Below are positions 1-64,000 of a stretch of 64,000 bases of DNA, piece by piece. The stretch is from Bacteroidota bacterium (GTDB lineage Bacteria; Bacteroidota; Bacteroidia; Bacteroidales; FEN-979): the NCBI GenBank assembly GCA_037138335.1, contig JBAXIO010000009.1, forward strand, positions 110,262 to 174,261. The letters run 5' to 3'. The translations under genes and the position numbers were made by a program. The notes under the pieces were generated by a model, which did no database searches, was not told where the DNA came from, and was given only the letters and a program-made list of their open reading frames with translations. Each line of letters starts with the position of its first letter. Positions within the stretch are counted from its first letter, which is position 1.

Positions 1-2082
1 CTGCCTGAGTTCTTCCTTCTGATGGGCCATTTCGTTTGCCTGTTCCTGGGTCTTCTTAAGCAACTGCTCCACCCGCTCCCTTGAACGTGCCGTATTTAAT
101 GCAACAGCAATATTCTCAAGAGAGGTATCGAGGAACTTTTGTTTTTGCTCGTCAAACGGTCGGAAAGAACCTAGTTCAATCACCCCTGAAAGCACGTTTT
201 CAAACACTATCGGGGCCAGGATGAAATACTGGGGATGCACATTCTCATGGCCGATATTCACTGCTGGCAATGTTTCAGATGAAGAATAGAAAGTCATCTT
301 TTTACGTTCCTTGCCAACCTGTCCTACCAGTCCCTCACCCATAGCCAGGGGTTTTGTCGATACAAGGTCCCCCGAATACGCATAGGCGGCCGAGAGGTGC
401 AGCAGATGGTCGTCTTCATGGGTATATAACAAACCGATCTGGGCATCAAGGTAATGGGAAAGGAAAGAAATAAGCTCCTCGCATAATTCCTTTATCTTTT
501 TTTCGCCGGATATCTTTATCCCAAGCTCATTCAGTCCTGTCTTAAGCCAGTCCTGGTAAGAAATCTCGATATGAGCCTCCCTCAGCTTGTTGGTCATTTC
601 ATATAAAGCGATCCCGAGAGTGTCGCTGTCGCTCCTGGGAACTATGTTTGAAGAATAATCCCCGCTGGCGATAGCCCTGGCCTGCTTCACGACATTCTTG
701 AAACTCTCGACCATCTGGTTCATCGACTTGCCCAGGATATCCTCTTCACTGCGTACCCTTACCGATTTGCTGTAATCGCCAAGCGCTACAGCCTGGCTCA
801 CATCAGCCATCGATTTAAGCGAGATGACAAGACGTATAAACTCATCCTTCATCTCTCCAACTTCGTCTTTTGAAACTTTTACATCACGGATGATGAGCTG
901 CCCGCTGCCAACTTGTTTAGCCCATTCCGAAAGGACCTTCAGGGGCTTGACGAACCTTCTTGTAACCAGTATTGAAAGGATGAAAACAACAAGAGTTGTA
1001 ATGATAAGGGATATTTTTGCAAATGACGACAGCTCCTGTGCAACAGCATGGGCTTCTCCCTGGTCAATCTCTTCCACCAGGGCCCAGTTTACACCTAGTT
1101 GTTCAATAACATCGAGATTACGGTAAATCCCGATCACTATTTTACCCTGGCTGGTAGGGTAAATGGAAACCTCTTCACGTATCGGGTCACCGTCGGGTTT
1201 CAGGATCAGGTTATTGGCTTTATATTCCTGCCATATCCTGGTCCTTTCATTGATCTCGGGTGTATTAAGGATAGGGCTCTTGCCGCTGATATTGCTGTTT
1301 GAGCGCATGATCAGGTCGATGCCGACAATATAAACATGGCCTGATGCACCGAAGCCAACACCATATTGAATGATCTTGTCTATCTTTTCAGTGGAGATCT
1401 GGAGTGAAAGTACACCTATCTTGGTCCCGTTACCATCTGTTACAGGGCAACCCAGGAATCCATAGGCCTCATGGTTGCCGGGGGGATAGAACTCAAGGTC
1501 GGAAAACATGGGCTTCCCCTCGGTGATAACCTTTTTAGTCATCCTGGCGAACCGGGTCACTGAAAGTTCCGAATTGAAAAGATTTTTCCCGAAATCAGAA
1601 CTTTTGTTCAGTTCAAATACGAGATTCCCCTTTAAATCGGTGAAATAGATGTTATGAATGCCGTCGGGGATCCAGCTTCTCTGTATCTCGAATCTCAGGT
1701 TGTCGGCAAATTCCTGGTACTTGCTTTTTCCTCCCTGGGTATTTTTTACCCCGTTCTCACTGCCATATTCGGTAAGATGTTCGAAAAAATAAATGTGATT
1801 CTTATCCCTTGCCATCTCTCCCAGGTAAGTGTCCAAATCGGTAAAATAGGTGTTGAGATAATTGATCCGGAGCTGGGAGGTGGTGAACAGGGCTTTTTTT
1901 GCCATAATGCTCAACCCCATGTAATAATTCCGGAAGTTGATGTAGCTTAGTGTCGCAAGGGGAATCAGCGAAATGGCCAGAAAGTAAAGGAGCATTGTTT
2001 TCCCTATGCCGATATTTTTCAGGGTGCGGTAATCAAATTCAAGGATTGAGCGTCTGATCCTGTTCCCAAAATTGTTGGTCAT
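1..2082 (-). CDS. Membrane sensor histidine kinase, N-terminal part (TM, Cache-like periplasmic domain, TM, HAMP repeats, GAF); runs off the window start
   Basis: Not in the ORF track because it is open at the edge. Manual translation from ATG 2082 is open to base 1: MTNNFGNRIRR...MLLYFLAISLIPLATLSY (TM1), ISLIITTLVVFILSILVTRRFVKPL (TM2/HAMP), ASGDYSSNIVPRSDSDTLG (HAMP), GEGLVGQVGKE...GVIELGSF (GAF), then a coiled coil typical of hybrid kinases. Confidence 0.85.
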   Translation of the reverse strand, partial: MTNNFGNRIRRSILEFDYRTLKNIGIGKTMLLYFLAISLIPLATLSYINFRNYYMGLSIMAKKALFTTSQLRINYLNTYFTDLDTYLGEMARDKNHIYFFEHLTEYGSENGVKNTQGGKSKYQEFADNLRFEIQRSWIPDGIHNIYFTDLKGNLVFELNKSSDFGKNLFNSELSVTRFARMTKKVITEGKPMFSDLEFYPPGNHEAYGFLGCPVTDGNGTKIGVLSLQISTEKIDKIIQYGVGFGASGHVYIVGIDLIMRSNSNISGKSPILNTPEINERTRIWQEYKANNLILKPDGDPIREEVSIYPTSQGKIVIGIYRNLDVIEQLGVNWALVEEIDQGEAHAVAQELSSFAKISLIITTLVVFILSILVTRRFVKPLKVLSEWAKQVGSGQLIIRDVKVSKDEVGEMKDEFIRLVISLKSMADVSQAVALGDYSKSVRVRSEEDILGKSMNQMVESFKNVVKQARAIASGDYSSNIVPRSDSDTLGIALYEMTNKLREAHIEISYQDWLKTGLNELGIKISGEKKIKELCEELISFLSHYLDAQIGLLYTHEDDHLLHLSAAYAYSGDLVSTKPLAMGEGLVGQVGKERKKMTFYSSSETLPAVNIGHENVHPQYFILAPIVFENVLSGVIELGSFRPFDEQKQKFLDTSLENIAVALNTARSRERVEQLLKKTQEQANEMAHQKEELRQ

Positions 2083-2095
2083 AATCCTTTGGATT

Positions 2096-4123
2096 TCACT
2101 TTGAATAATATTTCTCTATTGTCTGGAAAACTTCCTGAGGGTTAATAGGTTTGGAAATATAGTCGTTCATGCCGGCGGCAATGCACTTCTCTTTGTCGCC
2201 TTTCATGGCATTTGCCGTCAGGGCTATTATCGGGGTCTCATTGTTTTTGCCGTCGGCATCCTGCCGTATCAGGCGGGTTGATTCAATCCCGTCCATTTCA
2301 GGCATCATGACATCCATGAGGATGATATCGAAAGCTGTTTCATGTGCCTTATGCATGGCTTCAAGGCCGTTGGAAGCGGTAGTCACATGCCAGCCCCTTT
2401 TCCCAAGCAGTTGCACTATGATCCTCTGGTTGATAGGCTGGTCTTCGGCTACAAGAATATTAAGTTCAGGGCCTGATTTACTGATTTCCAGGATACGGGA
2501 ATCAGAGCTTTTCTGGTTGGCTTCAAGCTTGAAGATCCTCTGTATCATATTCAGCAGTTCGAGCTGGAGAACCGGTTTGAACAGGTAATTATTGAGCCCT
2601 TCAGAAGCAAGTTTACGGGTAGCCTGTACCGATTTGTTGCTGAGCAATACCACTATTTCCGGTTTTTGTTTGGCCGGCGCAGCCTCCAGCAGTTTATGGC
2701 GTTGTGCCTCGGTTTGGCTGTTCTGAAGCAAAGAGTCAATCAATACCAGGCTGACCGGGTCTTTGACGTCGGCATTCATCATCCTGAGGCATTCATCGGT
2801 TGAGGATGTTATTACCGGTTTAAAGCCCAGGTCGATAAGGAATTCGGCGGTTTGCCGGGCATGACCTGGTTCTGCATCAGCAATGATCACCCTGCTTCCT
2901 TTAAGTTTATCGGGAAGGTCGAGCTTCAGTGCAGGATCGGAAGGATTCGGGCTGAACAGTGTCAGCGTAAATTGGAAAGTGCTGCCGCTGCCTACCTTGC
3001 TGTTCACAATAACTTTTCCACCCATAAGTTCCACCAGTTTCTTGGAGATAGTAAGCCCGAGACCGGTTCCCCCGTATGTACGGGTTGTTGATTTATCAGC
3101 CTGGTGATAAGACTCAAACAATTTTTCAAGTTTGTCGGGAGGTATGCCGATACCGGTATCCTTTACTGAAAAATTCAGGACATAAGTATTTTCGAGATGT
3201 TCAGGGATTTCTACTTTAAGGCAGATATTCCCCTTTTCGGTGAATTTCAGTGCGTTGCCTATGAGATTTATCAGTACCTGGCGGATCCTTGTAGGGTCCC
3301 CAAGGAAAGTATCAGGCATCCCGGCAGGGTGTTCACAAAAAAATGCCAGGTTCTTCTGGTAGGTTTTTACCGAAAGCAGGTGGACCACCGATTCAAGAAG
3401 TTCCCTCAGGCTGAATTCTATGATCTCAATCTCGATCTTGTCGGCTTCAATCTTTGAAATATCGAGGATTTCGTTAATGATCTCAAGCAATGATTCCCCG
3501 CTCTGCCTTATATCTGAGAGCTGTTCTTTATAATGCTGGGTAAGGTCCTCGTCCATCAGCATCAGGTCGGTCATACCTATGATGCCGTTGAGAGGGGTCC
3601 TGATTTCATGGCTCATATTTGCCAGGAAAGAGCTTTTTGCCAGTGTCGCCACTTCCGCGGTTCGCTTTGCTTTGTCGAGTTCGGCAACCGTGTTCTGCAA
3701 TTCCACGGTGGCAATCTGCAGTGCATGCTTCTGTTTAAAGAAGTCGATATAGGCCCTGATCTTATTCTGAAGTATCTTCCGGTCAAGGGGCTTGTAAAGG
3801 TAATCCACGGCCCCCGTCTCATACCCCCTGAAGATCTGCTTGGGCTGGCGGTAAGTCGCCGTGATAAAAATAATCGGGATGCTCTTTGTTCGTTCGCTGC
3901 CCCTCATCAGTTCCGCTGTTTCGAAACCATCCATGCCGGGCATGTTGACATCGAGCAGGACCAGTGAAATTTCATGTTCTATCATTATGGCCAGCGCTTC
4001 ATTACCCGAAAGGGCCTTGATAATGTTGAGTTCCGGGCTGGTAATAATAGTTTCAAGAGTGATCAGGTTTTCTGTCCTGTCATCGACAATAAGGATGTTG
4101 AATTTTTCAGTGCTGCTTTCCAT
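2096..4123 (-). CDS. Soluble hybrid histidine kinase/response regulator (REC-HisKA-HATPase-REC-REC)
   Basis: N-terminal ILIVDD...[11 protein letters not shown] receiver; H-box [15 protein letters not shown]; [23 protein letters not shown]; C-terminal VAEDQPINQ...[10 protein letters not shown] receiver. Confidence 0.93.
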
Positions 4124-4146
4124 TTTGATCAGGGCGGTTATTACGA

Positions 4147-4191
4147 CAAAAATAGGATAATTTGGTGAAATTCAGAATTCCTTTATTTTTG
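4147..4191. promoter_or_regulatory. Divergent Bacteroidota primary-sigma promoters
   Basis: + strand TTTG (4161-4164), 19-nt spacer, TATTTTTG (4184-4191) before the MFS gene; - strand TATTTTTG (4147-4154) before the hybrid kinase. Matches the TTTG/TAnnTTTG consensus. Confidence 0.6.
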
Positions 4192-4209
4192 CCCTGAAAA
4201 TCTTCCTTC

Positions 4210-5556
4210 ATGACCCAAATTCCAAAAACTGCCCTTCTGGACGGCAATAAACGCCAGTACATTTTTTCTATCGTTATTATAGGCATCTTTTTCTTCATCT
4301 TCGGATTTGTTACATGGCTGAATTCAGTGCTGATCCCTTTTCTGAAAGTAGCCTGCGAGAAAAACAATTTTGAATCCTACTTTGTCACCTTCGCATTTTA
4401 TATCTCATATTTCGTTATGGCAATCCCTTCGGCTTACGTCCTTCGCAAAGTCGGATTCAGGAACGGAATGTCGCTTGGGCTCATCGTAATGGCCCTTGGC
4501 GCCCTGCTCTTCATCCCGGCAGCATATACCCGGATGTTCGGGCTCTTCCTCACCGGGCTCTTTGTGCAGGGAACAGGGCTGGCCATTCTGCAAACCGCAT
4601 CCAATCCATATGTCACGATTCTCGGGCCTATTGAAAGTGCGGCAAAACGGATCAGCATCATGGGGATCTGCAATAAGATCGCTGGGGTTGTCAGCCCGCT
4701 CATCCTTGGAGCTATCGTCCTGGCCGGGATGGACAAATTTGACAAAAAGTATTTAAGTTCGCTTGACGAGATACAGAGAAATATAACACTCAATGCCCTT
4801 GCCGGAAGGATCATCATACCTTATGTGGTTATGGCTGTGGTGCTGATCCTACTTGCAATCCTGCTGAGATATTCAAGCCTGCCCGATATCAATACCGATG
4901 AGGAAGAGGTGGAGGATAAAGAATCACGTCACACCAGGACAAGCGTTTTCGAGTTTCCCCAGCTCGTTCTCGGGGTGATCGCAATATTCCTTTACGTGGG
5001 GGTTGAAGTCATTGCTGTTGACACTATCATCAATTTCGGGAAATCCCAGGGGATAAGCTTCGAGCTTTCGAAGTATTTTGCATCGTATACCCTGGCAGCC
5101 ATGGTTATAGGTTATATCATAGGCATAATCACGATCCCGAAATATCTCAAACAAGAGTTTGTATTAGCAGTTTCTGCCTTATTCGGTATCATTTTTGTAA
5201 TCTGCTCCTTCCTGGCCACAAAGGCTCCGTACCAGTCCTCAATGCTTCTCAGTTTCGGTAATTTCTCGCTTTCTCTCCCCTTTGACCTGAGTGTTTTTTT
5301 CATAGCTTTGCTGGGCCTTGCAAACGCTATAATGTGGCCGGCTATATGGCCCCTTGCTATTGACGGGCTGGGGAAATTCACAAAAATCGGTTCGTCTCTG
5401 CTTATCATGGGTATAGCAGGGGGAGCTTTACTTCCCCTGGCTTACGGCAGGCTGGCCGACCTCTTCAGCCCCGTGACAGCATACTGGATCACGATACCAT
5501 GTTACGCGTATATCCTGTATTACGCCGTGAGGGGGCATAAAATAAGAAAATGGTAA
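4210..5556 (+). CDS. MFS glucose/galactose transporter (GluP/FucP family)
   Basis: About 12 hydrophobic segments; family motifs FFIFGFVTWLN, LQTASNPYVTILGP, FLYVGVEV, ANAIMWPAIWPLA, IMGIAGGALLP. Confidence 0.9.
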   Translation: MTQIPKTALLDGNKRQYIFSIVIIGIFFFIFGFVTWLNSVLIPFLKVACEKNNFESYFVTFAFYISYFVMAIPSAYVLRKVGFRNGMSLGLIVMALGALLFIPAAYTRMFGLFLTGLFVQGTGLAILQTASNPYVTILGPIESAAKRISIMGICNKIAGVVSPLILGAIVLAGMDKFDKKYLSSLDEIQRNITLNALAGRIIIPYVVMAVVLILLAILLRYSSLPDINTDEEEVEDKESRHTRTSVFEFPQLVLGVIAIFLYVGVEVIAVDTIINFGKSQGISFELSKYFASYTLAAMVIGYIIGIITIPKYLKQEFVLAVSALFGIIFVICSFLATKAPYQSSMLLSFGNFSLSLPFDLSVFFIALLGLANAIMWPAIWPLAIDGLGKFTKIGSSLLIMGIAGGALLPLAYGRLADLFSPVTAYWITIPCYAYILYYAVRGHKIRKW

Positions 5557-5568
5557 ATCCTAAATAAA

Positions 5569-6477
5569 ATGCAACCAACCTTACTGATCCTTGCTGCCGG
5601 TGTGGGCAGCCGTTACGGCGGACTGAAGCAGCTTGACCGCATCGGCCCTAACGGGGAAACACTGCTTGACTACTCGATATATGATGCCGTGAAATCAGGT
5701 TTCGGCAAAGTGGTCTTCGTTATCAAGGAAAGCCTTGAAGCAGGGTTCAAGGAGATGTTTATCAACAGGCTTCAGGATCATGTGGAGGTGGATTACGTTT
5801 TCCAGGAGATATGGATGGTTCCCGACGGTACGCTTATCACCGATGAGAGGCAGAAACCCTGGGGCACAGGTCATGCCGTTATGATGGCAGAGGGCCATAT
5901 TGACGGGCCTTTCGCTGTGATCAATTCAGATGATTTTTACGGGAGAAAGGCCTACGAGGCTGTTGCCGGATACTATAAAAACTGGACAACCGGGCGGGAA
6001 AACGACTACTGCATGGTTGGTTACCGCGTGGACCGGACCCTTTCAGATTTTGGTTCCGTTTCGAGGGGAATCTGCCAGGTGAACGGGAAGCAGGAGCTGA
6101 TAGATGTTGTAGAAAGAACGAGTATTGAAAAAACGGAAGGGGGTATTATTTACAGGGAAGGAGACCGTCAGGCAGTTATCATTCCCTCCGACTCAGTTGT
6201 TTCTATGAATTGCTGGGGGTTTACACCTTCGTTTTTCGGCCACCTGAAAACCGGATTTGAAATCTTTATAAGGGAAAACTATGAAAATCCCAAAGCCGAA
6301 TTCTATATTCCCTCCGTTGTAAATAAGCTCATCAAGTCGGGACAGGCTGGCGTTAAAGTGCTTTCCTGCGATGAACAATGGTTCGGAATGACCTACCAGG
6401 AAGACCGGACTTTTGTCGTCGACAGCATCAGGTCGCTCATCCGTGAAGGCGCTTATCCCCAAAAATTATGGGGATAA
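5569..6477 (+). CDS. Sugar-phosphate nucleotidyltransferase (NTP_transferase family)
   Basis: LILAAGVGSRYGGLKQ signature; KPWGTGHAV; VINSDDFYG; EFYIP; WFGMTY. Confidence 0.88.
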   Translation: MQPTLLILAAGVGSRYGGLKQLDRIGPNGETLLDYSIYDAVKSGFGKVVFVIKESLEAGFKEMFINRLQDHVEVDYVFQEIWMVPDGTLITDERQKPWGTGHAVMMAEGHIDGPFAVINSDDFYGRKAYEAVAGYYKNWTTGRENDYCMVGYRVDRTLSDFGSVSRGICQVNGKQELIDVVERTSIEKTEGGIIYREGDRQAVIIPSDSVVSMNCWGFTPSFFGHLKTGFEIFIRENYENPKAEFYIPSVVNKLIKSGQAGVKVLSCDEQWFGMTYQEDRTFVVDSIRSLIREGAYPQKLWG

Positions 6478-6521
6478 GCAATGGATACGGAAAAAAAGCG
6501 TTAATTTTGTTGTATAATTAA

Positions 6522-7229
6522 ATGAATATGACCCTACAGCGAAATTCCTTATTGGCAATCATTATCCTGGCTGCCTCAGTCCTGGTTCTTCCTATGACTG
6601 CCAAATCACAGATCCTCAATGAGAAAACTAAGAAAAAGATCCATGTGGGGCTCGGGATGTTTACCGATATTTACATGAATGTGCCCTCAGGTTTAAAAAC
6701 GCGCACCATCAACCAGGGATTTACTGCCCTTGTAGCCTACCGCGTTCCTTTCGGCAAAAGCAATTTCGGGTTCGGTATCGGTTTGCAGGTATCCATTCAT
6801 AACATGTACGGCAATTTCCTGTTCAAAAGCTATACCGACTCCACCACTATGACCAAGATCAATGACACGGTAGGTTATAAAAGGTCAAAACTGGTCATGC
6901 CATATATTGAATTGCCTATAGAGTTCCAGTTTGTGACCAAGTATAAATTTGCTGTTGGGCTGGGCTTCAAGGTCGGCTATATGCTGCCTGCCCATACAAA
7001 GTATGTAGGGGATGAGTACCAGGCCGATTTGCAGCCTGAAAGGGACCAGGTAAGGGTTAAATACCGTAACGTAAAGAACCTTGACAGGTTTGCTTACGGC
7101 CCCACTTTCCGAATTGGATATAAGTGGTTTAACCTTGTAGGGTATTACCAGCTTTCCACAATTTTCCAGAAAGGGAAAGGCCCCGATATCTATCCTATCA
7201 CGGTAGGGTTCATGATCAGGCCCTTTTAA
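6522..7229 (+). CDS. Outer-membrane beta-barrel (porin/PorT-like) protein
   Basis: Signal peptide, alternating beta-strand pattern, YIELPIEF motif, C-terminal Phe; TAATTTTG -7 box at 6502-6509. Confidence 0.7.
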   Translation: MNMTLQRNSLLAIIILAASVLVLPMTAKSQILNEKTKKKIHVGLGMFTDIYMNVPSGLKTRTINQGFTALVAYRVPFGKSNFGFGIGLQVSIHNMYGNFLFKSYTDSTTMTKINDTVGYKRSKLVMPYIELPIEFQFVTKYKFAVGLGFKVGYMLPAHTKYVGDEYQADLQPERDQVRVKYRNVKNLDRFAYGPTFRIGYKWFNLVGYYQLSTIFQKGKGPDIYPITVGFMIRPF

Positions 7230-7844
7230 TCAAAGCATCATAAGGAAAAACAGTGTGCCGGCACCAAGAATGAGCCCGGTATATACCTCCTTTGGTGAAT
7301 GGCTCCCATCGGCCAGCCTGGCATAACCAAGTAATCCGCAGAGAAGTAAAAGGCATGAAATAAGTATTTCATGAGGAGTCCCCTGTCTAATGCTGATGCC
7401 GATCCAAAAGCCTGTTACCCCGCCGATACCTGCCATATGCAGGCTGATTTTAAAAAAGAAATTTACGAACAGGCAGATAATAATTAGCAGGGTGGCGCCC
7501 AGCATGAAATAGCTGAATAATACCGACAGGCTGATACCTTTCAGCAGGTAATGTGTCAGATAGTAAAATACGCCGATTGAAAGAAGGGGCATGATCCTCT
7601 CCTCCCTTTTTTCCATTAATAATGATGAAAGGAGTTTCACCCTGAAGAGGAAAAAGATCATCAGAAAAGGACATACCACTGTTGTAAGTAAAACAGAGCC
7701 CATCAGGATCAGGATCTCTTTTAGCGGCAGCAGGCCCATAAAGAAAGAATGCGTCTGGAGCATCAGGATCAGGGTGAAGAATGGCATCAGTACCGGGTGA
7801 AACAGGCCGGAGATGATTCTTGCCAGGGAGTTACCGTTGTTCAT
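7230..7844 (-). CDS. PAP2-superfamily-like membrane protein
   Basis: Multiple TM helices; KISLHMAG and ARLADGSHSPKEVYTG resemble the PAP2 C2/C3 motifs; directly downstream of rpoN. Confidence 0.65.
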   Translation of the reverse strand: MNNGNSLARIISGLFHPVLMPFFTLILMLQTHSFFMGLLPLKEILILMGSVLLTTVVCPFLMIFFLFRVKLLSSLLMEKREERIMPLLSIGVFYYLTHYLLKGISLSVLFSYFMLGATLLIIICLFVNFFFKISLHMAGIGGVTGFWIGISIRQGTPHEILISCLLLLCGLLGYARLADGSHSPKEVYTGLILGAGTLFFLMML

Positions 7845-7856
7845 ATCATGGTTTGA

Positions 7857-9356
7857 TCAAAGTTCCTTCCTTAGCCTTGCAACGGGAATCCTGAGCTGTT
7901 TACGGTATTTGGCAATTGTACGGCGGGCGATATTATACCCTTTTTTCTGCAATATTTCCTCCAGTTCCTCATCGGTAAGAGGAGCCGATTTGTTCTCGCC
8001 TTCTATTGTGTCGTTTAATATTTTCTTGATCTCCCGGGTCGAAACCTCTTCACCCATTTGATTCTGTAATGATTCAGAGAAAAAGCTTTTCAGCAGGAAA
8101 GTACCGAATGGAGTCTGGACATATTTTGAATTCGCCACCCTGGAAACCGTACTGATGTCCAACCCGACTTTATTCGATATATCTTTAAGGATCATCGGCC
8201 TGAGCCTTGTCTCGTCGCCTGTCTGAAAATAATCTTTCTGATAGTCAAGTATGGCCTTCATGGTAACATAAAGCGTTTCCTGCCTCTGTTTGATCGCGTC
8301 GATGAAACCCCTTGCAGCATCGATCTTCTGTTTAATAAAGGTCAGGGCTGCTTTTTCGCTGCTGCTGATCTTCTTTTTTTTATGGTTATAATCCTGGAGC
8401 ATGCTTACATATTCCCTGTTGATCGACAGTTCGGGAGCATTCCTCGAATTAAGGTTCAGTTCGATTTCCCCTTCATTGATTGCGATTACGAAATCAGGCA
8501 CCACATACTGGCTGCTCCTGGCTTCTTCGCTTATGCTGAACCCGGGTTTGGGGTTCAGTTTGGTGATCTCTTCAATAGCTTCCTTTAATTCTTCCTCGGT
8601 GATATGGGCCTTTTGAAGTATTTTTTCATAATGTTTTTTCGAGAACTCGTCAAAATAATACCTGACGATCACTTCTGCAAGATCCGTTGCATAAGTCCTG
8701 TCGATCTTGTATTGAAGCTGCAGGAGCAGGCATTCCTGAAGTGTCCTTGCCGCAATACCGGGGGGGTCGAAACTTTGGATTAGTTTCAGGGCTTCCAGCA
8801 CCTCTGCTTCCGTGGCTTCGATATTCTGGTTAAAAGCAAGGTCGTTGATCAGGGCCGGGATTTCACGGGTGAGGTAACCGCTTTCATCAATGTTCCCTAT
8901 TATTGTTGAAGCTATAATGAACTCTTTATCGGGGATCTTCTGAACCCCCATCTGGGCCAGGAGGTACTCCTGGAAACTTACACCCGAGACAACAGGGGAT
9001 TCCCAGGCTTCGTCGTCGGGGCTGCGGTTGTTTGAAACTAATTTGTAATCGGGAATATCGTCCAGGTCGAGGTAGTCTTCATACGAAAATTCATTATCGG
9101 CTTTAAGCTCCGAATGATCGTCATCCTCATCGGCAAAGCTGTCTTCGTCACCATCAATGGAGTCTGGCGTTGTTTCATCGGTAATTTCATCGGGATCAGC
9201 CAAATCGGTTGTTTCCTCCAATGCGGGATTGTCCTCGATTTCCTGTTTTATCCTTTGTTCAAGTGAGAGCACGGGCTGTTGCAGCAAGCGCATCACCAAC
9301 ACCTGCTGGGGAGAGAGTTTCTGTAGTAATTTCTGTTGTTGTCGTTGATGAAGCAT
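7857..9356 (-). CDS. rpoN: RNA polymerase sigma-54 factor
   Basis: Gln/Leu-rich region I (QQQKLLQKLSPQQ), FDPPGIAARTLQECL, DISTVSRV helix-turn-helix, RpoN box ARRTIAKYR. ATG 9356 preferred, with TATTTTTG at 9361-9368. Confidence 0.97.
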   Translation of the reverse strand: MLHQRQQQKLLQKLSPQQVLVMRLLQQPVLSLEQRIKQEIEDNPALEETTDLADPDEITDETTPDSIDGDEDSFADEDDDHSELKADNEFSYEDYLDLDDIPDYKLVSNNRSPDDEAWESPVVSGVSFQEYLLAQMGVQKIPDKEFIIASTIIGNIDESGYLTREIPALINDLAFNQNIEATEAEVLEALKLIQSFDPPGIAARTLQECLLLQLQYKIDRTYATDLAEVIVRYYFDEFSKKHYEKILQKAHITEEELKEAIEEITKLNPKPGFSISEEARSSQYVVPDFVIAINEGEIELNLNSRNAPELSINREYVSMLQDYNHKKKKISSSEKAALTFIKQKIDAARGFIDAIKQRQETLYVTMKAILDYQKDYFQTGDETRLRPMILKDISNKVGLDISTVSRVANSKYVQTPFGTFLLKSFFSESLQNQMGEEVSTREIKKILNDTIEGENKSAPLTDEELEEILQKKGYNIARRTIAKYRKQLRIPVARLRKEL

Positions 9357-9403
9357 AGAACAAAAATACAAAAATAATATCCCCTTGTACAGAATGGATT
9401 CCT

Positions 9404-9437
9404 TATCGGCAAATTATCTGGCAATATCGACTAATTA
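9404..9437 (+). promoter_or_regulatory. Putative LytTR-type operator (direct repeat, 21-bp period)
   Basis: TATCGGCAAATTA (9404-9416) and TATCGACTAATTA (9425-9437), 11/13 identical, 21 bp apart, upstream of the LytS/LytTR-efflux operon. Confidence 0.5.
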
Positions 9438-9510
9438 AGCTTATCCGTCTAATATGCGAACCACCTCATATAGAATTGCCTAATTTCGTCCCGTCCAAAT
9501 AAAACCAATC

Positions 9511-10539
9511 ATGAATACCGAACGGCCTCCCTGGGTGACTTTCCTCATCAACTGCGTAATCTGGGTCTTTATTTTTTTCATTCCATTTCTTTTAATGGAA
9601 CCCAGGGGGGGAATACCTTCATATCTCCTGAGGGTAGGTGCCACCACGGTTCTGACTGTCATTGTTTACTATTTCAATTACCTCATCCTGATCCCGAAAT
9701 ACCTGTTTAAAAAGAAATTCCTGGCCTATATACTTGTTATACTGCTCACCCTTGTAATCTCCTGCATCCTAGTCGACCTGTATTATTATTTTGTTGTGTC
9801 GGTAGTCCAGAACTGGCACCACCGCCCCGAGCCGATTTTCAGCCGGGGCATGTGGGTGCCTTTGTTTCCACTGCTGACGGGGATTGCGATAGGGATCAGC
9901 ATCCGGCTGGCCAGGGAATGGGCGAGGGTTGAAAAGGAGCGCAGGGAACTTCAGGGAGAAAAGCTCCTTTCGGAACTGGCTTTTCTGAAATCCCAGGTTA
10001 ATCCGCATTTTCTTTTCAATACACTTAACAATATATGCGCCCTCGCAAGAAAAAAATCTGATGACACGGAACCTGCGATCATCAAACTTTCACAGATCAT
10101 GCGGTATATGATCACCGATTCCAGGCAGGACAAGGTAGGCCTGGAGGAGGAGGTTGAGTATCTTAATAATTTCATTGAACTTCAGAAAATCAGGCTAGCC
10201 GACAAGGTAAACATCCGATTTGATATTGAAGGCGACCTCTCGGCAATTCAGCTGGAGCCTTTGCTCCTGATACCGTTTGTGGAGAATGCATTTAAACACG
10301 GTGTAAGCTACAACGATAAGTCGAGTATCAATATAGAACTTAAAACGGTTTCAGGCGAGTTGTCATTCCTGGTTGAGAATTCCAAGCCAACAGTGAAAGA
10401 TACGTTAAAGCTCGACGAAGCGGGGATAGGACTGAAGAATGTGCGCCGCCGCCTGGAGTTGCTTTATCCCGGTAAACACCAACTGGAGATCCGGGATTCG
10501 GCATCAAATTATCTCATCATGTTAAAAATCAAAAAATAA
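9511..10539 (+). CDS. LytS/YehU-family sensor histidine kinase
   Basis: About 4 TM helices; ELAFLKSQVNPHFLFNTLNNI; LLIPFVENAFKHG; GIGLKNVRRRLELLYP. Confidence 0.93.
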   Translation: MNTERPPWVTFLINCVIWVFIFFIPFLLMEPRGGIPSYLLRVGATTVLTVIVYYFNYLILIPKYLFKKKFLAYILVILLTLVISCILVDLYYYFVVSVVQNWHHRPEPIFSRGMWVPLFPLLTGIAIGISIRLAREWARVEKERRELQGEKLLSELAFLKSQVNPHFLFNTLNNICALARKKSDDTEPAIIKLSQIMRYMITDSRQDKVGLEEEVEYLNNFIELQKIRLADKVNIRFDIEGDLSAIQLEPLLLIPFVENAFKHGVSYNDKSSINIELKTVSGELSFLVENSKPTVKDTLKLDEAGIGLKNVRRRLELLYPGKHQLEIRDSASNYLIMLKIKK

Positions 10540-11261
10540 TGATACGTTGCATTGCTATCGACGATGAGTCCCTTGCGCTGGACCTGCTTGAGGACAATAT
10601 CAGCAAGATCCCTTTTCTTGAACTGGCCGGCAGGTACACCAATGCCTTCGACGCACTTAACCTGATGCAGGAAAAGCCTGTCGACCTGCTTTTCCTCGAT
10701 ATCCAGATGCCCGACATCAGCGGGATACAGTTCCTGAAAAGCCTGAAGCAAAAACCCATGGTTATTTTCACCACTGCCTTTTCAAAATATGCCCTTGAAG
10801 GGTTTGAACTGGACGTGATCGATTACCTCTTAAAACCATATTCATTTGCCCGTTTCCTGAAAGCTGTAAATAAAGCCCATGAATTTCTAGAGTTACAGGA
10901 GAGAGCGAAAGAAATTCAGAAAGGCCCTGCCTTCGGATCTCATTATCTTTTTGTGAGGGCCGATTACAAACTCGTTAAAATCGACATTCAGGAAATATTA
11001 TATATAGAAGGCCTGAAGGATTATGTTAAAATTTATTGCGGCGAGAAACCGGTATTGACCCAGATGAGCATGAAGTCGATTGAAGAAAAGCTTCCGCCTC
11101 ATGATTTTATAAGGGTTCACCGCTCCTTTATCGTGGCTTTCAATAAGATTGATTTTATTCATAAGAGCTTTATTTCCATCAGGGGGAAGGAAATCCCTCT
11201 CAGTGACAATTACAAAGACAACTTTCTTTCCCTTGTTCAGCAAAACAAGATCATGGAATAG
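10539..11261 (+). CDS. LytTR-family response regulator
   Basis: CIAIDDE, FLDIQMPD, DYLLKP; C-terminal ILYIEGLKDYVKI...FIRVHRSFIV; start overlaps the kinase stop. Confidence 0.95.
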   Translation: MIRCIAIDDESLALDLLEDNISKIPFLELAGRYTNAFDALNLMQEKPVDLLFLDIQMPDISGIQFLKSLKQKPMVIFTTAFSKYALEGFELDVIDYLLKPYSFARFLKAVNKAHEFLELQERAKEIQKGPAFGSHYLFVRADYKLVKIDIQEILYIEGLKDYVKIYCGEKPVLTQMSMKSIEEKLPPHDFIRVHRSFIVAFNKIDFIHKSFISIRGKEIPLSDNYKDNFLSLVQQNKIME

Positions 11262-11279
11262 AGATAAACACATTAAATT

Positions 11280-12620
11280 ATGAAACGAAGTACCTTATTA
11301 TTTTGCATCCTGATGTACTACTCCTTTGCGGGATGGGCGCAGAAATCACCCTGGACGTTCCAGCAATGCCTTGACACCGCTTTGAAGCGCAACATCTCGG
11401 TGAACCAGAGCAGGCTTTCGAATGAACTGAATAAAATAAGCCTCGAACAGTCCCGTGCAAACCGCATTCCCAGCGTGAGTGCCAATGTAGGGGAATCGTT
11501 CAACTTCGGTAAAAATGTTGATGCCACGACCAACAGCTTTGTCATAGGTTCATTCCATTCAGGGAATTACGGGGTAAGTGCAAGCTACAACCTGTTCAAT
11601 GGTTTGCAGAACAATAACACGATCAAGCAATACAAGCTGAACATTGAGGCCGGGAAATTTGACATTGAGAATGCCAAGAATGCAGTAATACTAAGTGTCA
11701 CGACCGGGTACCTGCAGATATTACAGCAATACGAGATCCTCAAAGTAGCACAGAACCAGCTTGCGGCGGATTCGGTGCAGGTTGACAGGACCCAGAAAAT
11801 GCTGAATGTGGGAAGGGCTGCCGAGAGCGATCTTCTGCAAATCCAGTCGCAACTTGCAACTGATTATCTTTCATTTGTAAATGCGCAGAATCAACTGGAT
11901 ATTGCAAGGGTAACCCTGATGCAGCTGATGCAGATCCCCGTGATCGATAAATTTGATGTTGAAGTGCCGACCCTTGTTGAACCCGGGCTTGATCTCCTGC
12001 AAAGCAAGGAAGTGATCTATCAGAAAGCCCTGGCTTTAATGCCCCAGATCCAATCGGCCTCGCTTAAGACCTCCAGTTCCCTGATGGCAATTAAAATTGC
12101 AACCGGGGCCCGTTGGCCGAGGTTGACTTTTTCGGCCGGGATGAGTTCAAACTATGCCTCCAGCGGCAGGAATCCCGACGTCAATGCCGATGGTTATCCG
12201 TGGTACACGCAGGTATGGAATAATGTGGGACAATCAATGAACCTTAACCTGAGCATTCCCATATATAGTAACCGCTCAATACAAAGCAGCATTGAACGGG
12301 CAACAGTTAACTCTAAAACAGCCGCACTGAATGAGCTCAACATCCAGCAGACGCTGAGAATGAACATTGAACAGTCCTATACCAGCCTGAAGTCTTCTTC
12401 AAGGTCTTATGAAGCCGGAAAGATCCAGCTTAGTTCCACAGAGATCACTTATAAGAATGCAGAGAAGAAGTATAATGTAGGGGTCATGAGTGTGACCGAC
12501 TACCTGATCCAGAAAAACAACTATACCAACTCGGTATCGAATTTAATACAGGCAAAATATAATTTCATTTTTCAGTCGAAGATCCTTGATTTTTACCAGG
12601 GGAAGGCAATATCATTTTAA
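11280..12620 (+). CDS. TolC-family outer-membrane efflux protein
   Basis: Signal peptide, WTFQQCLDTALKRN, two OEP-like halves, C-terminal KILDFYQG. Confidence 0.9.
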   Translation: MKRSTLLFCILMYYSFAGWAQKSPWTFQQCLDTALKRNISVNQSRLSNELNKISLEQSRANRIPSVSANVGESFNFGKNVDATTNSFVIGSFHSGNYGVSASYNLFNGLQNNNTIKQYKLNIEAGKFDIENAKNAVILSVTTGYLQILQQYEILKVAQNQLAADSVQVDRTQKMLNVGRAAESDLLQIQSQLATDYLSFVNAQNQLDIARVTLMQLMQIPVIDKFDVEVPTLVEPGLDLLQSKEVIYQKALALMPQIQSASLKTSSSLMAIKIATGARWPRLTFSAGMSSNYASSGRNPDVNADGYPWYTQVWNNVGQSMNLNLSIPIYSNRSIQSSIERATVNSKTAALNELNIQQTLRMNIEQSYTSLKSSSRSYEAGKIQLSSTEITYKNAEKKYNVGVMSVTDYLIQKNNYTNSVSNLIQAKYNFIFQSKILDFYQGKAISF

Positions 12621-12641
12621 AAATTTAACTCATTATATCAA

Positions 12642-14147
12642 ATGAAAAAGACCTATTGGATTATCCTGATTGTTGTTGTTCTTGGCCTGCTCACAGGGGC
12701 TTATTTCATATTCGGAAAGAAGGCTGAAAAAGCAGTGGAATTTCGCACGGGGAAAGTTGAAAAAGGCGACGTTCAGGTTGTGGTGACAGCCACGGGGACA
12801 TTAAGCGCCGACACTACGGTTGCCGTAGGCACCCAGGTATCGGGGATCATCACAAAGATTTTTGTGGATTTCAATTCGGTTGTCCGCAAGGGCCAGGTCA
12901 TTGCGGTACTTGACACTACTTTCCTTGCAGCTTCTGTGGAGGATGCCAAGTCCAGCCTTTTCAGGACCCAGGTTCAGACCAGGCTTACCAAGCGCAACTA
13001 TGAACGCAACAAAACACTTCTCGAACAAAAAGTCATAGCGCAATCCGACTTTGACCAGAGCCTCTCTGATTATGAAACTGCCCAGGCCAATGAAAGATCA
13101 TCAAAATCATCGCTTGACAGGGCCTATATCAACCTGCGTTATGCCACGATCATAGCCCCGGTCTCTGGTGTCGTCATTTCGAGGAGCGTAGATGTGGGGC
13201 AAACGGTAGCTGCAAGTTTCAGCACCCCTACCTTGTTTTCCATTGCCAATGACCTTACGAAGATGCAGCTCCAGGCCAGCATTGATGAAGCCGATATAGG
13301 GAAGATAAAAGTCGGACAGGATGTCACTTTCAGGGTTGACGCTTATATGGACCAGACATTTTCGGGAACGGTAAGGCAGGTCAGGCTTCAGCCTGTGACC
13401 TTGCAGAATGTCGTCAATTACACAGTGGTTATTGACGTGCCGAATCCCGACAAGAAGCTTATGCCCGGGATGACGGCTAACCTCACTGTCAAGATACAGG
13501 AAGCGCTCAACGTAATTAAAATACCGTCGGCCTCGCTGAGGTTCTGGCCGCCACAGGATTATCTTGAAAAACACATGAAAGAATACCCCGATTCCACCCA
13601 GAAGATGCTCGAAAGGGTACTGAAGTTCATGGCCCGCAAGCAATCCGGACAAGGTTTCGGCGGCCAGGGCGGAAGCGGAGGAGCGGCAGGTTCGGGTATG
13701 GCGGCAGGCAATGGAGCCCAGGCCAGCGGCGGCGGACAGCAGCCGGCAGCCGGCGGTCGGCAGCCGGCAGGTGGCGGACAGCAGTCGGCAGCCGGCGGTC
13801 GGCCGATGGCATTCGGCAATCAGCAGGCGGCAGGTGGCGGACAGCAGTCGGCAGGCCAGGGCCGTCAGGGCTGGGGAGGCCAGGGTGGTGGCTTCAACCG
13901 CCAGAAAATGGGCATGGTATGGGTAAAACAGGGCGATTTGCTTTTCCCCCGCCGTGTTAAAACCGGGATCTCCGACAACAGCTCCACCGAGGTTGAAGGT
14001 AATTTAAAAGAAGGGGATGAACTGGTGACTGGCATTGTAAATACAAGTTCAACCCAGCAAACAACCCAGCAGCAAAACCCGTTCGCTCCTACGATGGGTC
14101 GTCCGCCCCAGGGTGGTGGAAGCGGCGGCGCAAGAGGAGGACGCTGA
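12642..14147 (+). CDS. MacA-like periplasmic adaptor (efflux membrane fusion protein) with a Gly/Gln-rich insertion
   Basis: N-terminal TM; VTATGTL, VGTQVSG, DFNSVVRKGQ, GQTVAASFSTPTLF, IDEADIG, LMPGMTAN. Confidence 0.92.
   Translation: MKKTYWIILIVVVLGLLTGAYFIFGKKAEKAVEFRTGKVEKGDVQVVVTATGTLSADTTVAVGTQVSGIITKIFVDFNSVVRKGQVIAVLDTTFLAASVEDAKSSLFRTQVQTRLTKRNYERNKTLLEQKVIAQSDFDQSLSDYETAQANERSSKSSLDRAYINLRYATIIAPVSGVVISRSVDVGQTVAASFSTPTLFSIANDLTKMQLQASIDEADIGKIKVGQDVTFRVDAYMDQTFSGTVRQVRLQPVTLQNVVNYTVVIDVPNPDKKLMPGMTANLTVKIQEALNVIKIPSASLRFWPPQDYLEKHMKEYPDSTQKMLERVLKFMARKQSGQGFGGQGGSGGAAGSGMAAGNGAQASGGGQQPAAGGRQPAGGGQQSAAGGRPMAFGNQQAAGGGQQSAGQGRQGWGGQGGGFNRQKMGMVWVKQGDLLFPRRVKTGISDNSSTEVEGNLKEGDELVTGIVNTSSTQQTTQQQNPFAPTMGRPPQGGGSGGARGGR
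13730..13855 (+). repeat. In-frame degenerate heptamer tandem array (CGGCAGY-like x18) inside the adaptor gene
   Basis: cggcgga cagcagc cggcagc cggcggt cggcagc cggcagg tggcgga cagcagt ...; 126 bp = 18 x 7, encoding GQQPAAG/GRQPAGG-type 7-aa repeats. Confidence 0.8.
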
Positions 14148-14148
14148 T

Positions 14149-14904
14149 ATGAAAGAGACTATCATTTCGGTTAATCACCTGGTCAAGATCTATAAAATGG
14201 GAGACCTCGAAGTGCATGCACTGAGGGGGATAAAGCTCGAGATCTATAAAAGCGATTTTGTGGCTATCATGGGGAAAAGCGGTTCAGGCAAATCCACCTT
14301 CATGAACATCGCAGGCTGCCTCGATGTGCCAACGAAAGGTGAATATATGCTCGATGGCGTGGATGTGGGAAAACTGAATAAAGACGAGCTTGCCCATCTG
14401 CGGAATATAAAAATCGGGTTTGTATTCCAGTCGTTCAACCTCCTTTCACGTACATCAGCCCTTGAAAATGTTGAACTGCCCCTGATGTACAACAGTAAAA
14501 TCACTTCGAAAGAAATGAAGGAACGCTCAATAAATGCCCTTGAATCAGTGGGCCTTGCCAGCCGTGCTCACCATTTCCCAAGCCAGCTTTCAGGAGGGGA
14601 ACAGCAACGTGTTGCCATCGCAAGGGCCCTGGTGAACAACCCGGTCGTGATCCTTGCCGATGAACCTACAGGGAACCTCGATACACGCACATCCGTAGAG
14701 GTGATGAGCATTTTCCAGAAGCTGAATACCCAGGGCATCACAGTCATAATTGTGACCCATGAACCCGATATTGCTGCTTATACAAACAGGAATGTGACTT
14801 TCAGGGACGGGCGGATTCAAAAGGATTTAACGGTGGAAAAACCCCGGAATGCCGCGATAGAACTTTTAACCATGCCCGTTTTATCAGAGGAGGATACGAT
14901 ATGA
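14149..14904 (+). CDS. ABC transporter ATP-binding protein (MacB/LolD family)
   Basis: Walker [40 protein letters not shown]; ATG 14149 follows the adaptor stop. Confidence 0.95.
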
Positions 14905-16121
14905 AACTCAGAAACCAGTTAAAGGCGGCATTACGGTCATTAGGCAAGAATAAAATGAGGACTTTCCTCACCATGCTTGGGATCATCATCGGTGTTGCGT
15001 CGGTGATTGCCATGCTCGCTATAGGTCAGGGTTCCAAGGAAAGCATCCAGAAACAGATTGCCAATCTCGGCACAAACCTCCTGACCGTGTTCCCTTCGGC
15101 CAGTATGACCGGGGGAGTAAGGATGGAAGCAGGGTCAAGCGTGAAGCTGACGATGGACGATTACAAAGCGGTTTCAAGCCGTTGCCCGGCCGTTTTATAT
15201 TCCACCCCAACCGTCAGGACCAGCGGGCAGCTTATTGCAGGCGGCCAGAACTGGAGGACCACGGTATGGGGGGTCTACCCCGATTATTTCAATATCCGTA
15301 ACCTGGAAATTGAAAAAGGCGCAGCCTTTACTTTGAACGACGACCGTACAGCAACGAAAGTATGCGTGATCGGGCAAACGGTGAATAAATACTTATTTGG
15401 TGAAGGCCAGGATCCCACCGGCAAGATCATCCGCATTAACAAAATCCCCTTCCAGGTAATAGGCCTGATAGCAACGAAAGGCCAGAATGCCTGGGGCCAG
15501 GACCAGGACGATATCGTGATTGCGCCTTTCAATACTGTACAAGTGCGCATGATGACCGTGGCCTATATCCAGAGCATCATGCTGTCGGCCACATCAGAAA
15601 AAATGATACCTGAAGCTACCGATGAAGTCACCCAGGTTTTAAAAGAACGGCACAGGCTGGGGCCTTCGGAAGACCCGGATTTCAGCATCCGTTCACAGGC
15701 TGATATTTCCAGCGCCGCAACGGCCACCTCCGGCATATTAACCGCATTGCTTGCAAGCATAGCAAGTATTTCACTGCTCGTGGGGGGTATCGGCATCATG
15801 AATATCATGCTGGTATCGGTTACCGAAAGGACCCGTGAGATTGGTATCAGGATGGGCGTAGGCGCCAGGGGCAGGGACGTATTGCTTCAGTTCCTTATCG
15901 AAGCCCTGATGATCAGCCTTATCGGCGGGTTACTCGGCGTAGGTCTCGGGATCATAGCCTCAGGCGTGATAGCCAGTATTATGAGCTGGCCTGTCACCAT
16001 CACGATCCAGTCGATTGTGCTTTCGTTCATGTTTTCGACCGTGATCGGTATTTTCTTCGGATGGTACCCGGCCCGCAAGGCTGCAAGCCTTAATCCTATC
16101 GATGCATTAAGGTACGAATAG
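14901..16121 (+). CDS. MacB/FtsX-family ABC permease
   Basis: RTFLTMLGIIIGVASVI; VGGIGIMNIMLVSVTERTREIGIR; PARKAASLNPIDALRYE. Confidence 0.95.
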   Translation: MKLRNQLKAALRSLGKNKMRTFLTMLGIIIGVASVIAMLAIGQGSKESIQKQIANLGTNLLTVFPSASMTGGVRMEAGSSVKLTMDDYKAVSSRCPAVLYSTPTVRTSGQLIAGGQNWRTTVWGVYPDYFNIRNLEIEKGAAFTLNDDRTATKVCVIGQTVNKYLFGEGQDPTGKIIRINKIPFQVIGLIATKGQNAWGQDQDDIVIAPFNTVQVRMMTVAYIQSIMLSATSEKMIPEATDEVTQVLKERHRLGPSEDPDFSIRSQADISSAATATSGILTALLASIASISLLVGGIGIMNIMLVSVTERTREIGIRMGVGARGRDVLLQFLIEALMISLIGGLLGVGLGIIASGVIASIMSWPVTITIQSIVLSFMFSTVIGIFFGWYPARKAASLNPIDALRYE

Positions 16122-16129
16122 GGGGCTGA

Positions 16130-16888
16130 TCACTTTCTCCCGGTAAGATCCAGTATCCCGTTGATGAACGTCAGGGGATGGGGCGGATTACCCGGTACAT
16201 AAAGATCGGGACTGCAGGTTTCAGGGAAGCTCCTGTTTGTTTGCCTGCTGTTCTCAAAGATGCCTCCGCTGATGGCCGCCGTTCCGGCAAGGACCAAAAT
16301 TTTCGGGGAAGGTATGGCGTCATAGCAGATCTGTAAGGCTTCAGCCATATTCCCGCTGATGGGGCCGGTGAGCACGATGCCGTCGGCATGCCTTGGGGAT
16401 GCAACGAATTCAATTCCATAACGGCCCATGTCAAAGTTCACGTTACCTGCTGCATTGAGTTCCATTTCGGCCGAATTATCTCCCCCTGCCGATACCTGCC
16501 GCAGTTTAAGTGCATGGCCGAAATAGGAACTTATCTCCTTTCTTACCATGGCCTGGTCGATCGTAATTGGAATATCTTCCCCGGCTTTTATGATCAGTTT
16601 CTCCCTGTTGTTTGTTGCCAGCCTGTGATCGTTGGTAAACCTTATCCTGCCTGCAGTGGCGAAGCTGCATTCCATGCAGAATTCGCATTTCCCCAGGTCG
16701 AGGGTGAAGGGCCCTGAAGTGATTGCTCCCACAGGGCATACATTCACGGCCGATTTTTCTTCAGCCGGGGTGATATCGCCGCTGATCACGGGCCGGCCGC
16801 GGAACCCTTCGGGAATAACGGCTTTGCGAAGGTCTTTCACGTACTGCCTGCCGTGGCGGCGGAATATTCTGATAATGCTTAATGCCAT
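16130..16888 (-). CDS. Ehr/Hyf small subunit (NuoB/HyfI-like) fused to an N-terminal ferredoxin-like (NuoI/HyfH-like) segment; proximal-cluster cysteines absent
   Basis: FRGRPVI, CPVGAI, KCEFCMEC (ferredoxin); FVASPRHADGIVLTGP (NuoB family). The Cys positions read GGDNSAEME, GTAAISGG and PGNPPHP. Confidence 0.85.
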   Translation of the reverse strand: MALSIIRIFRRHGRQYVKDLRKAVIPEGFRGRPVISGDITPAEEKSAVNVCPVGAITSGPFTLDLGKCEFCMECSFATAGRIRFTNDHRLATNNREKLIIKAGEDIPITIDQAMVRKEISSYFGHALKLRQVSAGGDNSAEMELNAAGNVNFDMGRYGIEFVASPRHADGIVLTGPISGNMAEALQICYDAIPSPKILVLAGTAAISGGIFENSRQTNRSFPETCSPDLYVPGNPPHPLTFINGILDLTGRK

Positions 16889-16891
16889 CGT

Positions 16892-18427
16892 TTATAGATC
16901 ATGTCCGCAGTATGATAAATTGTAGCTCTTATTGCATAAAGGGAAATCTGATATTTCCTGGTTCCTTACAGCCAGTGCCAGCGCCATCCAGTTATGGAAT
17001 GAAGGGTCTTTTATTTTGTAATGAATGATCTTCCCATTCTGGTCTGTGACTGCGGAATGCATTATCTCTCCCCTCCAGCCCTCGGCCAGCGACAAGGCAA
17101 AGCTTGAAGGACGAAGGCTGAATTCATATAAGGGTTGGGCCGGTTCCCTTTCAAAATCCTTTCCCATAAGAAAATCCCTGATCAGCAGAATTGATTTATC
17201 AACTTCCTGCTTCCTGAGCATGGCCCTGGCCCAGACATCCCCCTGGTGAAGGGTTACGGGCTCATAAACTATATCAGTAAAGGCCTGGAAGGGATGCGAC
17301 CACCTGATATCACGTTTGACCCCGCTGCTCCTGGCTGCCATGCCAACAGCGCCTATCATCCCTGCCTGGCGGGCGCTGACTTTGCCGATGCCTTCAAAAC
17401 GGCTGAGGACGCTGGGGTTTGTGAACATCTCATGCGTGATCTGCCCGTATCTTTCTTCTACTTCTTTCAGTTTCGAGAGCAGGAGTTTAATAAAACCTCC
17501 GTTTAAAGGATAATGGCTTCCGCCCGTACGCACCAGTCCTTTCCCGAAACGGTTCCCGCACCACGACTGGGTTGTGTTGATCATGATAGTACGGAGGGCT
17601 TCGTTAACAACCTGCCCGAACTGGTAAGCAATATCTGTGCAAAGGGCTGCCGTGTCGCCAATGTGGACTGCAATCCGCTCAAGCTCAAGGGCAATGGTCC
17701 GTTCCCTTTGCAGGGCTGCAGCAGGTGTAACCCCGGCAAGGGTTTCGAGAAGCTGGGCATGGGTTAATGAGTGGCCTGCGGCAGTATCGCCTGCAATGCT
17801 TTCAGCTAGAACTGCACGCTGTATCCCTGTTTGCTTTTCCAGGAACAGCGTTTCCATCCCCCTGTGCTGGAACCCCAGCTGGATCTCGAGGTGAAGTACC
17901 TTCTCGCCATTGCAGCTGAAACGGAAGTACCCGGGTTCAATAATCCCGGCATGGATGGGGCCTACACCAACTTCATGGATACCCTCGCCTTCGATGGAGA
18001 AAAAGGGATAAGGGATGGGGGATGCAGGATGAATGATTCCTGATGCGGGATCCTGTATCCTGCATCCTGCATCCGGATTATGCAAACGTACCGGTTTCAG
18101 CCAGGGATGACCGCTGAATACAATCCCATACTGTTCCCATATCTCACGCTCATACATATGAAATGAAGAATGCAAAGCAGTAAGTGATGAAAGAACATGC
18201 AGTGGGGAGGCAGCCTGCTCGTGGGAAAGCAATACAAAATCTTTTTTATGGTCAGAGGCGATACAGCAAAAAAACCTCAATGCTGCTCCAAGCGGTACCG
18301 CGTGATATGTAACGCAGTGACATCCCTCATCCGCCATCAGTTCATTCACCTTTGCAAAAAATTCCGGATAATCAAACAAAGGGATGTCGGCGAGCGGAAC
18401 AATAAAAGGGTTTGTATTTATTGTCAT
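16892..18427 (-). CDS. Ehr large subunit (NuoCD/HyfG-like) without [NiFe]-binding CxxC motifs
   Basis: YEREIWEQYGIVFSGHPWLKP (NuoC part); VGVGPIHAGIIEPGYFRF, HRGME, ELERIAVH, EGWRGE, KDPSFHNW (NuoD part). L1 reads ESIAGD and L2 reads DFPLCNKSYNLSY. Confidence 0.88.
   Translation of the reverse strand: MTINTNPFIVPLADIPLFDYPEFFAKVNELMADEGCHCVTYHAVPLGAALRFFCCIASDHKKDFVLLSHEQAASPLHVLSSLTALHSSFHMYEREIWEQYGIVFSGHPWLKPVRLHNPDAGCRIQDPASGIIHPASPIPYPFFSIEGEGIHEVGVGPIHAGIIEPGYFRFSCNGEKVLHLEIQLGFQHRGMETLFLEKQTGIQRAVLAESIAGDTAAGHSLTHAQLLETLAGVTPAAALQRERTIALELERIAVHIGDTAALCTDIAYQFGQVVNEALRTIMINTTQSWCGNRFGKGLVRTGGSHYPLNGGFIKLLLSKLKEVEERYGQITHEMFTNPSVLSRFEGIGKVSARQAGMIGAVGMAARSSGVKRDIRWSHPFQAFTDIVYEPVTLHQGDVWARAMLRKQEVDKSILLIRDFLMGKDFEREPAQPLYEFSLRPSSFALSLAEGWRGEIMHSAVTDQNGKIIHYKIKDPSFHNWMALALAVRNQEISDFPLCNKSYNLSYCGHDL
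18005..18074. repeat. Heptamer array with inverted arm inside the Ehr large-subunit gene
   Basis: gggataa gggatgg gggatgc aggatga atgattc ctgatgc gggatcc, then tgtatcc tgcatcc tgcatcc (reverse complement of GGATGCA). Confidence 0.7.
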
Positions 18428-19863
18428 CGCGGCAGGTTTTGAATAATATCATTGATCAGGCCCCTGAAAAAAGCCGGTTGGGAAAAGCATATAAAAATCA
18501 CGAGGCCGAACAGCACAAATTGTGAAACTGTTTGCCAGGGATTTACTTTCTCATGCTGTTTGCCCGATGAAGTGCGGGGCTGTGAAAAAACAATGTGTAA
18601 AACCCTTGTAAGCAGGGCATACAGAACGTAGCAAAGCAGGAGGGCGGCCACCGCCAGGTAGAGGTAATCCCCGTTTGCCGCCATGGCTTTGAACATCAGC
18701 AGTTCCGAAATAAACATTCCTGAAGGGGGGATTGCGGTTATGCAAAGAAGACCCAGTAAAAGAGCAGTTGCGCCGGCGGGGTAGAGGTTCATATAATTTC
18801 CCGATTCGTCAAGGTTATAAGTGCCCATGACTTTGTACGATTGCCCCATCTGGTAGAAAAGGCCCGCTTTGGCGAAGGAGTGAAGAATGATATGCAGTAT
18901 GGCTGCGTAGTATCCTATACCGCCCATTCCAAGCGCTATCGCGACAATACCCATATTTTCCAGGCTGGAGTACGCCAGCATCCGCTTGTTGTGTTTGGCT
19001 TTAAGCATGTACCCTGCCGAGATCAGGAGTGATAGGAAGCCTGAAAGAAGCAGCACATGGTTCATGAACGGCAGGATGGGAGTGGCCGAGAACAGGGCAT
19101 AAATGCGGAAAATAGCCAGGAACCCTACGTTCATCAGGGTAGTTGAAATAAAAGCGCTGATAGGCGGGGGAGCCACGGTATGCGCATCCACGGTCACCGT
19201 ATGCATCGGGAAGAGACCCATTTTGGTGCTGTAGCCCACGAGTACGAAAACAAATGCGATCTTAAGGTACAGAGGGTTTGCCATGCGGGCAATTTCGGTG
19301 ATGGAAGAAAATGAAAGATGCAGGAGGCGGGCATCCCTTACTGTGAACCCCAGGAAAAGAATACCGATATATGCGAGGGCGATACCTATTGAACAAACAA
19401 AAACATATTTCCAGGTAGCTTCAAGGGCAATGGCTGTGCGGTCATGGTAGATGAGGGCAGCTACGGCAAGCGTCGTGGCTTCCACGAAGATCCATACCGT
19501 GGTCATCCCGTTGGCCAGGTATGCTCCCGTCATCGAAGCAATGAGGGCAATGAGGGCAGCATGATAGATGGCATAGATCCTGGGCGGATCATTTTTAACA
19601 TAAATAAACCCATGGTAAACCGTAGTGATGCTCAGTATTGAAAGCACCGACTGCAGCAGCAGGCCCAGGGTGTCGAATGTAAAATAATCGAGGACCGTCT
19701 CACCCCTGTGCATCCAGCAATAGATCGTAAATGCAATATGGACAAGGGTGTAAAATGATGTAAGCGTTCGTGCAAGGGGTTTTGAATGGATAAGCCCCAC
19801 AAGCAGGCCGAGCACCAGGGAGATGGCGAAAAAGAGGATGAATATGTAAGCAGCCTCAGTCAT
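18424..19863 (-). CDS. hyfF: Proton-conducting antiporter-like subunit (HyfF/NuoM-N family)
   Basis: WIFVEATTLA, LEATWKY, GYSTKMGLFPMH, DAHTVAPPPISA, KRMLAYSSLENMG, HSFAKAGLF. Confidence 0.88.
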   Translation of the reverse strand: MTEAAYIFILFFAISLVLGLLVGLIHSKPLARTLTSFYTLVHIAFTIYCWMHRGETVLDYFTFDTLGLLLQSVLSILSITTVYHGFIYVKNDPPRIYAIYHAALIALIASMTGAYLANGMTTVWIFVEATTLAVAALIYHDRTAIALEATWKYVFVCSIGIALAYIGILFLGFTVRDARLLHLSFSSITEIARMANPLYLKIAFVFVLVGYSTKMGLFPMHTVTVDAHTVAPPPISAFISTTLMNVGFLAIFRIYALFSATPILPFMNHVLLLSGFLSLLISAGYMLKAKHNKRMLAYSSLENMGIVAIALGMGGIGYYAAILHIILHSFAKAGLFYQMGQSYKVMGTYNLDESGNYMNLYPAGATALLLGLLCITAIPPSGMFISELLMFKAMAANGDYLYLAVAALLLCYVLYALLTRVLHIVFSQPRTSSGKQHEKVNPWQTVSQFVLFGLVIFICFSQPAFFRGLINDIIQNLPR

Positions 19864-20473
19864 CTTTCAAAATCGTTAAATCATCAGTCTGCTGCCTCAG
19901 CCGCATCACAAAGATCCCCAGTATCAGCACGCTCACAAAGATATCCAGCAGTATCCCGAGGTTAATAAGCATGGGGATCTCGCTGCCAATGGCCAGCGAA
20001 AGCAGCAGCACTGCATTTTCGATCACCAGGAACCCAACCAGGTGCGAGAAGATCTTACGGTGCGAAATGATAAGGAACAGCCCGGTAAATACGGCAAAGA
20101 ATGAAACAATAAAAAACAGCAGGTTATAGGGGGTGGTATTCATTGAGAATGAAACCACTATACTCAGCAACAGCCCCATGGTCACAAATAACAGTGAATA
20201 GAAAGACGGAAGGGCTTTTTCGTGGACCCTTGCCACGCCTGTTTTTCGGATCACCGTAAACAGCAGGTAAGGCACCACGATCACTTTAAAAAGCAGGGTT
20301 TCTATGGCGACGAAAAGCACAGTGGCGAGGGTGATCCTGTCGAGCTGCAAAAAGGATAAACCAAACAGCAACAACCCCTGGAGGCCGACAAGTCCTGCAT
20401 ATATCCTGAACCTCTCGGTTACGCTGAGGTAGATCAGGCTGATCGCAAAGACGATGATGAGCATTGAGGTCAT
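19856..20473 (-). CDS. hyfE: HyfE-like membrane subunit
   Basis: Highly hydrophobic; ETLLFKVIVVP, GFLVIENA, GILLDIF; lies between hyfC-like and hyfF-like genes. Confidence 0.85.
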   Translation of the reverse strand: MTSMLIIVFAISLIYLSVTERFRIYAGLVGLQGLLLFGLSFLQLDRITLATVLFVAIETLLFKVIVVPYLLFTVIRKTGVARVHEKALPSFYSLLFVTMGLLLSIVVSFSMNTTPYNLLFFIVSFFAVFTGLFLIISHRKIFSHLVGFLVIENAVLLLSLAIGSEIPMLINLGILLDIFVSVLILGIFVMRLRQQTDDLTILKDD

Positions 20474-20474
20474 A

Positions 20475-21389
20475 TCAGCGGATGAGGTTGCGGGTTAACA
20501 GTAATACAACGATAAAAGCGATCAGTGCGATGGAACTCAGGGTAACGATGAACTGCGGATTTTTAGCCAGTTTTTTTCTGGCGCGGAATGATTCCATGAG
20601 CCCGATGGCAGCAGCAAACCCTGCCTGGACAAGGAAGAACAGCGGCATATTCGCCCCCAGCCATCCGCCTTCAACAGGTAAAATTAAATTCGCGATAAGC
20701 CCCCCGTACAAAACGAATTTGAGGTTTGTCCCTGTCTGGATCAGGGCCAGGTCGACGCCGCTGTAATCGAGTATCATTACTTCGTGGACCATGGTGAGTT
20801 CGAGATGTGTTTTAGGGTCATCAACAGGCATACGGCTGTTTTCTATCATTGCGATCTGGACCAGGAGGTAAATTGCAATGGCTCCTGCGATCAGGGAGAA
20901 TTCGCCTGCAAACTGGAAATGTGAAAAGATACCCTGCATTGAAAGTTGTCCTGAAAGCAGAGACAGTGTCCCAAGCAAAATGAAAAAAGCCGGTTCGGTA
21001 AGCATCGAATAAAGGGCTTCACGGTTGGCGCCCATGCCTTCGAAGCTGCTCCCGGTATCGAGTGCGCCAAGGATGAAGAGAAGTTTGCCAAGGGCCAGCA
21101 GGTAAGCAAAGAGGATGAAGTCGCCTTCAAACCCAAATGCAGAAGGCATACCGGGGAAAGGCAGTAAAAGCAGGGCACAAAAAATAGTGGCGAGGTAAAC
21201 GGCGGGGGCCAGCCTGAAGATGAAACTGGTAGTTGTGCTGAACACGCTGCTTTTCCTGAAAAAAAGGTTAATGTTCTTCCATGGCTGCAGTAATCCCGGC
21301 CCTTTGCGGCCGCTTGCAATGCTTTTAACCCTGAGGATAATCCCGGGGAAAAAGATTGCAGATGCTATAGCCAGCAGGGTTCCCGTCAT
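20475..21389 (-). CDS. hyfC: HyfC/HycD (NuoH-like) membrane subunit
   Basis: GRKGPGLLQPW, ALDTGSSFEGMGANRE, ENSRMPVDDPKTHLELTMVHEVMILDYSG; ATG 21389 overlaps the upstream stop (ATGA). Confidence 0.9.
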   Translation of the reverse strand: MTGTLLAIASAIFFPGIILRVKSIASGRKGPGLLQPWKNINLFFRKSSVFSTTTSFIFRLAPAVYLATIFCALLLLPFPGMPSAFGFEGDFILFAYLLALGKLLFILGALDTGSSFEGMGANREALYSMLTEPAFFILLGTLSLLSGQLSMQGIFSHFQFAGEFSLIAGAIAIYLLVQIAMIENSRMPVDDPKTHLELTMVHEVMILDYSGVDLALIQTGTNLKFVLYGGLIANLILPVEGGWLGANMPLFFLVQAGFAAAIGLMESFRARKKLAKNPQFIVTLSSIALIAFIVVLLLTRNLIR

Positions 21390-23410
21390 ATCAGTTTCAG
21401 ATAAAGAAGAACAAAGATCAGGAGGATAAAAATAAATGCATAAAGCACGTAATGTCTGATGTTGCCGGTTTGAAGCCGGGCCAGCTTTTTCAGTACCAGC
21501 CACGACAAGTCGGTGAGCTTGCCCAGGCCTTTGCTGAAAATATCCCCGGTTTGAATATGCATTGAACGTTTGTGCGGGAAGATATCCTCAGCTGCAATGG
21601 CCCTGAACTCCTCCCTGTTCTGCAACACAGGCTGGGCCAACTCTGAGAGGTTCCCTGAAAATGAAGCCCCGGTATATTGCTGCCTCGCGGTCCCATGGGT
21701 ATACCCGCAACCCCAGGTGGGGCCGTATATGACTTCCCGATTTTTCAGCAATCGCAATCTTAACAAAAGTATTGCGGTGACAAGGCTTACCAGGATAAGC
21801 CCGAAAAGACTGATTTTACTTAATGCGACGGCAGGAAATATACCCGCAGGCAACATCCCCGGATGGAACTGGCTTTCGACAAGCCCGGCGATGGGAGTGA
21901 TAAACACAAGTGGCATCAGTCCGATCCCGAGGATCACAAATGCAATCAGTAACTGGGGAAAGATCATGTCACTGGTTACTGTGCCTGGTTGTATAGGGAT
22001 GTTTTTTCGGGGGGTGCCGAGAAAGCTTATGCCAAAAGCCCTTGAGAAGCTGAAAATGGCCAGTCCCCCTATCAGCGTAAGGCTGAGAATGATCAGGAGG
22101 AAGAGGATGGACAGGTATTCGTTCCCTGCGCCAAGGCCTTTGAAGAACCCTGCATATAAAAGGAATTCCGAGATGAACCCGTTGAGGGGAGGAAGTGCGC
22201 AGATAGCAGCCGAGCCGAAAAGGAACAAGCCGGCAGTGCGGGGAAGCGAATGTACCAGCCCTCCCAGTTCTTCGATATTCCTTGTGTGTGTTGCCCTGAA
22301 AACCGAGCCCGAGCCGTAAAAAAGAAGGGATTTAAACAGTGAATGGTTCAGGACATGGAGCAGGCTGCCCGTGAAGCCCAGAACGGTAAGGACGGGATTA
22401 TGCAAGGCAATCCCTATGGATCCCAGGCCCATTCCCAGGCCGATGATCCCTATGTTTTCGATGGTGGAATAAGCCAGTACCCGTTTAATGTCTTTCTGGG
22501 TTGTCGAAAATAAAATGCCCAGTAATCCGGTGCCGGTTGAGACAATGAGCAGGACCAGGCCAATGCTGTACCAGTCGGACTGCACCGAAGTCAATACGCG
22601 GAAAATGCCGTAGATCCCCATTTTGATCATCACCCCCGACATCACCCCCGAAACATGGGACGGGGCGGCAGGATGTGCTTCGGGGAGCCAGGTGTGGAAA
22701 GGCATGAACCCTGCTTTGATGCCGAAACCTGCAAAGAACAGAAGAAAAAGCCCTGTGTTGTTGTGATTTGAGAACCAGGTGGGGAGAGCATCGAAACTCA
22801 TTTGGCCTGTGCCGGCTTCGGTGATAAGGAAGGCAATCAGCAGGAAAAGAAAGCCGATATGCATCTGTACCAGGTAATTGACTGCCGTTTTCAGGGTTGA
22901 CCGTTTTTCAGCCTCGAATAAAATCAGCATGAAAGAAGAAACGGCCATCAGTTCCCAGGCGATGAGAAATGAAAGACCGTCACGCAGGGTTAACACGGCA
23001 AGCATGGAAAGGTGAAGCCATGCATAGCTGAAATAATGAAGTGAAAACTGGGCCGGGTTTTTGGTTTTTTCATATGCCTTGAGATAGCCCCTCGAGTAGA
23101 GCATTCCTGTAAGCACTGTAAAATTGGTTACAAGGATGAAAAAGGAACTTAACTTATCGATGGTGAAACGGAGTTCCCCCAGGTCTCCTTTGAAAATCCA
23201 GTTTGTGGCCTGAAGGCTTGCCGTAATTGCCGATCCCGTTTTGAGGCTTGAGGTAACAGGAACCGAAAGAAATTGAAGTATGGCAGGGGTCGAAGTAACA
23301 AGGATGATAAACAGGATAAGAGAAAGGGTATAATAATAGCGCACCTTCCCGGGAACTACCAGGATCAGAAACGAAAGTAAAACCGCCGCAGGGATAAAGT
23401 ATTGCGCCAT
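21386..23410 (-). CDS. hyfB: HyfB/HycC (NuoL-like) antiporter-like subunit
   Basis: FLIAWELMAVSSF, GFGIKAGFMPFHTWLPEAHPAAPSHVSGVMSG, KRVLAYSTIENIG, NHSLFKSLLF, LPPLNGFISE, TWGCGY. ATG 23410 preferred. Confidence 0.9.
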   Translation of the reverse strand: MAQYFIPAAVLLSFLILVVPGKVRYYYTLSLILFIILVTSTPAILQFLSVPVTSSLKTGSAITASLQATNWIFKGDLGELRFTIDKLSSFFILVTNFTVLTGMLYSRGYLKAYEKTKNPAQFSLHYFSYAWLHLSMLAVLTLRDGLSFLIAWELMAVSSFMLILFEAEKRSTLKTAVNYLVQMHIGFLFLLIAFLITEAGTGQMSFDALPTWFSNHNNTGLFLLFFAGFGIKAGFMPFHTWLPEAHPAAPSHVSGVMSGVMIKMGIYGIFRVLTSVQSDWYSIGLVLLIVSTGTGLLGILFSTTQKDIKRVLAYSTIENIGIIGLGMGLGSIGIALHNPVLTVLGFTGSLLHVLNHSLFKSLLFYGSGSVFRATHTRNIEELGGLVHSLPRTAGLFLFGSAAICALPPLNGFISEFLLYAGFFKGLGAGNEYLSILFLLIILSLTLIGGLAIFSFSRAFGISFLGTPRKNIPIQPGTVTSDMIFPQLLIAFVILGIGLMPLVFITPIAGLVESQFHPGMLPAGIFPAVALSKISLFGLILVSLVTAILLLRLRLLKNREVIYGPTWGCGYTHGTARQQYTGASFSGNLSELAQPVLQNREEFRAIAAEDIFPHKRSMHIQTGDIFSKGLGKLTDLSWLVLKKLARLQTGNIRHYVLYAFIFILLIFVLLYLKLI

Positions 23411-23500
23411 TGCTTTGCAAAGTAAAAGCAAAGCTTTATAGGGTCACCCGTTTAAAGCGAGAACTTATAAACAGGGATATAGTGAAAAAATAAATGAAGC

Positions 23501-24187
23501 TTAGTAGTATTTATCAACCTTGGGATTTCCCTTGCTGTCATAATAGGTCCACTTCCCGCTTTTTTTCCCGTTGGTTAAATATCCGTCAAAATCCTTCAGG
23601 CCGTTTTTATGATAACCTACAACCGGCCCTGTATAAGGAGCCCCGTCAAGGAATTTTATCGCAGCGCCCTTCAACTGCGTCCAGGGTACAGGCTCCTGTG
23701 CCTTTTCCACTTTTACTTCACGTGGCTTTGCTTCCCGGGGCTTAGATGGCTTTGGTGCTGCAATGGCTTTTTCTTCCTGGACTGCTGCCGGTGGAGCAGA
23801 AGCTGCGGGTTTTACGGAATCAACCAGGGTGCCCTCACTCGAAAGAAGCTTGCCATACTTATACATTTCCACAGCCTGTTGCTGCCCGTTGTCGTGCCAG
23901 TAGGTCCATGTGCCATCTTTGACTCCTTCTTTGAAATTTCCTTCCATTTGCTTTTGCCCGTTTGGGTAATAATAGACCCATAAACCTTCACGCAATCCTT
24001 TATCGAGTTTTCCCTGCATGGTAACTTTCCCGTTATTGTACTCTGCCACATCGCCGGTGAATGGTTTATCTTTGTTGGCAAGGTAAAAAACGCCATTGCG
24101 GTCCTGCAACTGGCTGAAAGTCGCAACATCAGGAGAACAGGCATAAAGTAAGATCAAAATGCCGGAAATGAGTAAAATTTTTTTCAT
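23501..24187 (-). CDS. Lipoprotein with MORN/YwqK-like repeats and a Pro/Ala/Lys-rich linker
   Basis: MKKILLISGILILLYAC lipobox; repeats GLREGLWVYYYPNGQK, GVKDGTWTYWHDNGQ, GKKSGKWTYYDSKG. Confidence 0.75.
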   Translation of the reverse strand: MKKILLISGILILLYACSPDVATFSQLQDRNGVFYLANKDKPFTGDVAEYNNGKVTMQGKLDKGLREGLWVYYYPNGQKQMEGNFKEGVKDGTWTYWHDNGQQQAVEMYKYGKLLSSEGTLVDSVKPAASAPPAAVQEEKAIAAPKPSKPREAKPREVKVEKAQEPVPWTQLKGAAIKFLDGAPYTGPVVGYHKNGLKDFDGYLTNGKKSGKWTYYDSKGNPKVDKYY

Positions 24188-24400
24188 GACGGTGGTTTTT
24201 AAGTTCAAACTTAGATTTTTACTAAACTTACCCGGATTACGCTTGTGTTAAAAAATTAATCGCATGACTGAAAATCAAGTACCAAATTAATAATTATACA
24301 TTCAAAATTAATAAAATTAAACAGGTATCAAATATATTTTGCCAAAACAATACATTACCTTAGCGCACAGGAATCCGTTTCATAAATTTCAAATCACCTG

Positions 24401-26257
24401 ATGAATCTTTCTTTCAGAAAAAAACTCATCCTGTTCAGCTTGCTTTTAGCTGCCTCCGCATATGGGTTTGCCGGCCCAGGCAAGGATTCGGTCAGTGTGC
24501 ATAACATGATCAGAAAAGGCCGGGTGCTTGATGATTCAGATGGAGCGGCAGCCCAGTCTTTTTATAATAAAGCCGTCAGATTAGCCGATTCTCTGAATTT
24601 ACAGGATGAAATGATCGCTTCCACCCTGGTAGTCATGGCCGATTATGATACTTACCGCGGGAAACTTGATTCGGCCATGCACCTTTCGCTTAAGGCATTG
24701 AAATTCTATGAGGATAATGGAAAAACAAAAGAAAGTATAAGGTCGCTTTCAAGAATAGGCGATATTTTACGAGCCAACGGAATGTATGACAAGAGCTATG
24801 ATTATTTCCGCAAAGCGCTCAAGATTCTGAGGGAGGTGAATGACAGCACTTTGCTTGCATCAGTATATAACAGGCTGTCGGCCTCCTATTATGAAGATTT
24901 AAAAGTAAGCCTTGATTCTTCCTCCAAATACGCTTTGCTTTCCCTGTCAATCGCCAGGAAGCTGAATCTCCGGGGCCGCATATCCAACAATCTGAATATA
25001 CTCGGCTCAATAGAGTCGAAAAAGGGGAATTATCTAAAGGCTATCGATTACTACAACCAGGCCCTGCCAATACTCAGTGAAGTGGCTCCTGTTGACATGG
25101 CATTGACCCTTGCCAATATGGGTTCGAATTATGAGAAGATTAAAAACTACGGGAAAGCCGAAGAAGCAAATTTAAAGGCCCTGGAACTGGCCAGGAACGC
25201 CGGTATACCACAGTATATCTGGATGGCATGCAAGAACCTTTCGTCAACCTACCAGGAAACAGGAAGGTACAAGGAAGCTTGCAAATACCTTGAACTATAT
25301 TCCCAGATAGAATCCGAATTGTTATCCCAGCGTGTATTGGTCCAGGTACAGGATTTCGACAACCGTATCGAGATAGAAAAAAGGAATGATGAAAATAAGC
25401 GCCTTGAATACGAGCAACAGATCACAAAAGGACAGTTTAAATTTACACTGATCCTCTCCATTTTTCTGTTTTTCATTCTTATATCGGCTGCGGTCTTCCT
25501 GGTTTTCCAGCAGAAGCAAAGAAGGAAAATTAACCAGGTTGTCGCCAAGCTCGACCAGTCAAATGTTGTGCTCAGGCGTTTTATTTCTATCCTCGCACAT
25601 GACCTTCGATCGCCTTTCAATTCGATCCTGGGATTTTCCGACATCTTGAAAAACGAACCGGACCTCAGCGAGCGGGAACGCGAAATGGCCGTCAACTCCT
25701 TATCGCAGACAAGTCACCTGACCTATCACCTGCTTGAAAGGCTTCTCGAGTGGTCCCAGCTTGAGTCGGGTTCCATACATCCGAAAAAGAAACTTTTCCT
25801 TTTAAACGAGCATATCGTTGAAACAATCTCGCTGCTAAACCATGCTGCGCAATTGAAGAATATTGTACTTGAATTTAAGGCAATAGCCGAGGTTAAAATA
25901 TTTGCCGATCCCAACATGATCCAGACGGCTGTTCGCAATGTAATCTCAAACGCAATTAAATTCACAAGACCCGGAGGATGGGTTAGTGTTTCCCTTGAAA
26001 CCAGTGAAGATATTGTTCATGTCGTTATACAGGATAACGGTATAGGAATGACAGCCGACGTCCTGGATAAAGTGTTCAGGATTGAGGAAAACTACAAATC
26101 AAAAGGCACATCGGGAGAATCGGGGACCGGTCTCGGGCTTATACTCTGTAAGGAGTATATTGAAATGAACGGGGGGAATATCAAGATTATCAGCGATCCG
26201 GAAAAAGGGAGCACATTCACTCTTGAATTGCCATTGGGGATGGATCAGCTGACCTAA
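24401..26257 (+). CDS. TPR-containing sensor histidine kinase
   Basis: Signal peptide, TPR-like helices (NNLNILGSIESKKGNYLKAIDYYNQAL), one TM, H-box SILAHDLRSPF, RNVISNAIKFT, DNGIGM, GTGLGL. Confidence 0.92.
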   Translation: MNLSFRKKLILFSLLLAASAYGFAGPGKDSVSVHNMIRKGRVLDDSDGAAAQSFYNKAVRLADSLNLQDEMIASTLVVMADYDTYRGKLDSAMHLSLKALKFYEDNGKTKESIRSLSRIGDILRANGMYDKSYDYFRKALKILREVNDSTLLASVYNRLSASYYEDLKVSLDSSSKYALLSLSIARKLNLRGRISNNLNILGSIESKKGNYLKAIDYYNQALPILSEVAPVDMALTLANMGSNYEKIKNYGKAEEANLKALELARNAGIPQYIWMACKNLSSTYQETGRYKEACKYLELYSQIESELLSQRVLVQVQDFDNRIEIEKRNDENKRLEYEQQITKGQFKFTLILSIFLFFILISAAVFLVFQQKQRRKINQVVAKLDQSNVVLRRFISILAHDLRSPFNSILGFSDILKNEPDLSEREREMAVNSLSQTSHLTYHLLERLLEWSQLESGSIHPKKKLFLLNEHIVETISLLNHAAQLKNIVLEFKAIAEVKIFADPNMIQTAVRNVISNAIKFTRPGGWVSVSLETSEDIVHVVIQDNGIGMTADVLDKVFRIEENYKSKGTSGESGTGLGLILCKEYIEMNGGNIKIISDPEKGSTFTLELPLGMDQLT

Positions 26258-26385
26258 GTGGTCAGATTATAAGCTATACGGTTTGATCAATTTACCTGAA
26301 CTCATTCAAAGCCGGACCGTCGGTTCGAAGTCCCCGTCCTTAATCATCAGTAAATTCAACCTTATTCCCAACCCGCGTTTCAGCC

Positions 26386-26961
26386 ATGGATAATGAGATT
26401 CTAAAATTTAAAAATTACCTGGCACAGCTTACCTCAATTGATGATAAATCCTTTGAGATGGCTGCTGAATATTTAAAAATTGAGAAAATATTCAGGGGAG
26501 ACTATTTAATTAAAGAAGGACAAATTTGCAATAAGATTGCATACATAGCCGAAGGGCTCTTCAGGATTTACAATTTAAAGGACGGCTTGGAGATAAACAC
26601 CTGTTTTTGTCTGGAAAATTCAATAACAACATCGTTTAGCAGTTTTGTTTACCAGGTTCCTTCTGTTGAAAGTATACAAGCTCTTGAAGACTCCCTGGTA
26701 GTTACACTTTCCTATGGGAATTTGACAAAACTGCAAAAGGCAAGTGCAAAGTGGCAAACAATCAGGCAATTGTTTACCGAAAAAGAGTGCCTTCGATTGT
26801 CCGACAGGGCAAGTTCATTAAGTTTTGAGTCAGCCCTGGAGAAATATGAAAATCTTCTTAAACTCCAGCCCGATATTATTCGAAGGGTGTCCATTCAGCA
26901 TATTGCATCTTATATCGGAGTGTCAAGGGAAACATTAAGCCGGATCCGTTCCAGGATCTGA
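26386..26961 (+). CDS. Crp/Fnr-family (cNMP-binding) transcriptional regulator
   Basis: LIKEGQIC...EGLFRIY cNMP-binding fold; C-terminal HIASYIGVSRETLSRIR helix-turn-helix. Confidence 0.9.
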   Translation: MDNEILKFKNYLAQLTSIDDKSFEMAAEYLKIEKIFRGDYLIKEGQICNKIAYIAEGLFRIYNLKDGLEINTCFCLENSITTSFSSFVYQVPSVESIQALEDSLVVTLSYGNLTKLQKASAKWQTIRQLFTEKECLRLSDRASSLSFESALEKYENLLKLQPDIIRRVSIQHIASYIGVSRETLSRIRSRI

Positions 26962-26973
26962 CAATGTATTTTT

Positions 26974-26987
26974 GTGACAAATGTCAA
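26974..26987 (+). promoter_or_regulatory. Putative Crp/Fnr-type operator
   Basis: GTGACAAATGTCAA (TGACA-N2-TGTCA palindrome) between the regulator and the methyltransferase gene. Confidence 0.55.
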
Positions 26988-27045
26988 TTGAAACCAGCTT
27001 TTTTACCAATTATTTTGCTTCATAATTATAAACTAAAATTAAGTT

Positions 27046-27861
27046 ATGAAACGAAAAGGAATACATAAGCCTACGGTAGAAGATGCAATTGAGTTAAGCG
27101 GAATTGAAATATTGCATCCCGGCGGGTTTGAATTAACCAAAAGGACTGCTGAACTTTGCGAATTAAAAGAAGGGATCAGCGTTTTAGATGTGTCAAGCGG
27201 ACGGGGAACCCAGGCAATATATTATGCTAAGACATTCGGTGCAAATGTAACCGGGCTGGATATCTCGGAAGAAATGATTAAAACAGCTACAAAAAGTTCA
27301 ATAGAAAATGGTGTAATGGATAAGGTAAAATTTATCCTGGGGGATTCCCAGAATCTGCCATTTAATGATAATGAGTTTGATGTTGTCATTAATGAATGTG
27401 CAGTTGGAATACCCGATGATTCTCAGAAAGTGTTAAATGAAATGCTCAGGGTTGTTAAACCAAACGGGGCAGTTGCTATTCATGAATCGACCTGGAAAAA
27501 GTCATTGCCGGAAAAGGAAAAGGATGAAATTTCAGAAAGATATGGAACAACACCACTGGAATTTACTCAATGGAAAGAGATGTTGGAAAATGCAGGAGCT
27601 ATTAATATAGTCGGTGAATTTGAGCAATGGTCAAAACCTGAAATGTTCTGGAATATCAGGAAAGACAGAAAAGTAAAAAACTATAAAAGCGTTATGTCAA
27701 TCGGTGAAAAGATTTTAACTGCATTCAGGGTTTTTAACATTCATGGATTTAAAGGGGTTATTAAAGTATTTGAAAACGAAAAATATTTCTTCAGAACAGT
27801 ATTAAGGGGAGAATTAGGATATGCTTTATTTAAAGGAATAAAAAAAGCCGGAATCGATTGA
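27046..27861 (+). CDS. Class I SAM-dependent methyltransferase
   Basis: LHPGGFELTKR, VLDVSSGRG (motif I), GLDISEEM, GDSQNLPFNDNEFDVV, RVVKPNG. Confidence 0.9.
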   Translation: MKRKGIHKPTVEDAIELSGIEILHPGGFELTKRTAELCELKEGISVLDVSSGRGTQAIYYAKTFGANVTGLDISEEMIKTATKSSIENGVMDKVKFILGDSQNLPFNDNEFDVVINECAVGIPDDSQKVLNEMLRVVKPNGAVAIHESTWKKSLPEKEKDEISERYGTTPLEFTQWKEMLENAGAINIVGEFEQWSKPEMFWNIRKDRKVKNYKSVMSIGEKILTAFRVFNIHGFKGVIKVFENEKYFFRTVLRGELGYALFKGIKKAGID

Positions 27862-27887
27862 TTACCAGCTTTTTTAGATTTTCTCAG

Positions 27888-27959
27888 TAGCCCCGATAGG
27901 AATCGAACCTATATTTAAAGTTTAGGAAACTTCCGTTCTATCCATTGAACTACGGGGCC
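27888..27959 (-). tRNA. tRNA-Arg (anticodon CCT), CCA not encoded
   Basis: Reverse complement GGCCCCGTAGTTCAATGGATAGAACGGAAGTTTCCTAAACTTTAAATATAGGTTCGATTCCTATCGGGGCTA folds into a cloverleaf with anticodon loop TT-CCT-AA and T-loop GGTTCGATTCC; TACCTTTG promoter box at 27970-27977. Confidence 0.95.
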
Positions 27960-28052
27960 AATGGGGGTGCAAAGGTATAAAAAATTCTTTTGAAGGAATC
28001 AAGCAGGCAGCACATTAGAGAATAACCAGAATCCCCTTCACGGGATCCATGA

Positions 28053-28682
28053 TCAGATAAGCCCGTTATCTATTACATAATGAATGATCTCGGAATTGTT
28101 TTTCAGGTTCATTTTCTTGAGGATGCGGGTGCGGTAGGTGCTGACAGTACGGTCGCTGATGCCAAGTTTTTCGGCTATTTCAATCAGTGATTTTCCCGAT
28201 CCCACCATACACATTACGTCGAATTCACGGTCGGAAAGCCGTTCATGCGGCGATTTATCGTTCAGCTCATTTAGTTCGTCGGCAAGCTTCTCTGCAATTG
28301 CAGGGGTTATGTATTTACCGCCTGTACTGACTTTGCGGATAGCTTCAACGATCATTTCAGGTGCCATCTCCTTGGTGAGGTAGCCTGAGGCCCCGGCTTT
28401 GAAAGCCCTTATGGCAAAACGGTCCTCGGGATAAATGCTGAGCATGATTATCTTTACATGGGGCTGGATCTTTTTCACGTCTTTAATGATCTCCAGACCA
28501 TTGCGTCCCGGCAGCGAGATATCAAGAATAATTACATCCGGTTTATTCGATGAAACAAGCTTCAGGGCTTCGGCAGCATTCTTTGCCATACCCACAACAG
28601 CTATTCCTGTTTCAAGCTTCAGGATGGTTTTTAAACCTTCACGAACAATGGCGTGGTCATCAACAATCAGTATATTGATCAT
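28053..28682 (-). CDS. NarL/UvrY-family response regulator
   Basis: ILIVDDHAIVREGL, ILDISLPGRNG, GASGYLTK; LuxR HTH LSDREFDV...TVSTYRTRILKKM. Confidence 0.95.
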   Translation of the reverse strand: MINILIVDDHAIVREGLKTILKLETGIAVVGMAKNAAEALKLVSSNKPDVIILDISLPGRNGLEIIKDVKKIQPHVKIIMLSIYPEDRFAIRAFKAGASGYLTKEMAPEMIVEAIRKVSTGGKYITPAIAEKLADELNELNDKSPHERLSDREFDVMCMVGSGKSLIEIAEKLGISDRTVSTYRTRILKKMNLKNNSEIIHYVIDNGLI

Positions 28683-28687
28683 AGTAT

Positions 28688-29737
28688 TTATGATTGCGGA
28701 TTTGGTTGCAGGGGAACCTCAAGCAAAACCGTGGTCCCTTTCCCTTTGATCCCGGTGATTTTTAACTGGCCTTTCAAAAGTTTAACTCTTTCCTGCATGC
28801 CTATGATCCCGAATGAGCGTTTATGGTTCAGTTCTTCTTCCCGTATACCGATACCGTCATCCTTCACGCGCAGCAGGAACTGGTGCTGCTGCTTGCGAAG
28901 GAATACTGTAACCTTACCGGCTCCCGAATGCTTGGCTATATTATTCATTATCTCCTGGAATATCCTGAAGACTGCAGTGGACAGCACAGGGTCAAGTTTA
29001 AAGTCTTTAGGATATACCGTAAAGCCTGTGGTAAACCCCGTTCGCTCCCCGAAATCCCTTGTATACCATCGCAGGGTTGCAATAAGTCCCAGCTCGTCAA
29101 GCACTTCCGGGCGTAATTCCGTTGCGAGTTTGCGGATCAGGTCGACTGTACTTTCTACCAGGGCCGACATTGAACGGATATGTTTTTCAATTTCCGGATC
29201 AGGGTTTCCATGCCCCAGGCGCCTGCGCAACAATGACAATTCCATCTTCAGCGCCGAAAGGGATGATCCCACCCCATCGTGGATTTCACGTGCAATGCGC
29301 TTTTTTTCCTTCTCCATCCCTGCTTCAATATGTGCCGAAAGATCACGAAGTTTCTGGGTCAACCCCTGCATTCGGTCCTCCGACTGCCTGCGGTAGGTCA
29401 TATCAAGAATGGAAATAAGATATTCATCAGGATTAACGAGACTTACCACGTTAGCCTGGGCAATTGTGGCCGCTCCGTTTAAGGTTATCAGTGTAAGTTC
29501 AAAGGCTTTGTTCCCTGCCAGGGGAGTACTGCCACCTATGACCGAAGAAAGCATCAGCCGGGATTCATCTGAAATAAACCGGCAGAAATCCTGGTTCATT
29601 ATGATATTAGGATCCGTTCCAAGCAAACCGGCACAAAACTTATTTGCAAAGAGGATGGTACATTTTTCATCCAGGACAAGATATCCCACAGGGGCGATAT
29701 CAAACAGGGATTCATACCTGGCAGGCAAGGGGTTCAT
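28688..29737 (-). CDS. Soluble PAS sensor histidine kinase (HisKA_3, NarX/UhpB type)
   Basis: N-terminal PAS; EKKRIAREIHDGVG; ELRPEVLDELGL; FRIFQEIMNNIAKHS; SFGIIGMQERV. Confidence 0.92.
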   Translation of the reverse strand: MNPLPARYESLFDIAPVGYLVLDEKCTILFANKFCAGLLGTDPNIIMNQDFCRFISDESRLMLSSVIGGSTPLAGNKAFELTLITLNGAATIAQANVVSLVNPDEYLISILDMTYRRQSEDRMQGLTQKLRDLSAHIEAGMEKEKKRIAREIHDGVGSSLSALKMELSLLRRRLGHGNPDPEIEKHIRSMSALVESTVDLIRKLATELRPEVLDELGLIATLRWYTRDFGERTGFTTGFTVYPKDFKLDPVLSTAVFRIFQEIMNNIAKHSGAGKVTVFLRKQQHQFLLRVKDDGIGIREEELNHKRSFGIIGMQERVKLLKGQLKITGIKGKGTTVLLEVPLQPNPQS

Positions 29738-30058
29738 ACATCCCGGAATTACTTATTGAGAACAGGAAGAATGACACTTTAATTTCAAAGGTAATATTAC
29801 TGTTTTTTCCCGAATTCAGTTAACAAGTTTAACAAAATACGTCTGGCGAATTACAGATTAATTTATAATATCTAAAATCTTTATATCATAAGGACTGCCT
29901 AATGAGCATTATAATAATAAGATGTAAGGGAAACAATTACAACATCAGGATCATTAATCACTACACTTTAATTATTCAGTATCATACAATGCCAAACACG
30001 GGCCCTGACTACATTTACATTATGATATTTTGCATCTTTTGTTAAATGCTTTTTGGCT

Positions 30059-33000
30059 ATGAGACAAAGTAAAACAGCCTTGCTGGAGGAAATCGAAACT
30101 CTGAAGAAAGAAAACAAGGCCCTGCAGGGTCTTTTCAGCAATTTACAAAACCCTGAATTACAATGGTGGGCCAGGTATAATGCTGAATTTATTATAACCC
30201 TGAACAGGGATGAGCAGATGCTCTCGGTTTCACCAACGGTTATTTCATTGATGGGATACTCCCTGGATGAATTTACAGGAAAAGATTTTCATTTTTTCAT
30301 TCATCCCCTCGATTTACCCGTGATCAGGAGATCACTGGAGTGGGTCATGTCGGAACCTGATTCCCAGGAAGTATGCCATGTTCGCGGAAGGGATTCACTG
30401 CATAACTGGCTGTGGCTTGAAGCCAGCATCATCAACCAGATCAATGATCCCGAAATTGCTTCCCTGATGATAGTCTTCAAGGTACTGAAGCTCGCGAAAG
30501 ATTCTCATGGAGTTGGGTCATTACCAAAAGTGCAATACTCCGATCTCTTTAAAGCAATCAAAGACGCATTGTATGTAAATGTGCTTAAGGGGGACGGAAC
30601 ATTTGGCAATTTTATCGAGATTAATGAAGTTTCCTGCAAGATGCTTGGCTATACCAGGGAGGAATTCATGGAGATGTCGATTGAAGATATAGGGGGACGG
30701 ATTGAGGAAGAGGATATCAGGGGAGTTCATAAAAAACTGACTGAAGGGGAATCGGTTATTTTTGAAAGCCTGCAACGGGCCAAAAACGGGAAGCTGATTC
30801 CCGTTGAAATCCATGCCAGCCTGTTCCGATTCGAAAACCAGCGTGGAATGATAAGCCTTGTAAGGGATATTACGGAAAAGAAAAAGGCGGAAGAGGAGAG
30901 GCAGAAAGCTGAAAAACACCTGTCTATCATAGCAGAGAATACCCAGGATATAATCTGGCTTGCCGATGAGAATATGGTTTTTGAGTATGTCAGTTTTTCG
31001 GTTACAAGAGTTCTGGGTTATGAAGTACAGGAGATAACCGGAAAATCATTCAATTCAATCTTAACTCAAACATCCCGGGAAACTGCCGGCAAAGGGATGG
31101 AATCGATAATAAACCGTGTTCAATCAAACAGTTTTGCCGATCCAAGCAGGGCCAGGGTAATACAGCTTGAAACAATAAAAAAGGATGGCAGCCTGATATG
31201 GATCGAGAACTCTTTTTCACTGATCTTTAGTGACAGGAAAGAGCTGCTTGGGTTTGTGGGTGTGAGCCGTGACATCACCCAACGCAAGGAAGCAGAGAAC
31301 CTGCTTACCGAAAGCGAGGAAAAATTCAGGGCCATAACCAATACAGCGCAGGATGCAATCATCTCTATTGATGAATATGGAAAAGTAGTTTTCTGGAATC
31401 CATCAGCTGAACGGCTATTCGGTTTTCCCAGTGAAGAAGTTCTGGGAAAGAATGTTCATGAATTAATCGCACCGCCTGAATACCTGGAAGCAGCTACAAG
31501 GGGAGTAACCGGATTTATCAATTCGGGTTGCGGGAATGCGATCGGTAAAACAATCGAGCTTACTGCAAAAAGAAAAAGCGGGGAGAAGTTTCCGATCGAA
31601 CTTTCCCTTTCACTGATGAAATTCAGGGGAGCAAACCATGCAATAGGGATCATCCGTGATATTTCAGAAAGGAAGTTTGTTGAAGACGAACGGAAAAAAT
31701 CAGAAGAGTTACTGAAAAAAAGCGAAGAGCATTATAGGACCCTTTTCACAACTATGGCCCAGGGGGTAGTATACCAGGATGCCACAGGAAATATTTTCCT
31801 TGCTAACCCGGCTGCCGAACGTATGCTGGGGTTAAGTCATGACAAGATAAACGGTCGAACTTCGGCAGATCCGGTGTGGAATACAATTCATGAGGACGGG
31901 TCGGAGTTCCCTGGTGATACCCATCCTGCAATGCTTGCATTGAAAACAGGGAAAGAGAGTACCGCGGTCATGGGGGTCTTCAATCCCAGGTTTAACAAAT
32001 ACACATGGATCAATGTCAGCGCCAAAGCTATGTTCAGGCAGGGCGAGAAAACTCCATACCAGGTCTTTACAACTTTCGAGGATATCACGCCTATCAGGGA
32101 AAACCTTAATGAGATCAGGAAAGCAAACCAAAGGCTTGAAATACTCAGGAAAATCGACAAAGCTATAATACAGTCGAATTTAAAAGTGAGTGATGTTGAT
32201 GAGATTGCAATGTTGGGGATCACAGGTATGATACCCTGTGATGATATCTTATTAATGACATTTGATTATCCTAATAACGAAGCTGTTTTTGAATCCCGTT
32301 TACGGAATGGCAAGTTTTCTAAAATAGAGAATCGAAAGTTCCCGTTGAATTTGTTTGACATGGATACATTTATTCAGGGCGGGACGGATGTACGCATAAT
32401 CAGCGGGGAAAATGCAGATTCAGGAATTAACCGCTTGATCAGCGAGAGAGGATTTCACAGTTCAATAGCTGTGCCTATATTGCTTGACACTATTGTATCA
32501 GGGCTACTGATTATCCTGAAAAAGGAATCAACCGTATTTTCTCCTGTCCACATTCAAATCGTGGAGGATATTGCATCGCTTATATCACTAAACCTGAACA
32601 GGAGGGAGCTCAACCGCCGTTTGCAACAATATTCAACGGGCCTTGAGAAACTTGTCAGGGAAAGAACCAGTGAACTACAGGCAATTCTTAAGGCGGTGCC
32701 TGATCTTCTCTTCCGTCTGAACCGTGAAGGCATACTGCTGGGGTCACAGAGTGGGTCAAGAACCGATCTGCTAATGCCTGAGGAGCAGTTCCTTGGAAAA
32801 AACATTAAAGACGTATTGCCCCCGCATATCCTGGAATCAGTTGCAAAGGCCATTGAGGAAGCATTTACAAGCATGGATATCGCTTCTTTCGAATACGGGC
32901 TGGAGATTAATAATGAATCGAAATGGTATGAATGCCGTATCATTTCAACTTCTGAAAATGAAGCTCTTGCTATAATCAGGGACATTTCACAGCGTAAAAC

Positions 33001-35746
33001 TGCCGAGCGGGCCCTTGAATGGAACGAATCCCTGCTGCAGAAAATGACATCGACCTCCCCCCTGGCCTTCTTTGTTGTTGATAACCGCACGGATGCAATA
33101 CTATACTTTAATCATCAGTTTTGCGAGATCTGGGGTATTACCCATCTTGAAGAAAGGATGAAAAAGGGTGAACTCACAAATAACGGGATCATCCCCGATT
33201 GCCTACCGGTACTTAAAGACATACCTGCATTTGCGGCATCCTGCGAACCCCTGCAGGACGAGTTCAATGAAGTGGTGGTTGAGGATGAGATCCCTTTCAA
33301 AGACGGAAGGATAATACGCCGCTTTTCAACCCAGATCAGAGGAGAGAAAAACGAGTATTACGGAAGGCTGTACATATTTGAAGATATTACCCAGAGAAAA
33401 ACAGCTGAACAATTTATCAGCATACAACGTGACCTGGCTGCAAAGCACAGCACGATGATTGATATGGACGAGGCACTGTCGATTTCAATGGAGGCATTAA
33501 TGCAGATTGAAGGTGTGGATTGCGGCGGGATTTATTTTCTGGATCCTGTGACAGGGAGCCTTAACCTGGTTGCCCACCGGGGATTATCAGATGAATTCGT
33601 GTCACAAAGATCGCATTATGAAGCCGATAGTATTCAGGCTAAAATAGTAAAAGGCCGGGGAGCCCGGTATATTAATTATTCCGTGGAAAATCTTCCTGGC
33701 GATACATTGGATTCGAGGGAAGGCATCCTCTCACTTGCTATTTTGAGCATCGAGCATGAAGGTGAAATCCTGGGTTGTATCAATCTCGGATCAAGATCGG
33801 CCGATGACCTGTTCAAAAACGTTCGCTATTCAGTTGAAAGCCTTGGATTACAGATTGGCGGAACAATCTCCAGGATCCAGGCTGAAACCATGCTGTTGAG
33901 AAGCAAGCAAAACTTCCAGGCCTTGTTTGACACCCTGGATGATTTCATGTTCATCCTTGATGCAGGAGGGAATATAATCAGGACCAATCCTGTTGTGAAT
34001 AATCGCCTTGGATACAAGGCCGACGAACTTCTTGGAGTGAATGTACTCCAGGTCCACCCTCCTGAAAGAAGGGAAGAAGCCGGTTTTATTGTTGGCGAGA
34101 TGCTTGCCGGCCGGGCCTTATTTTGCCCTGTTCCTTTGATCACGAAAGACGGAACCCGCATTCCTGTTGAAACCAGGGTTGTTATGGGAAAATGGGACGA
34201 TGAGGATGTACTTTTCGGGATCTCACGTGATATAAGCGAACGTATGAAAGCCGAAGCCGCCCTGAAAATGCAAAGTGCGGCTTTTGAATCCTTCGCGATC
34301 CCTATCATTATAACCGACCCCGAAGGCCGGATCACCTGGTCGAATACCAGCTTTTTACGACAATCAGGATACTCATATGATGAAATTATCGGCCAGACCC
34401 CCGGGCAACTTGTGAAATCGGGAATCCAGACTGAAGATTTCTACAAGGAGCTCTGGGCAAAAATCAAAAGCGGGAAAGTTTGGAGCGGCGAGCTTATGAA
34501 CAAAAGAAAAGACGGATCGCTTTTCCCTGAAGAGCTTACCATTACACCGGTTATGGACTATGCAAATAATATATCTTCCTTTATTGCAATTAAAATCGAT
34601 ATTACCGAAAAGAAAAAACCGGAAAAGGACCTCAGGGAAAGTGAGGCACGCTGGAATTTTGCTTTGGAAGGCTCCGAAGAGGGTGTCTGGGATTGGGATA
34701 TCATAACAAATAATTTTATTGTTTCCAATCAATGGAAACGCATCCTTGGTTACCAGGCTAATGAAATGCGCGGGATAATTAAAATTGAAAATAATGAGCG
34801 GACCCATCCCGATGATCTTGAACAATTCAATTCCGATCTTCAGAAACATCTTAACGGGGAATCGGAGATCTACAGGAATGAACATCGTATTTTATGCAAG
34901 GACGGCATATATAAATGGATACTCGACAAGGGAAAGGTAGTAAACCGCGATTCCAATGGAAAGCCGCTTCGGATGATAGGAACCCATACCGACATATCCG
35001 ACAGGAAGAAATATGAAGTTATGCTCAGGCAGGGAATGGAAAAAGAAAAGGAAATGAACCAGCTGAAATCAAAATTTATCTCGGTAGCTTCCCATGAATT
35101 CCGTACACCCCTGGCTACTATTCTAGCTACCAGTGAATCGCTATTCAACTACCGTAAAAAAATGACGGAAACACAGGTTGACGAAAGGATCACGAAGATC
35201 AAAGACCAGGTAGGAAACCTGAACAGGATCATTGAGGAAGTTCTTAATCTTTCAAAACTCCAGATTAAAGAACGGGAACTTGAACCTGAACTGTTTGACC
35301 TCTCTGCCATGATACTTGAAACAATTGAAGAATTCAGGATCCATTCAGGCCGCGACAGCCATCTGGAATTCCATTCAGTTCCTGATAAAATTGAAGTTTA
35401 TCTTGATAAAAAGAATATTTACCTGGTTGTCAACAATCTGATATCCAATGCAATTAAATATTCCGAACCCGATAAAACCATCAACGTTGATTTGAAGCTC
35501 GAAAAGGATTTACTTATCCTTGAGGTAAAGGACCAGGGAATAGGTATACCCGAAAAAGACCTTAAACATCTTTTTACTCCATTCTTCAGGGCATCAAATT
35601 CAGGTACGGTAGCCGGCACCGGCCTGGGCCTGAATATAGTGCAGGAATCGGTTCATCGTCACGGAGGAACGATACAGGTTTCTAGCAATATCAACGAGGG
35701 CTCACTGTTTACAATAAAATTGCCATGTATACTTAAAATAAAGTAA
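30059..35746 (+). CDS. Giant cytoplasmic multi-PAS/GAF sensor histidine kinase
   Basis: No TM segment; many PAS/PAC units ending in RDIT/RDIS/EDIT, two GAF-like segments; H-box ASHEFRTPL, NNLISNAIKYS, DQGIGI, GTGLGL. Confidence 0.92.
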   Translation: MRQSKTALLEEIETLKKENKALQGLFSNLQNPELQWWARYNAEFIITLNRDEQMLSVSPTVISLMGYSLDEFTGKDFHFFIHPLDLPVIRRSLEWVMSEPDSQEVCHVRGRDSLHNWLWLEASIINQINDPEIASLMIVFKVLKLAKDSHGVGSLPKVQYSDLFKAIKDALYVNVLKGDGTFGNFIEINEVSCKMLGYTREEFMEMSIEDIGGRIEEEDIRGVHKKLTEGESVIFESLQRAKNGKLIPVEIHASLFRFENQRGMISLVRDITEKKKAEEERQKAEKHLSIIAENTQDIIWLADENMVFEYVSFSVTRVLGYEVQEITGKSFNSILTQTSRETAGKGMESIINRVQSNSFADPSRARVIQLETIKKDGSLIWIENSFSLIFSDRKELLGFVGVSRDITQRKEAENLLTESEEKFRAITNTAQDAIISIDEYGKVVFWNPSAERLFGFPSEEVLGKNVHELIAPPEYLEAATRGVTGFINSGCGNAIGKTIELTAKRKSGEKFPIELSLSLMKFRGANHAIGIIRDISERKFVEDERKKSEELLKKSEEHYRTLFTTMAQGVVYQDATGNIFLANPAAERMLGLSHDKINGRTSADPVWNTIHEDGSEFPGDTHPAMLALKTGKESTAVMGVFNPRFNKYTWINVSAKAMFRQGEKTPYQVFTTFEDITPIRENLNEIRKANQRLEILRKIDKAIIQSNLKVSDVDEIAMLGITGMIPCDDILLMTFDYPNNEAVFESRLRNGKFSKIENRKFPLNLFDMDTFIQGGTDVRIISGENADSGINRLISERGFHSSIAVPILLDTIVSGLLIILKKESTVFSPVHIQIVEDIASLISLNLNRRELNRRLQQYSTGLEKLVRERTSELQAILKAVPDLLFRLNREGILLGSQSGSRTDLLMPEEQFLGKNIKDVLPPHILESVAKAIEEAFTSMDIASFEYGLEINNESKWYECRIISTSENEALAIIRDISQRKTAERALEWNESLLQKMTSTSPLAFFVVDNRTDAILYFNHQFCEIWGITHLEERMKKGELTNNGIIPDCLPVLKDIPAFAASCEPLQDEFNEVVVEDEIPFKDGRIIRRFSTQIRGEKNEYYGRLYIFEDITQRKTAEQFISIQRDLAAKHSTMIDMDEALSISMEALMQIEGVDCGGIYFLDPVTGSLNLVAHRGLSDEFVSQRSHYEADSIQAKIVKGRGARYINYSVENLPGDTLDSREGILSLAILSIEHEGEILGCINLGSRSADDLFKNVRYSVESLGLQIGGTISRIQAETMLLRSKQNFQALFDTLDDFMFILDAGGNIIRTNPVVNNRLGYKADELLGVNVLQVHPPERREEAGFIVGEMLAGRALFCPVPLITKDGTRIPVETRVVMGKWDDEDVLFGISRDISERMKAEAALKMQSAAFESFAIPIIITDPEGRITWSNTSFLRQSGYSYDEIIGQTPGQLVKSGIQTEDFYKELWAKIKSGKVWSGELMNKRKDGSLFPEELTITPVMDYANNISSFIAIKIDITEKKKPEKDLRESEARWNFALEGSEEGVWDWDIITNNFIVSNQWKRILGYQANEMRGIIKIENNERTHPDDLEQFNSDLQKHLNGESEIYRNEHRILCKDGIYKWILDKGKVVNRDSNGKPLRMIGTHTDISDRKKYEVMLRQGMEKEKEMNQLKSKFISVASHEFRTPLATILATSESLFNYRKKMTETQVDERITKIKDQVGNLNRIIEEVLNLSKLQIKERELEPELFDLSAMILETIEEFRIHSGRDSHLEFHSVPDKIEVYLDKKNIYLVVNNLISNAIKYSEPDKTINVDLKLEKDLLILEVKDQGIGIPEKDLKHLFTPFFRASNSGTVAGTGLGLNIVQESVHRHGGTIQVSSNINEGSLFTIKLPCILKIK

Positions 35747-35751
35747 GGTCA

Positions 35752-36837
35752 ATGCGTATGAAAAAAATACTGATTATCGAAGACCAGGAGATGCTTCGCG
35801 AAGAAGTCAAAGACTGGTTCGAATTTGAAGGATATATAACCTACACAGCTTCCAACGGGAAAGAAGGAGTGGATCTGGCAGTCAAACATTTTCCCGACCT
35901 GATCCTTTGCGATATCATGATGCCTGAAATGGACGGAAATGCCGTTCTGGAGGCATTACGCCATGACATCAAGACTTCCATGATACCGTTTATTTTTATG
36001 ACTGCACTCTCCGAGCGGGTCCAGGTCAGGGCCGGCATGGACCAGGGGGCTGATGATTATATTACAAAGCCTTTTACGCATGACGAATTGATGAACGCAG
36101 TGCATGCCCGGCTTGAAAAAATCGATTTGCTTACCGAGAGGTCCCAGTCTGCACTCCAGGAGCTCAGGATCAACCTCATAACAAGCCTCCCTCATGAACT
36201 CAACACACCTTTGAACGGCATGCTTGGATTCGGGCAGCTGCTGAAGAATTACCCCGACTCATTTACGCCGGAGGAACTGCCCGAAATCGGCAACCGCATT
36301 TATACCAGTGCATTGAGGCTGCACAGGCTGATTCAGAATTATCTCCTTTATGCACAGCTCGAGCTGAAAAAGACGGGACTTTCCCGCAGGTTTGAACTTC
36401 AGGAACCGATGGAGATCATAACCAGGGTAAGTACCAAGATGGCTGATGATTCTTTACGGTCAGGGGATCTTATACTTGATTGCCGGCAATGTTCTGTGTT
36501 TATTGCGGAGCTGGAATTCACAAAGGTGGTGGAAGAAATTGCCGGCAATGCATTTAAATTTTCGTCCCCCGGCACTCCTGTAAAAATAAGTTGTTATTGT
36601 TCCGAAGATATGTTCCACATGATATTTGAAGATAAGGGCTGCGGAATTAAAGAAGAGGATTTAAAGAAGATAGGAGCCTTCATGCAATTTGACAGGATGC
36701 TTATGGAACAGCAGGGGTTCGGGCTTGGTCTTATTATCTCAAAAAGAATTACTGAACTCTTCAATGGCAGTATGAAAATTGACAGCCAGGTTGGCAAGGG
36801 TACAACAATACAGATTTCCTGGCCAGGTCAAAACTGA
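35752..36837 (+). CDS. Response regulator-histidine kinase hybrid (REC-HisKA-HATPase)
   Basis: ILIIED, LCDIMMPEMDG, GADDYITKPF; PHELNTPLNG; GNAFKFS; GFGLGL. Confidence 0.9.
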   Translation: MRMKKILIIEDQEMLREEVKDWFEFEGYITYTASNGKEGVDLAVKHFPDLILCDIMMPEMDGNAVLEALRHDIKTSMIPFIFMTALSERVQVRAGMDQGADDYITKPFTHDELMNAVHARLEKIDLLTERSQSALQELRINLITSLPHELNTPLNGMLGFGQLLKNYPDSFTPEELPEIGNRIYTSALRLHRLIQNYLLYAQLELKKTGLSRRFELQEPMEIITRVSTKMADDSLRSGDLILDCRQCSVFIAELEFTKVVEEIAGNAFKFSSPGTPVKISCYCSEDMFHMIFEDKGCGIKEEDLKKIGAFMQFDRMLMEQQGFGLGLIISKRITELFNGSMKIDSQVGKGTTIQISWPGQN

Positions 36838-37203
36838 TCAGGCAAGCAGCCTCTTTATCTCGCCAATGAGCTCGCTGATTTGGAAAGGTTTTGCAAGGCA
36901 GCTGTCGGAACCAATCAGCCTGGCGGCATCAAGGTGAAGCCGTGATGAAGCCCAGCCTCCTCCCGAAATCGTAATGATTTTCACCTTCGGATAAAATTCC
37001 CGCATGTGAAGGATAACTTCCATTCCATGGGTTTTAATAAGTAGGAGGTCAGTGATAACCAGGTCGAACTCCTGCTCTTTCAGGATATTTAAAGCCAGTT
37101 CGCCGTCATTAGCCGTAATCACTTCATAACCGTTTTCCTGCAGCAGGAATTTCATCTCCTCGGCAAATGAAGGGTCGTCGTCAATGAACAGAATGCGTGC
37201 CAT
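36838..37203 (-). CDS. Single-domain response regulator (CheY-like receiver)
   Basis: ILFIDDD, DLVITDLL, ITISGGG, LAKPF; 121 aa; directly downstream of metG. Confidence 0.88.
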   Translation of the reverse strand: MARILFIDDDPSFAEEMKFLLQENGYEVITANDGELALNILKEQEFDLVITDLLLIKTHGMEVILHMREFYPKVKIITISGGGWASSRLHLDAARLIGSDSCLAKPFQISELIGEIKRLLA

Positions 37204-37211
37204 GGCTTGTA

Positions 37212-39260
37212 TTATTTAATATCGCCTCCGTTTTGGGTTCCCACATCCGGAGTAACAAAAAATAAAGTACCATCAGGGTTTTCGGCCATCAGTATCATCC
37301 CCTGGGAATCAATACCTTTGAGTTTGCGGGGGGCAAGGTTAACAAGGATGCTGACCCTTCTGCCAATAATATCTTCAGGCTTGAAATATGCCGCAATACC
37401 CGATACCACGGTACGCTGGTCAATACCTGTATCAATTTTCAGCTTTAACAGCTTATCGGTTTTGGGAACTTTTTCAGCTTCGAGGATGGTTCCCACCCGT
37501 ATATCCATTTTAGTAAAATCATCATAAACGATTTCGGGCTTTGCAGGTTTAAGGCTGGTTACAGCCTGGGCTGCTTCATTGGCTGCTTTGGTGTCCATAA
37601 GTTTCTGAACCTGTTTCTGAATGATCTCGTCGTCAATTTTATCAAATAATAATGCGGGCGGATTTATTTTCTGCCCGGGCACCAGCCAGTTACAAAGCAA
37701 GGCATCCTTCCAGCTGTAGGATCCCAGGTTGAGTGTTTGCCTGATCTTTGCGGCCGAAAACGGCAGGAAGGGTTCGGCCACAATAGATAACTCTGCACAG
37801 ATCTGGAGAGAAACATTAAGAATTGTTGCAACCCTTTCCTTTTCTGCCGGATACAGTTTCCAGGGCTCGTTATCGGTAAGGTACTTATTCCCAAGCCTTG
37901 CCAGGTTCATCATTTCGGCCAGGGCTTCACGGAAGCGGTAAGAATACAGGCTGGCCGCTATCCTGGAAGGAAAGAGCTTCATTTCAGCAAAAGCTGCCAG
38001 GTCAGCCAGGGTAAACTCCCCTGGCGAGGGAACCTTTCCGTCGAAATATTTATGAGTCAAAACGATGGTGCGGTTGACGAAATTCCCGAGAATGGCAACC
38101 AGTTCATTATTATTCTTCGCCTGGAAATCTTTCCAGGTAAAATCATTGTCCTTGGTCTCAGGTGCATTTGAAGTGAGCACATAACGCAGAACATCCTGTT
38201 TGCCGGGGAATTCTTCAAGGTATTCATGAAGCCATATCGCCCAGTTCCTTGATGTGGAAATCTTGTCGCCTTCAAGGTTCAGGAACTCGTTGGCCGGCAC
38301 ATTGTCGGGAAGGATATATGTTCCTTCGGCTTTAAGCATGGCCGGGAAAATGATGCAATGGAATACGATATTGTCTTTCCCGATAAAATGCACCAGCCTG
38401 GTCTCAGGGTCTTTCCAGTATTTTTCCCAGTCGGACCTCAGTTCGCGGGTTGCAGAAATGTATCCTATAGGGGCGTCAAACCAAACATATAAAACCTTGC
38501 CTTCCGCACCTTCCACCGGGACTTTCACCCCCCAGTCGAGGTCGCGGGTCACGGCACGGGGCTGTAGCCCCTGTTCTATCCATGATTTGCACTGCCCGTA
38601 AACATTCGTTCTCCAGTCATCCTTATGCCCTACAAGTATCCATTCCCTGAGCCAGGGTTCATACTGATCGAGGGGCAGGAACCAATGCCTGGTTTCGCGC
38701 ATCACCGGCTGGTTGCCGCTGAGCACCGATTTCGGGTTGATGAGGTCGGTGGCATTTAACGATGATCCGCATTTCTCGCACTGGTCCCCGTAAGCTTTTT
38801 CGAACCCGCAGTTAGGACAGGTGCCGGTGATATAACGGTCGGCAAGAAAATGACCGCTGGCTTCGTCGTAATATTGCTGCGAGACCTTTTCTATAAACTG
38901 CCCTGCATCGTACATCTTTCTGAAGAATGCCGATGCGGTCTCATGGTGCATGGGATTGGAAGTGCGGGAGTAGATATCGAAAGAAATTCCGAATTCCTCA
39001 AACGATTTTTTAATTATGCCGTGGTATTTATCCACGATCTGCTGGGGAGACACTCCCTGCTGCAATGCTTTGATCGTGATAGGCACCCCGTGTTCATCGG
39101 ACCCCCCGATAAAGATCACATCCTCACCGTTCATCCGCAGAAAACGAACAAAAATATCCGCAGGGACATAAACCCCGGCCAGGTGGCCAATGTGAATGGG
39201 CCCGTTGGCGTAAGGAAGCGCAGAAGTTACAGTATAGCGTTTATACTCCGGTCTTTCCAT
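37212..39260 (-). CDS. metG: Methionine-tRNA ligase with C-terminal tRNA-binding domain
   Basis: [15 protein letters not shown] (HIGH), Zn knuckle [23 protein letters not shown] (KMSKS equivalent), OB-fold tail. ATG 39260 preferred, after TATCTTTG at 39279-39286. Confidence 0.98.
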
Positions 39261-39312
39261 AATCAGTAAAACAAGAAGCAAAGATACGAATCAATTTTTT
39301 ACATTTGTGCAT

Positions 39313-40212
39313 ATGATTCAGCCACCATACCTCAAGAGAGGCGACAGGATCGCAATTGTTGCACCGGGGAGGGCTATCTCTTTCGAAGAAGTCCATCCAT
39401 CAATGAAATTATTCCAGAAATGGGGGCTTGAAGTTATATTGGGATCCTATGTTTTCAATATTGAAAACCAGTTTGCGGGCAGCGATGCGCAGAGGCAGAA
39501 GGATTTGCAGACCATGCTCGATGATGTTTCGATCAGGGCTGTAATCTGCGCCAGGGGAGGGTACGGCACGGTGAGGATCATCGATAAACTTGATTTTACG
39601 AAATTCCTGAGGTACCCTAAATGGATTGTAGGATACAGTGATATGACGGTGCTGCATTCGCATATTCACCGTCATTTCGGAGTTGAAACCCTGCATGCGA
39701 CCATGCCTGTGAATATGCCTGAAAACAGGCTTGGGGCAACTTCAGTTGAAACACTGAGAAAGGCCTTGTTCGGCGAAGAGATCATCTATGCCAAAAGGCT
39801 TGGCCCCCATGACCGTACAGGCGCTTCCGAAGGGATCCTTGCAGGAGGGAACCTCTCGATATTATACAGCCTTATGGGATCTCATTCCCAGATCGACACA
39901 AAGGGGAAGATCCTGTTTATAGAAGACCTCGACGAATATCTCTATCATGTAGACCGTATGATGATGAGCCTGAAGCGTGCCGGAATGCTAAGGGATCTCA
40001 AAGGCGTTGTCGTCGGCAGCATGCAGGATATGAAAGACAATACCGTCCCCTATGGCAAAACCGCCAATCAGATCATTTACGAAGCCGTTAAGGAGTACAA
40101 ATACCCGGTTTGTTTTGATTTCCCGGCAGGCCACGGGCCTGAAAATGTAGCCATGATCCTCGGCCGGCGGGTGAAACTGATAGTGGATGAGGAGGTGGCG
40201 CTGGGGTTTTAG
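39313..40212 (+). CDS. LD-carboxypeptidase (peptidase S66)
   Basis: ARGGYG, GYSDMT (catalytic Ser), GGNLS, LFIEDLDE (Glu), FPAGHG (His); TACATTTG box at 39300-39307. Confidence 0.93.
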   Translation: MIQPPYLKRGDRIAIVAPGRAISFEEVHPSMKLFQKWGLEVILGSYVFNIENQFAGSDAQRQKDLQTMLDDVSIRAVICARGGYGTVRIIDKLDFTKFLRYPKWIVGYSDMTVLHSHIHRHFGVETLHATMPVNMPENRLGATSVETLRKALFGEEIIYAKRLGPHDRTGASEGILAGGNLSILYSLMGSHSQIDTKGKILFIEDLDEYLYHVDRMMMSLKRAGMLRDLKGVVVGSMQDMKDNTVPYGKTANQIIYEAVKEYKYPVCFDFPAGHGPENVAMILGRRVKLIVDEEVALGF

Positions 40213-40324
40213 CTGGATAGCTGGATTGCTGGATTACTGGATAGCTGGATTGCTGGATAACTGGATAGCTGGATTGCTGGATAACTGGATAGCTGGATTG
40301 CTGGATAACTGGATAGCTAGATAT
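40213..40324 (+). repeat. Octamer tandem array CTGGAT(AG/TG/AA) x14 with a 24-bp super-period
   Basis: ctggatag ctggattg ctggatta ctggatag ctggattg ctggataa ... ctggatag ctagatat, starting right after the S66 stop codon. Confidence 0.95.
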
Positions 40325-40353
40325 ATAGCATCCGGGCCAAATGAACAAAAACA

Positions 40354-40713
40354 ATGTCGAAGTCCTATGACCTCGGTAAAAAGGGTGAGGACCTTGCAGC
40401 AGAATACCTGCTTTCAAAAGGGTATAAAATCCTGGCAAGGAATTTCAGGGCAGGAAAAGCCGAGCTCGACATTGTTGCCTTTGACGGGAAAACACTCGTG
40501 ATCGTTGAAGTTAAAACCAGGAATACAAATTATTTCGGTGAACCTGAGCAATGGGTTACACCTTCAAAGCAAAAACTCCTGATCAGGGCTGCCAATGCCT
40601 ATGTGAAACTCAGGGCAATTAAAGGGGAGATAAGGTTTGATGTCATTTCTGTAATTGCGGATGAGCATGGTACCGAGATCCGCCACATCCCCGATGCCTT
40701 CTATCCCGTCTAA
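40354..40713 (+). CDS. yraN: YraN/UPF0102 family PD-(D/E)XK nuclease-like protein
   Basis: LGKKGEDLAAEYL, ELDIVA, VIVEVKTR, IRFDVISV, HIPDAF. Confidence 0.93.
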   Translation: MSKSYDLGKKGEDLAAEYLLSKGYKILARNFRAGKAELDIVAFDGKTLVIVEVKTRNTNYFGEPEQWVTPSKQKLLIRAANAYVKLRAIKGEIRFDVISVIADEHGTEIRHIPDAFYPV

Positions 40714-40714
40714 A

Positions 40715-40754
40715 ATATCCAGCTATCCAGCAATCCCGCTATCCCGTAATCACT
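40715..40754 (-). repeat. Inverted copy of the octamer array downstream of yraN
   Basis: atatccag ctatccag caatcccg ctatcccg taatcact is the reverse complement of CTGGATAT/CTGGATAG/CGGGATTG-type units. Confidence 0.8.
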
Positions 40755-41301
40755 TCCTTTCGAAACCGGTAGGAATCTCCATCATAATCAGATGGCATTG
40801 ATCATTATGTGCCTTGACGACGCCTGAAAGCCTGACTCTGACTTTATGGCCTTCGCTTAACAGGATGACTTCGCATGTTTCTTTTATGTTGCTTTTAAAT
40901 GCATTTGCAAGGAAGTTGTTAAAGATCAACATACTTTCAGTTGCAAGATGTGAAACGAGAGAGGCCCCCTGTAAATACAAACGCTCTTTGCCAAGCATCT
41001 TAGCCCCTTGCAGGTTGATCGCCCTGATCCTTCCCTGTTCTGAAAGGATCAGATAACTCTCAGGGGCAAAGTCAAACATGTCAATATAATTTTCGGCTGC
41101 ACGCTGGGCGGATATTTTTGCTACCTGGAGCTCATCATTTTGTAATTCCAGTTCAATCTGGTGCACCTCCAGTTCGTGAACAAGTTTAAGGATATCGGCT
41201 TCAGAGAGCGGCGAAACCGTTTTTGTTAACTTATTGTTCAGCAGATCTTCCGCCCTTTGGCGCAGGATCTCGGAATCTAAGATGTCATCAGCACTGGACA
41301 T
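40750..41301 (-). CDS. Stand-alone coiled-coil + PAS-domain protein with no output domain
   Basis: LRQRAEDLL...VHELEVHQIELELQNDEL coiled coil, then YIDMFDFAPESYLILS PAS start; ends at the PAC-like strand; TACCTTTG box upstream. Confidence 0.75.
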   Translation of the reverse strand: MSSADDILDSEILRQRAEDLLNNKLTKTVSPLSEADILKLVHELEVHQIELELQNDELQVAKISAQRAAENYIDMFDFAPESYLILSEQGRIRAINLQGAKMLGKERLYLQGASLVSHLATESMLIFNNFLANAFKSNIKETCEVILLSEGHKVRVRLSGVVKAHNDQCHLIMMEIPTGFERK

Positions 41302-41391
41302 TGAGAAGGCAAAGGTAAAAGAGGGATACTTACCGGACTATCTTCAAAGGTAGTTAAAAAAACGGACTTGAATTATAAACCGGAAAAATCT

Positions 41392-42024
41392 TTATTTCCT
41401 CCCGAAATCGGCAGGGATCTCGCCCCAGTATTCAGTTTCCCATTTTTTAACCTGGTTCTTCCAGGTGTTGTTCCTGAGCCAGTTCAGGGCGCGTTCCACA
41501 AGTTTGAAAAGCTCCCGGTTTTTATCCGAAACTTCAAGTTTCGTATTGATTGCACGTTTCCTGAGCCATGCAATTGCTGTGCGGGAATCGGAATAAACAG
41601 GCCAGTCGGAATCCCTTTGTTTCAGGTAGGCCAGGGCATGGACCACTGCAAGGAATTCTCCAATGTTTACGGTTCCTTCAGGGAAAGGACCTACCCTGAA
41701 AAGTTCGGCGCCTGAAGCTGTATCAACGCCACGGTATTCAAGCACACCCGGGTTCCCGCTGCAGGCTGCATCTACGCAGATGCTGTCGGCAACAGGTTCG
41801 CCTACCAGGGGATTGCTGCAGAGTATTTTCTTAGGGGACTGAAGCCCTTTCTCCATATACTTACGGGGATCGTCGCTGAATGCACTAAGGGCAAGGTCTT
41901 TCGTGGGGAATCCCTTGTACTTTGCACCGTTAAAGCCGGCCACCTGCTCCCTGCATTTGTCCCAACCCTCGTAGATCCCCGGGTTCCGTCCGTTCCAGAC
42001 GACGTAATATTTTGACTTTGGCAT
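41392..42024 (-). CDS. rnhA: Ribonuclease HI with N-terminal viroplasmin (hybrid-binding) domain
   Basis: KYYVVWNGRNPGIY...W..C...GAKYKGF; VDAACSGNPG; NIGEFLAVVHAL; YSDS; WGEIPADFGRK. Confidence 0.93.
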   Translation of the reverse strand: MPKSKYYVVWNGRNPGIYEGWDKCREQVAGFNGAKYKGFPTKDLALSAFSDDPRKYMEKGLQSPKKILCSNPLVGEPVADSICVDAACSGNPGVLEYRGVDTASGAELFRVGPFPEGTVNIGEFLAVVHALAYLKQRDSDWPVYSDSRTAIAWLRKRAINTKLEVSDKNRELFKLVERALNWLRNNTWKNQVKKWETEYWGEIPADFGRK

Positions 42025-42074
42025 CGTTTCTTTATCAGCCCAAAAATATGATTAATTTTGAACACTTACTTAAA

Positions 42075-42144
42075 CAGTGAACAGTGAACAGTGAACAGTG
42101 AATAGTTATCATTCACTTTCACTAGTCACCAGTCACCATTCACC
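42075..42144. repeat. Heptamer array with inverted arm in the 5' UTR of the flippase gene
   Basis: (CAGTGAA)x4 tagttat, then attcact ttcact agtcacc agtcacc attcacc; lies between TAATTTTG (42053-42060) and ATG 42150. Confidence 0.85.
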
Positions 42145-42149
42145 AACGA

Positions 42150-43649
42150 ATGTCGTCAATCAAGCGCCTTGCCTCACAAACTGCCGTTTACGGGATCCCT
42201 ACCATCCTGGGACGGTTCCTGCAGTACCTCCTGGTCATACTGCTTACGAGGATTTTCTCAAAGGCCGAGTACGGCACTATCAGTGTGTTTTATTCCTATG
42301 CCTCTTTCCTGATGGTGGTACTGACCTATGGGATGGAAACTGCATTTTTCCGTTTCAGTGAAAAAGAAGAGGATAAAGACAGCGTCTTCAGCACCGGGAT
42401 GATTTCACTCCTGCTTACTTCCGGTTCTTTCATTTTCCTGGCCAGCGTATTTTCAGGGACCATTGCAGGATGGATAGATTATCCCCTGCAGGCAAAATAC
42501 GTTATATGGTTTGCCTGGATCCTCGGTCTCGATGCTCTCGTTGCCATCCCCTTTGCAAGGCTGCGCTCCCAAAATAAAGCCGCAAGGTTCGCGACTTTGA
42601 AAATGGTCAACATTTTTACAAATATAGGACTGACCCTGTTCTTCATTGTCGCCTGTCCGTATGCATGGCAGCATTATCCCCCCATTCAGGGGGTATTGGG
42701 CCTGGTTTACCGCCCCGACTGGGGTATAGAATATGTCTTCATCGCCAACCTTGCAGCCAGCATAATTACCCTTGCCTTACTATTGCCCATGTTGCTGAAC
42801 ATGAAATGGAAGATGCATAAGGAATTATGGAAACGAATGTTGTTTTATGCTTTCCCATTACTGTTTGCTGGACTTGCCGGGATGGTTAATGAAACTTTCG
42901 ACCGGCTCATGCTAAGATATCTGCTTCCGTATTCGCGGGAACTCACAGAGGCACAGGTTGGGATTTACAGCGCCTGTTACAAGATATCCATTCTGATCAC
43001 CTTATTCGTGCAGGCATACCGTTTTGCCGCAGAGCCCTTCTTTTTTGCCCATGCCAGGGAGAAGGATGCCAGGCTGACCTATGCCCGTATCATGGATTAT
43101 TTCATCATCGCAATCTCCACGGTATTCCTGGTCACCATGTTGTATCTCGACGATATCTTCATCCGCCTTATTGGAAAAGATTTCAGGGAAGGCAAGGCTG
43201 TCATCCCCGTTCTGATGTTTGCCAACATCTTTTTAGGAATCTATTACAATCTTTCCATCTGGTACAAGCTTACCGGGAAAACGATTTGGGGCGCCTGGCT
43301 TTCCCTTATAGGAGCTGGTATCACACTGGCTTTGAACTTCTGGTGGATCCCTCTCAGCCCCGACCATTTCATTCACGGGTATGTTGGTTCGGCCTGGGCT
43401 ACGTTTATCTGCTACGGGTCAATGATGCTGATCGCTTACCTGCTCGGACAAAAATATTACCCGGTTCCTTACAGAATCGGGAAAGCCATTGGCTACACAG
43501 GGCTGGCACTGCTTCTTTACATAATCAGCTTCTATCTCCGCATTCCGCATCCCGTATTCCGCATCCTGTTTCATACCGGATTGCTTATGGTTTTCCTGCT
43601 TACTGCTTTCCTGGTCGAAAAGCCCCGCCTTTCCAAGGCCCCCGATTGA
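42150..43649 (+). CDS. Oligosaccharide flippase / polysaccharide biosynthesis membrane protein (MOP superfamily)
   Basis: About 14 TM helices; LASQTAVYG, LTYGMETAFFRF, NETFDRLML, GIYSACYKIS, YRFAAEPFFF, YNLSIWYKLT. Confidence 0.88.
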   Translation: MSSIKRLASQTAVYGIPTILGRFLQYLLVILLTRIFSKAEYGTISVFYSYASFLMVVLTYGMETAFFRFSEKEEDKDSVFSTGMISLLLTSGSFIFLASVFSGTIAGWIDYPLQAKYVIWFAWILGLDALVAIPFARLRSQNKAARFATLKMVNIFTNIGLTLFFIVACPYAWQHYPPIQGVLGLVYRPDWGIEYVFIANLAASIITLALLLPMLLNMKWKMHKELWKRMLFYAFPLLFAGLAGMVNETFDRLMLRYLLPYSRELTEAQVGIYSACYKISILITLFVQAYRFAAEPFFFAHAREKDARLTYARIMDYFIIAISTVFLVTMLYLDDIFIRLIGKDFREGKAVIPVLMFANIFLGIYYNLSIWYKLTGKTIWGAWLSLIGAGITLALNFWWIPLSPDHFIHGYVGSAWATFICYGSMMLIAYLLGQKYYPVPYRIGKAIGYTGLALLLYIISFYLRIPHPVFRILFHTGLLMVFLLTAFLVEKPRLSKAPD

Positions 43650-43682
43650 GATTTTTATTACCTTTGCACCTCAAAATTCCCT

Positions 43683-44117
43683 ATGAGAATCAGGATAGTA
43701 AACAATTCCCACCATCCTTTGCCGGCTTATGAAACCATGGCTTCAGCAGGCATGGACCTCAGGGCTTTTATCGCCGGCGATATGGTTCTGAAACCCCTCG
43801 AAAGAGCATTGGTCCCTACAGGATTATTCATTGAACTCCCGCTGGGGTTTGAAGCCCAGGTAAGGCCCCGCAGCGGCCTGGCCATTAAAAAAGGCGTTAC
43901 TGTACTGAATACCCCGGGCACGATAGATGCCGATTACAGGGGTGAGATCAAAGTCATTCTCATTAACTTATCTAATGAGGATTTCGTGGTTAAGGACGGT
44001 GACAGGATTGCACAAATGATCATTGCAGCTCACCAGCAGGCTGAATGGACGCAGGTGGATAAACTGGAAGAAACAAGCAGGGGGGCCGGGGGATTTGGGC
44101 ATACGGGGGAGAAGTGA
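43683..44117 (+). CDS. dut: dUTP diphosphatase
   Basis: [41 protein letters not shown]; TACCTTTG box at 43659-43666. Confidence 0.98.
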
Positions 44118-44225
44118 ACGGGGAACAGGGAACGGGGAACGGGGAACAGGGAGCAGGGAACGGGGAACGGGGAACAGGGAACGGGGAACTGGGAGCAGGG
44201 AGCAGGGAGCAGGGAGCAGGGAATA
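44114..44225 (+). repeat. G-rich heptamer tandem array GGGA(A/G)C(A/G) x16
   Basis: gtgaacg gggaaca gggaacg gggaacg gggaaca gggagca ... gggagca gggaata, beginning at the dut stop codon. Confidence 0.95.
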
Positions 44226-44268
44226 ACCACCAGTAACCAAACAACAAGTGGTTGAATTAATAAAAGAA

Positions 44269-46050
44269 ATGAAGCTTAAAAAAATTATAATAGCGTATAT
44301 TTTTCTCCTGGCCTGCCTCGGCGCCGTCGCCAGCCCACCGTTGACGATCCGCAGCGAAGAACCTGATTCAGGCAGGATAAAACACGGGAGAAAGCATTCA
44401 GGCAACAAATCCCTTGCCGATAATGAAAATACAGCCCTCCTTCTTGATGCCAAGAAGGAAGCTTTGCTTGGGAATACCGATAAAGCTTTGCAGTTGTTCA
44501 CATCCTATGTACAGCATTACCCCGAAGATGCAACGGGAAAATTTGAACTCGCCAGGCTGCTTGCGGCCAGTGAGAAATACGAAGAAGCATACGACCTTCT
44601 GAAGGATGCCATCAGCCTTGATCCTGAAAATAAATACTTCCAGATCTTTCTTGCCGAGGTATGCCAGCAGATCAAAAAGGATAAAGAAGCAGTGGGCATT
44701 TATGAGAACCTGGTAAAAAAATACCCTGCGGAACTGGATTATTATTTTGAGCTTGCGGCACTTTACCTCAATGTGGGAGAAGAAAAAAAAGCCGCTGAAA
44801 CATACGACGTGATTGAAGAAAAGGCCGGGGAAAATGAGGAGATCTCGCTTCAGAAAGAGAAAATCTACCTTCACCTCGGGAATATTGCAAAAGCTGAAGC
44901 GGAGCTGCAGGGCCTGATAAACGCTTTTCCCGATGAACCGCGCTATCTTTCCATGCTGGCTGAATTTTACATGGGCAACAACCAGCAGGCTAAAGCCCTT
45001 GAGCTCTATAAGCGGGTTGCCGAGAAAGACCCGAACAATCCGTATATCCATATGTCGATGGCCGATTATTACCGCAAAACGGGGAATAAGGAAAAAGCAT
45101 TTGAAGAACTTAAACTGGGCTTCGCAAACCCAAACCTTGATGTGGATACCAAGGTGACTATTTTGCTCTCTTTTTACACCATCAACCAGATCTACGATCA
45201 GCTTAAGGAACAGGCTTTTGAACTTTCGCGCATCATGATAAGGACGCATTCCGATAATCCTAAGGCGTGGTCGATTTACGGTGACCTGCTTTCACAGGAT
45301 AAAAAGTATGCGGAAGCAAGGGATGCCTTTTTAAAGGTTATCAGCCTTGATTCGAGCAAGTATGTTGTATGGGAAGAGCTTCTCCGCCTTGAACTCCAGT
45401 TAAGCGAATACCAGGCCCTGTATGATCATGGTAAAAAAGCCATTGAACTTTTTCCCGACCAGAGCGTAGTGTACCTGTTCACGGGGCTGGGAGCAGTTCA
45501 GATGAAGAAATATGAGGATGGAATTAAAGTCCTCGACTACGGAGTGAGACTGGTGGTAAACAATGATGACCTTCTCGCCCAGTTTTACATGTACCTGGGA
45601 GATGCCTGGCATTCCATGAAGAATCCTGAAGAATCTGACAAGGCGTATGAGAAATCATTAAAGGCAAAAGACAACAATCCCTACGTCCTTAATAATTTCG
45701 CATATTACCTTTCAGTCAGGGGATCAGACCTGGAAAGGGCTGAGAAAATGGCCAAAAAAGCCGTTGAACTCGATACGGCCAATTCCTCCTTTGAAGATAC
45801 CTATGGCTGGGTCCTGTATAAACTGGGAAAAACAAAAGATGCCAAAAATTGGATCGGGAAAGCCCTGGAAGATAAAGCAAACGTAAGCAGCGAGGTCCTC
45901 GAACATTACGGCGATGTGCTGTATAAGCTCGGAGAACCCGAGAAAGCCCTGGAATACTGGAATAAGGCTAAAACAAAGGGGGAAGGATCCGAATTTCTGA
46001 ATAAAAAGATCAGCGAAAAAAAATTAATTGAACATAATGGGAAAGAATAA
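44269..46050 (+). CDS. Exported tetratricopeptide-repeat protein
   Basis: Signal peptide, many TPRs, C-terminal LNNFAYYLS...DTYGWVLYKLG...EHYGDVL; conserved position after dut in Bacteroidota. Confidence 0.88.
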   Translation: MKLKKIIIAYIFLLACLGAVASPPLTIRSEEPDSGRIKHGRKHSGNKSLADNENTALLLDAKKEALLGNTDKALQLFTSYVQHYPEDATGKFELARLLAASEKYEEAYDLLKDAISLDPENKYFQIFLAEVCQQIKKDKEAVGIYENLVKKYPAELDYYFELAALYLNVGEEKKAAETYDVIEEKAGENEEISLQKEKIYLHLGNIAKAEAELQGLINAFPDEPRYLSMLAEFYMGNNQQAKALELYKRVAEKDPNNPYIHMSMADYYRKTGNKEKAFEELKLGFANPNLDVDTKVTILLSFYTINQIYDQLKEQAFELSRIMIRTHSDNPKAWSIYGDLLSQDKKYAEARDAFLKVISLDSSKYVVWEELLRLELQLSEYQALYDHGKKAIELFPDQSVVYLFTGLGAVQMKKYEDGIKVLDYGVRLVVNNDDLLAQFYMYLGDAWHSMKNPEESDKAYEKSLKAKDNNPYVLNNFAYYLSVRGSDLERAEKMAKKAVELDTANSSFEDTYGWVLYKLGKTKDAKNWIGKALEDKANVSSEVLEHYGDVLYKLGEPEKALEYWNKAKTKGEGSEFLNKKISEKKLIEHNGKE

Positions 46051-46870
46051 TAGGTGCGGGAGGTTATTTTTTTCAGGCATCACCGCCCTGATGGTAATGT
46101 TTGCTGTTTCCTGCAGCCCTGCCAGGAAGGCTATTAAGGCACCGATCAGGGAAGAAGGAGCCGATTACCTGTTTAAAAAACTTAAGGAGCATGAGTTGAA
46201 ATACACATACTTCATGGGTAAATTCTCGGCCGAATACAAAAACAAGAAGAAAAGCACCTCCTTCAACGGACAGATCAGGATCAAGAATGACAGCGCGATA
46301 TGGCTTTCGCTGACCCCCGGCCTCGGCATAGAAGCCATGCGCCTCATCATCACCCAGGATTCGGTTAAAATGATAAACAAACTTAACAATACGTTTTTCA
46401 TTGGAAATTATGAGTCGGTGAACCGCTTTTTGAACACCAATATCGATTTTGACATCCTGCAGGCATACCTTCTCGGGAATGACCTTAAATTTTATGAAGA
46501 CGGAAAATTCAGGGTCACAATCGACAACAACAATTATAAGCTTTCAACGGCTGCGAGGATGAAACTTAAGAAATATGTCAGGAACAGCGAGGAAAATGTG
46601 AGGGCTTTCATCCAGAATATCTGGCTCGATTCGGAAACGTTCAAGATCACCGAAGCGGATGTCAAGGAAATATCAAATGAAAAGATCAAGCTTGAGGCCA
46701 GCTATGGGAACTTTGAGAATATCGACGGGCAGCTTTTCCCAAAAGCCCTGGACGTTACCATCTGGGCGGATAATACAATTAAGGTGAAAGCTTCTTTTTC
46801 GAAAATTACCGTTGATGTTCCATTGCAGTTCCCCTTTAAGATACCTACAGGATATACACAGGTCAAATAA
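46037..46870 (+). CDS. DUF4292-like lipoprotein
   Basis: Lipobox FAVSC; IRIKNDSAIWLS, GIEAMRLIITQDSV, LQAYLLGN, FPFKIPTGY; synteny TPR-DUF4292-EnvC. Confidence 0.8.
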   Translation: MGKNNRCGRLFFSGITALMVMFAVSCSPARKAIKAPIREEGADYLFKKLKEHELKYTYFMGKFSAEYKNKKKSTSFNGQIRIKNDSAIWLSLTPGLGIEAMRLIITQDSVKMINKLNNTFFIGNYESVNRFLNTNIDFDILQAYLLGNDLKFYEDGKFRVTIDNNNYKLSTAARMKLKKYVRNSEENVRAFIQNIWLDSETFKITEADVKEISNEKIKLEASYGNFENIDGQLFPKALDVTIWADNTIKVKASFSKITVDVPLQFPFKIPTGYTQVK

Positions 46871-46884
46871 CCACAGCATTAGGG

Positions 46885-48159
46885 ATGTTTAGGAAAGTGC
46901 AGGGCCGGAAATCAGCATTCATCAGTTTACACCTGGTCCTGGTGTTTTTATTGGCAATTGCAGCTTACGCCCAGGTCGACAAGGAAAAACTTCAGAAGAC
47001 CAAGAAACAGCTGGAAGACGAGATCCGGTATACCACCGAATTGCTGGAAAAGACTAAGGCCTCGAAGCAGGTTTCGATGGAGAAACTTAAGATCCTGAAC
47101 CAGAGGATACGCGTCAGGGAGGCCCTGATTGCCACGATCAACAAGGAACTGGGACAGATCGACATGAATATCCAGGTAGAGAATGTAGAGCTCGACCGGA
47201 TGTCGAAACAGCTCAAAGCCCTTAAAACTGATTATGCCCGGATGATTTACCAGGCTTACCGTACCATGAACGGCAGGAACAAGCTGATGTTCATATTCTC
47301 GGCGAAGGACTTCAACCAGGCCTGGCAAAGGATCAGGTACTACCAGCAATATTCGGAATACCGGCGCAGGCAGGCCGAACGGATTGAAAGTACAACCCAT
47401 GTCATCAATGACCAAAGGAAAGACCTGGAATCGAAGAAACAGGAAAAGCTTACATTGTTTGAGACCCAGCAAAAGGAAAAAGTAAAGCTGGACCTTGAGA
47501 AACAGGACAAGGCCAAAACCGTAAAAGAACTCTCAAGCAAGGAGAAGCAGCTTGTTTCTACACTCAAAACCAAGCAGCAGGCCGCTGCGCGCCTGCAATA
47601 TGAGATTGAAAAACTGATCGCAACCGAAATCAGGGCATCGGAGGAAAGGATGCAAAAAACCACGGGCTATGAGAAAAAGCCAGCGGGGCATATAGTTTCC
47701 GGCCCCGCAACCTATGAAATGACCCCCCGCGAAAAGGAACTCTCCAGTTCTTTTGCCTCAAACAGGGGGCGGCTTCCCTGGCCCTGTGAAAAAGGTTTCA
47801 TTTCCGGCACTTTCGGGGAGCACGCACATCCCGTGCTTGAAAGGGTCAAAGTGAAAAACAACGGGGTGGATATAACCACCGAACCAAACTCCCAGGTTAA
47901 AGCCGTTTTCAACGGCAGGGTAAGCAAAGTGATGTCGTTCCCCAACCTGAACAATGTAGTCATTGTGAGGCATGGTGAATACCTTACCGTATATTCAAAC
48001 CTGGATGTTGTGAATGTAAAGGAAGGGCAGGAAGTGACCACCCGCCAGGCTATCGGCAAGGTGCATTATAATACTGAAGAACAAAAAACCGAGCTGCATT
48101 TTGAGATCTGGAAAGGCAAAATGATCCAGAACCCCGAAAACTGGCTTGCCGGACGATAA
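46885..48159 (+). CDS. envC: EnvC-like murein hydrolase activator (coiled coil + M23 domain)
   Basis: Long coiled coil; NRGRLPWP; NNGVDI (degenerate HxxxD); VIVRHGEYLTVYSNL; LHFEIW. Confidence 0.85.
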   Translation: MFRKVQGRKSAFISLHLVLVFLLAIAAYAQVDKEKLQKTKKQLEDEIRYTTELLEKTKASKQVSMEKLKILNQRIRVREALIATINKELGQIDMNIQVENVELDRMSKQLKALKTDYARMIYQAYRTMNGRNKLMFIFSAKDFNQAWQRIRYYQQYSEYRRRQAERIESTTHVINDQRKDLESKKQEKLTLFETQQKEKVKLDLEKQDKAKTVKELSSKEKQLVSTLKTKQQAAARLQYEIEKLIATEIRASEERMQKTTGYEKKPAGHIVSGPATYEMTPREKELSSSFASNRGRLPWPCEKGFISGTFGEHAHPVLERVKVKNNGVDITTEPNSQVKAVFNGRVSKVMSFPNLNNVVIVRHGEYLTVYSNLDVVNVKEGQEVTTRQAIGKVHYNTEEQKTELHFEIWKGKMIQNPENWLAGR

Positions 48160-48170
48160 CAGCTTTTGAA

Positions 48171-49079
48171 ATGCACCATATAGGAGAATTTGCCGCCTTG
48201 CTTACCGCCTTCTTCTGGACCGTCACCGCGATCACATTTGAAGCGGCAAGCCGGAAGATAGGCTCCATGGTTGTAAATATCCTCAGGCTGATCATTGGTT
48301 TCATCTTTCTCAGCATTTTTGTTTTTTTTTACCGCGGATATCTTTTTCCCGTCGACGCCAGCCTTCATAACTGGCTCTGGCTGTCGCTGAGCGGGCTCAT
48401 AGGATTTACCTTTGGGGACCTTTGCCTCTTCCAGTCTTTCGTCCTCATCGGGGCCAGGGTTTCCATGCTTATCATGGCTTTGGCTCCCCCTATGACCGCC
48501 CTGTTCGCATGGATGGTTCTGGGTGAAAAACTCAGCCTTCAAAGCTGGATCGGGATGGCCGTGACAATGAACGGGATTGCATTGGTTGTACTCAGGCGAA
48601 GCGGTGAAGGTGAAAAGAACGGCCTCCTGAACATGCTGAAATTTTCTTATCCGCTCTGGGGCCTTCTGCTTGCTTTCGGAGGGGCTTTAGGACAAGCGGT
48701 AGGCCTTGTCCTCAGCAAGGTCGGAATGCAGGGGTACGATACCTTTGCCTCGACCCAGATCAGGGTAATGGCGGGCACGGCGGGTTTTGCAATAATCTAT
48801 GCGCTTATCGGAAAATGGAAAGACGTTCTCAGGGGAACCACCAGGGCCAGGCCCATGGCCATCCTCTCTATTGGCGCCTTCTTCGGCCCTTTTCTCGGGG
48901 TCTCGTTTTCACTTATCGCAATAAAATATGCCGATACGGGAATTGCCTCCACCATCATGGCTATAGTGCCGGTGCTCATTATTCCGCCATCTATGATACT
49001 GTATAAAGAAAAAATCAGTTTAAAAGAAGTTGCAGGCGCCATCCTCGCTGTTGGCGGAGTTGCAATTTTCTTTTTATAA
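48171..49079 (+). CDS. DMT/EamA family transporter
   Basis: About 10 TM helices in two repeats; GEFAALLTAFFW, LSGLIGFTFGD, GPFLGVSFSL. Confidence 0.88.
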   Translation: MHHIGEFAALLTAFFWTVTAITFEAASRKIGSMVVNILRLIIGFIFLSIFVFFYRGYLFPVDASLHNWLWLSLSGLIGFTFGDLCLFQSFVLIGARVSMLIMALAPPMTALFAWMVLGEKLSLQSWIGMAVTMNGIALVVLRRSGEGEKNGLLNMLKFSYPLWGLLLAFGGALGQAVGLVLSKVGMQGYDTFASTQIRVMAGTAGFAIIYALIGKWKDVLRGTTRARPMAILSIGAFFGPFLGVSFSLIAIKYADTGIASTIMAIVPVLIIPPSMILYKEKISLKEVAGAILAVGGVAIFFL

Positions 49080-49090
49080 TTGCAGTGGCA

Positions 49091-49639
49091 ATGGAAACTA
49101 AAGGAAATACTGCTGTATATGTACACAAGCCCGGGCTTAGGTTTTACCTTGGCGCGTCAATAATATTTTTATCTTTTTTCATGGTGCCTACCGGGCTCCT
49201 TGTAACCCATAATCTGCACCATCATGTATTAAAAGCCCTTATTCTCGGCTTTTTCTGGGTCAACGGCCCCCTGTGGAAAATATTAGGCATAGGCATCATG
49301 GGAAAGGTGTCGTACTATTATATCATCGAGCACCTCAAGATCCATTACAAACGGGTCATCGAACCCCGCCCTGTCAGCAGGAAACGTTATTATATAGGGC
49401 TGTTCATGTTCACCCTTCCCTTTATCCCTTCGTATGTGATGGCATACGCACCCCATCTGCTTCCGGAACTGGCCTCGTTAAGGGTATATGTCAATTTATT
49501 CATTGACCTGGTATTCCTCTCCAGCCTGTTCGTACTGGGAGGGGACTTCTGGGATAAACTCAGGGCCCTGTTCAACTATTCAGCCAAAGCAAGCTTCCCG
49601 GGCGAGCCTATTTGCGAAGAGGAAGCACAAAACCCCTGA
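49091..49639 (+). CDS. Small membrane protein (transporter suffix domain-like)
   Basis: About 4 TM helices; PVSRKRYYIGL and SLFVLGGDFWDKLRALF motifs; follows the DMT gene. Confidence 0.6.
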   Translation: METKGNTAVYVHKPGLRFYLGASIIFLSFFMVPTGLLVTHNLHHHVLKALILGFFWVNGPLWKILGIGIMGKVSYYYIIEHLKIHYKRVIEPRPVSRKRYYIGLFMFTLPFIPSYVMAYAPHLLPELASLRVYVNLFIDLVFLSSLFVLGGDFWDKLRALFNYSAKASFPGEPICEEEAQNP

Positions 49640-49650
49640 TGAAACTTAAA

Positions 49651-49686
49651 AAAAAGGCCGCCGCAACTTCTTGCGGCGGCCTTTTT
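49651..49686. terminator. Bidirectional intrinsic terminator
   Basis: AAAAAGGCCGCCGCAA-CTTC-TTGCGGCGGCCTTTTT perfect hairpin with A/T tails between convergent genes. Confidence 0.9.
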
Positions 49687-49718
49687 ATAGTTTACAGATT
49701 GCCCCTATGGGGCTTCAT

Positions 49719-51905
49719 TCATAGATTTAAACGCAGGTTCACAAAGAATTCCCTGCCCGGGGCAGGCTGGTAGGAATTGTAATCCACGCCATTGTTGGGT
49801 TCTGTAAAACCAAAATACTTCGTGTCGAACACGTTCTTGACATAAAAACCAAGATCGCCCCTCAGCCACCCAAGCTTCCATTTGTAATGCAGGTCAACAT
49901 TCCAGAGGTTATACCCGCTCACCCATGAACTTCTTACACTGCCCGGCTGGTAATAAGTCTGCCCGATGGTATAATTGTTATAAATGGAATCGTCAACCTG
50001 TATGCAATACTTCGACTGCCACTGGCTTGCTATTCCGACGCTGAAATTTTTAAGGAAAGAATAGGTAACTTCAGCATACAGCATGTTCCTCGGGCTGTTT
50101 GGCATCCAATGGGTCCATTGAACTTTTGCCGTGTCGGCCGAATTGTAAGTGAAATTGGAATAGGTATAAGCAGCGTCAATGATCAGGTTTTTAACAGGCG
50201 ACCAGGAAACGAAAGTTTCAATCCCCCATTTGGTGCTTTTTCCCATATTGCCATAGAAAGCCGTGTTATTTCCCCTGCTTGCTATGCCATACCTGTAGAA
50301 CTCATTATTCGACCAGATGTCAAAGAAAGTGACATCGTAATGTAACACTTTCCCCACATCTCCCCTTATACCAAGGTCAATCCCCTGAGATGATGAAGGT
50401 TTGATCAGGTTGTTAAAACCACCGTAGGCCTGGGGATTGTTATAAAGTTCATCATTTGAAGGGGTTAGGAACCCGGTACCATAACTGGCAAAAACATTGA
50501 AAGGCCTGATGATATCCCAGGCAAGGCCGAAACGGTAGGTCGGTTTATCATAGGTTTTACTTCCATTGGGGCTGATCGAATCGGGAACCGGGATGTTACT
50601 TTGCAGGCTGCTGTAAACATTATCGTAACGCAGGTTTAACAAGGCATGCAGTTTCGGGGTGATATCCAGCTTGTCGATCAGGAACACACCAATGCTCCTC
50701 TGCCTGATGATCTGGTTGATCAGGATCTGGTCGAGGTCGAAACATTCGCGGCTCCAGTAGGAATCAACCCGGGTTGAGTCCCTGTGCCCTTCGTCAGGAA
50801 CGGCAAACATATGCTCGGTAATGGTCTGGGTCTGGTAATCTGCTCCAAGGCTCAGGAGGTTTTTTACACTGCTTTTGCCCAGGTGAAGGTTGTACTGGGC
50901 TGATGCACCCATGTTGATGTAGGGTTTATAGTCATCGCCGTTGTTGGAAGTTTCCCTGTAATTATTCATCCTGGCAAAAGCTCTCGCTGTAATGTCCTGG
51001 TTATTGCAGATATCGAATTTAGCAATCAGGGCGCCGGTGAGGCGTTTGGTTTCATGGAATTCGTTGTAAGGAACAGCATCGGTATTGGCAGCCCTGGGGC
51101 CGAAAGTCTCATACCGGTACATATTGATACCTTCTGAATTCTGGTTAAAGTAATTGGTATAAGTCAGCAACTGTGTGATCTGGATCTTCTCTGAAGGTTT
51201 CCAATTGATTTTTTCACTGAAATTATCTCCCATGAATGACTGGTGTTCACGGTATCCATGGCCTTGCATATGCGAATATGACACGCGGTAGTTGATCTTG
51301 TCATGGGTCCCGTCGACCTGCCCAAGAATCTTCCAGTAACCGTATGAACCTGCAGAACCCATCAGGGTTGCATTTACAGGTTTGCTCCCCCCGTTATCGG
51401 TGATGATATTGACCACCCCGCCGGTTGCATTAGCGCCGTATAGTGATGCTGCCAGTCCGCGTACGACCTCAACATTCTTCACTACGCTCCAATCCACATC
51501 ATAAAGGTCGGGGCAATATCCGCCCGGGTCATTTACCGGGATGCCGTCGATCAGTACCTGTATCCCCCTGAACCCGCTTTCGGAAAGGATACCCTGCCCG
51601 CGAATATAAAGATGCACCCTTGATCCATCGGTGCCGTTCTCGACTTTCACACCCGGAACCAGGCGCAATGCCTCGTCGGGGGCAATAGTCTTGCTGAACT
51701 CCTGCAACTGGGCTTTGTTTATAACTGAGATGGGAGCAGGAAGTTCTTTAAGCGGGGTCACGGTGCGCATGGCGCTAACCATCACCTCGTCAAGCTTCAC
51801 AGTGTCCCTGGTGAAAATTACTTTGTCATTAAGGTTTTTCTGGCCCATCCCCTGGAATGCAAAAGCAATTAACAGGAGCAAGCCGGTAAGTAAACGTGTT
51901 TTCAT
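49719..51905 (-). CDS. TonB-dependent receptor (no adjacent SusD, no N-terminal extension)
   Basis: Signal peptide; TonB-box-like LDEVMVSA; plug motifs LRLVPGV, IRGQG, VLIDGIPVN, VEVVRGLAASLYGANATGGVVNIIT; C-terminal KNVFDTKY...PGREFFVNLRLNL. Confidence 0.93.
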   Translation of the reverse strand: MKTRLLTGLLLLIAFAFQGMGQKNLNDKVIFTRDTVKLDEVMVSAMRTVTPLKELPAPISVINKAQLQEFSKTIAPDEALRLVPGVKVENGTDGSRVHLYIRGQGILSESGFRGIQVLIDGIPVNDPGGYCPDLYDVDWSVVKNVEVVRGLAASLYGANATGGVVNIITDNGGSKPVNATLMGSAGSYGYWKILGQVDGTHDKINYRVSYSHMQGHGYREHQSFMGDNFSEKINWKPSEKIQITQLLTYTNYFNQNSEGINMYRYETFGPRAANTDAVPYNEFHETKRLTGALIAKFDICNNQDITARAFARMNNYRETSNNGDDYKPYINMGASAQYNLHLGKSSVKNLLSLGADYQTQTITEHMFAVPDEGHRDSTRVDSYWSRECFDLDQILINQIIRQRSIGVFLIDKLDITPKLHALLNLRYDNVYSSLQSNIPVPDSISPNGSKTYDKPTYRFGLAWDIIRPFNVFASYGTGFLTPSNDELYNNPQAYGGFNNLIKPSSSQGIDLGIRGDVGKVLHYDVTFFDIWSNNEFYRYGIASRGNNTAFYGNMGKSTKWGIETFVSWSPVKNLIIDAAYTYSNFTYNSADTAKVQWTHWMPNSPRNMLYAEVTYSFLKNFSVGIASQWQSKYCIQVDDSIYNNYTIGQTYYQPGSVRSSWVSGYNLWNVDLHYKWKLGWLRGDLGFYVKNVFDTKYFGFTEPNNGVDYNSYQPAPGREFFVNLRLNL

Positions 51906-52037
51906 TGTAAAATATTTAAAGTATGAAATAGCAAACTGTTTTTGATAATCCTGTCAGGATTAATACTGATCCCTGCGCTAAATGGCATGACATCATCGTA
52001 ATCTTTACGAAAAATCAAAGCGGAAGGGAAAGAAAAG

Positions 52038-52538
52038 TCAGGCTGTTTCGGGGGGGGGAGAGAATGGTCTCAACGGGTTACCGTCAAAATTTTCACTTAC
52101 CGTGGGGTAAGTGATTCTTGTTGTTGCTGGCGGATGAGCAAGTTCCATTGTTACCGGCAGCGCGATGCTAACAAGATGCTGAAGCAGATTGGTCGCTTTT
52201 TTCTTCTGTTGCATACTATTCATGCCCGCAATCAGGTTTTCCTCCTTTGTATCGCGGATACAGTAGAATGTAACGGTTTTGCCTTTTCTTATTTCCTTCG
52301 ACACATCGTATAAGTTCCCGTGATAAACGATTTCATGTTTGTCGACGCGGCGAAAAGCAGGATCCGCCGATGGGTTGTATACTGAAAATACCGAAAGTTC
52401 ATTATCGAGGCAGCCGTGTTCCAGCAGGCTGGTGACCTCTTTTTTTAACAGGTAGCGGTCAAGCTCATACACAATATAATAGCCTGCAGTGTTAAAGAGC
52501 ATTGCAAAAAGCATAAATACCGGCAGAATCTTTTTCAT
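52038..52538 (-). CDS. Hypothetical exported/membrane-anchored protein upstream of the TonB receptor, ending in PFSPPPETA
   Basis: N-terminal hydrophobic segment; HEIVYHGNLYDV and YCIRDTKEE motifs; Pro-rich tail; ATG overlaps the upstream stop (TAATG). Confidence 0.75.
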   Translation of the reverse strand: MKKILPVFMLFAMLFNTAGYYIVYELDRYLLKKEVTSLLEHGCLDNELSVFSVYNPSADPAFRRVDKHEIVYHGNLYDVSKEIRKGKTVTFYCIRDTKEENLIAGMNSMQQKKKATNLLQHLVSIALPVTMELAHPPATTRITYPTVSENFDGNPLRPFSPPPETA

Positions 52539-55500
52539 TACCTGCAGATGACCAGTTTTCCGGAAACTGTTCCAACTTTCCTGTGAATGTTGACTATATA
52601 GATCCCGGAAGGAAGATATGCAAAGTTAATTGTTTTTATAATCCTGCCTGAAGCAATGATATTATTTTCCTCAAAGACCTGCTTCTGTTGAAGATCTTCT
52701 ATTGTGATCCCGATACTTTCCTTCATGGGGGAAAAAATATCGAGGGTAACATTATCCCGGGCAGGATTAGGGTAAAGGTTCACTGAAAAAACGCTCTTTT
52801 CCTCTCCTGTTCCAAGGCAGTTTTTAAAAGTAAGCCATACCGAATCGGTTTTATAACAGCCTGCGGTATTCATGGTTTTAAGGCGGAAAAGCCTTGTTAC
52901 GGTACCCCCTGCGATGGCGGTATCTATGACTACCGTGGGAGCAGTCAGATTTCCCGGGGTCCAGAGGTAGGAATGCACATTGGTGGTATCGGCGCTGAGG
53001 GTGATGGTTTGCCAGTGGCAGACCGTATCTTTAGGGAAAACGCTGATCTCTGCGACGGGGAGCCCCGCGATCGTAAGTTTTTTCAACCTGGTAATTCTTG
53101 CGTATTTACTGTATGCTGTAAGGCTTAGGCTGGTTGCACCGTTAATGACATCCCTGCTCCCGGGGGTATAAACCGGTCCCGGGATCCTGCTGTCGTTAAA
53201 AATGCCGTCACCTGAAGCCGACCACCTTAGGGAATCATAATGCATGACTGTCGCCTGAAGGGTACAACTTGAACCTGCACAGATAGTCTGGTCTGGGCCG
53301 ATGGAAACATAAGGCAATACGGGAACCGGGAAGACAATATAATCGACCCATACCTGGTCGGTGCCGCCGCTTTCGGCCAGGTCTTTCTGATAGATCCATT
53401 TATAAGAATGTGTCCCTGCCGTAACAGGGAATGCAGCCCTGGTCCAGGGGGTTTCTCCCGACCATTGCGATTGAAGGGTGTTGTCGATAAAGAACATGAG
53501 AAAATCATAATCCTGCTCGGTGGAGGTTTTGTACCAGAAACTTATACTGTCGTCGGCGAAAGATGTATAAGTAACTAACATCTGGCAGCTTTGCTCATCG
53601 CCAATGGGTTTGGAAACAGCCGTGTAAAGGCCTTCATACGGCTTGATATTTGTGATGCCCCAGGAGGAATTCCCTGCAAAATTCCAGGGAAATTTGGTAA
53701 AGGTATTGGTCTCCCAGTCTTCCACCACAGCGCCTATGAGTTTGTAGAAACTTGCATGGCGGATGTACCTGCCGCTTTGCGCGGTAAAATTCAGCCTGGT
53801 TCCGGTCGAGGCAGGTGCGGTATCGCTCACCCTGACCGTGTAATGAAGGTTCATGGTCTGAGACGGGTGAATGGTATCTGCAAAAACCGAATCGTTGAGC
53901 AAAGAAAGATAAGGCGAGTCGGTTGATAGTTTGCCTAAGGTTCCCGGGCAGGGATAATCCCCCGCATTGGAGAGTATCAGGATTACATCAACCGTCTCAC
54001 CCGGGTCGAAGCTCCCGTTATTATTCCCCGCCGTATCAAGAATGCTCATGTTCGCAATTTCCAGTCCGGGAGCACGGGAATCTAAGGCAAAATGGCTGTC
54101 CCAGGAAGTGTCGGCATTGCTCACGCTGATGTTGAAACGTATTTTCTGATGACAAGGGATGGTATCATTCACTTTAAACGCAAACCCCGAGGGTACGGTT
54201 CCCGTTCCTCCCGCGCTGATGCTGGAATAAGGTTCCACGGAATCGGTCATTATAATGTAGGGGGAAGGGGAAGTAACCTTGACAATGAGGTTGTTTGAAG
54301 CCTGGTCGCCGATGTTTTTCACCCCAAGGCTAAGCTGGAGGGAGTCGCCGAACTTAAGGACAGCCGGGTTCCCGGTAGAAATTTCCGACAATTCGCTGGA
54401 ATAATACATTATCCAGGGCTGGCCCGGGGCCGGGCCAAGGTCGAAAGGGGAAGTCCAGGTCATTGTTTGCCCTCCGGGAAGGCGGTTATCGGTCCATACG
54501 GGATACACTTTCATATTAAGCGACTGTATGCCGATATAATCGCCAAAGTAATTGAATGCCAGTCCGGGCACAGGCGCAGGGGTGAATGCAACATCGCTGA
54601 CCCTGAAATCGGTAAAGCTGTTCCCCCCGTCGTAAGACCAGGATACCCAGGTCTCTGCTTCCGTTGGGGATACATTCCGGTCATCATAATAGATCACGCA
54701 TATCCCCCCGGTCACCGCATCGACGGAGATCCAGGGGAAAAAATGCTGTTTGCCTTGGGCGGGTGCATCCTGGTTGACTTTCACAGGAACCGACCATGTA
54801 TTCCCCTTATCGGCCGACTTAATAAGGTACACATCGATATCGCTGCCGGTATTGGTCCCGGGGGTTCCAACATTGGCCCAGACAACATAAAGGGTTCCCC
54901 GGTTCGGACCGTTGCTGAGGTCAACTGCCATGGATGGGAAAGAATTTACCCTCATGGCTTTCGAAGTCATGCTGCTGCGTATACCTTTGATATTATTGAT
55001 AATCCGTGTAGAGGGCTGCCATATGCCCCCGCCATCAAATGACCTTACAAACCCTATGGCCTTTTCATCGCCTGGCCAGGTGTCGTATATGCTCCAGGCC
55101 ATGTATGCTTCCCCGGCCGGCCCGGAAGCGATATTGACGCCATGGTTCAATTTCAGTGCATTTGCATTTCGGCTGACAGCTAAAGGTGAACTCCAGTGAA
55201 GCCCGCCGTCAATGCTTCGTGAAACCTGCACCTGGCATGTATCGGGCGATGCAGTGACGAAATTCGTCCAGGCTGCATATAAATTACCCTGGAAAGGGCT
55301 GGAAACCGAATTGTCTATCCATAAATGATTTTTATCCAGAGTTCCGTAAACATTGGCAGGGCCTGCCGCGACCAGAATTTCATTCCAAGTAATACCCTTG
55401 TCATCACTGTAAGCAACACTCTGTCCCAGGGTATTGTTGATCTTGCCTATAAACCATCTTCCGTCCCTGCTTATGGCTGTCGACGGGTCGCCATTGTTTG

Positions 55501-55960
55501 GTTTTCCGGCCCCGAGATAGCGGCCTCCCCAGGTAAGACCGTTGTCGGAAGAACTGTAGGAATCGGCTCCGAAAAGGGCCCGTGCCGAGCCTGAAGACCA
55601 GTCGGTCGAATTGTTTGAGATCAGCACATTATCCTCATCCTCAGGATCGATAAAAACCGAATTCTCGCTTTGGGTCAGGCCGGTACTGGAGGTTACCGGC
55701 ACATCGGGGGAATCCTGAGGGGAAAAAGCGGCCGCCCTCATAAACAGCGAGCCTGGTTTGGGTGCTACCCAGGGTAATGTTGCCTGGGTTTTAACGTAGC
55801 CCTGCCTGACCATACTTTTCCAGTAACCGATATTATCGACATAAGGCACAACGATCCCTTTGCCTGCAGGAGTGATCCCGGGGAGGTTTGACAACCTCTG
55901 GGGATATGCAACCAGGCTGAAAACAAACAGTATGCCAAGCAGGCAGCATAGCTTCTTCAT
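52538..55960 (-). CDS. T9SS-secreted Asp-box (BNR/sialidase-like beta-propeller) protein
   Basis: Signal peptide from ATG 55960; six Asp-boxes (SSDNGLTW, SDDKGITW, SIDGGLHW, SFDGGGIW, SADKGNTW, SYDGGNSF); FGDYIGI; Ig-like repeats; CTD LYPNPA...SGIYIV...KLVI. Confidence 0.82.
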   Translation of the reverse strand: MKKLCCLLGILFVFSLVAYPQRLSNLPGITPAGKGIVVPYVDNIGYWKSMVRQGYVKTQATLPWVAPKPGSLFMRAAAFSPQDSPDVPVTSSTGLTQSENSVFIDPEDEDNVLISNNSTDWSSGSARALFGADSYSSSDNGLTWGGRYLGAGKPNNGDPSTAISRDGRWFIGKINNTLGQSVAYSDDKGITWNEILVAAGPANVYGTLDKNHLWIDNSVSSPFQGNLYAAWTNFVTASPDTCQVQVSRSIDGGLHWSSPLAVSRNANALKLNHGVNIASGPAGEAYMAWSIYDTWPGDEKAIGFVRSFDGGGIWQPSTRIINNIKGIRSSMTSKAMRVNSFPSMAVDLSNGPNRGTLYVVWANVGTPGTNTGSDIDVYLIKSADKGNTWSVPVKVNQDAPAQGKQHFFPWISVDAVTGGICVIYYDDRNVSPTEAETWVSWSYDGGNSFTDFRVSDVAFTPAPVPGLAFNYFGDYIGIQSLNMKVYPVWTDNRLPGGQTMTWTSPFDLGPAPGQPWIMYYSSELSEISTGNPAVLKFGDSLQLSLGVKNIGDQASNNLIVKVTSPSPYIIMTDSVEPYSSISAGGTGTVPSGFAFKVNDTIPCHQKIRFNISVSNADTSWDSHFALDSRAPGLEIANMSILDTAGNNNGSFDPGETVDVILILSNAGDYPCPGTLGKLSTDSPYLSLLNDSVFADTIHPSQTMNLHYTVRVSDTAPASTGTRLNFTAQSGRYIRHASFYKLIGAVVEDWETNTFTKFPWNFAGNSSWGITNIKPYEGLYTAVSKPIGDEQSCQMLVTYTSFADDSISFWYKTSTEQDYDFLMFFIDNTLQSQWSGETPWTRAAFPVTAGTHSYKWIYQKDLAESGGTDQVWVDYIVFPVPVLPYVSIGPDQTICAGSSCTLQATVMHYDSLRWSASGDGIFNDSRIPGPVYTPGSRDVINGATSLSLTAYSKYARITRLKKLTIAGLPVAEISVFPKDTVCHWQTITLSADTTNVHSYLWTPGNLTAPTVVIDTAIAGGTVTRLFRLKTMNTAGCYKTDSVWLTFKNCLGTGEEKSVFSVNLYPNPARDNVTLDIFSPMKESIGITIEDLQQKQVFEENNIIASGRIIKTINFAYLPSGIYIVNIHRKVGTVSGKLVICR

Positions 55961-56026
55961 TGTATTTAATCTCAATAAGTACAAAGGTAAGGAATAATTC
56001 AAGGGAAAGATTCGTAACTTTGAGCT

Positions 56027-56101
56027 GTGACTAGTGACTAGTGACTGGTGACTAAATACAGTAACCGATAACCAGTCACTGTTCACTATTTACAAGTCAC
56101 T
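56027..56101. repeat. Heptamer array with inverted arm in the 5' UTR of the CNNM gene
   Basis: gtgacta gtgacta gtgactg gtgacta, loop, agtaacc gataacc agtcact gttcact atttaca agtcact; between TAACTTTG (56015-56022) and ATG 56113. Confidence 0.82.
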
Positions 56102-56112
56102 AACAAAAAAGT

Positions 56113-57402
56113 ATGGTAATTGAAATTATAATTTTATTCTTCCTTTTCCTTGTCAACGGCCTTTTTGTGATGACCGAGATTGCTCTGGTTTCATCGCGCA
56201 AGACCAGGCTTGAACTGGATGCACAGTCGGGTGACAAAGGGGCGCGCATAGCGCTGGAACATGTGAGCAAGCCTGCCCGGATCCTTTCAACGTTCCAGAT
56301 AGCCATCACCCTTATAGGGATCCTGACCGGGGTTTTCAGCGGGGCAGAGATCTCTGCAGGATTTGCCTTATTGCTTGTTTCGGCAGGTGTTTCACAATCC
56401 ATTGCCGGGACATTGGCCCTGACTATCGTTGTGATCGTGGTAACCCTTGTTTCCATGCTGATAGGTGAGCTTGTCCCTAAACGCATAGGGTTGTTAAATC
56501 CTGAAGGGATATCCAAAGTGATGATACGGCCGATAGTGGCTATTTCATATGTGCTCAAGCCGGTTACCTGGCTGCTCACCAGGTTGAGCGACCTCATCAT
56601 CGGTTTTCTCGGGATAAAGACATCCGCCGACTCAAAAGTAACTGAAGAAGAGATCAAGGCCATGGTTCAGGAAGGAACGGAGGATGGCGAGGTGCAGGAG
56701 ATCGAACAGGATATAGTGGAGAGGGTTTTTCACCTGGGCGACCAGAAGATCGCTTCCCTCATGACCCATTATTCGGATATTACCTGGCTGGATGCCAACG
56801 AAAGCCTTGAAGAGAACTGGAAAAAGATGAGGGAAGAGGTCCATTCGGTATACCCGGTCTGCCTCGACGACCTGGATAATGTTCTGGGGGTGGTCTATAT
56901 CAAGGACCTTTTTTTACATTCTCAGCCTGATGCAGAGCTGAACCTGAAGGATTACATCAAACCCGCCCAGCTTGTGCTTGAAACCCTTACAGCATACGAG
57001 TCGCTGGAGTTGTTCAAGGAACATAAGATCCATTACGGACTGGTCATTGACGAGTACGGTTCTATTGTGGGGATGGTGACCCTTAATGATATCCTTGAAG
57101 CCATCGTAGGGGATTTTAACGAGCCTGACCCCGATGAGCCCCAGATCAATATAAGGGACGACGGGAGCTGGCTGGCCGACGGGCAGATGTCGTTCTATGA
57201 ATTTGCATACGAATTCAACCTCCAGGGCTTCGATAAAACGAGGGTAAAATTCAACACACTGGCAGGACTGGCAATAAGCATCCTCAGGCATATCCCGAAA
57301 CCGGGAGAAAAGTTCTGCTTCATGGGATTCGAATTTGAGATAGTCGACCTTGACGGCAACCGCATCGACAAACTGATTATAAAAAAAGTGGCAGAGGGTT
57401 GA
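56113..57402 (+). CDS. Hemolysin-family CNNM/CorC protein (DUF21 + CBS pair + CorC_HlyC)
   Basis: NGLFVMTEIALVSSR, GELVPKRI, VTEEEIKAMV, HSVYPV, VIDEYGSIVGMVTLNDILEAIVG, FEIVDLDGNRIDK. Confidence 0.93.
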   Translation: MVIEIIILFFLFLVNGLFVMTEIALVSSRKTRLELDAQSGDKGARIALEHVSKPARILSTFQIAITLIGILTGVFSGAEISAGFALLLVSAGVSQSIAGTLALTIVVIVVTLVSMLIGELVPKRIGLLNPEGISKVMIRPIVAISYVLKPVTWLLTRLSDLIIGFLGIKTSADSKVTEEEIKAMVQEGTEDGEVQEIEQDIVERVFHLGDQKIASLMTHYSDITWLDANESLEENWKKMREEVHSVYPVCLDDLDNVLGVVYIKDLFLHSQPDAELNLKDYIKPAQLVLETLTAYESLELFKEHKIHYGLVIDEYGSIVGMVTLNDILEAIVGDFNEPDPDEPQINIRDDGSWLADGQMSFYEFAYEFNLQGFDKTRVKFNTLAGLAISILRHIPKPGEKFCFMGFEFEIVDLDGNRIDKLIIKKVAEG

Positions 57403-57435
57403 CCCCTGTCACTCTCGTTTCATATCCGTTGATTC

Positions 57436-60400
57436 TTATTTTTGGATGACCAGTTTCCTGATGAATGAGCCTGCCGCGCTTTGTATCCTTATATAGTAAA
57501 TCCCTTCGGGGTTACCGCTGATGTCGACCGGCCTCGTGGATTTTCCGCTGAGCTGCAGGCCTTTCTCTGAAAACACGGTTGATCCCAGTGAATTGAACAC
57601 ATCGATGTCGGCTGAAACAGCCGAACGGGTGTTGAATCCTATAGTAAACCTGCCGTGGGCCGGGTTAGGATATACTTCGAAGCCCAGGGCGTTGATTTCA
57701 GCTATACCGGCCGGTGCATAGAGGATAACGGTCTTTTCTTCGGAAGCAGTTGCTTCCCCGCATTCATTCTTTGCTTTCACGCTGATCTTCACCGTACCGG
57801 AGTATTTGCCGGCCCATACGGCTGTTCCTGTGAGGGCGCCGGTGATGGTGCCGGCGGCAGAAGGATCAATAACCCAGTCATATCCTGTAGCATTGGCTGC
57901 AGCTGCTGTTGTGAATTCTGTGGAAGAAACCCTGTTGGTATTCACGCTGTCGGGGCCGCCTGGTTTTGCAGCCGGAACGGGAACATCATGGATGATGACT
58001 TCCATATTTTTATTATCGGAGCAACCGTATGCCGACTGTATGGCCAGCCCTGCCGAATAAGTGCCCGGTGCCAGATAGGTATGTATTGGATTCTGAAGAT
58101 TTGAAGTGTTGTTGCTCCCCGATAAAGGGTCGCCAAAATTCCATGACCATGAAGTAATAACTGCGCCGGGATGAGTTGAGAGGTCGGTGAATGAAGTTTC
58201 TGTACCTGCGCAGCTTGCATCGTTTGCAAAAGCGGCAACAGGGTTTTCATAAACATGTATGTATGCCGGTTTGGTTAAAGTGACTGGGTTCATGCCCGTT
58301 TTTGAAACTGTGAGGGACACATCGTAGTCACCGGGGGTGGAATAAATTATTGATACAGGATTTTTAAGTGTGGATGTGCCCTGACTTGCGCCCTGGAAAG
58401 TCCACTGCCAGCCGCTGGGGGAACCGGTTGAGAAGTCGGTAAAATTAACCGGTGTGCCTGTACATACAGTGGTGATGTTTGCAGTGAAATCAGCGGAGAG
58501 GATTTGTTCAGTAACATTGATGAAGGAGGTATGGCGTTTAAAATCCTGTTTTGTAACGACCACCATGATCTTTGTGCCGACCGGAAGTGCCGGGATTGCC
58601 AGGGTGGCGGGGCCTGCTGCGCTTCCGTAAGCCGTTGCGATGATCTCATTGTTTACGGTGAGGGCAATGAATGCATTGTCATTTGCGGTAACTTCAACTG
58701 TTGTTGGGCCGGAGCCCACCGCCGACAGGTGGTTTACGGTGAGGTCGATAGGAACGGTATCGGCAAGCTGCAAAAAAGCATCCCCGTGCATATGAAACAA
58801 TCGGCAGGTTATTTGCTTATCATCCGAATTATATGGCCAGTCAGATTGTTGAAGGAAGTATTTGCCTGCAGCATTTCCAAAGGCAGGGAGCATCCCCCTT
58901 GAAACAGGAGGTGTCCCGTAATCGGGCATGAACTGGGGCCAGAGATTGTCAAAAACACCCCAGAGAAAGGTGTCATTTACAAACGATAAGGAAGTCTCCG
59001 TGGGGCAGATCAGTCCAAGTGCCCCGGCATCATGACCGTTCACGGTAAGGCGCTGAAATACTTCTGAGAAACACTGGGCAGGGCAACCCGGGGGATTATG
59101 GAATGCGCCTGTTTCGCAGTTGATTGAGAATACAAAAGGAAGAAGTGTATTTGTGAGCTGGTTGATATTTGAGATACTGTAGGAAGGTTCACCCCACTGG
59201 GTGTAGTTTCCATGATCCCTGTGAAGAAGGATGAAAGCACCTTCGTTGATCGCGGTGTTGATCTTTGCGGCTGTCCCGTCGTTGAAACCTCCGACGTCTC
59301 CCGGGTTGTTCGGAATATAATTCAATCCCGAAGGACCGAAGTACGACATGACAGTGCCTGTATTCGGCGCGGTTGACCATGGGCCGGTATTATAATTGTC
59401 GGCAGGCGAATACAGGGCATTGATCCTTTGCACATGTTTCCCAAGCTTATTCTTCCAGAAACCCCCGACAAGTTCTGAACAGAGCTGGAACCAGCGGTCA
59501 TCCTGCCATCCGAGGGCTGATATGGGGTGCATATAATAGCCCGTATCGGAGGGACGGTTTCTTTCAAAGTTTATCAAACGGCCAACCATAATTCGCAATT
59601 CAGCTGAATCATTTGCGGCAATCCTTGCAAAAACCACATCGGGCAAATCATCTCCGGTAAGATCGGCGTAATAATTGTCAGAGGCATAATCGGGATAACC
59701 ATACGGATGGGGATAAAGATGTGAGATGATATTTTTACCGGCATCACTTCCATAGTCGCCAAGCAGGAGACAGGCAGCAGGTTTGATCGTCCAGTTGGCA
59801 TAAGCGTCTGATATAAAAGCCTTAATTGCTGATTCGGTATTGCCGCCAACCTGGGTCAGTGAGAAAACCCTGGTAAGAATGCCCTGCTGGTTACGCCAGT
59901 TTTTAATAGAGTCGGCCCAGCGGAGAAAATCAGGCCCGTCGGGGCTGATGATGATATATTCACATTCATTGCCTGCGGCAGATTTTGAAGCCCTGGCCTG
60001 CTGCATCCTTTCAGGGTAATTCACTCTGGGCAGGGAAGAAAAATTCAGGATATTATCGGCCATAATAGGATCCCAGTAAGGGCTTCGGAAGGCATCATTC
60101 CCATAAACATGGCTGCCTCCCTCAAAAGTGAGGTTTATCCTGATGTTTTTATACACTTTCAGTTCCTTTGTGACCGGGTTATACTGGAAAGGTGTAATAC
60201 CCAGGATGATGACATCGCTGCCGCGTATCTGTTCCACTCTGGAGATCTGTACCGGGTTAGCAGGATAAAACGCATTGGTGTTATAGGTTACCTGGTCTTT
60301 TCTGTATACTATGTCTTTTTGAGTGTCCAGAGGGGTCTCAGGGGCACATGAAAGGTCAATGCCCCTATAGGTTTCAACTTCCAAGTCAAGGATGTTTAAA

Positions 60401-60699
60401 TGCGGAGTTGAGCCCTGGGGAATGGCAATATACCGCCCAGTGCCCGGAAGATCGGGTTTCCCTGCATCGTTGGAAAGAAACACCCCCGGAAGGTTGACTT
60501 TTTTTACAGATTGACCTTCAATGATAACAGGTTCAATGGAAAAAGTTTGAATGGAATATACAACCTGCACCATATCTGCTTTGGTCATGGACAGATTAAA
60601 ACCCTGTTTGCCCCAGCTGTTGCTGAAGGTGAAATTCCCGGCATCCATTGAAAAAGTAATGCAGACCAGGGCAGTAAACAGAAGAAAAAATCTTGTCAT
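57436..60699 (-). CDS. T9SS-secreted C25 (gingipain-like) cysteine peptidase with propeptide and PKD domains
   Basis: Propeptide (GKPDLP...PFQYNPVTKEL), LLLGD, SDNYY, catalytic HRDHG and SINCETG, two PKD repeats (FTDFS..WQWTF; FTDLS..WSWNFGD), CTD VYPNP...GIYYI...RKLVIQK. Confidence 0.88.
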   Translation of the reverse strand: MTRFFLLFTALVCITFSMDAGNFTFSNSWGKQGFNLSMTKADMVQVVYSIQTFSIEPVIIEGQSVKKVNLPGVFLSNDAGKPDLPGTGRYIAIPQGSTPHLNILDLEVETYRGIDLSCAPETPLDTQKDIVYRKDQVTYNTNAFYPANPVQISRVEQIRGSDVIILGITPFQYNPVTKELKVYKNIRINLTFEGGSHVYGNDAFRSPYWDPIMADNILNFSSLPRVNYPERMQQARASKSAAGNECEYIIISPDGPDFLRWADSIKNWRNQQGILTRVFSLTQVGGNTESAIKAFISDAYANWTIKPAACLLLGDYGSDAGKNIISHLYPHPYGYPDYASDNYYADLTGDDLPDVVFARIAANDSAELRIMVGRLINFERNRPSDTGYYMHPISALGWQDDRWFQLCSELVGGFWKNKLGKHVQRINALYSPADNYNTGPWSTAPNTGTVMSYFGPSGLNYIPNNPGDVGGFNDGTAAKINTAINEGAFILLHRDHGNYTQWGEPSYSISNINQLTNTLLPFVFSINCETGAFHNPPGCPAQCFSEVFQRLTVNGHDAGALGLICPTETSLSFVNDTFLWGVFDNLWPQFMPDYGTPPVSRGMLPAFGNAAGKYFLQQSDWPYNSDDKQITCRLFHMHGDAFLQLADTVPIDLTVNHLSAVGSGPTTVEVTANDNAFIALTVNNEIIATAYGSAAGPATLAIPALPVGTKIMVVVTKQDFKRHTSFINVTEQILSADFTANITTVCTGTPVNFTDFSTGSPSGWQWTFQGASQGTSTLKNPVSIIYSTPGDYDVSLTVSKTGMNPVTLTKPAYIHVYENPVAAFANDASCAGTETSFTDLSTHPGAVITSWSWNFGDPLSGSNNTSNLQNPIHTYLAPGTYSAGLAIQSAYGCSDNKNMEVIIHDVPVPAAKPGGPDSVNTNRVSSTEFTTAAAANATGYDWVIDPSAAGTITGALTGTAVWAGKYSGTVKISVKAKNECGEATASEEKTVILYAPAGIAEINALGFEVYPNPAHGRFTIGFNTRSAVSADIDVFNSLGSTVFSEKGLQLSGKSTRPVDISGNPEGIYYIRIQSAAGSFIRKLVIQK

Positions 60700-60765
60700 A
60701 AAGAGTGATGCATGATAAGTTAATACAAGATGTGGTGAAACACTCTTATAAATGGTTATCTGTGA

Positions 60766-62883
60766 TTATTTGACAATAAGTTTTGTCCTTGCTTTCAGGC
60801 TTGCACCCTCTATTTCAATAGTATAAACCCCCGTAGGGATTTTGGGCAGGTTCAGGGTAAGCGGTTCCGGCTCAGAAAGGCTCATGTTTTCCCATGTTTT
60901 AACGATCTGTCCATAAGTATTGATCAGGCAGATACTGACATTGGAACCTAAAGCCGTTCCGGCTTTCAGGGTGACCTTTCCTGAACATGGGTTCGGGTAA
61001 GCAGTTAAATTTGCGATGCTTTGCTTATCCTGGATTCCAACAGGAATATTCTCAGTGTAGACCCAGAGTGAGGGGTCGCCAAGTAAAGTGCAGTCATAAT
61101 GGCACCAGCGCTGGGCCCCCGGTTCAAATTCACCCGGAAGATTCACCCATGGGGCCGTTTTAATCTTCGACATCATATGGGCTGCGCCAATTTCATGGAT
61201 CTGTTCTGAAACGGTATCGTTATAGATTGCACTTACAAATTCCCTGTTCAGGTGGGCTGAAGGCCCTTCGGTAGTACCCTGGTCAAACCATCCGTACCTT
61301 GAATTAAAGATCCCGCCTGCAAGAAAATTCTCAATCAGCACCATTTTTTCGGCAATACAGTCGTTGGCATCGAAAGCGCCGCAGTCGCATCCATGGGTAT
61401 ACATCAGGGTGTAATTATGGGTGACGCCGTTCAGTGCATAGAAATTCGCATTGGTGATATCACCCATGTTGAGCCTCATAACATAAACCTCGTTTGCATG
61501 ACCGGCATGATAAATAAATGAGGGCCCGTTGTTTATCCTGTTAAAAAGTTCACTAAGCGTCCAGGTATAACTAACAGGGCCGCCGGGGCTGGCAAGGGTA
61601 TCATATAATCTGTCGATATGGTTGTAGGCTGATGGTATGCCATGTGTAAAATAACCGTTGTCGACATGGTCATCAACCAGGAGATTCAGGTAATCCTGGC
61701 CCAAAGTCCAGCGAGGTGTCGATGAATCCATAAATTCAGCAACAATGAGAGGTTGTGCCTGCTCGTTGAATTTCTGGTGGGCGCGGTACCATATCGTTTT
61801 ATGGATGATGTTTGCCTGCTCCTGGGCTGTGCCAAACGGTAGCCTGCCAACAGATACTTCAGGAAGCAGATCTGCATCATCGGCTAACTCACCGTAAACT
61901 CCATTGGCATTTGCGTCGTAATTCCCATCCATTCCCGAATAATAGATGTCGGCAGGAATATCCCAGCTGGTATAGCCTGACCCGGAATTCACATGGCAGT
62001 AAAAACCGCGACAGGGAACAATGTCGACATCACCTCCAAGCAGGGCATACTCTATGCCTTTCTGCTGGTATTCCTGTTTGATCAGGTTACGTATTTTATC
62101 CTGGTTGTCAATTCCGCTGATAGTTGAATAAATGTTCTCGACAGTAAAGATCTGTGAACTGATCCCAAGTGAGTCATACATATGGACGAGAGGGGCGAAC
62201 CCGGTTGCAAAATTTTCCCCGGTAATTATCAGTACCTGGTAACCGCTGGCAGCGCTTTTCTTTGCAGGATAATTCTCCATCAATTCAGTATTCTGGGCGA
62301 ATTGCCTGATCCTGTTCCTGGCTTTTTCAGATGGGGAAAGATTTTTCAGGGCTTCTGCCGAAGCGGAAGATTTTACAGTGGATATTGTTATTGTGACATC
62401 TGAATAATATCCGGCTTTCTGAAGGGAAGGATAATATATCAATGGTGTGAACGTGCTCAGCGCAAAAGCGTAACCGTTAAGATATGAGGTGGTAAGATCT
62501 CCTTTTGGCGTAAGCGGGTAGGCAGCGGAAGAACTGTATGCAGCTTCGTTTTTAAGAAATTTCCCATTGTCTCCCTTTGAAATGGGGCTTATATCCTGTT
62601 GGGGCTGGATACTGTAATTCCCGGGCAATTCTACATAACCTGAGCCTTGCATGAGAATCCCTGTTGCTGATTCTCCCGCGGGGAGCATAAGGGAGATTGC
62701 CTGCCAGGGCAGCATAGGCTCTCCCGGCTTTCCCGACAACAAGGTATGGTCAAATGAGATTGTAAGGTAAATTCCGTTGCTTTTTATATCAGGTTTCCCG
62801 AAATGGTAGGTTTTTATAACAGTACCGGCATATAATGATAGGTTCAGTATGCAGGCAAGTGCAAAAATGATATTTTTTCTCAT
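60766..62883 (-). CDS. T9SS-secreted C25 (gingipain-like) cysteine peptidase
   Basis: Signal peptide from ATG 62883; GEPMLP; YALLGGD; PADIYY; VSVGRLP; HAGHA and THGCDCG catalytic motifs; LLGDPSL; CTD AYPNP...GVYTI...KLIVK. Confidence 0.88.
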   Translation of the reverse strand: MRKNIIFALACILNLSLYAGTVIKTYHFGKPDIKSNGIYLTISFDHTLLSGKPGEPMLPWQAISLMLPAGESATGILMQGSGYVELPGNYSIQPQQDISPISKGDNGKFLKNEAAYSSSAAYPLTPKGDLTTSYLNGYAFALSTFTPLIYYPSLQKAGYYSDVTITISTVKSSASAEALKNLSPSEKARNRIRQFAQNTELMENYPAKKSAASGYQVLIITGENFATGFAPLVHMYDSLGISSQIFTVENIYSTISGIDNQDKIRNLIKQEYQQKGIEYALLGGDVDIVPCRGFYCHVNSGSGYTSWDIPADIYYSGMDGNYDANANGVYGELADDADLLPEVSVGRLPFGTAQEQANIIHKTIWYRAHQKFNEQAQPLIVAEFMDSSTPRWTLGQDYLNLLVDDHVDNGYFTHGIPSAYNHIDRLYDTLASPGGPVSYTWTLSELFNRINNGPSFIYHAGHANEVYVMRLNMGDITNANFYALNGVTHNYTLMYTHGCDCGAFDANDCIAEKMVLIENFLAGGIFNSRYGWFDQGTTEGPSAHLNREFVSAIYNDTVSEQIHEIGAAHMMSKIKTAPWVNLPGEFEPGAQRWCHYDCTLLGDPSLWVYTENIPVGIQDKQSIANLTAYPNPCSGKVTLKAGTALGSNVSICLINTYGQIVKTWENMSLSEPEPLTLNLPKIPTGVYTIEIEGASLKARTKLIVK

Positions 62884-63022
62884 GGCGATGATACAGGTTT
62901 GTTTAGTTTTCTGACAACAAAGGTACTTAAAAGTTGCTTTAATGAACATATAATCAGATGAAGCCGGAGTGGATTGTTCCCGGGAAGTGCCATTCAATGG
63001 GTTCAACAACATGCTTGTGCTG

Positions 63023-64000
63023 TTACAGCCTTGACAGGGCAAAGGCGTATGCTCCCAGGGAGACCGCTGCAGAAGTCCCGAGCCTTGAAACCCCGACCCC
63101 GATTTTCTTCTGGGGGTCATACTGGACCGTAGTTTCAGAGAAAGGAACCTGGATCCTGCCCGAGCCGGAGTAAAGAAATTTCTTAAATTCTTCCGGTTCC
63201 TCCAGGTTATACACTTCCACTTCCAGCCTCGGCAGGGGGTGCCCGCTCATGGTTGCGAATGGAAGGTTCATTTCCTCTACCAGTTTTGGAAGGAACAGGG
63301 GATAGGCCCCCGATAATCCGCCACCGATAACCACAAGCCCGTCAACCAGGGTGATTGCATTTGCAATGGTATCCGCGGCATCCGTGGCAAAGGACCTGAA
63401 AGCTTTGATCGCTGCTTCCTTATTGCCGGGCTTCTGCCCAAGGCCAATAGCACAGATCTCTTTGGGTTCAGGCACCGAACCGATATTCAGGCCGGTGAGA
63501 CTGGCATATTCGCGCTTCAACCCCCTGATACTTACACTTTCCTCGGCATCCCAGTTTTTATATGTGCGGTTACGGGAACGGTTTATCTCCCCCCCGGCCG
63601 AATTATCCCCGAAAAACAGCCCGTTACGGCCTACAATCCCGCCTCCGAAACCCGTCCCGAAAGTGACCCCGAGCAGGTTCCTGTATTCCTTTGGATTGCC
63701 TGAAGCACGCAGTTTTGCATTGATCTGCGGCAGCAGCCCGAACATGGCTTCGCCATAGGCAAACAGGTCCCCGTCGTTGAGGATGAATACCGGGATGCCA
63801 AATTGTTCCTGCAGCATGGTCCCCAGGGCAACACCACCCCGGAAGAAAGGCAGGTTCTGAAGGTCCCCGATGATCCCGTTCTCATAGTCGGCAGGGCCTG
63901 GGAAAGCAAAACAGATTGCCGCAGCCTTATCATGGAGATTGGCCTGGACAAGCTGGAATCCTTTAATTATGGTTTTAAGTATTTCCTCAAGTGAATTAGC
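63023..64000 (-). CDS. ROK-family sugar kinase; 5' end beyond the window
   Basis: Frame is open to base 64000: FAFPGPADYENGIIGDLQNLP, ILNDGDLFAYGE, GVTFGTGFGGG, SAGGEI, VIGGGLS. Confidence 0.9.
   Translation of the reverse strand, partial: ANSLEEILKTIIKGFQLVQANLHDKAAAICFAFPGPADYENGIIGDLQNLPFFRGGVALGTMLQEQFGIPVFILNDGDLFAYGEAMFGLLPQINAKLRASGNPKEYRNLLGVTFGTGFGGGIVGRNGLFFGDNSAGGEINRSRNRTYKNWDAEESVSIRGLKREYASLTGLNIGSVPEPKEICAIGLGQKPGNKEAAIKAFRSFATDAADTIANAITLVDGLVVIGGGLSGAYPLFLPKLVEEMNLPFATMSGHPLPRLEVEVYNLEEPEEFKKFLYSGSGRIQVPFSETTVQYDPQKKIGVGVSRLGTSAAVSLGAYAFALSRL

Follow-up and report, generated by a model that had tools for sequence, protein, structure and literature searches.

The open reading frame at 16130..16888 (minus strand) of the window, the whole 64,000-nucleotide stretch of DNA that was analysed, encodes the EhrS-type small subunit of a six-gene Ehr complex (ehrA-B-C-D-L-S). 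The protein belongs to a large, mainly Bacteroidales clade in which the proximal (N2-equivalent) [4Fe-4S] cluster of the NuoB-like domain is an ancient loss. The small subunit retains one of three ancestral iron-sulfur clusters, its ferredoxin-like domain having been cut from two clusters to one. We put forward, with about even weight, the explanation of a broken canonical electron wire, under which the complex would be a redox-independent, at most redox-gated, H+ or Na+ translocating module.

The small subunit is 252 aa in length, starts with ATG and is encoded by the last gene of the operon. A ferredoxin-like domain (residues ~30–100), equivalent to half of NuoI/HyfH, is fused in it to a NuoB/HyfI-like domain (residues ~117–252). 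Residues 141–247 matched the NuoB/20 kDa subunit family PF01058 in Pfam (E 6.2e-17, 62 bits, cut-off 27), while the Fer4 match of the ferredoxin-like part stayed below threshold (16.6 bits, cut-off 21.1) and the match to MbhN was weak (E 0.006). The AF2 model of the small subunit is confident (pLDDT 94.1, pTM 0.90) and its top Foldseek match is P. furiosus MbhJ (6cfw_J), with a TM-score normalised to the target of 0.83 and an rmsd of 1.9 Å over 131 columns. In sequence and in fold the protein is therefore a PF01058 member, but the four cysteines expected for a proximal/N2 [4Fe-4S] cluster are absent from it.

The other five genes precede it on the same minus strand and all six reading frames overlap or abut. 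The ehrL-like large subunit (16892..18427, 511 aa) joins a NuoC-like to a NuoD/HyfG-like part (PF00346 and PF00329). It is preceded by ehrD (18424..19863, 479 aa), a HyfF/NuoN-like antiporter-type subunit (PF00361, E 4e-39), by ehrC (19856..20473, 205 aa), a HyfE-like membrane subunit whose match to the NCBIfam hydrogenase 4 membrane subunit (E 2e-12) lies below the cut-off, by the NuoH/HyfC-like ehrB (20475..21389; PF00146, E 4e-26) and by ehrA (21386..23431, 681 aa), a HyfB/NuoL-like antiporter-type subunit (PF00361, E 8e-51). The longest reading frame of ehrB reaches back to a GTG at 21503; its start is likely the ATG at 21389, which forms an ATGA overlap with the ehrA stop, and relatives of ehrB (301–329 aa) begin at the ehrA stop. 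PF00361 twice, PF00146, PF00346 with PF00329, and PF01058 make up the Ehr gene set. The top NCBIfam matches of the operon were HyfB, NuoH, HyfE, HyfF, NuoD and NuoB, all under the curated cut-offs, including ehrA against hydrogenase 4 subunit B (E 4e-150, 501 bits, cut-off 667) and ehrD against hydrogenase 4 subunit F. When ehrD was aligned to MbhH, the TM5 Glu, TM7 Lys and TM12 Lys were found to be retained, and ehrC is 93–100% identical in the nearest relatives. A fluoride riboswitch (RF01734) was not matched in the window, in the 5′ region (E up to 1), in 15 related loci or in the whole genome (97.7% complete), and a promoter and terminator scan gave counts not above those of shuffled sequence. 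Four exact contigs of metatranscriptome library X20 fall within the operon, none of them on the S gene; DNA carry-over could account for these contigs, which are a hint of transcription at most.

The loss of the proximal cluster is seen in all three motifs that normally carry its ligands. The sequence-only reading had given these as GGDNSAEME, GTAAISGG and PGNPP and had claimed that all four ligands are gone; the three strings are present, and the loss was borne out by alignment to structurally solved homologues and to the NuoB proteins of the same genome. GGDNSAEME (residues 135–143; 16460..16486, minus strand) is the former CxxC motif with D137 and A140 in place of the cysteines, GTAAISGG (residues 202–209; 16262..16285, minus strand) is the former GxC motif with A204, a position held by Asp in most relatives, and PGNPP (residues 232–236; 16181..16195, minus strand) is the former PGCPP motif with N234. 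In residue-level HMMER alignments to MbhJ (6cfw_J, E 8e-22) and E. coli HycG (7z0s_G, E 3e-17), D137 and A140 fall under the two cysteines of the CxxC, A204 under that of the GxC and N234 under that of PGCPP, and both NuoB copies of the genome itself retain the CC...C...C pattern in these columns.

The replacements are far from random. D137 is present in 121 of 121 sequences and N234 in 120 of 121, and both were found in all 80 species-level genome loci. Residue 140 is more variable (A 93, C 13, T 7, S 6, V 2 among the 121 sequences) and residue 204 is mostly Asp (D 83, A 35, others 3). The same ligand pattern is shared by the 120 of 120 best protein clusters, at 61–99% identity, and by the 80 of 80 species-level loci; such a pattern lies far outside chance. 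Together with S139 and T203, which lie beside the former ligand positions, D137, A/C140, D/A204 and N234 form a conserved set of polar replacements in the clade. Changes specific to the group are concentrated at the former cluster site, namely S139, T203, D204 and N234 in the small subunit and C263, W289 and Q269 in the large subunit; position 263 of the latter is Cys in 29 of 29 relatives without the cluster and in 2 of 22 that keep it.

Single Asp ligands to [4Fe-4S] clusters occur in other proteins and D137 is invariant, which brings up a proximal cluster rebuilt with non-Cys ligands (Asp, Asn) or with a Cys of the large subunit, leaving the wire intact. None of the four ligand positions holds a Cys here and two of them are Ala, and we know of no cluster that takes no Cys at all from its own subunit. 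Elsewhere in the NuoB-like domain, C188 alone is a widely conserved Cys (112 of 121 sequences). We rejected this explanation on these grounds and regard it as very improbable.

The ferredoxin-like domain has been reduced as well, and the claim that it has ligands for one cluster only was upheld by an alignment with the NuoI proteins of the same genome and by the 121 sequences. A protein of the 2x[4Fe-4S] type (NuoI, HyfH, HycF, MbhN) has two CxxCxxCxxxCP motifs with eight cysteines; here motif 1 keeps its final C-P, as C51-P52 (16733..16738, minus strand), and motif 2 its first three cysteines, as C68-x2-C71-x2-C74 (16667..16687, minus strand). The fourth Cys (CP) of motif 2 is replaced by T78-A79 in this protein and mostly by L-P in relatives. 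All 121 sequences and all 80 genome loci have C51, C68, C71 and C74 and, as read from the aligned motifs, these four constitute the predicted ligand set of one [4Fe-4S] cluster. The corresponding cysteines of NuoI, in the motif 1 CP and the motif 2 CxxCxxC, are what we take to be the ligands of N6b, the neighbour cluster of N2.

The history of the loss can be followed in the relatives. Proteins about 48% identical keep all four proximal cysteines and some of them have an eight-Cys ferredoxin domain. In a tree of 64 rows, the 11-row clade that contains the protein under study is entirely without the cluster (SH-aLRT 97), and it is enclosed in an 18-row clade (SH-aLRT 98) whose remaining members have CCCC together with 8 or with 4 ferredoxin cysteines. 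The loss is thus nested among relatives that keep the cluster and defines a large Bacteroidales clade rather than being peculiar to this gene. At least two other lineages of the fused-subunit family have lost the cluster separately, and cluster-less lineages other than this one bear acidic residues at the ligand positions (ECED, DIDD, DSSD). Three of 10 representative relatives bear a name, namely Cloacimonadota, Wallbacteria and one 'hypothetical protein'.

A gene that has lost its cofactor ligands might be the decaying remnant of a once functional hydrogenase small subunit. The test set for decay was that relatives keep the cysteines while this copy is under relaxed selection; the first part holds, as stated above, and the second does not. 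The dN/dS values are 0.07–0.22 for S and 0.07–0.17 for L, a purifying selection of the same order as that on ehrA. It is true that L and S evolve 2–4 times faster than C and D (0.013–0.044 for ehrC and 0.025–0.046 for ehrD), as might be expected of decay. However, of 301 genomes sampled from the order, 77 (about a quarter) have one intact copy, none of these 77 copies contains a stop codon, 80 species-level genomes share the replacement residues and the model is confident (pLDDT 94). The operon structure is likewise retained: nearly every locus with sufficient flank shows the order A-B-C-D-L-S, and genomes in which the genes are unlinked still carry other parts of the set, as seen for C and L in 3 of 3 cases. 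That the reading frame and its operon are intact, as had been suggested, is hence confirmed. Decay was rejected on these grounds and seems to us scarcely credible; because of the low dN/dS and the presence of D137 and N234 in 80 of 80 loci, the loss appears to be a selected one.

The large subunit, as judged from alignments, lacks the Ni-Fe ligands. Its best structural matches are E. coli HycE (7z0s_E, E 1e-32) and P. furiosus MbhL (6cfw_L, E 2.5e-32), whose N-terminal CxxC falls on A212 and T215. The C-terminal pair lies past the end of the printed alignment, and an ungapped extension by eye places it on S505 and G508, with C507 adjoining. The hydrogenase-type Glu in GPIHxGxxEP is retained. 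The quinone His and Tyr of complex I are absent: in an alignment with Aquifex NuoD the Tyr column holds G213 and the column of the loop His holds I163/E164. Two motifs of the pocket, ESIAGDTxxGH (residues 209–219) and DFPLCNKSYNLSYCGHDL (residues 494–511), are nevertheless conserved in 72 sequences of the clade. The pocket motif is the same whether or not a relative has the proximal cluster, and the cluster-less clade conserves E164, C172, G213-D214-T215, H219, C290, C498, NKS and LSYCG to the same degree as the relatives in which the cluster is present. The equal conservation of these motifs suggests that the pocket of the large subunit still does something.

It is conceivable, though we think it doubtful, that the complex is still a redox-driven pump, in which the lone cluster would serve as the terminal or catalytic centre, or as donor to another substrate or partner, with conformational coupling to the membrane arm. 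The four cluster cysteines are invariant (121 of 121 and 80 of 80), L and S are under purifying selection and the pocket is conserved, including C172, C263, C290, C498 and C507. A precedent for cluster-based catalysis is the sulfur-reducing MBS complex, according to the abstract of PMC7684303. On the other hand, no conserved redox-partner gene recurs in the flanks of the operon among 80 loci. The pocket motif, being the same with and without the cluster, has apparently not been adapted to a new entry of electrons. Compared with N2, the retained cluster is presumably also farther from the membrane interface by one cluster-spacing.

The broken-wire explanation has in its favour the conserved, nested loss of the ligands, the intact and selected operon, the lack of a recurring redox-partner gene at the 80 loci and the retained TM5, TM7 and TM12 residues of the antiporter-type subunit. 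Since the proximal ligands are gone and the ferredoxin part holds a single cluster, an electron path like that of complex I or the group 4 hydrogenases is not available, in agreement with the suggestion of the sequence-only reading that the usual path into the large subunit may be absent; its further suggestion, another coupling mechanism or cofactor, is speculative. In the absence of the proximal cluster, the remaining one would be too distant from the pocket of the large subunit for physiological electron transfer, going by the geometry of solved complexes, and for that reason the antiporter-like subunits would no longer be driven by electrons delivered into the large subunit. The L/S arm may have been kept as a structural and conformational cap over the NuoH-like subunit, and the last cluster may have been kept for the ferredoxin fold or as a sensor. 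The invariance of its four cysteines, however, exceeds the need of a purely structural role, and the conserved pocket motifs of the large subunit and the purifying selection on L and S, of the same order as on ehrA, likewise speak against the broken-wire explanation. The former cluster cavity would be filled by the polar replacement residues, probably together with water.

A precedent for such filling is cluster N7 of complex I. According to excerpts of PMC8357420, the E. coli N7 ligands Cys228, Cys231, Cys235 and Cys263 correspond to Asp229, Asp232, Ser236 and Ser264 of the ovine enzyme, with water in the place of the cluster. The substitutions in mitochondrial NDUFS1 (the 75 kDa subunit of complex I) are of the same kind as D137, S139, T203, D204 and N234 here. 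N7 lies off the main electron path, so that its loss leaves the wire unbroken, whereas here it is the final cluster ahead of the catalytic pocket that has been lost.

The replacements may also have acquired a function of their own. The former cluster pocket could bind a mononuclear metal or cation through D137, D204, N234, C263 of the large subunit and C140 where it is present, which would either restore an electron path or power the pump as a charge or ion site. The non-random choice of residues (D137 and N234 near-invariant, D204 in 83 and C140 in 13 of 121 sequences), the clade-specific S139 and T203, the distribution of C263 (29 of 29 against 2 of 22) and the acidic residues of other cluster-less lineages (ECED, DIDD, DSSD) are consistent with binding. 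Yet 140 and 204 are both Ala in this protein, which leaves the small subunit with D137 and N234 alone, the proximity of C263 to the site is a matter of sequence register, and Asp or Ser with water is known to fill the place of a lost cluster passively (excerpts of PMC8357420). We consider metal or cation binding quite improbable. A further explanation, which we hold to be unlikely, is that the former N2 pocket (D137, D204, N234, S139, T203 and C263 of L) was turned into a fixed carboxylate/amide charge or an ion-binding site that drives or gates the antiporter-like subunits by protonation or cation binding, not by the arrival of electrons. If true, the complex would be a natural 'electron-free' complex I coupling machine with the Q-module still present and would offer a direct test of electrostatic coupling models.

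Among known systems, Ehr of Geobacter sulfurreducens (EhrA-D, L, S; GSU0739-45) has a like gene set, with NuoL/HyfB-, NuoH-, HyfE- and HyfF-like subunits together with L and S. Ehr complexes have a large subunit without the Ni-Fe cysteines and are of unknown function, according to excerpts of PMC6349859, PMC10284858 and PMC7894505. As far as these published descriptions of Ehr allow a comparison, the complex studied here is set apart by its fused half-ferredoxin and by the absence of proximal ligands. A literature search beyond the founding papers (Coppi 2005, Marreiros 2013) found no published statement on the loss of a small-subunit cluster in Ehr, and the remarks on Ehr in excerpts of PMC6349859, PMC10284858, PMC7894505, PMC4758237 and PMC7304191 concern the large subunit alone.

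E. coli formate hydrogenlyase and hydrogenase-4 (HycE/F/G, Hyf; PDB 7Z0S) and P. furiosus MBH (PDB 6CFW) supply the top sequence and fold matches of L and S, and HyfB, HyfE and HyfF of hydrogenase-4 are the nearest to the membrane subunits. In contrast to formate hydrogenlyase and MBH, the present complex has no Ni-Fe ligands, no proximal cluster and one ferredoxin cluster instead of two, its ferredoxin is fused to S, and no formate dehydrogenase or hyp genes adjoin the operon; without Ni-Fe motifs and an intact three-cluster wire it is not a group 4 [NiFe] hydrogenase. The NuoB fold is common to the complex I Q-module (TM 0.74–0.83 to many PSST/NuoB chains), as are NuoH-like and antiporter-like subunits, and the NuoC-NuoD fusion occurs in complex I of E. 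coli and Aquifex as well. Nevertheless, N2 and the quinone-site His and Tyr are absent, and the operon has no NuoE, NuoF or NuoG gene for an NADH-input module, so the complex is not a complex I either; two separate canonical nuo operons are located elsewhere in the genome. The Mrp-type cation/proton antiporters share PF00361 antiporter-like subunits, which here carry the TM5 Glu, TM7 Lys and TM12 Lys, and move ions without redox chemistry, as this complex would if the redox-independent explanation is right. NuoH-, NuoC/D- and NuoB-like subunits and one Fe-S cluster are present here and none of them in Mrp.

The N2/proximal cluster is the final relay for electrons and stands at the centre of several coupling models. 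To our knowledge it is treated as universal in the superfamily of complex I and group 4 hydrogenases. The clade described here combines a Q-module-like arm with an ion-translocating membrane arm and has no N2-type cluster. That it is widespread (77 of 301 sampled genomes of the order) and strongly selected suggests that such a machine can be of use even where the canonical electron wire is missing. A natural series is found among close relatives, with 8 ferredoxin cysteines and N2, with 4 and N2, and with 4 and no N2, and the pocket of the large subunit is unchanged throughout; this series is comparison material for the function of Ehr and for the share of the peripheral arm in coupling. Should the complex be a plain secondary antiporter, it would be a tidy case of cofactor loss and little beyond.

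The carriers include many lake and sediment Bacteroidales, in which the complex is strongly conserved. Two neighbours recur at its loci, a MacB-type ABC transporter on either side of the operon (17 of 80) and a TPR-like lipoprotein directly downstream of S (16 of 80).

The small subunit S, encoded on the minus strand at 16130-16888 (252 aa), had been described in the sequence-only reading as lacking all four ligands of the proximal (N2-equivalent) [4Fe-4S] cluster and as carrying a fused ferredoxin segment sufficient for one cluster. Alignment with NuoB-type proteins upheld the first point. In HMMER alignments to the solved MbhJ (6cfw_J) of P. furiosus MBH and HycG (7z0s_G) of E. coli formate hydrogenlyase, D137 and A140 fall in the CxxC columns, A204 in the GxC column and N234 in the Cys column of PGCPP, and the two NuoB proteins of the same genome, used as a contrast, have all four Cys in those columns. 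The second point also held on comparison of the N-terminal 110 residues with the two NuoI proteins of this genome and with eight-cysteine relatives: only the final C-P (C51-P52) of the first CxxCxxCxxxCP motif and only the first three Cys (C68, C71 and C74) of the second remain. In the 2x[4Fe-4S] ferredoxin fold each cluster is bound by three Cys of one motif and the CP Cys of the other; the four lost Cys are therefore exactly the set of one cluster and the four kept Cys that of the other. In terms of Thermus Nqo9, the kept set would correspond to N6b, the cluster adjoining N2. These alignments show that S has lost the ligands of both the proximal cluster and one ferredoxin cluster. The AlphaFold2 model of S, computed from an 83-sequence alignment, is of high confidence, with a pLDDT of 94.1 and a pTM of 0.90, and its predicted C-terminal domain superposes on MbhJ with a TM(target) of 0.83 and an rmsd of 1.9 A.

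Between 23431 and 16130 of the window, six closely packed minus-strand genes, of which S is the last, have junctions that overlap or are 1-3 bases apart and therefore form one operon. Pfam and NCBIfam matches identify the preceding genes as those for a HyfB/NuoL-like subunit (ehrA, 21386-23431), a NuoH-like subunit (ehrB, 20475-21389, likely start), a HyfE-like subunit (ehrC, 19856-20473), a HyfF/NuoN-like subunit (ehrD, 18424-19863) and a NuoC+NuoD/HyfG-like large subunit (L, 16892-18427). Residues 141-247 of S match PF01058 (NuoB) with 62 bits (cut-off 27) and its Pfam Fer4 match is below threshold; none of the six proteins reached the curated NCBIfam cut-offs. Aligned to MbhH, the HyfF-like subunit still has the Glu of TM5 and the Lys of TM7 and of TM12, and the TM8 Lys is replaced by Asn.

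When the large subunit is aligned to HycE and MbhL, A212 and T215 fall in the columns of the N-terminal Ni-Fe Cys, and alignment to Aquifex NuoD places G213 in the column of the quinone-site Tyr and I163/E164 in that of the loop His. L therefore lacks both the hydrogenase site and that of complex I. Among 72 L sequences of the clade, E164, C172, G213-D214-T215, G218-H219, C263, C290 and C498, together with the C-terminal N499-K500-S501 and L504-S505-Y506-C507-G508, are invariant or nearly so. An alignment of cluster-keeping relatives also served to retrieve 80 metagenome loci, in which 43 small subunits keep all four proximal Cys (CCCC) and 36 are of the D..N kind. The L motifs ESIAGD[TS]xxGH and DFPxCNKSFxLSYCGxDL are common to the neighbours of both kinds, so the pocket is older than the cluster loss and was not remodelled by it. 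The positions of S that separate cluster-less from cluster-keeping proteins are gathered at the former site (D137, S139, T203, D204 and N234), and those of L include C263, Q269, W289, K296, H37, C38 and C54. C263 is found in 29/29 cluster-less and 2/22 cluster-keeping sequences; by sequence register, it presumably lies on the helix that bears the N2-contacting His in complex I. Q269 (29/29) and W289 (28/29) are likewise typical of the cluster-less group, and in cluster-keeping relatives C263, Q269 and W289 are mostly Ala, Leu and Ile/Leu. The NuoC-like N-terminal part of L carries a His/Cys group in the cluster-less clade (H37 72/72, C38 68/72, C54 63/72, C55 53/72). The first three become Arg, Leu/Val and Ala in cluster-keeping relatives, and C55 is not among the group-specific positions; this His/Cys group is a possible metal site specific to the clade.

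Of 1.84 billion representative proteins searched, 3791 matched at E <= 0.001. Among the best 150 of these, fused ferredoxin-NuoB small subunits occur in every combination of ferredoxin Cys number and proximal ligands: eight ferredoxin Cys with CCCC (e.g. P0124 and P0125, which share 47-50% identity with the query), four with CCCC (P0129 of a Cloacimonadota MAG and P0132 of a Wallbacteria MAG), four without proximal ligands (the clade of the query) and eight without such ligands (the four sites read E,C,E,D in P0245 and D,S,S,D in P0206). A tree was built from 64 rows: five added clade members and 59 of the 151 aligned sequences (150 representatives and the query), these 59 being full length with all four sites aligned, after removal of fragments and of six sequences in which the first motif is deleted. 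The clade of the query (11 rows, SH-aLRT 97) is cluster-less throughout and is nested in an 18-row clade (SH-aLRT 98) whose remaining members are CCCC. The cluster state changes at least three times on this tree. The AU test rejects the placing of all 16 cluster-less rows in one clade (p 2e-6), for a group chosen after the tree was seen and with the four trait columns left in. Cluster loss among the relatives is stepwise. The six sequences outside the tree (P0221, P0230, P0231, P0250, P0252 and P0254) keep four ferredoxin Cys and have the whole first cluster motif of the NuoB domain deleted; their third ligand position is E, K, T, Q or A and their fourth D, Q, N, R or E.

The substitutions are conserved. 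Among the query and its 120 best-matching protein clusters (61-99% identity; n=121), D137 is found in 121, N234 in 120 and the four ferredoxin Cys in all 121, while position 140 is A in 93, C in 13, T in 7, S in 6 and V in 2, and position 204 is D in 83, A in 35 and another residue in 3. A scan of one genome per species gave 286 relatives, of which the best 80 were scored; nearly all of these 80 are labelled as Bacteroidota or Bacteroidales MAGs. This survey of homologues, which the sequence-only reading had proposed together with a dN/dS test for purifying selection, found D137 with N234, and the four ferredoxin Cys, in 80/80. In pairwise comparisons with eight relatives, dN/dS is 0.07-0.22 for S, 0.07-0.17 for L and 0.01-0.05 for the membrane subunits C and D; purifying selection is thus confirmed, and the constraint on the peripheral arm is 2-4 times weaker than that on the membrane core. 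The view that the reading frame and operon are intact also stands, since the order A-B-C-D-L-S is held in nearly all loci with sufficient flank. The operon is split in L061, L069 and L049 (genomes G001-G003), where S alone or an L-S pair lies among unrelated genes and HyfE-like and large-subunit genes are on other contigs in all three genomes. Of 301 genomes sampled from the order, 77 have a single copy at E <= 1e-40 (69/261 high-quality genomes, 63/209 genera), none with internal stops. Decay of S is rejected by these ratios, the invariant D137/N234, the kept gene order and the absence of internal stops in the 77 copies. As a separate observation, the B, C and D proteins of the related loci L002 and L003 are 91-97% identical to those of the window and the HyfB-like A just 67% (dN about 0.25), which suggests that ehrA was swapped or recombined among close relatives.

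Selection maintains the ligands of one cluster together with the fold of L and S, the pocket motif and the antiporter-type residues. Without the proximal cluster, the remaining cluster would not be able to feed the large-subunit pocket at useful rates, and the complex would therefore probably translocate ions without canonical redox drive. The L/S arm would then act as a structural or regulatory cap, and the last cluster may be retained for folding or sensing. A redox role of the complex stays the main rival, because the last cluster and the large-subunit pocket are both invariant. The boldest reading, in which the old proximal-cluster pocket would be a new metal or ion site, is less likely. 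The polar replacements in S resemble those at cluster N7 of mitochondrial complex I, a lost site that a table in PMC8357420 documents as filled by Asp, Asp, Ser, Ser and water. Ehr complexes have been described, without an assigned function, in PMC6349859, PMC10284858, PMC7894505 and PMC7304191. The literature searched, founding Ehr papers aside, gave no description of small-subunit cluster loss in Ehr; we regard S as a variant within the known Ehr kind, whose cluster loss appears new to that literature.

No redox partner gene recurs beside the operon among the 80 loci; the only recurrent neighbours are a MacB-type ABC transporter and a TPR-like lipoprotein. In the window, a run of ORFs on the opposite strand (9511-16121) adjoins the operon and ends in the gene of a 406-aa membrane protein that we label MacB-like on its sequence only and that is found at one end or the other of the operon in 17/80 loci; the other ORFs of the run are, at a guess, of efflux and regulator types. 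The lipoprotein gene (~183 aa) immediately follows S, in the same orientation, in 16/80 loci (e.g. L064:5643-6194) and is absent from the window. A 235-aa MORN-repeat lipoprotein-like gene (23501-24208) precedes ehrA by 70 bases, on the same strand, and is kept there in the closest relatives only (L001, L002 and L004). Four exact contigs of one metatranscriptome library lie inside the operon, none on S, a weak hint that the operon is transcribed; an RNA-library contig (23349-23594) bridges the junction of the MORN gene and ehrA.

The genome itself (3.99 Mb, 97.7% complete) contains two canonical nuo operons, in which NuoB is normal, and, apart from these, a hydrogenase locus, read from ORFs, with a 369-aa NuoB-like small subunit and a 572-aa large subunit; the Ehr complex is therefore an extra system. 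From ORF order and sizes on contigs C12 and C15, one nuo operon is of the 11-subunit type and the other has NuoE/F/G-like genes, and the hydrogenase locus has small-subunit, large-subunit and cytochrome-b-like genes, after which come apparent maturation (hyp-like) genes. Searches of the window, the whole genome and 15 related loci found no fluoride riboswitch; the sole Rfam match in the window is a tRNA gene (27888-27959, minus strand). DNA of the window occurs in metagenomes from 12 studies, the sources being lakes, fresh water and ponds.
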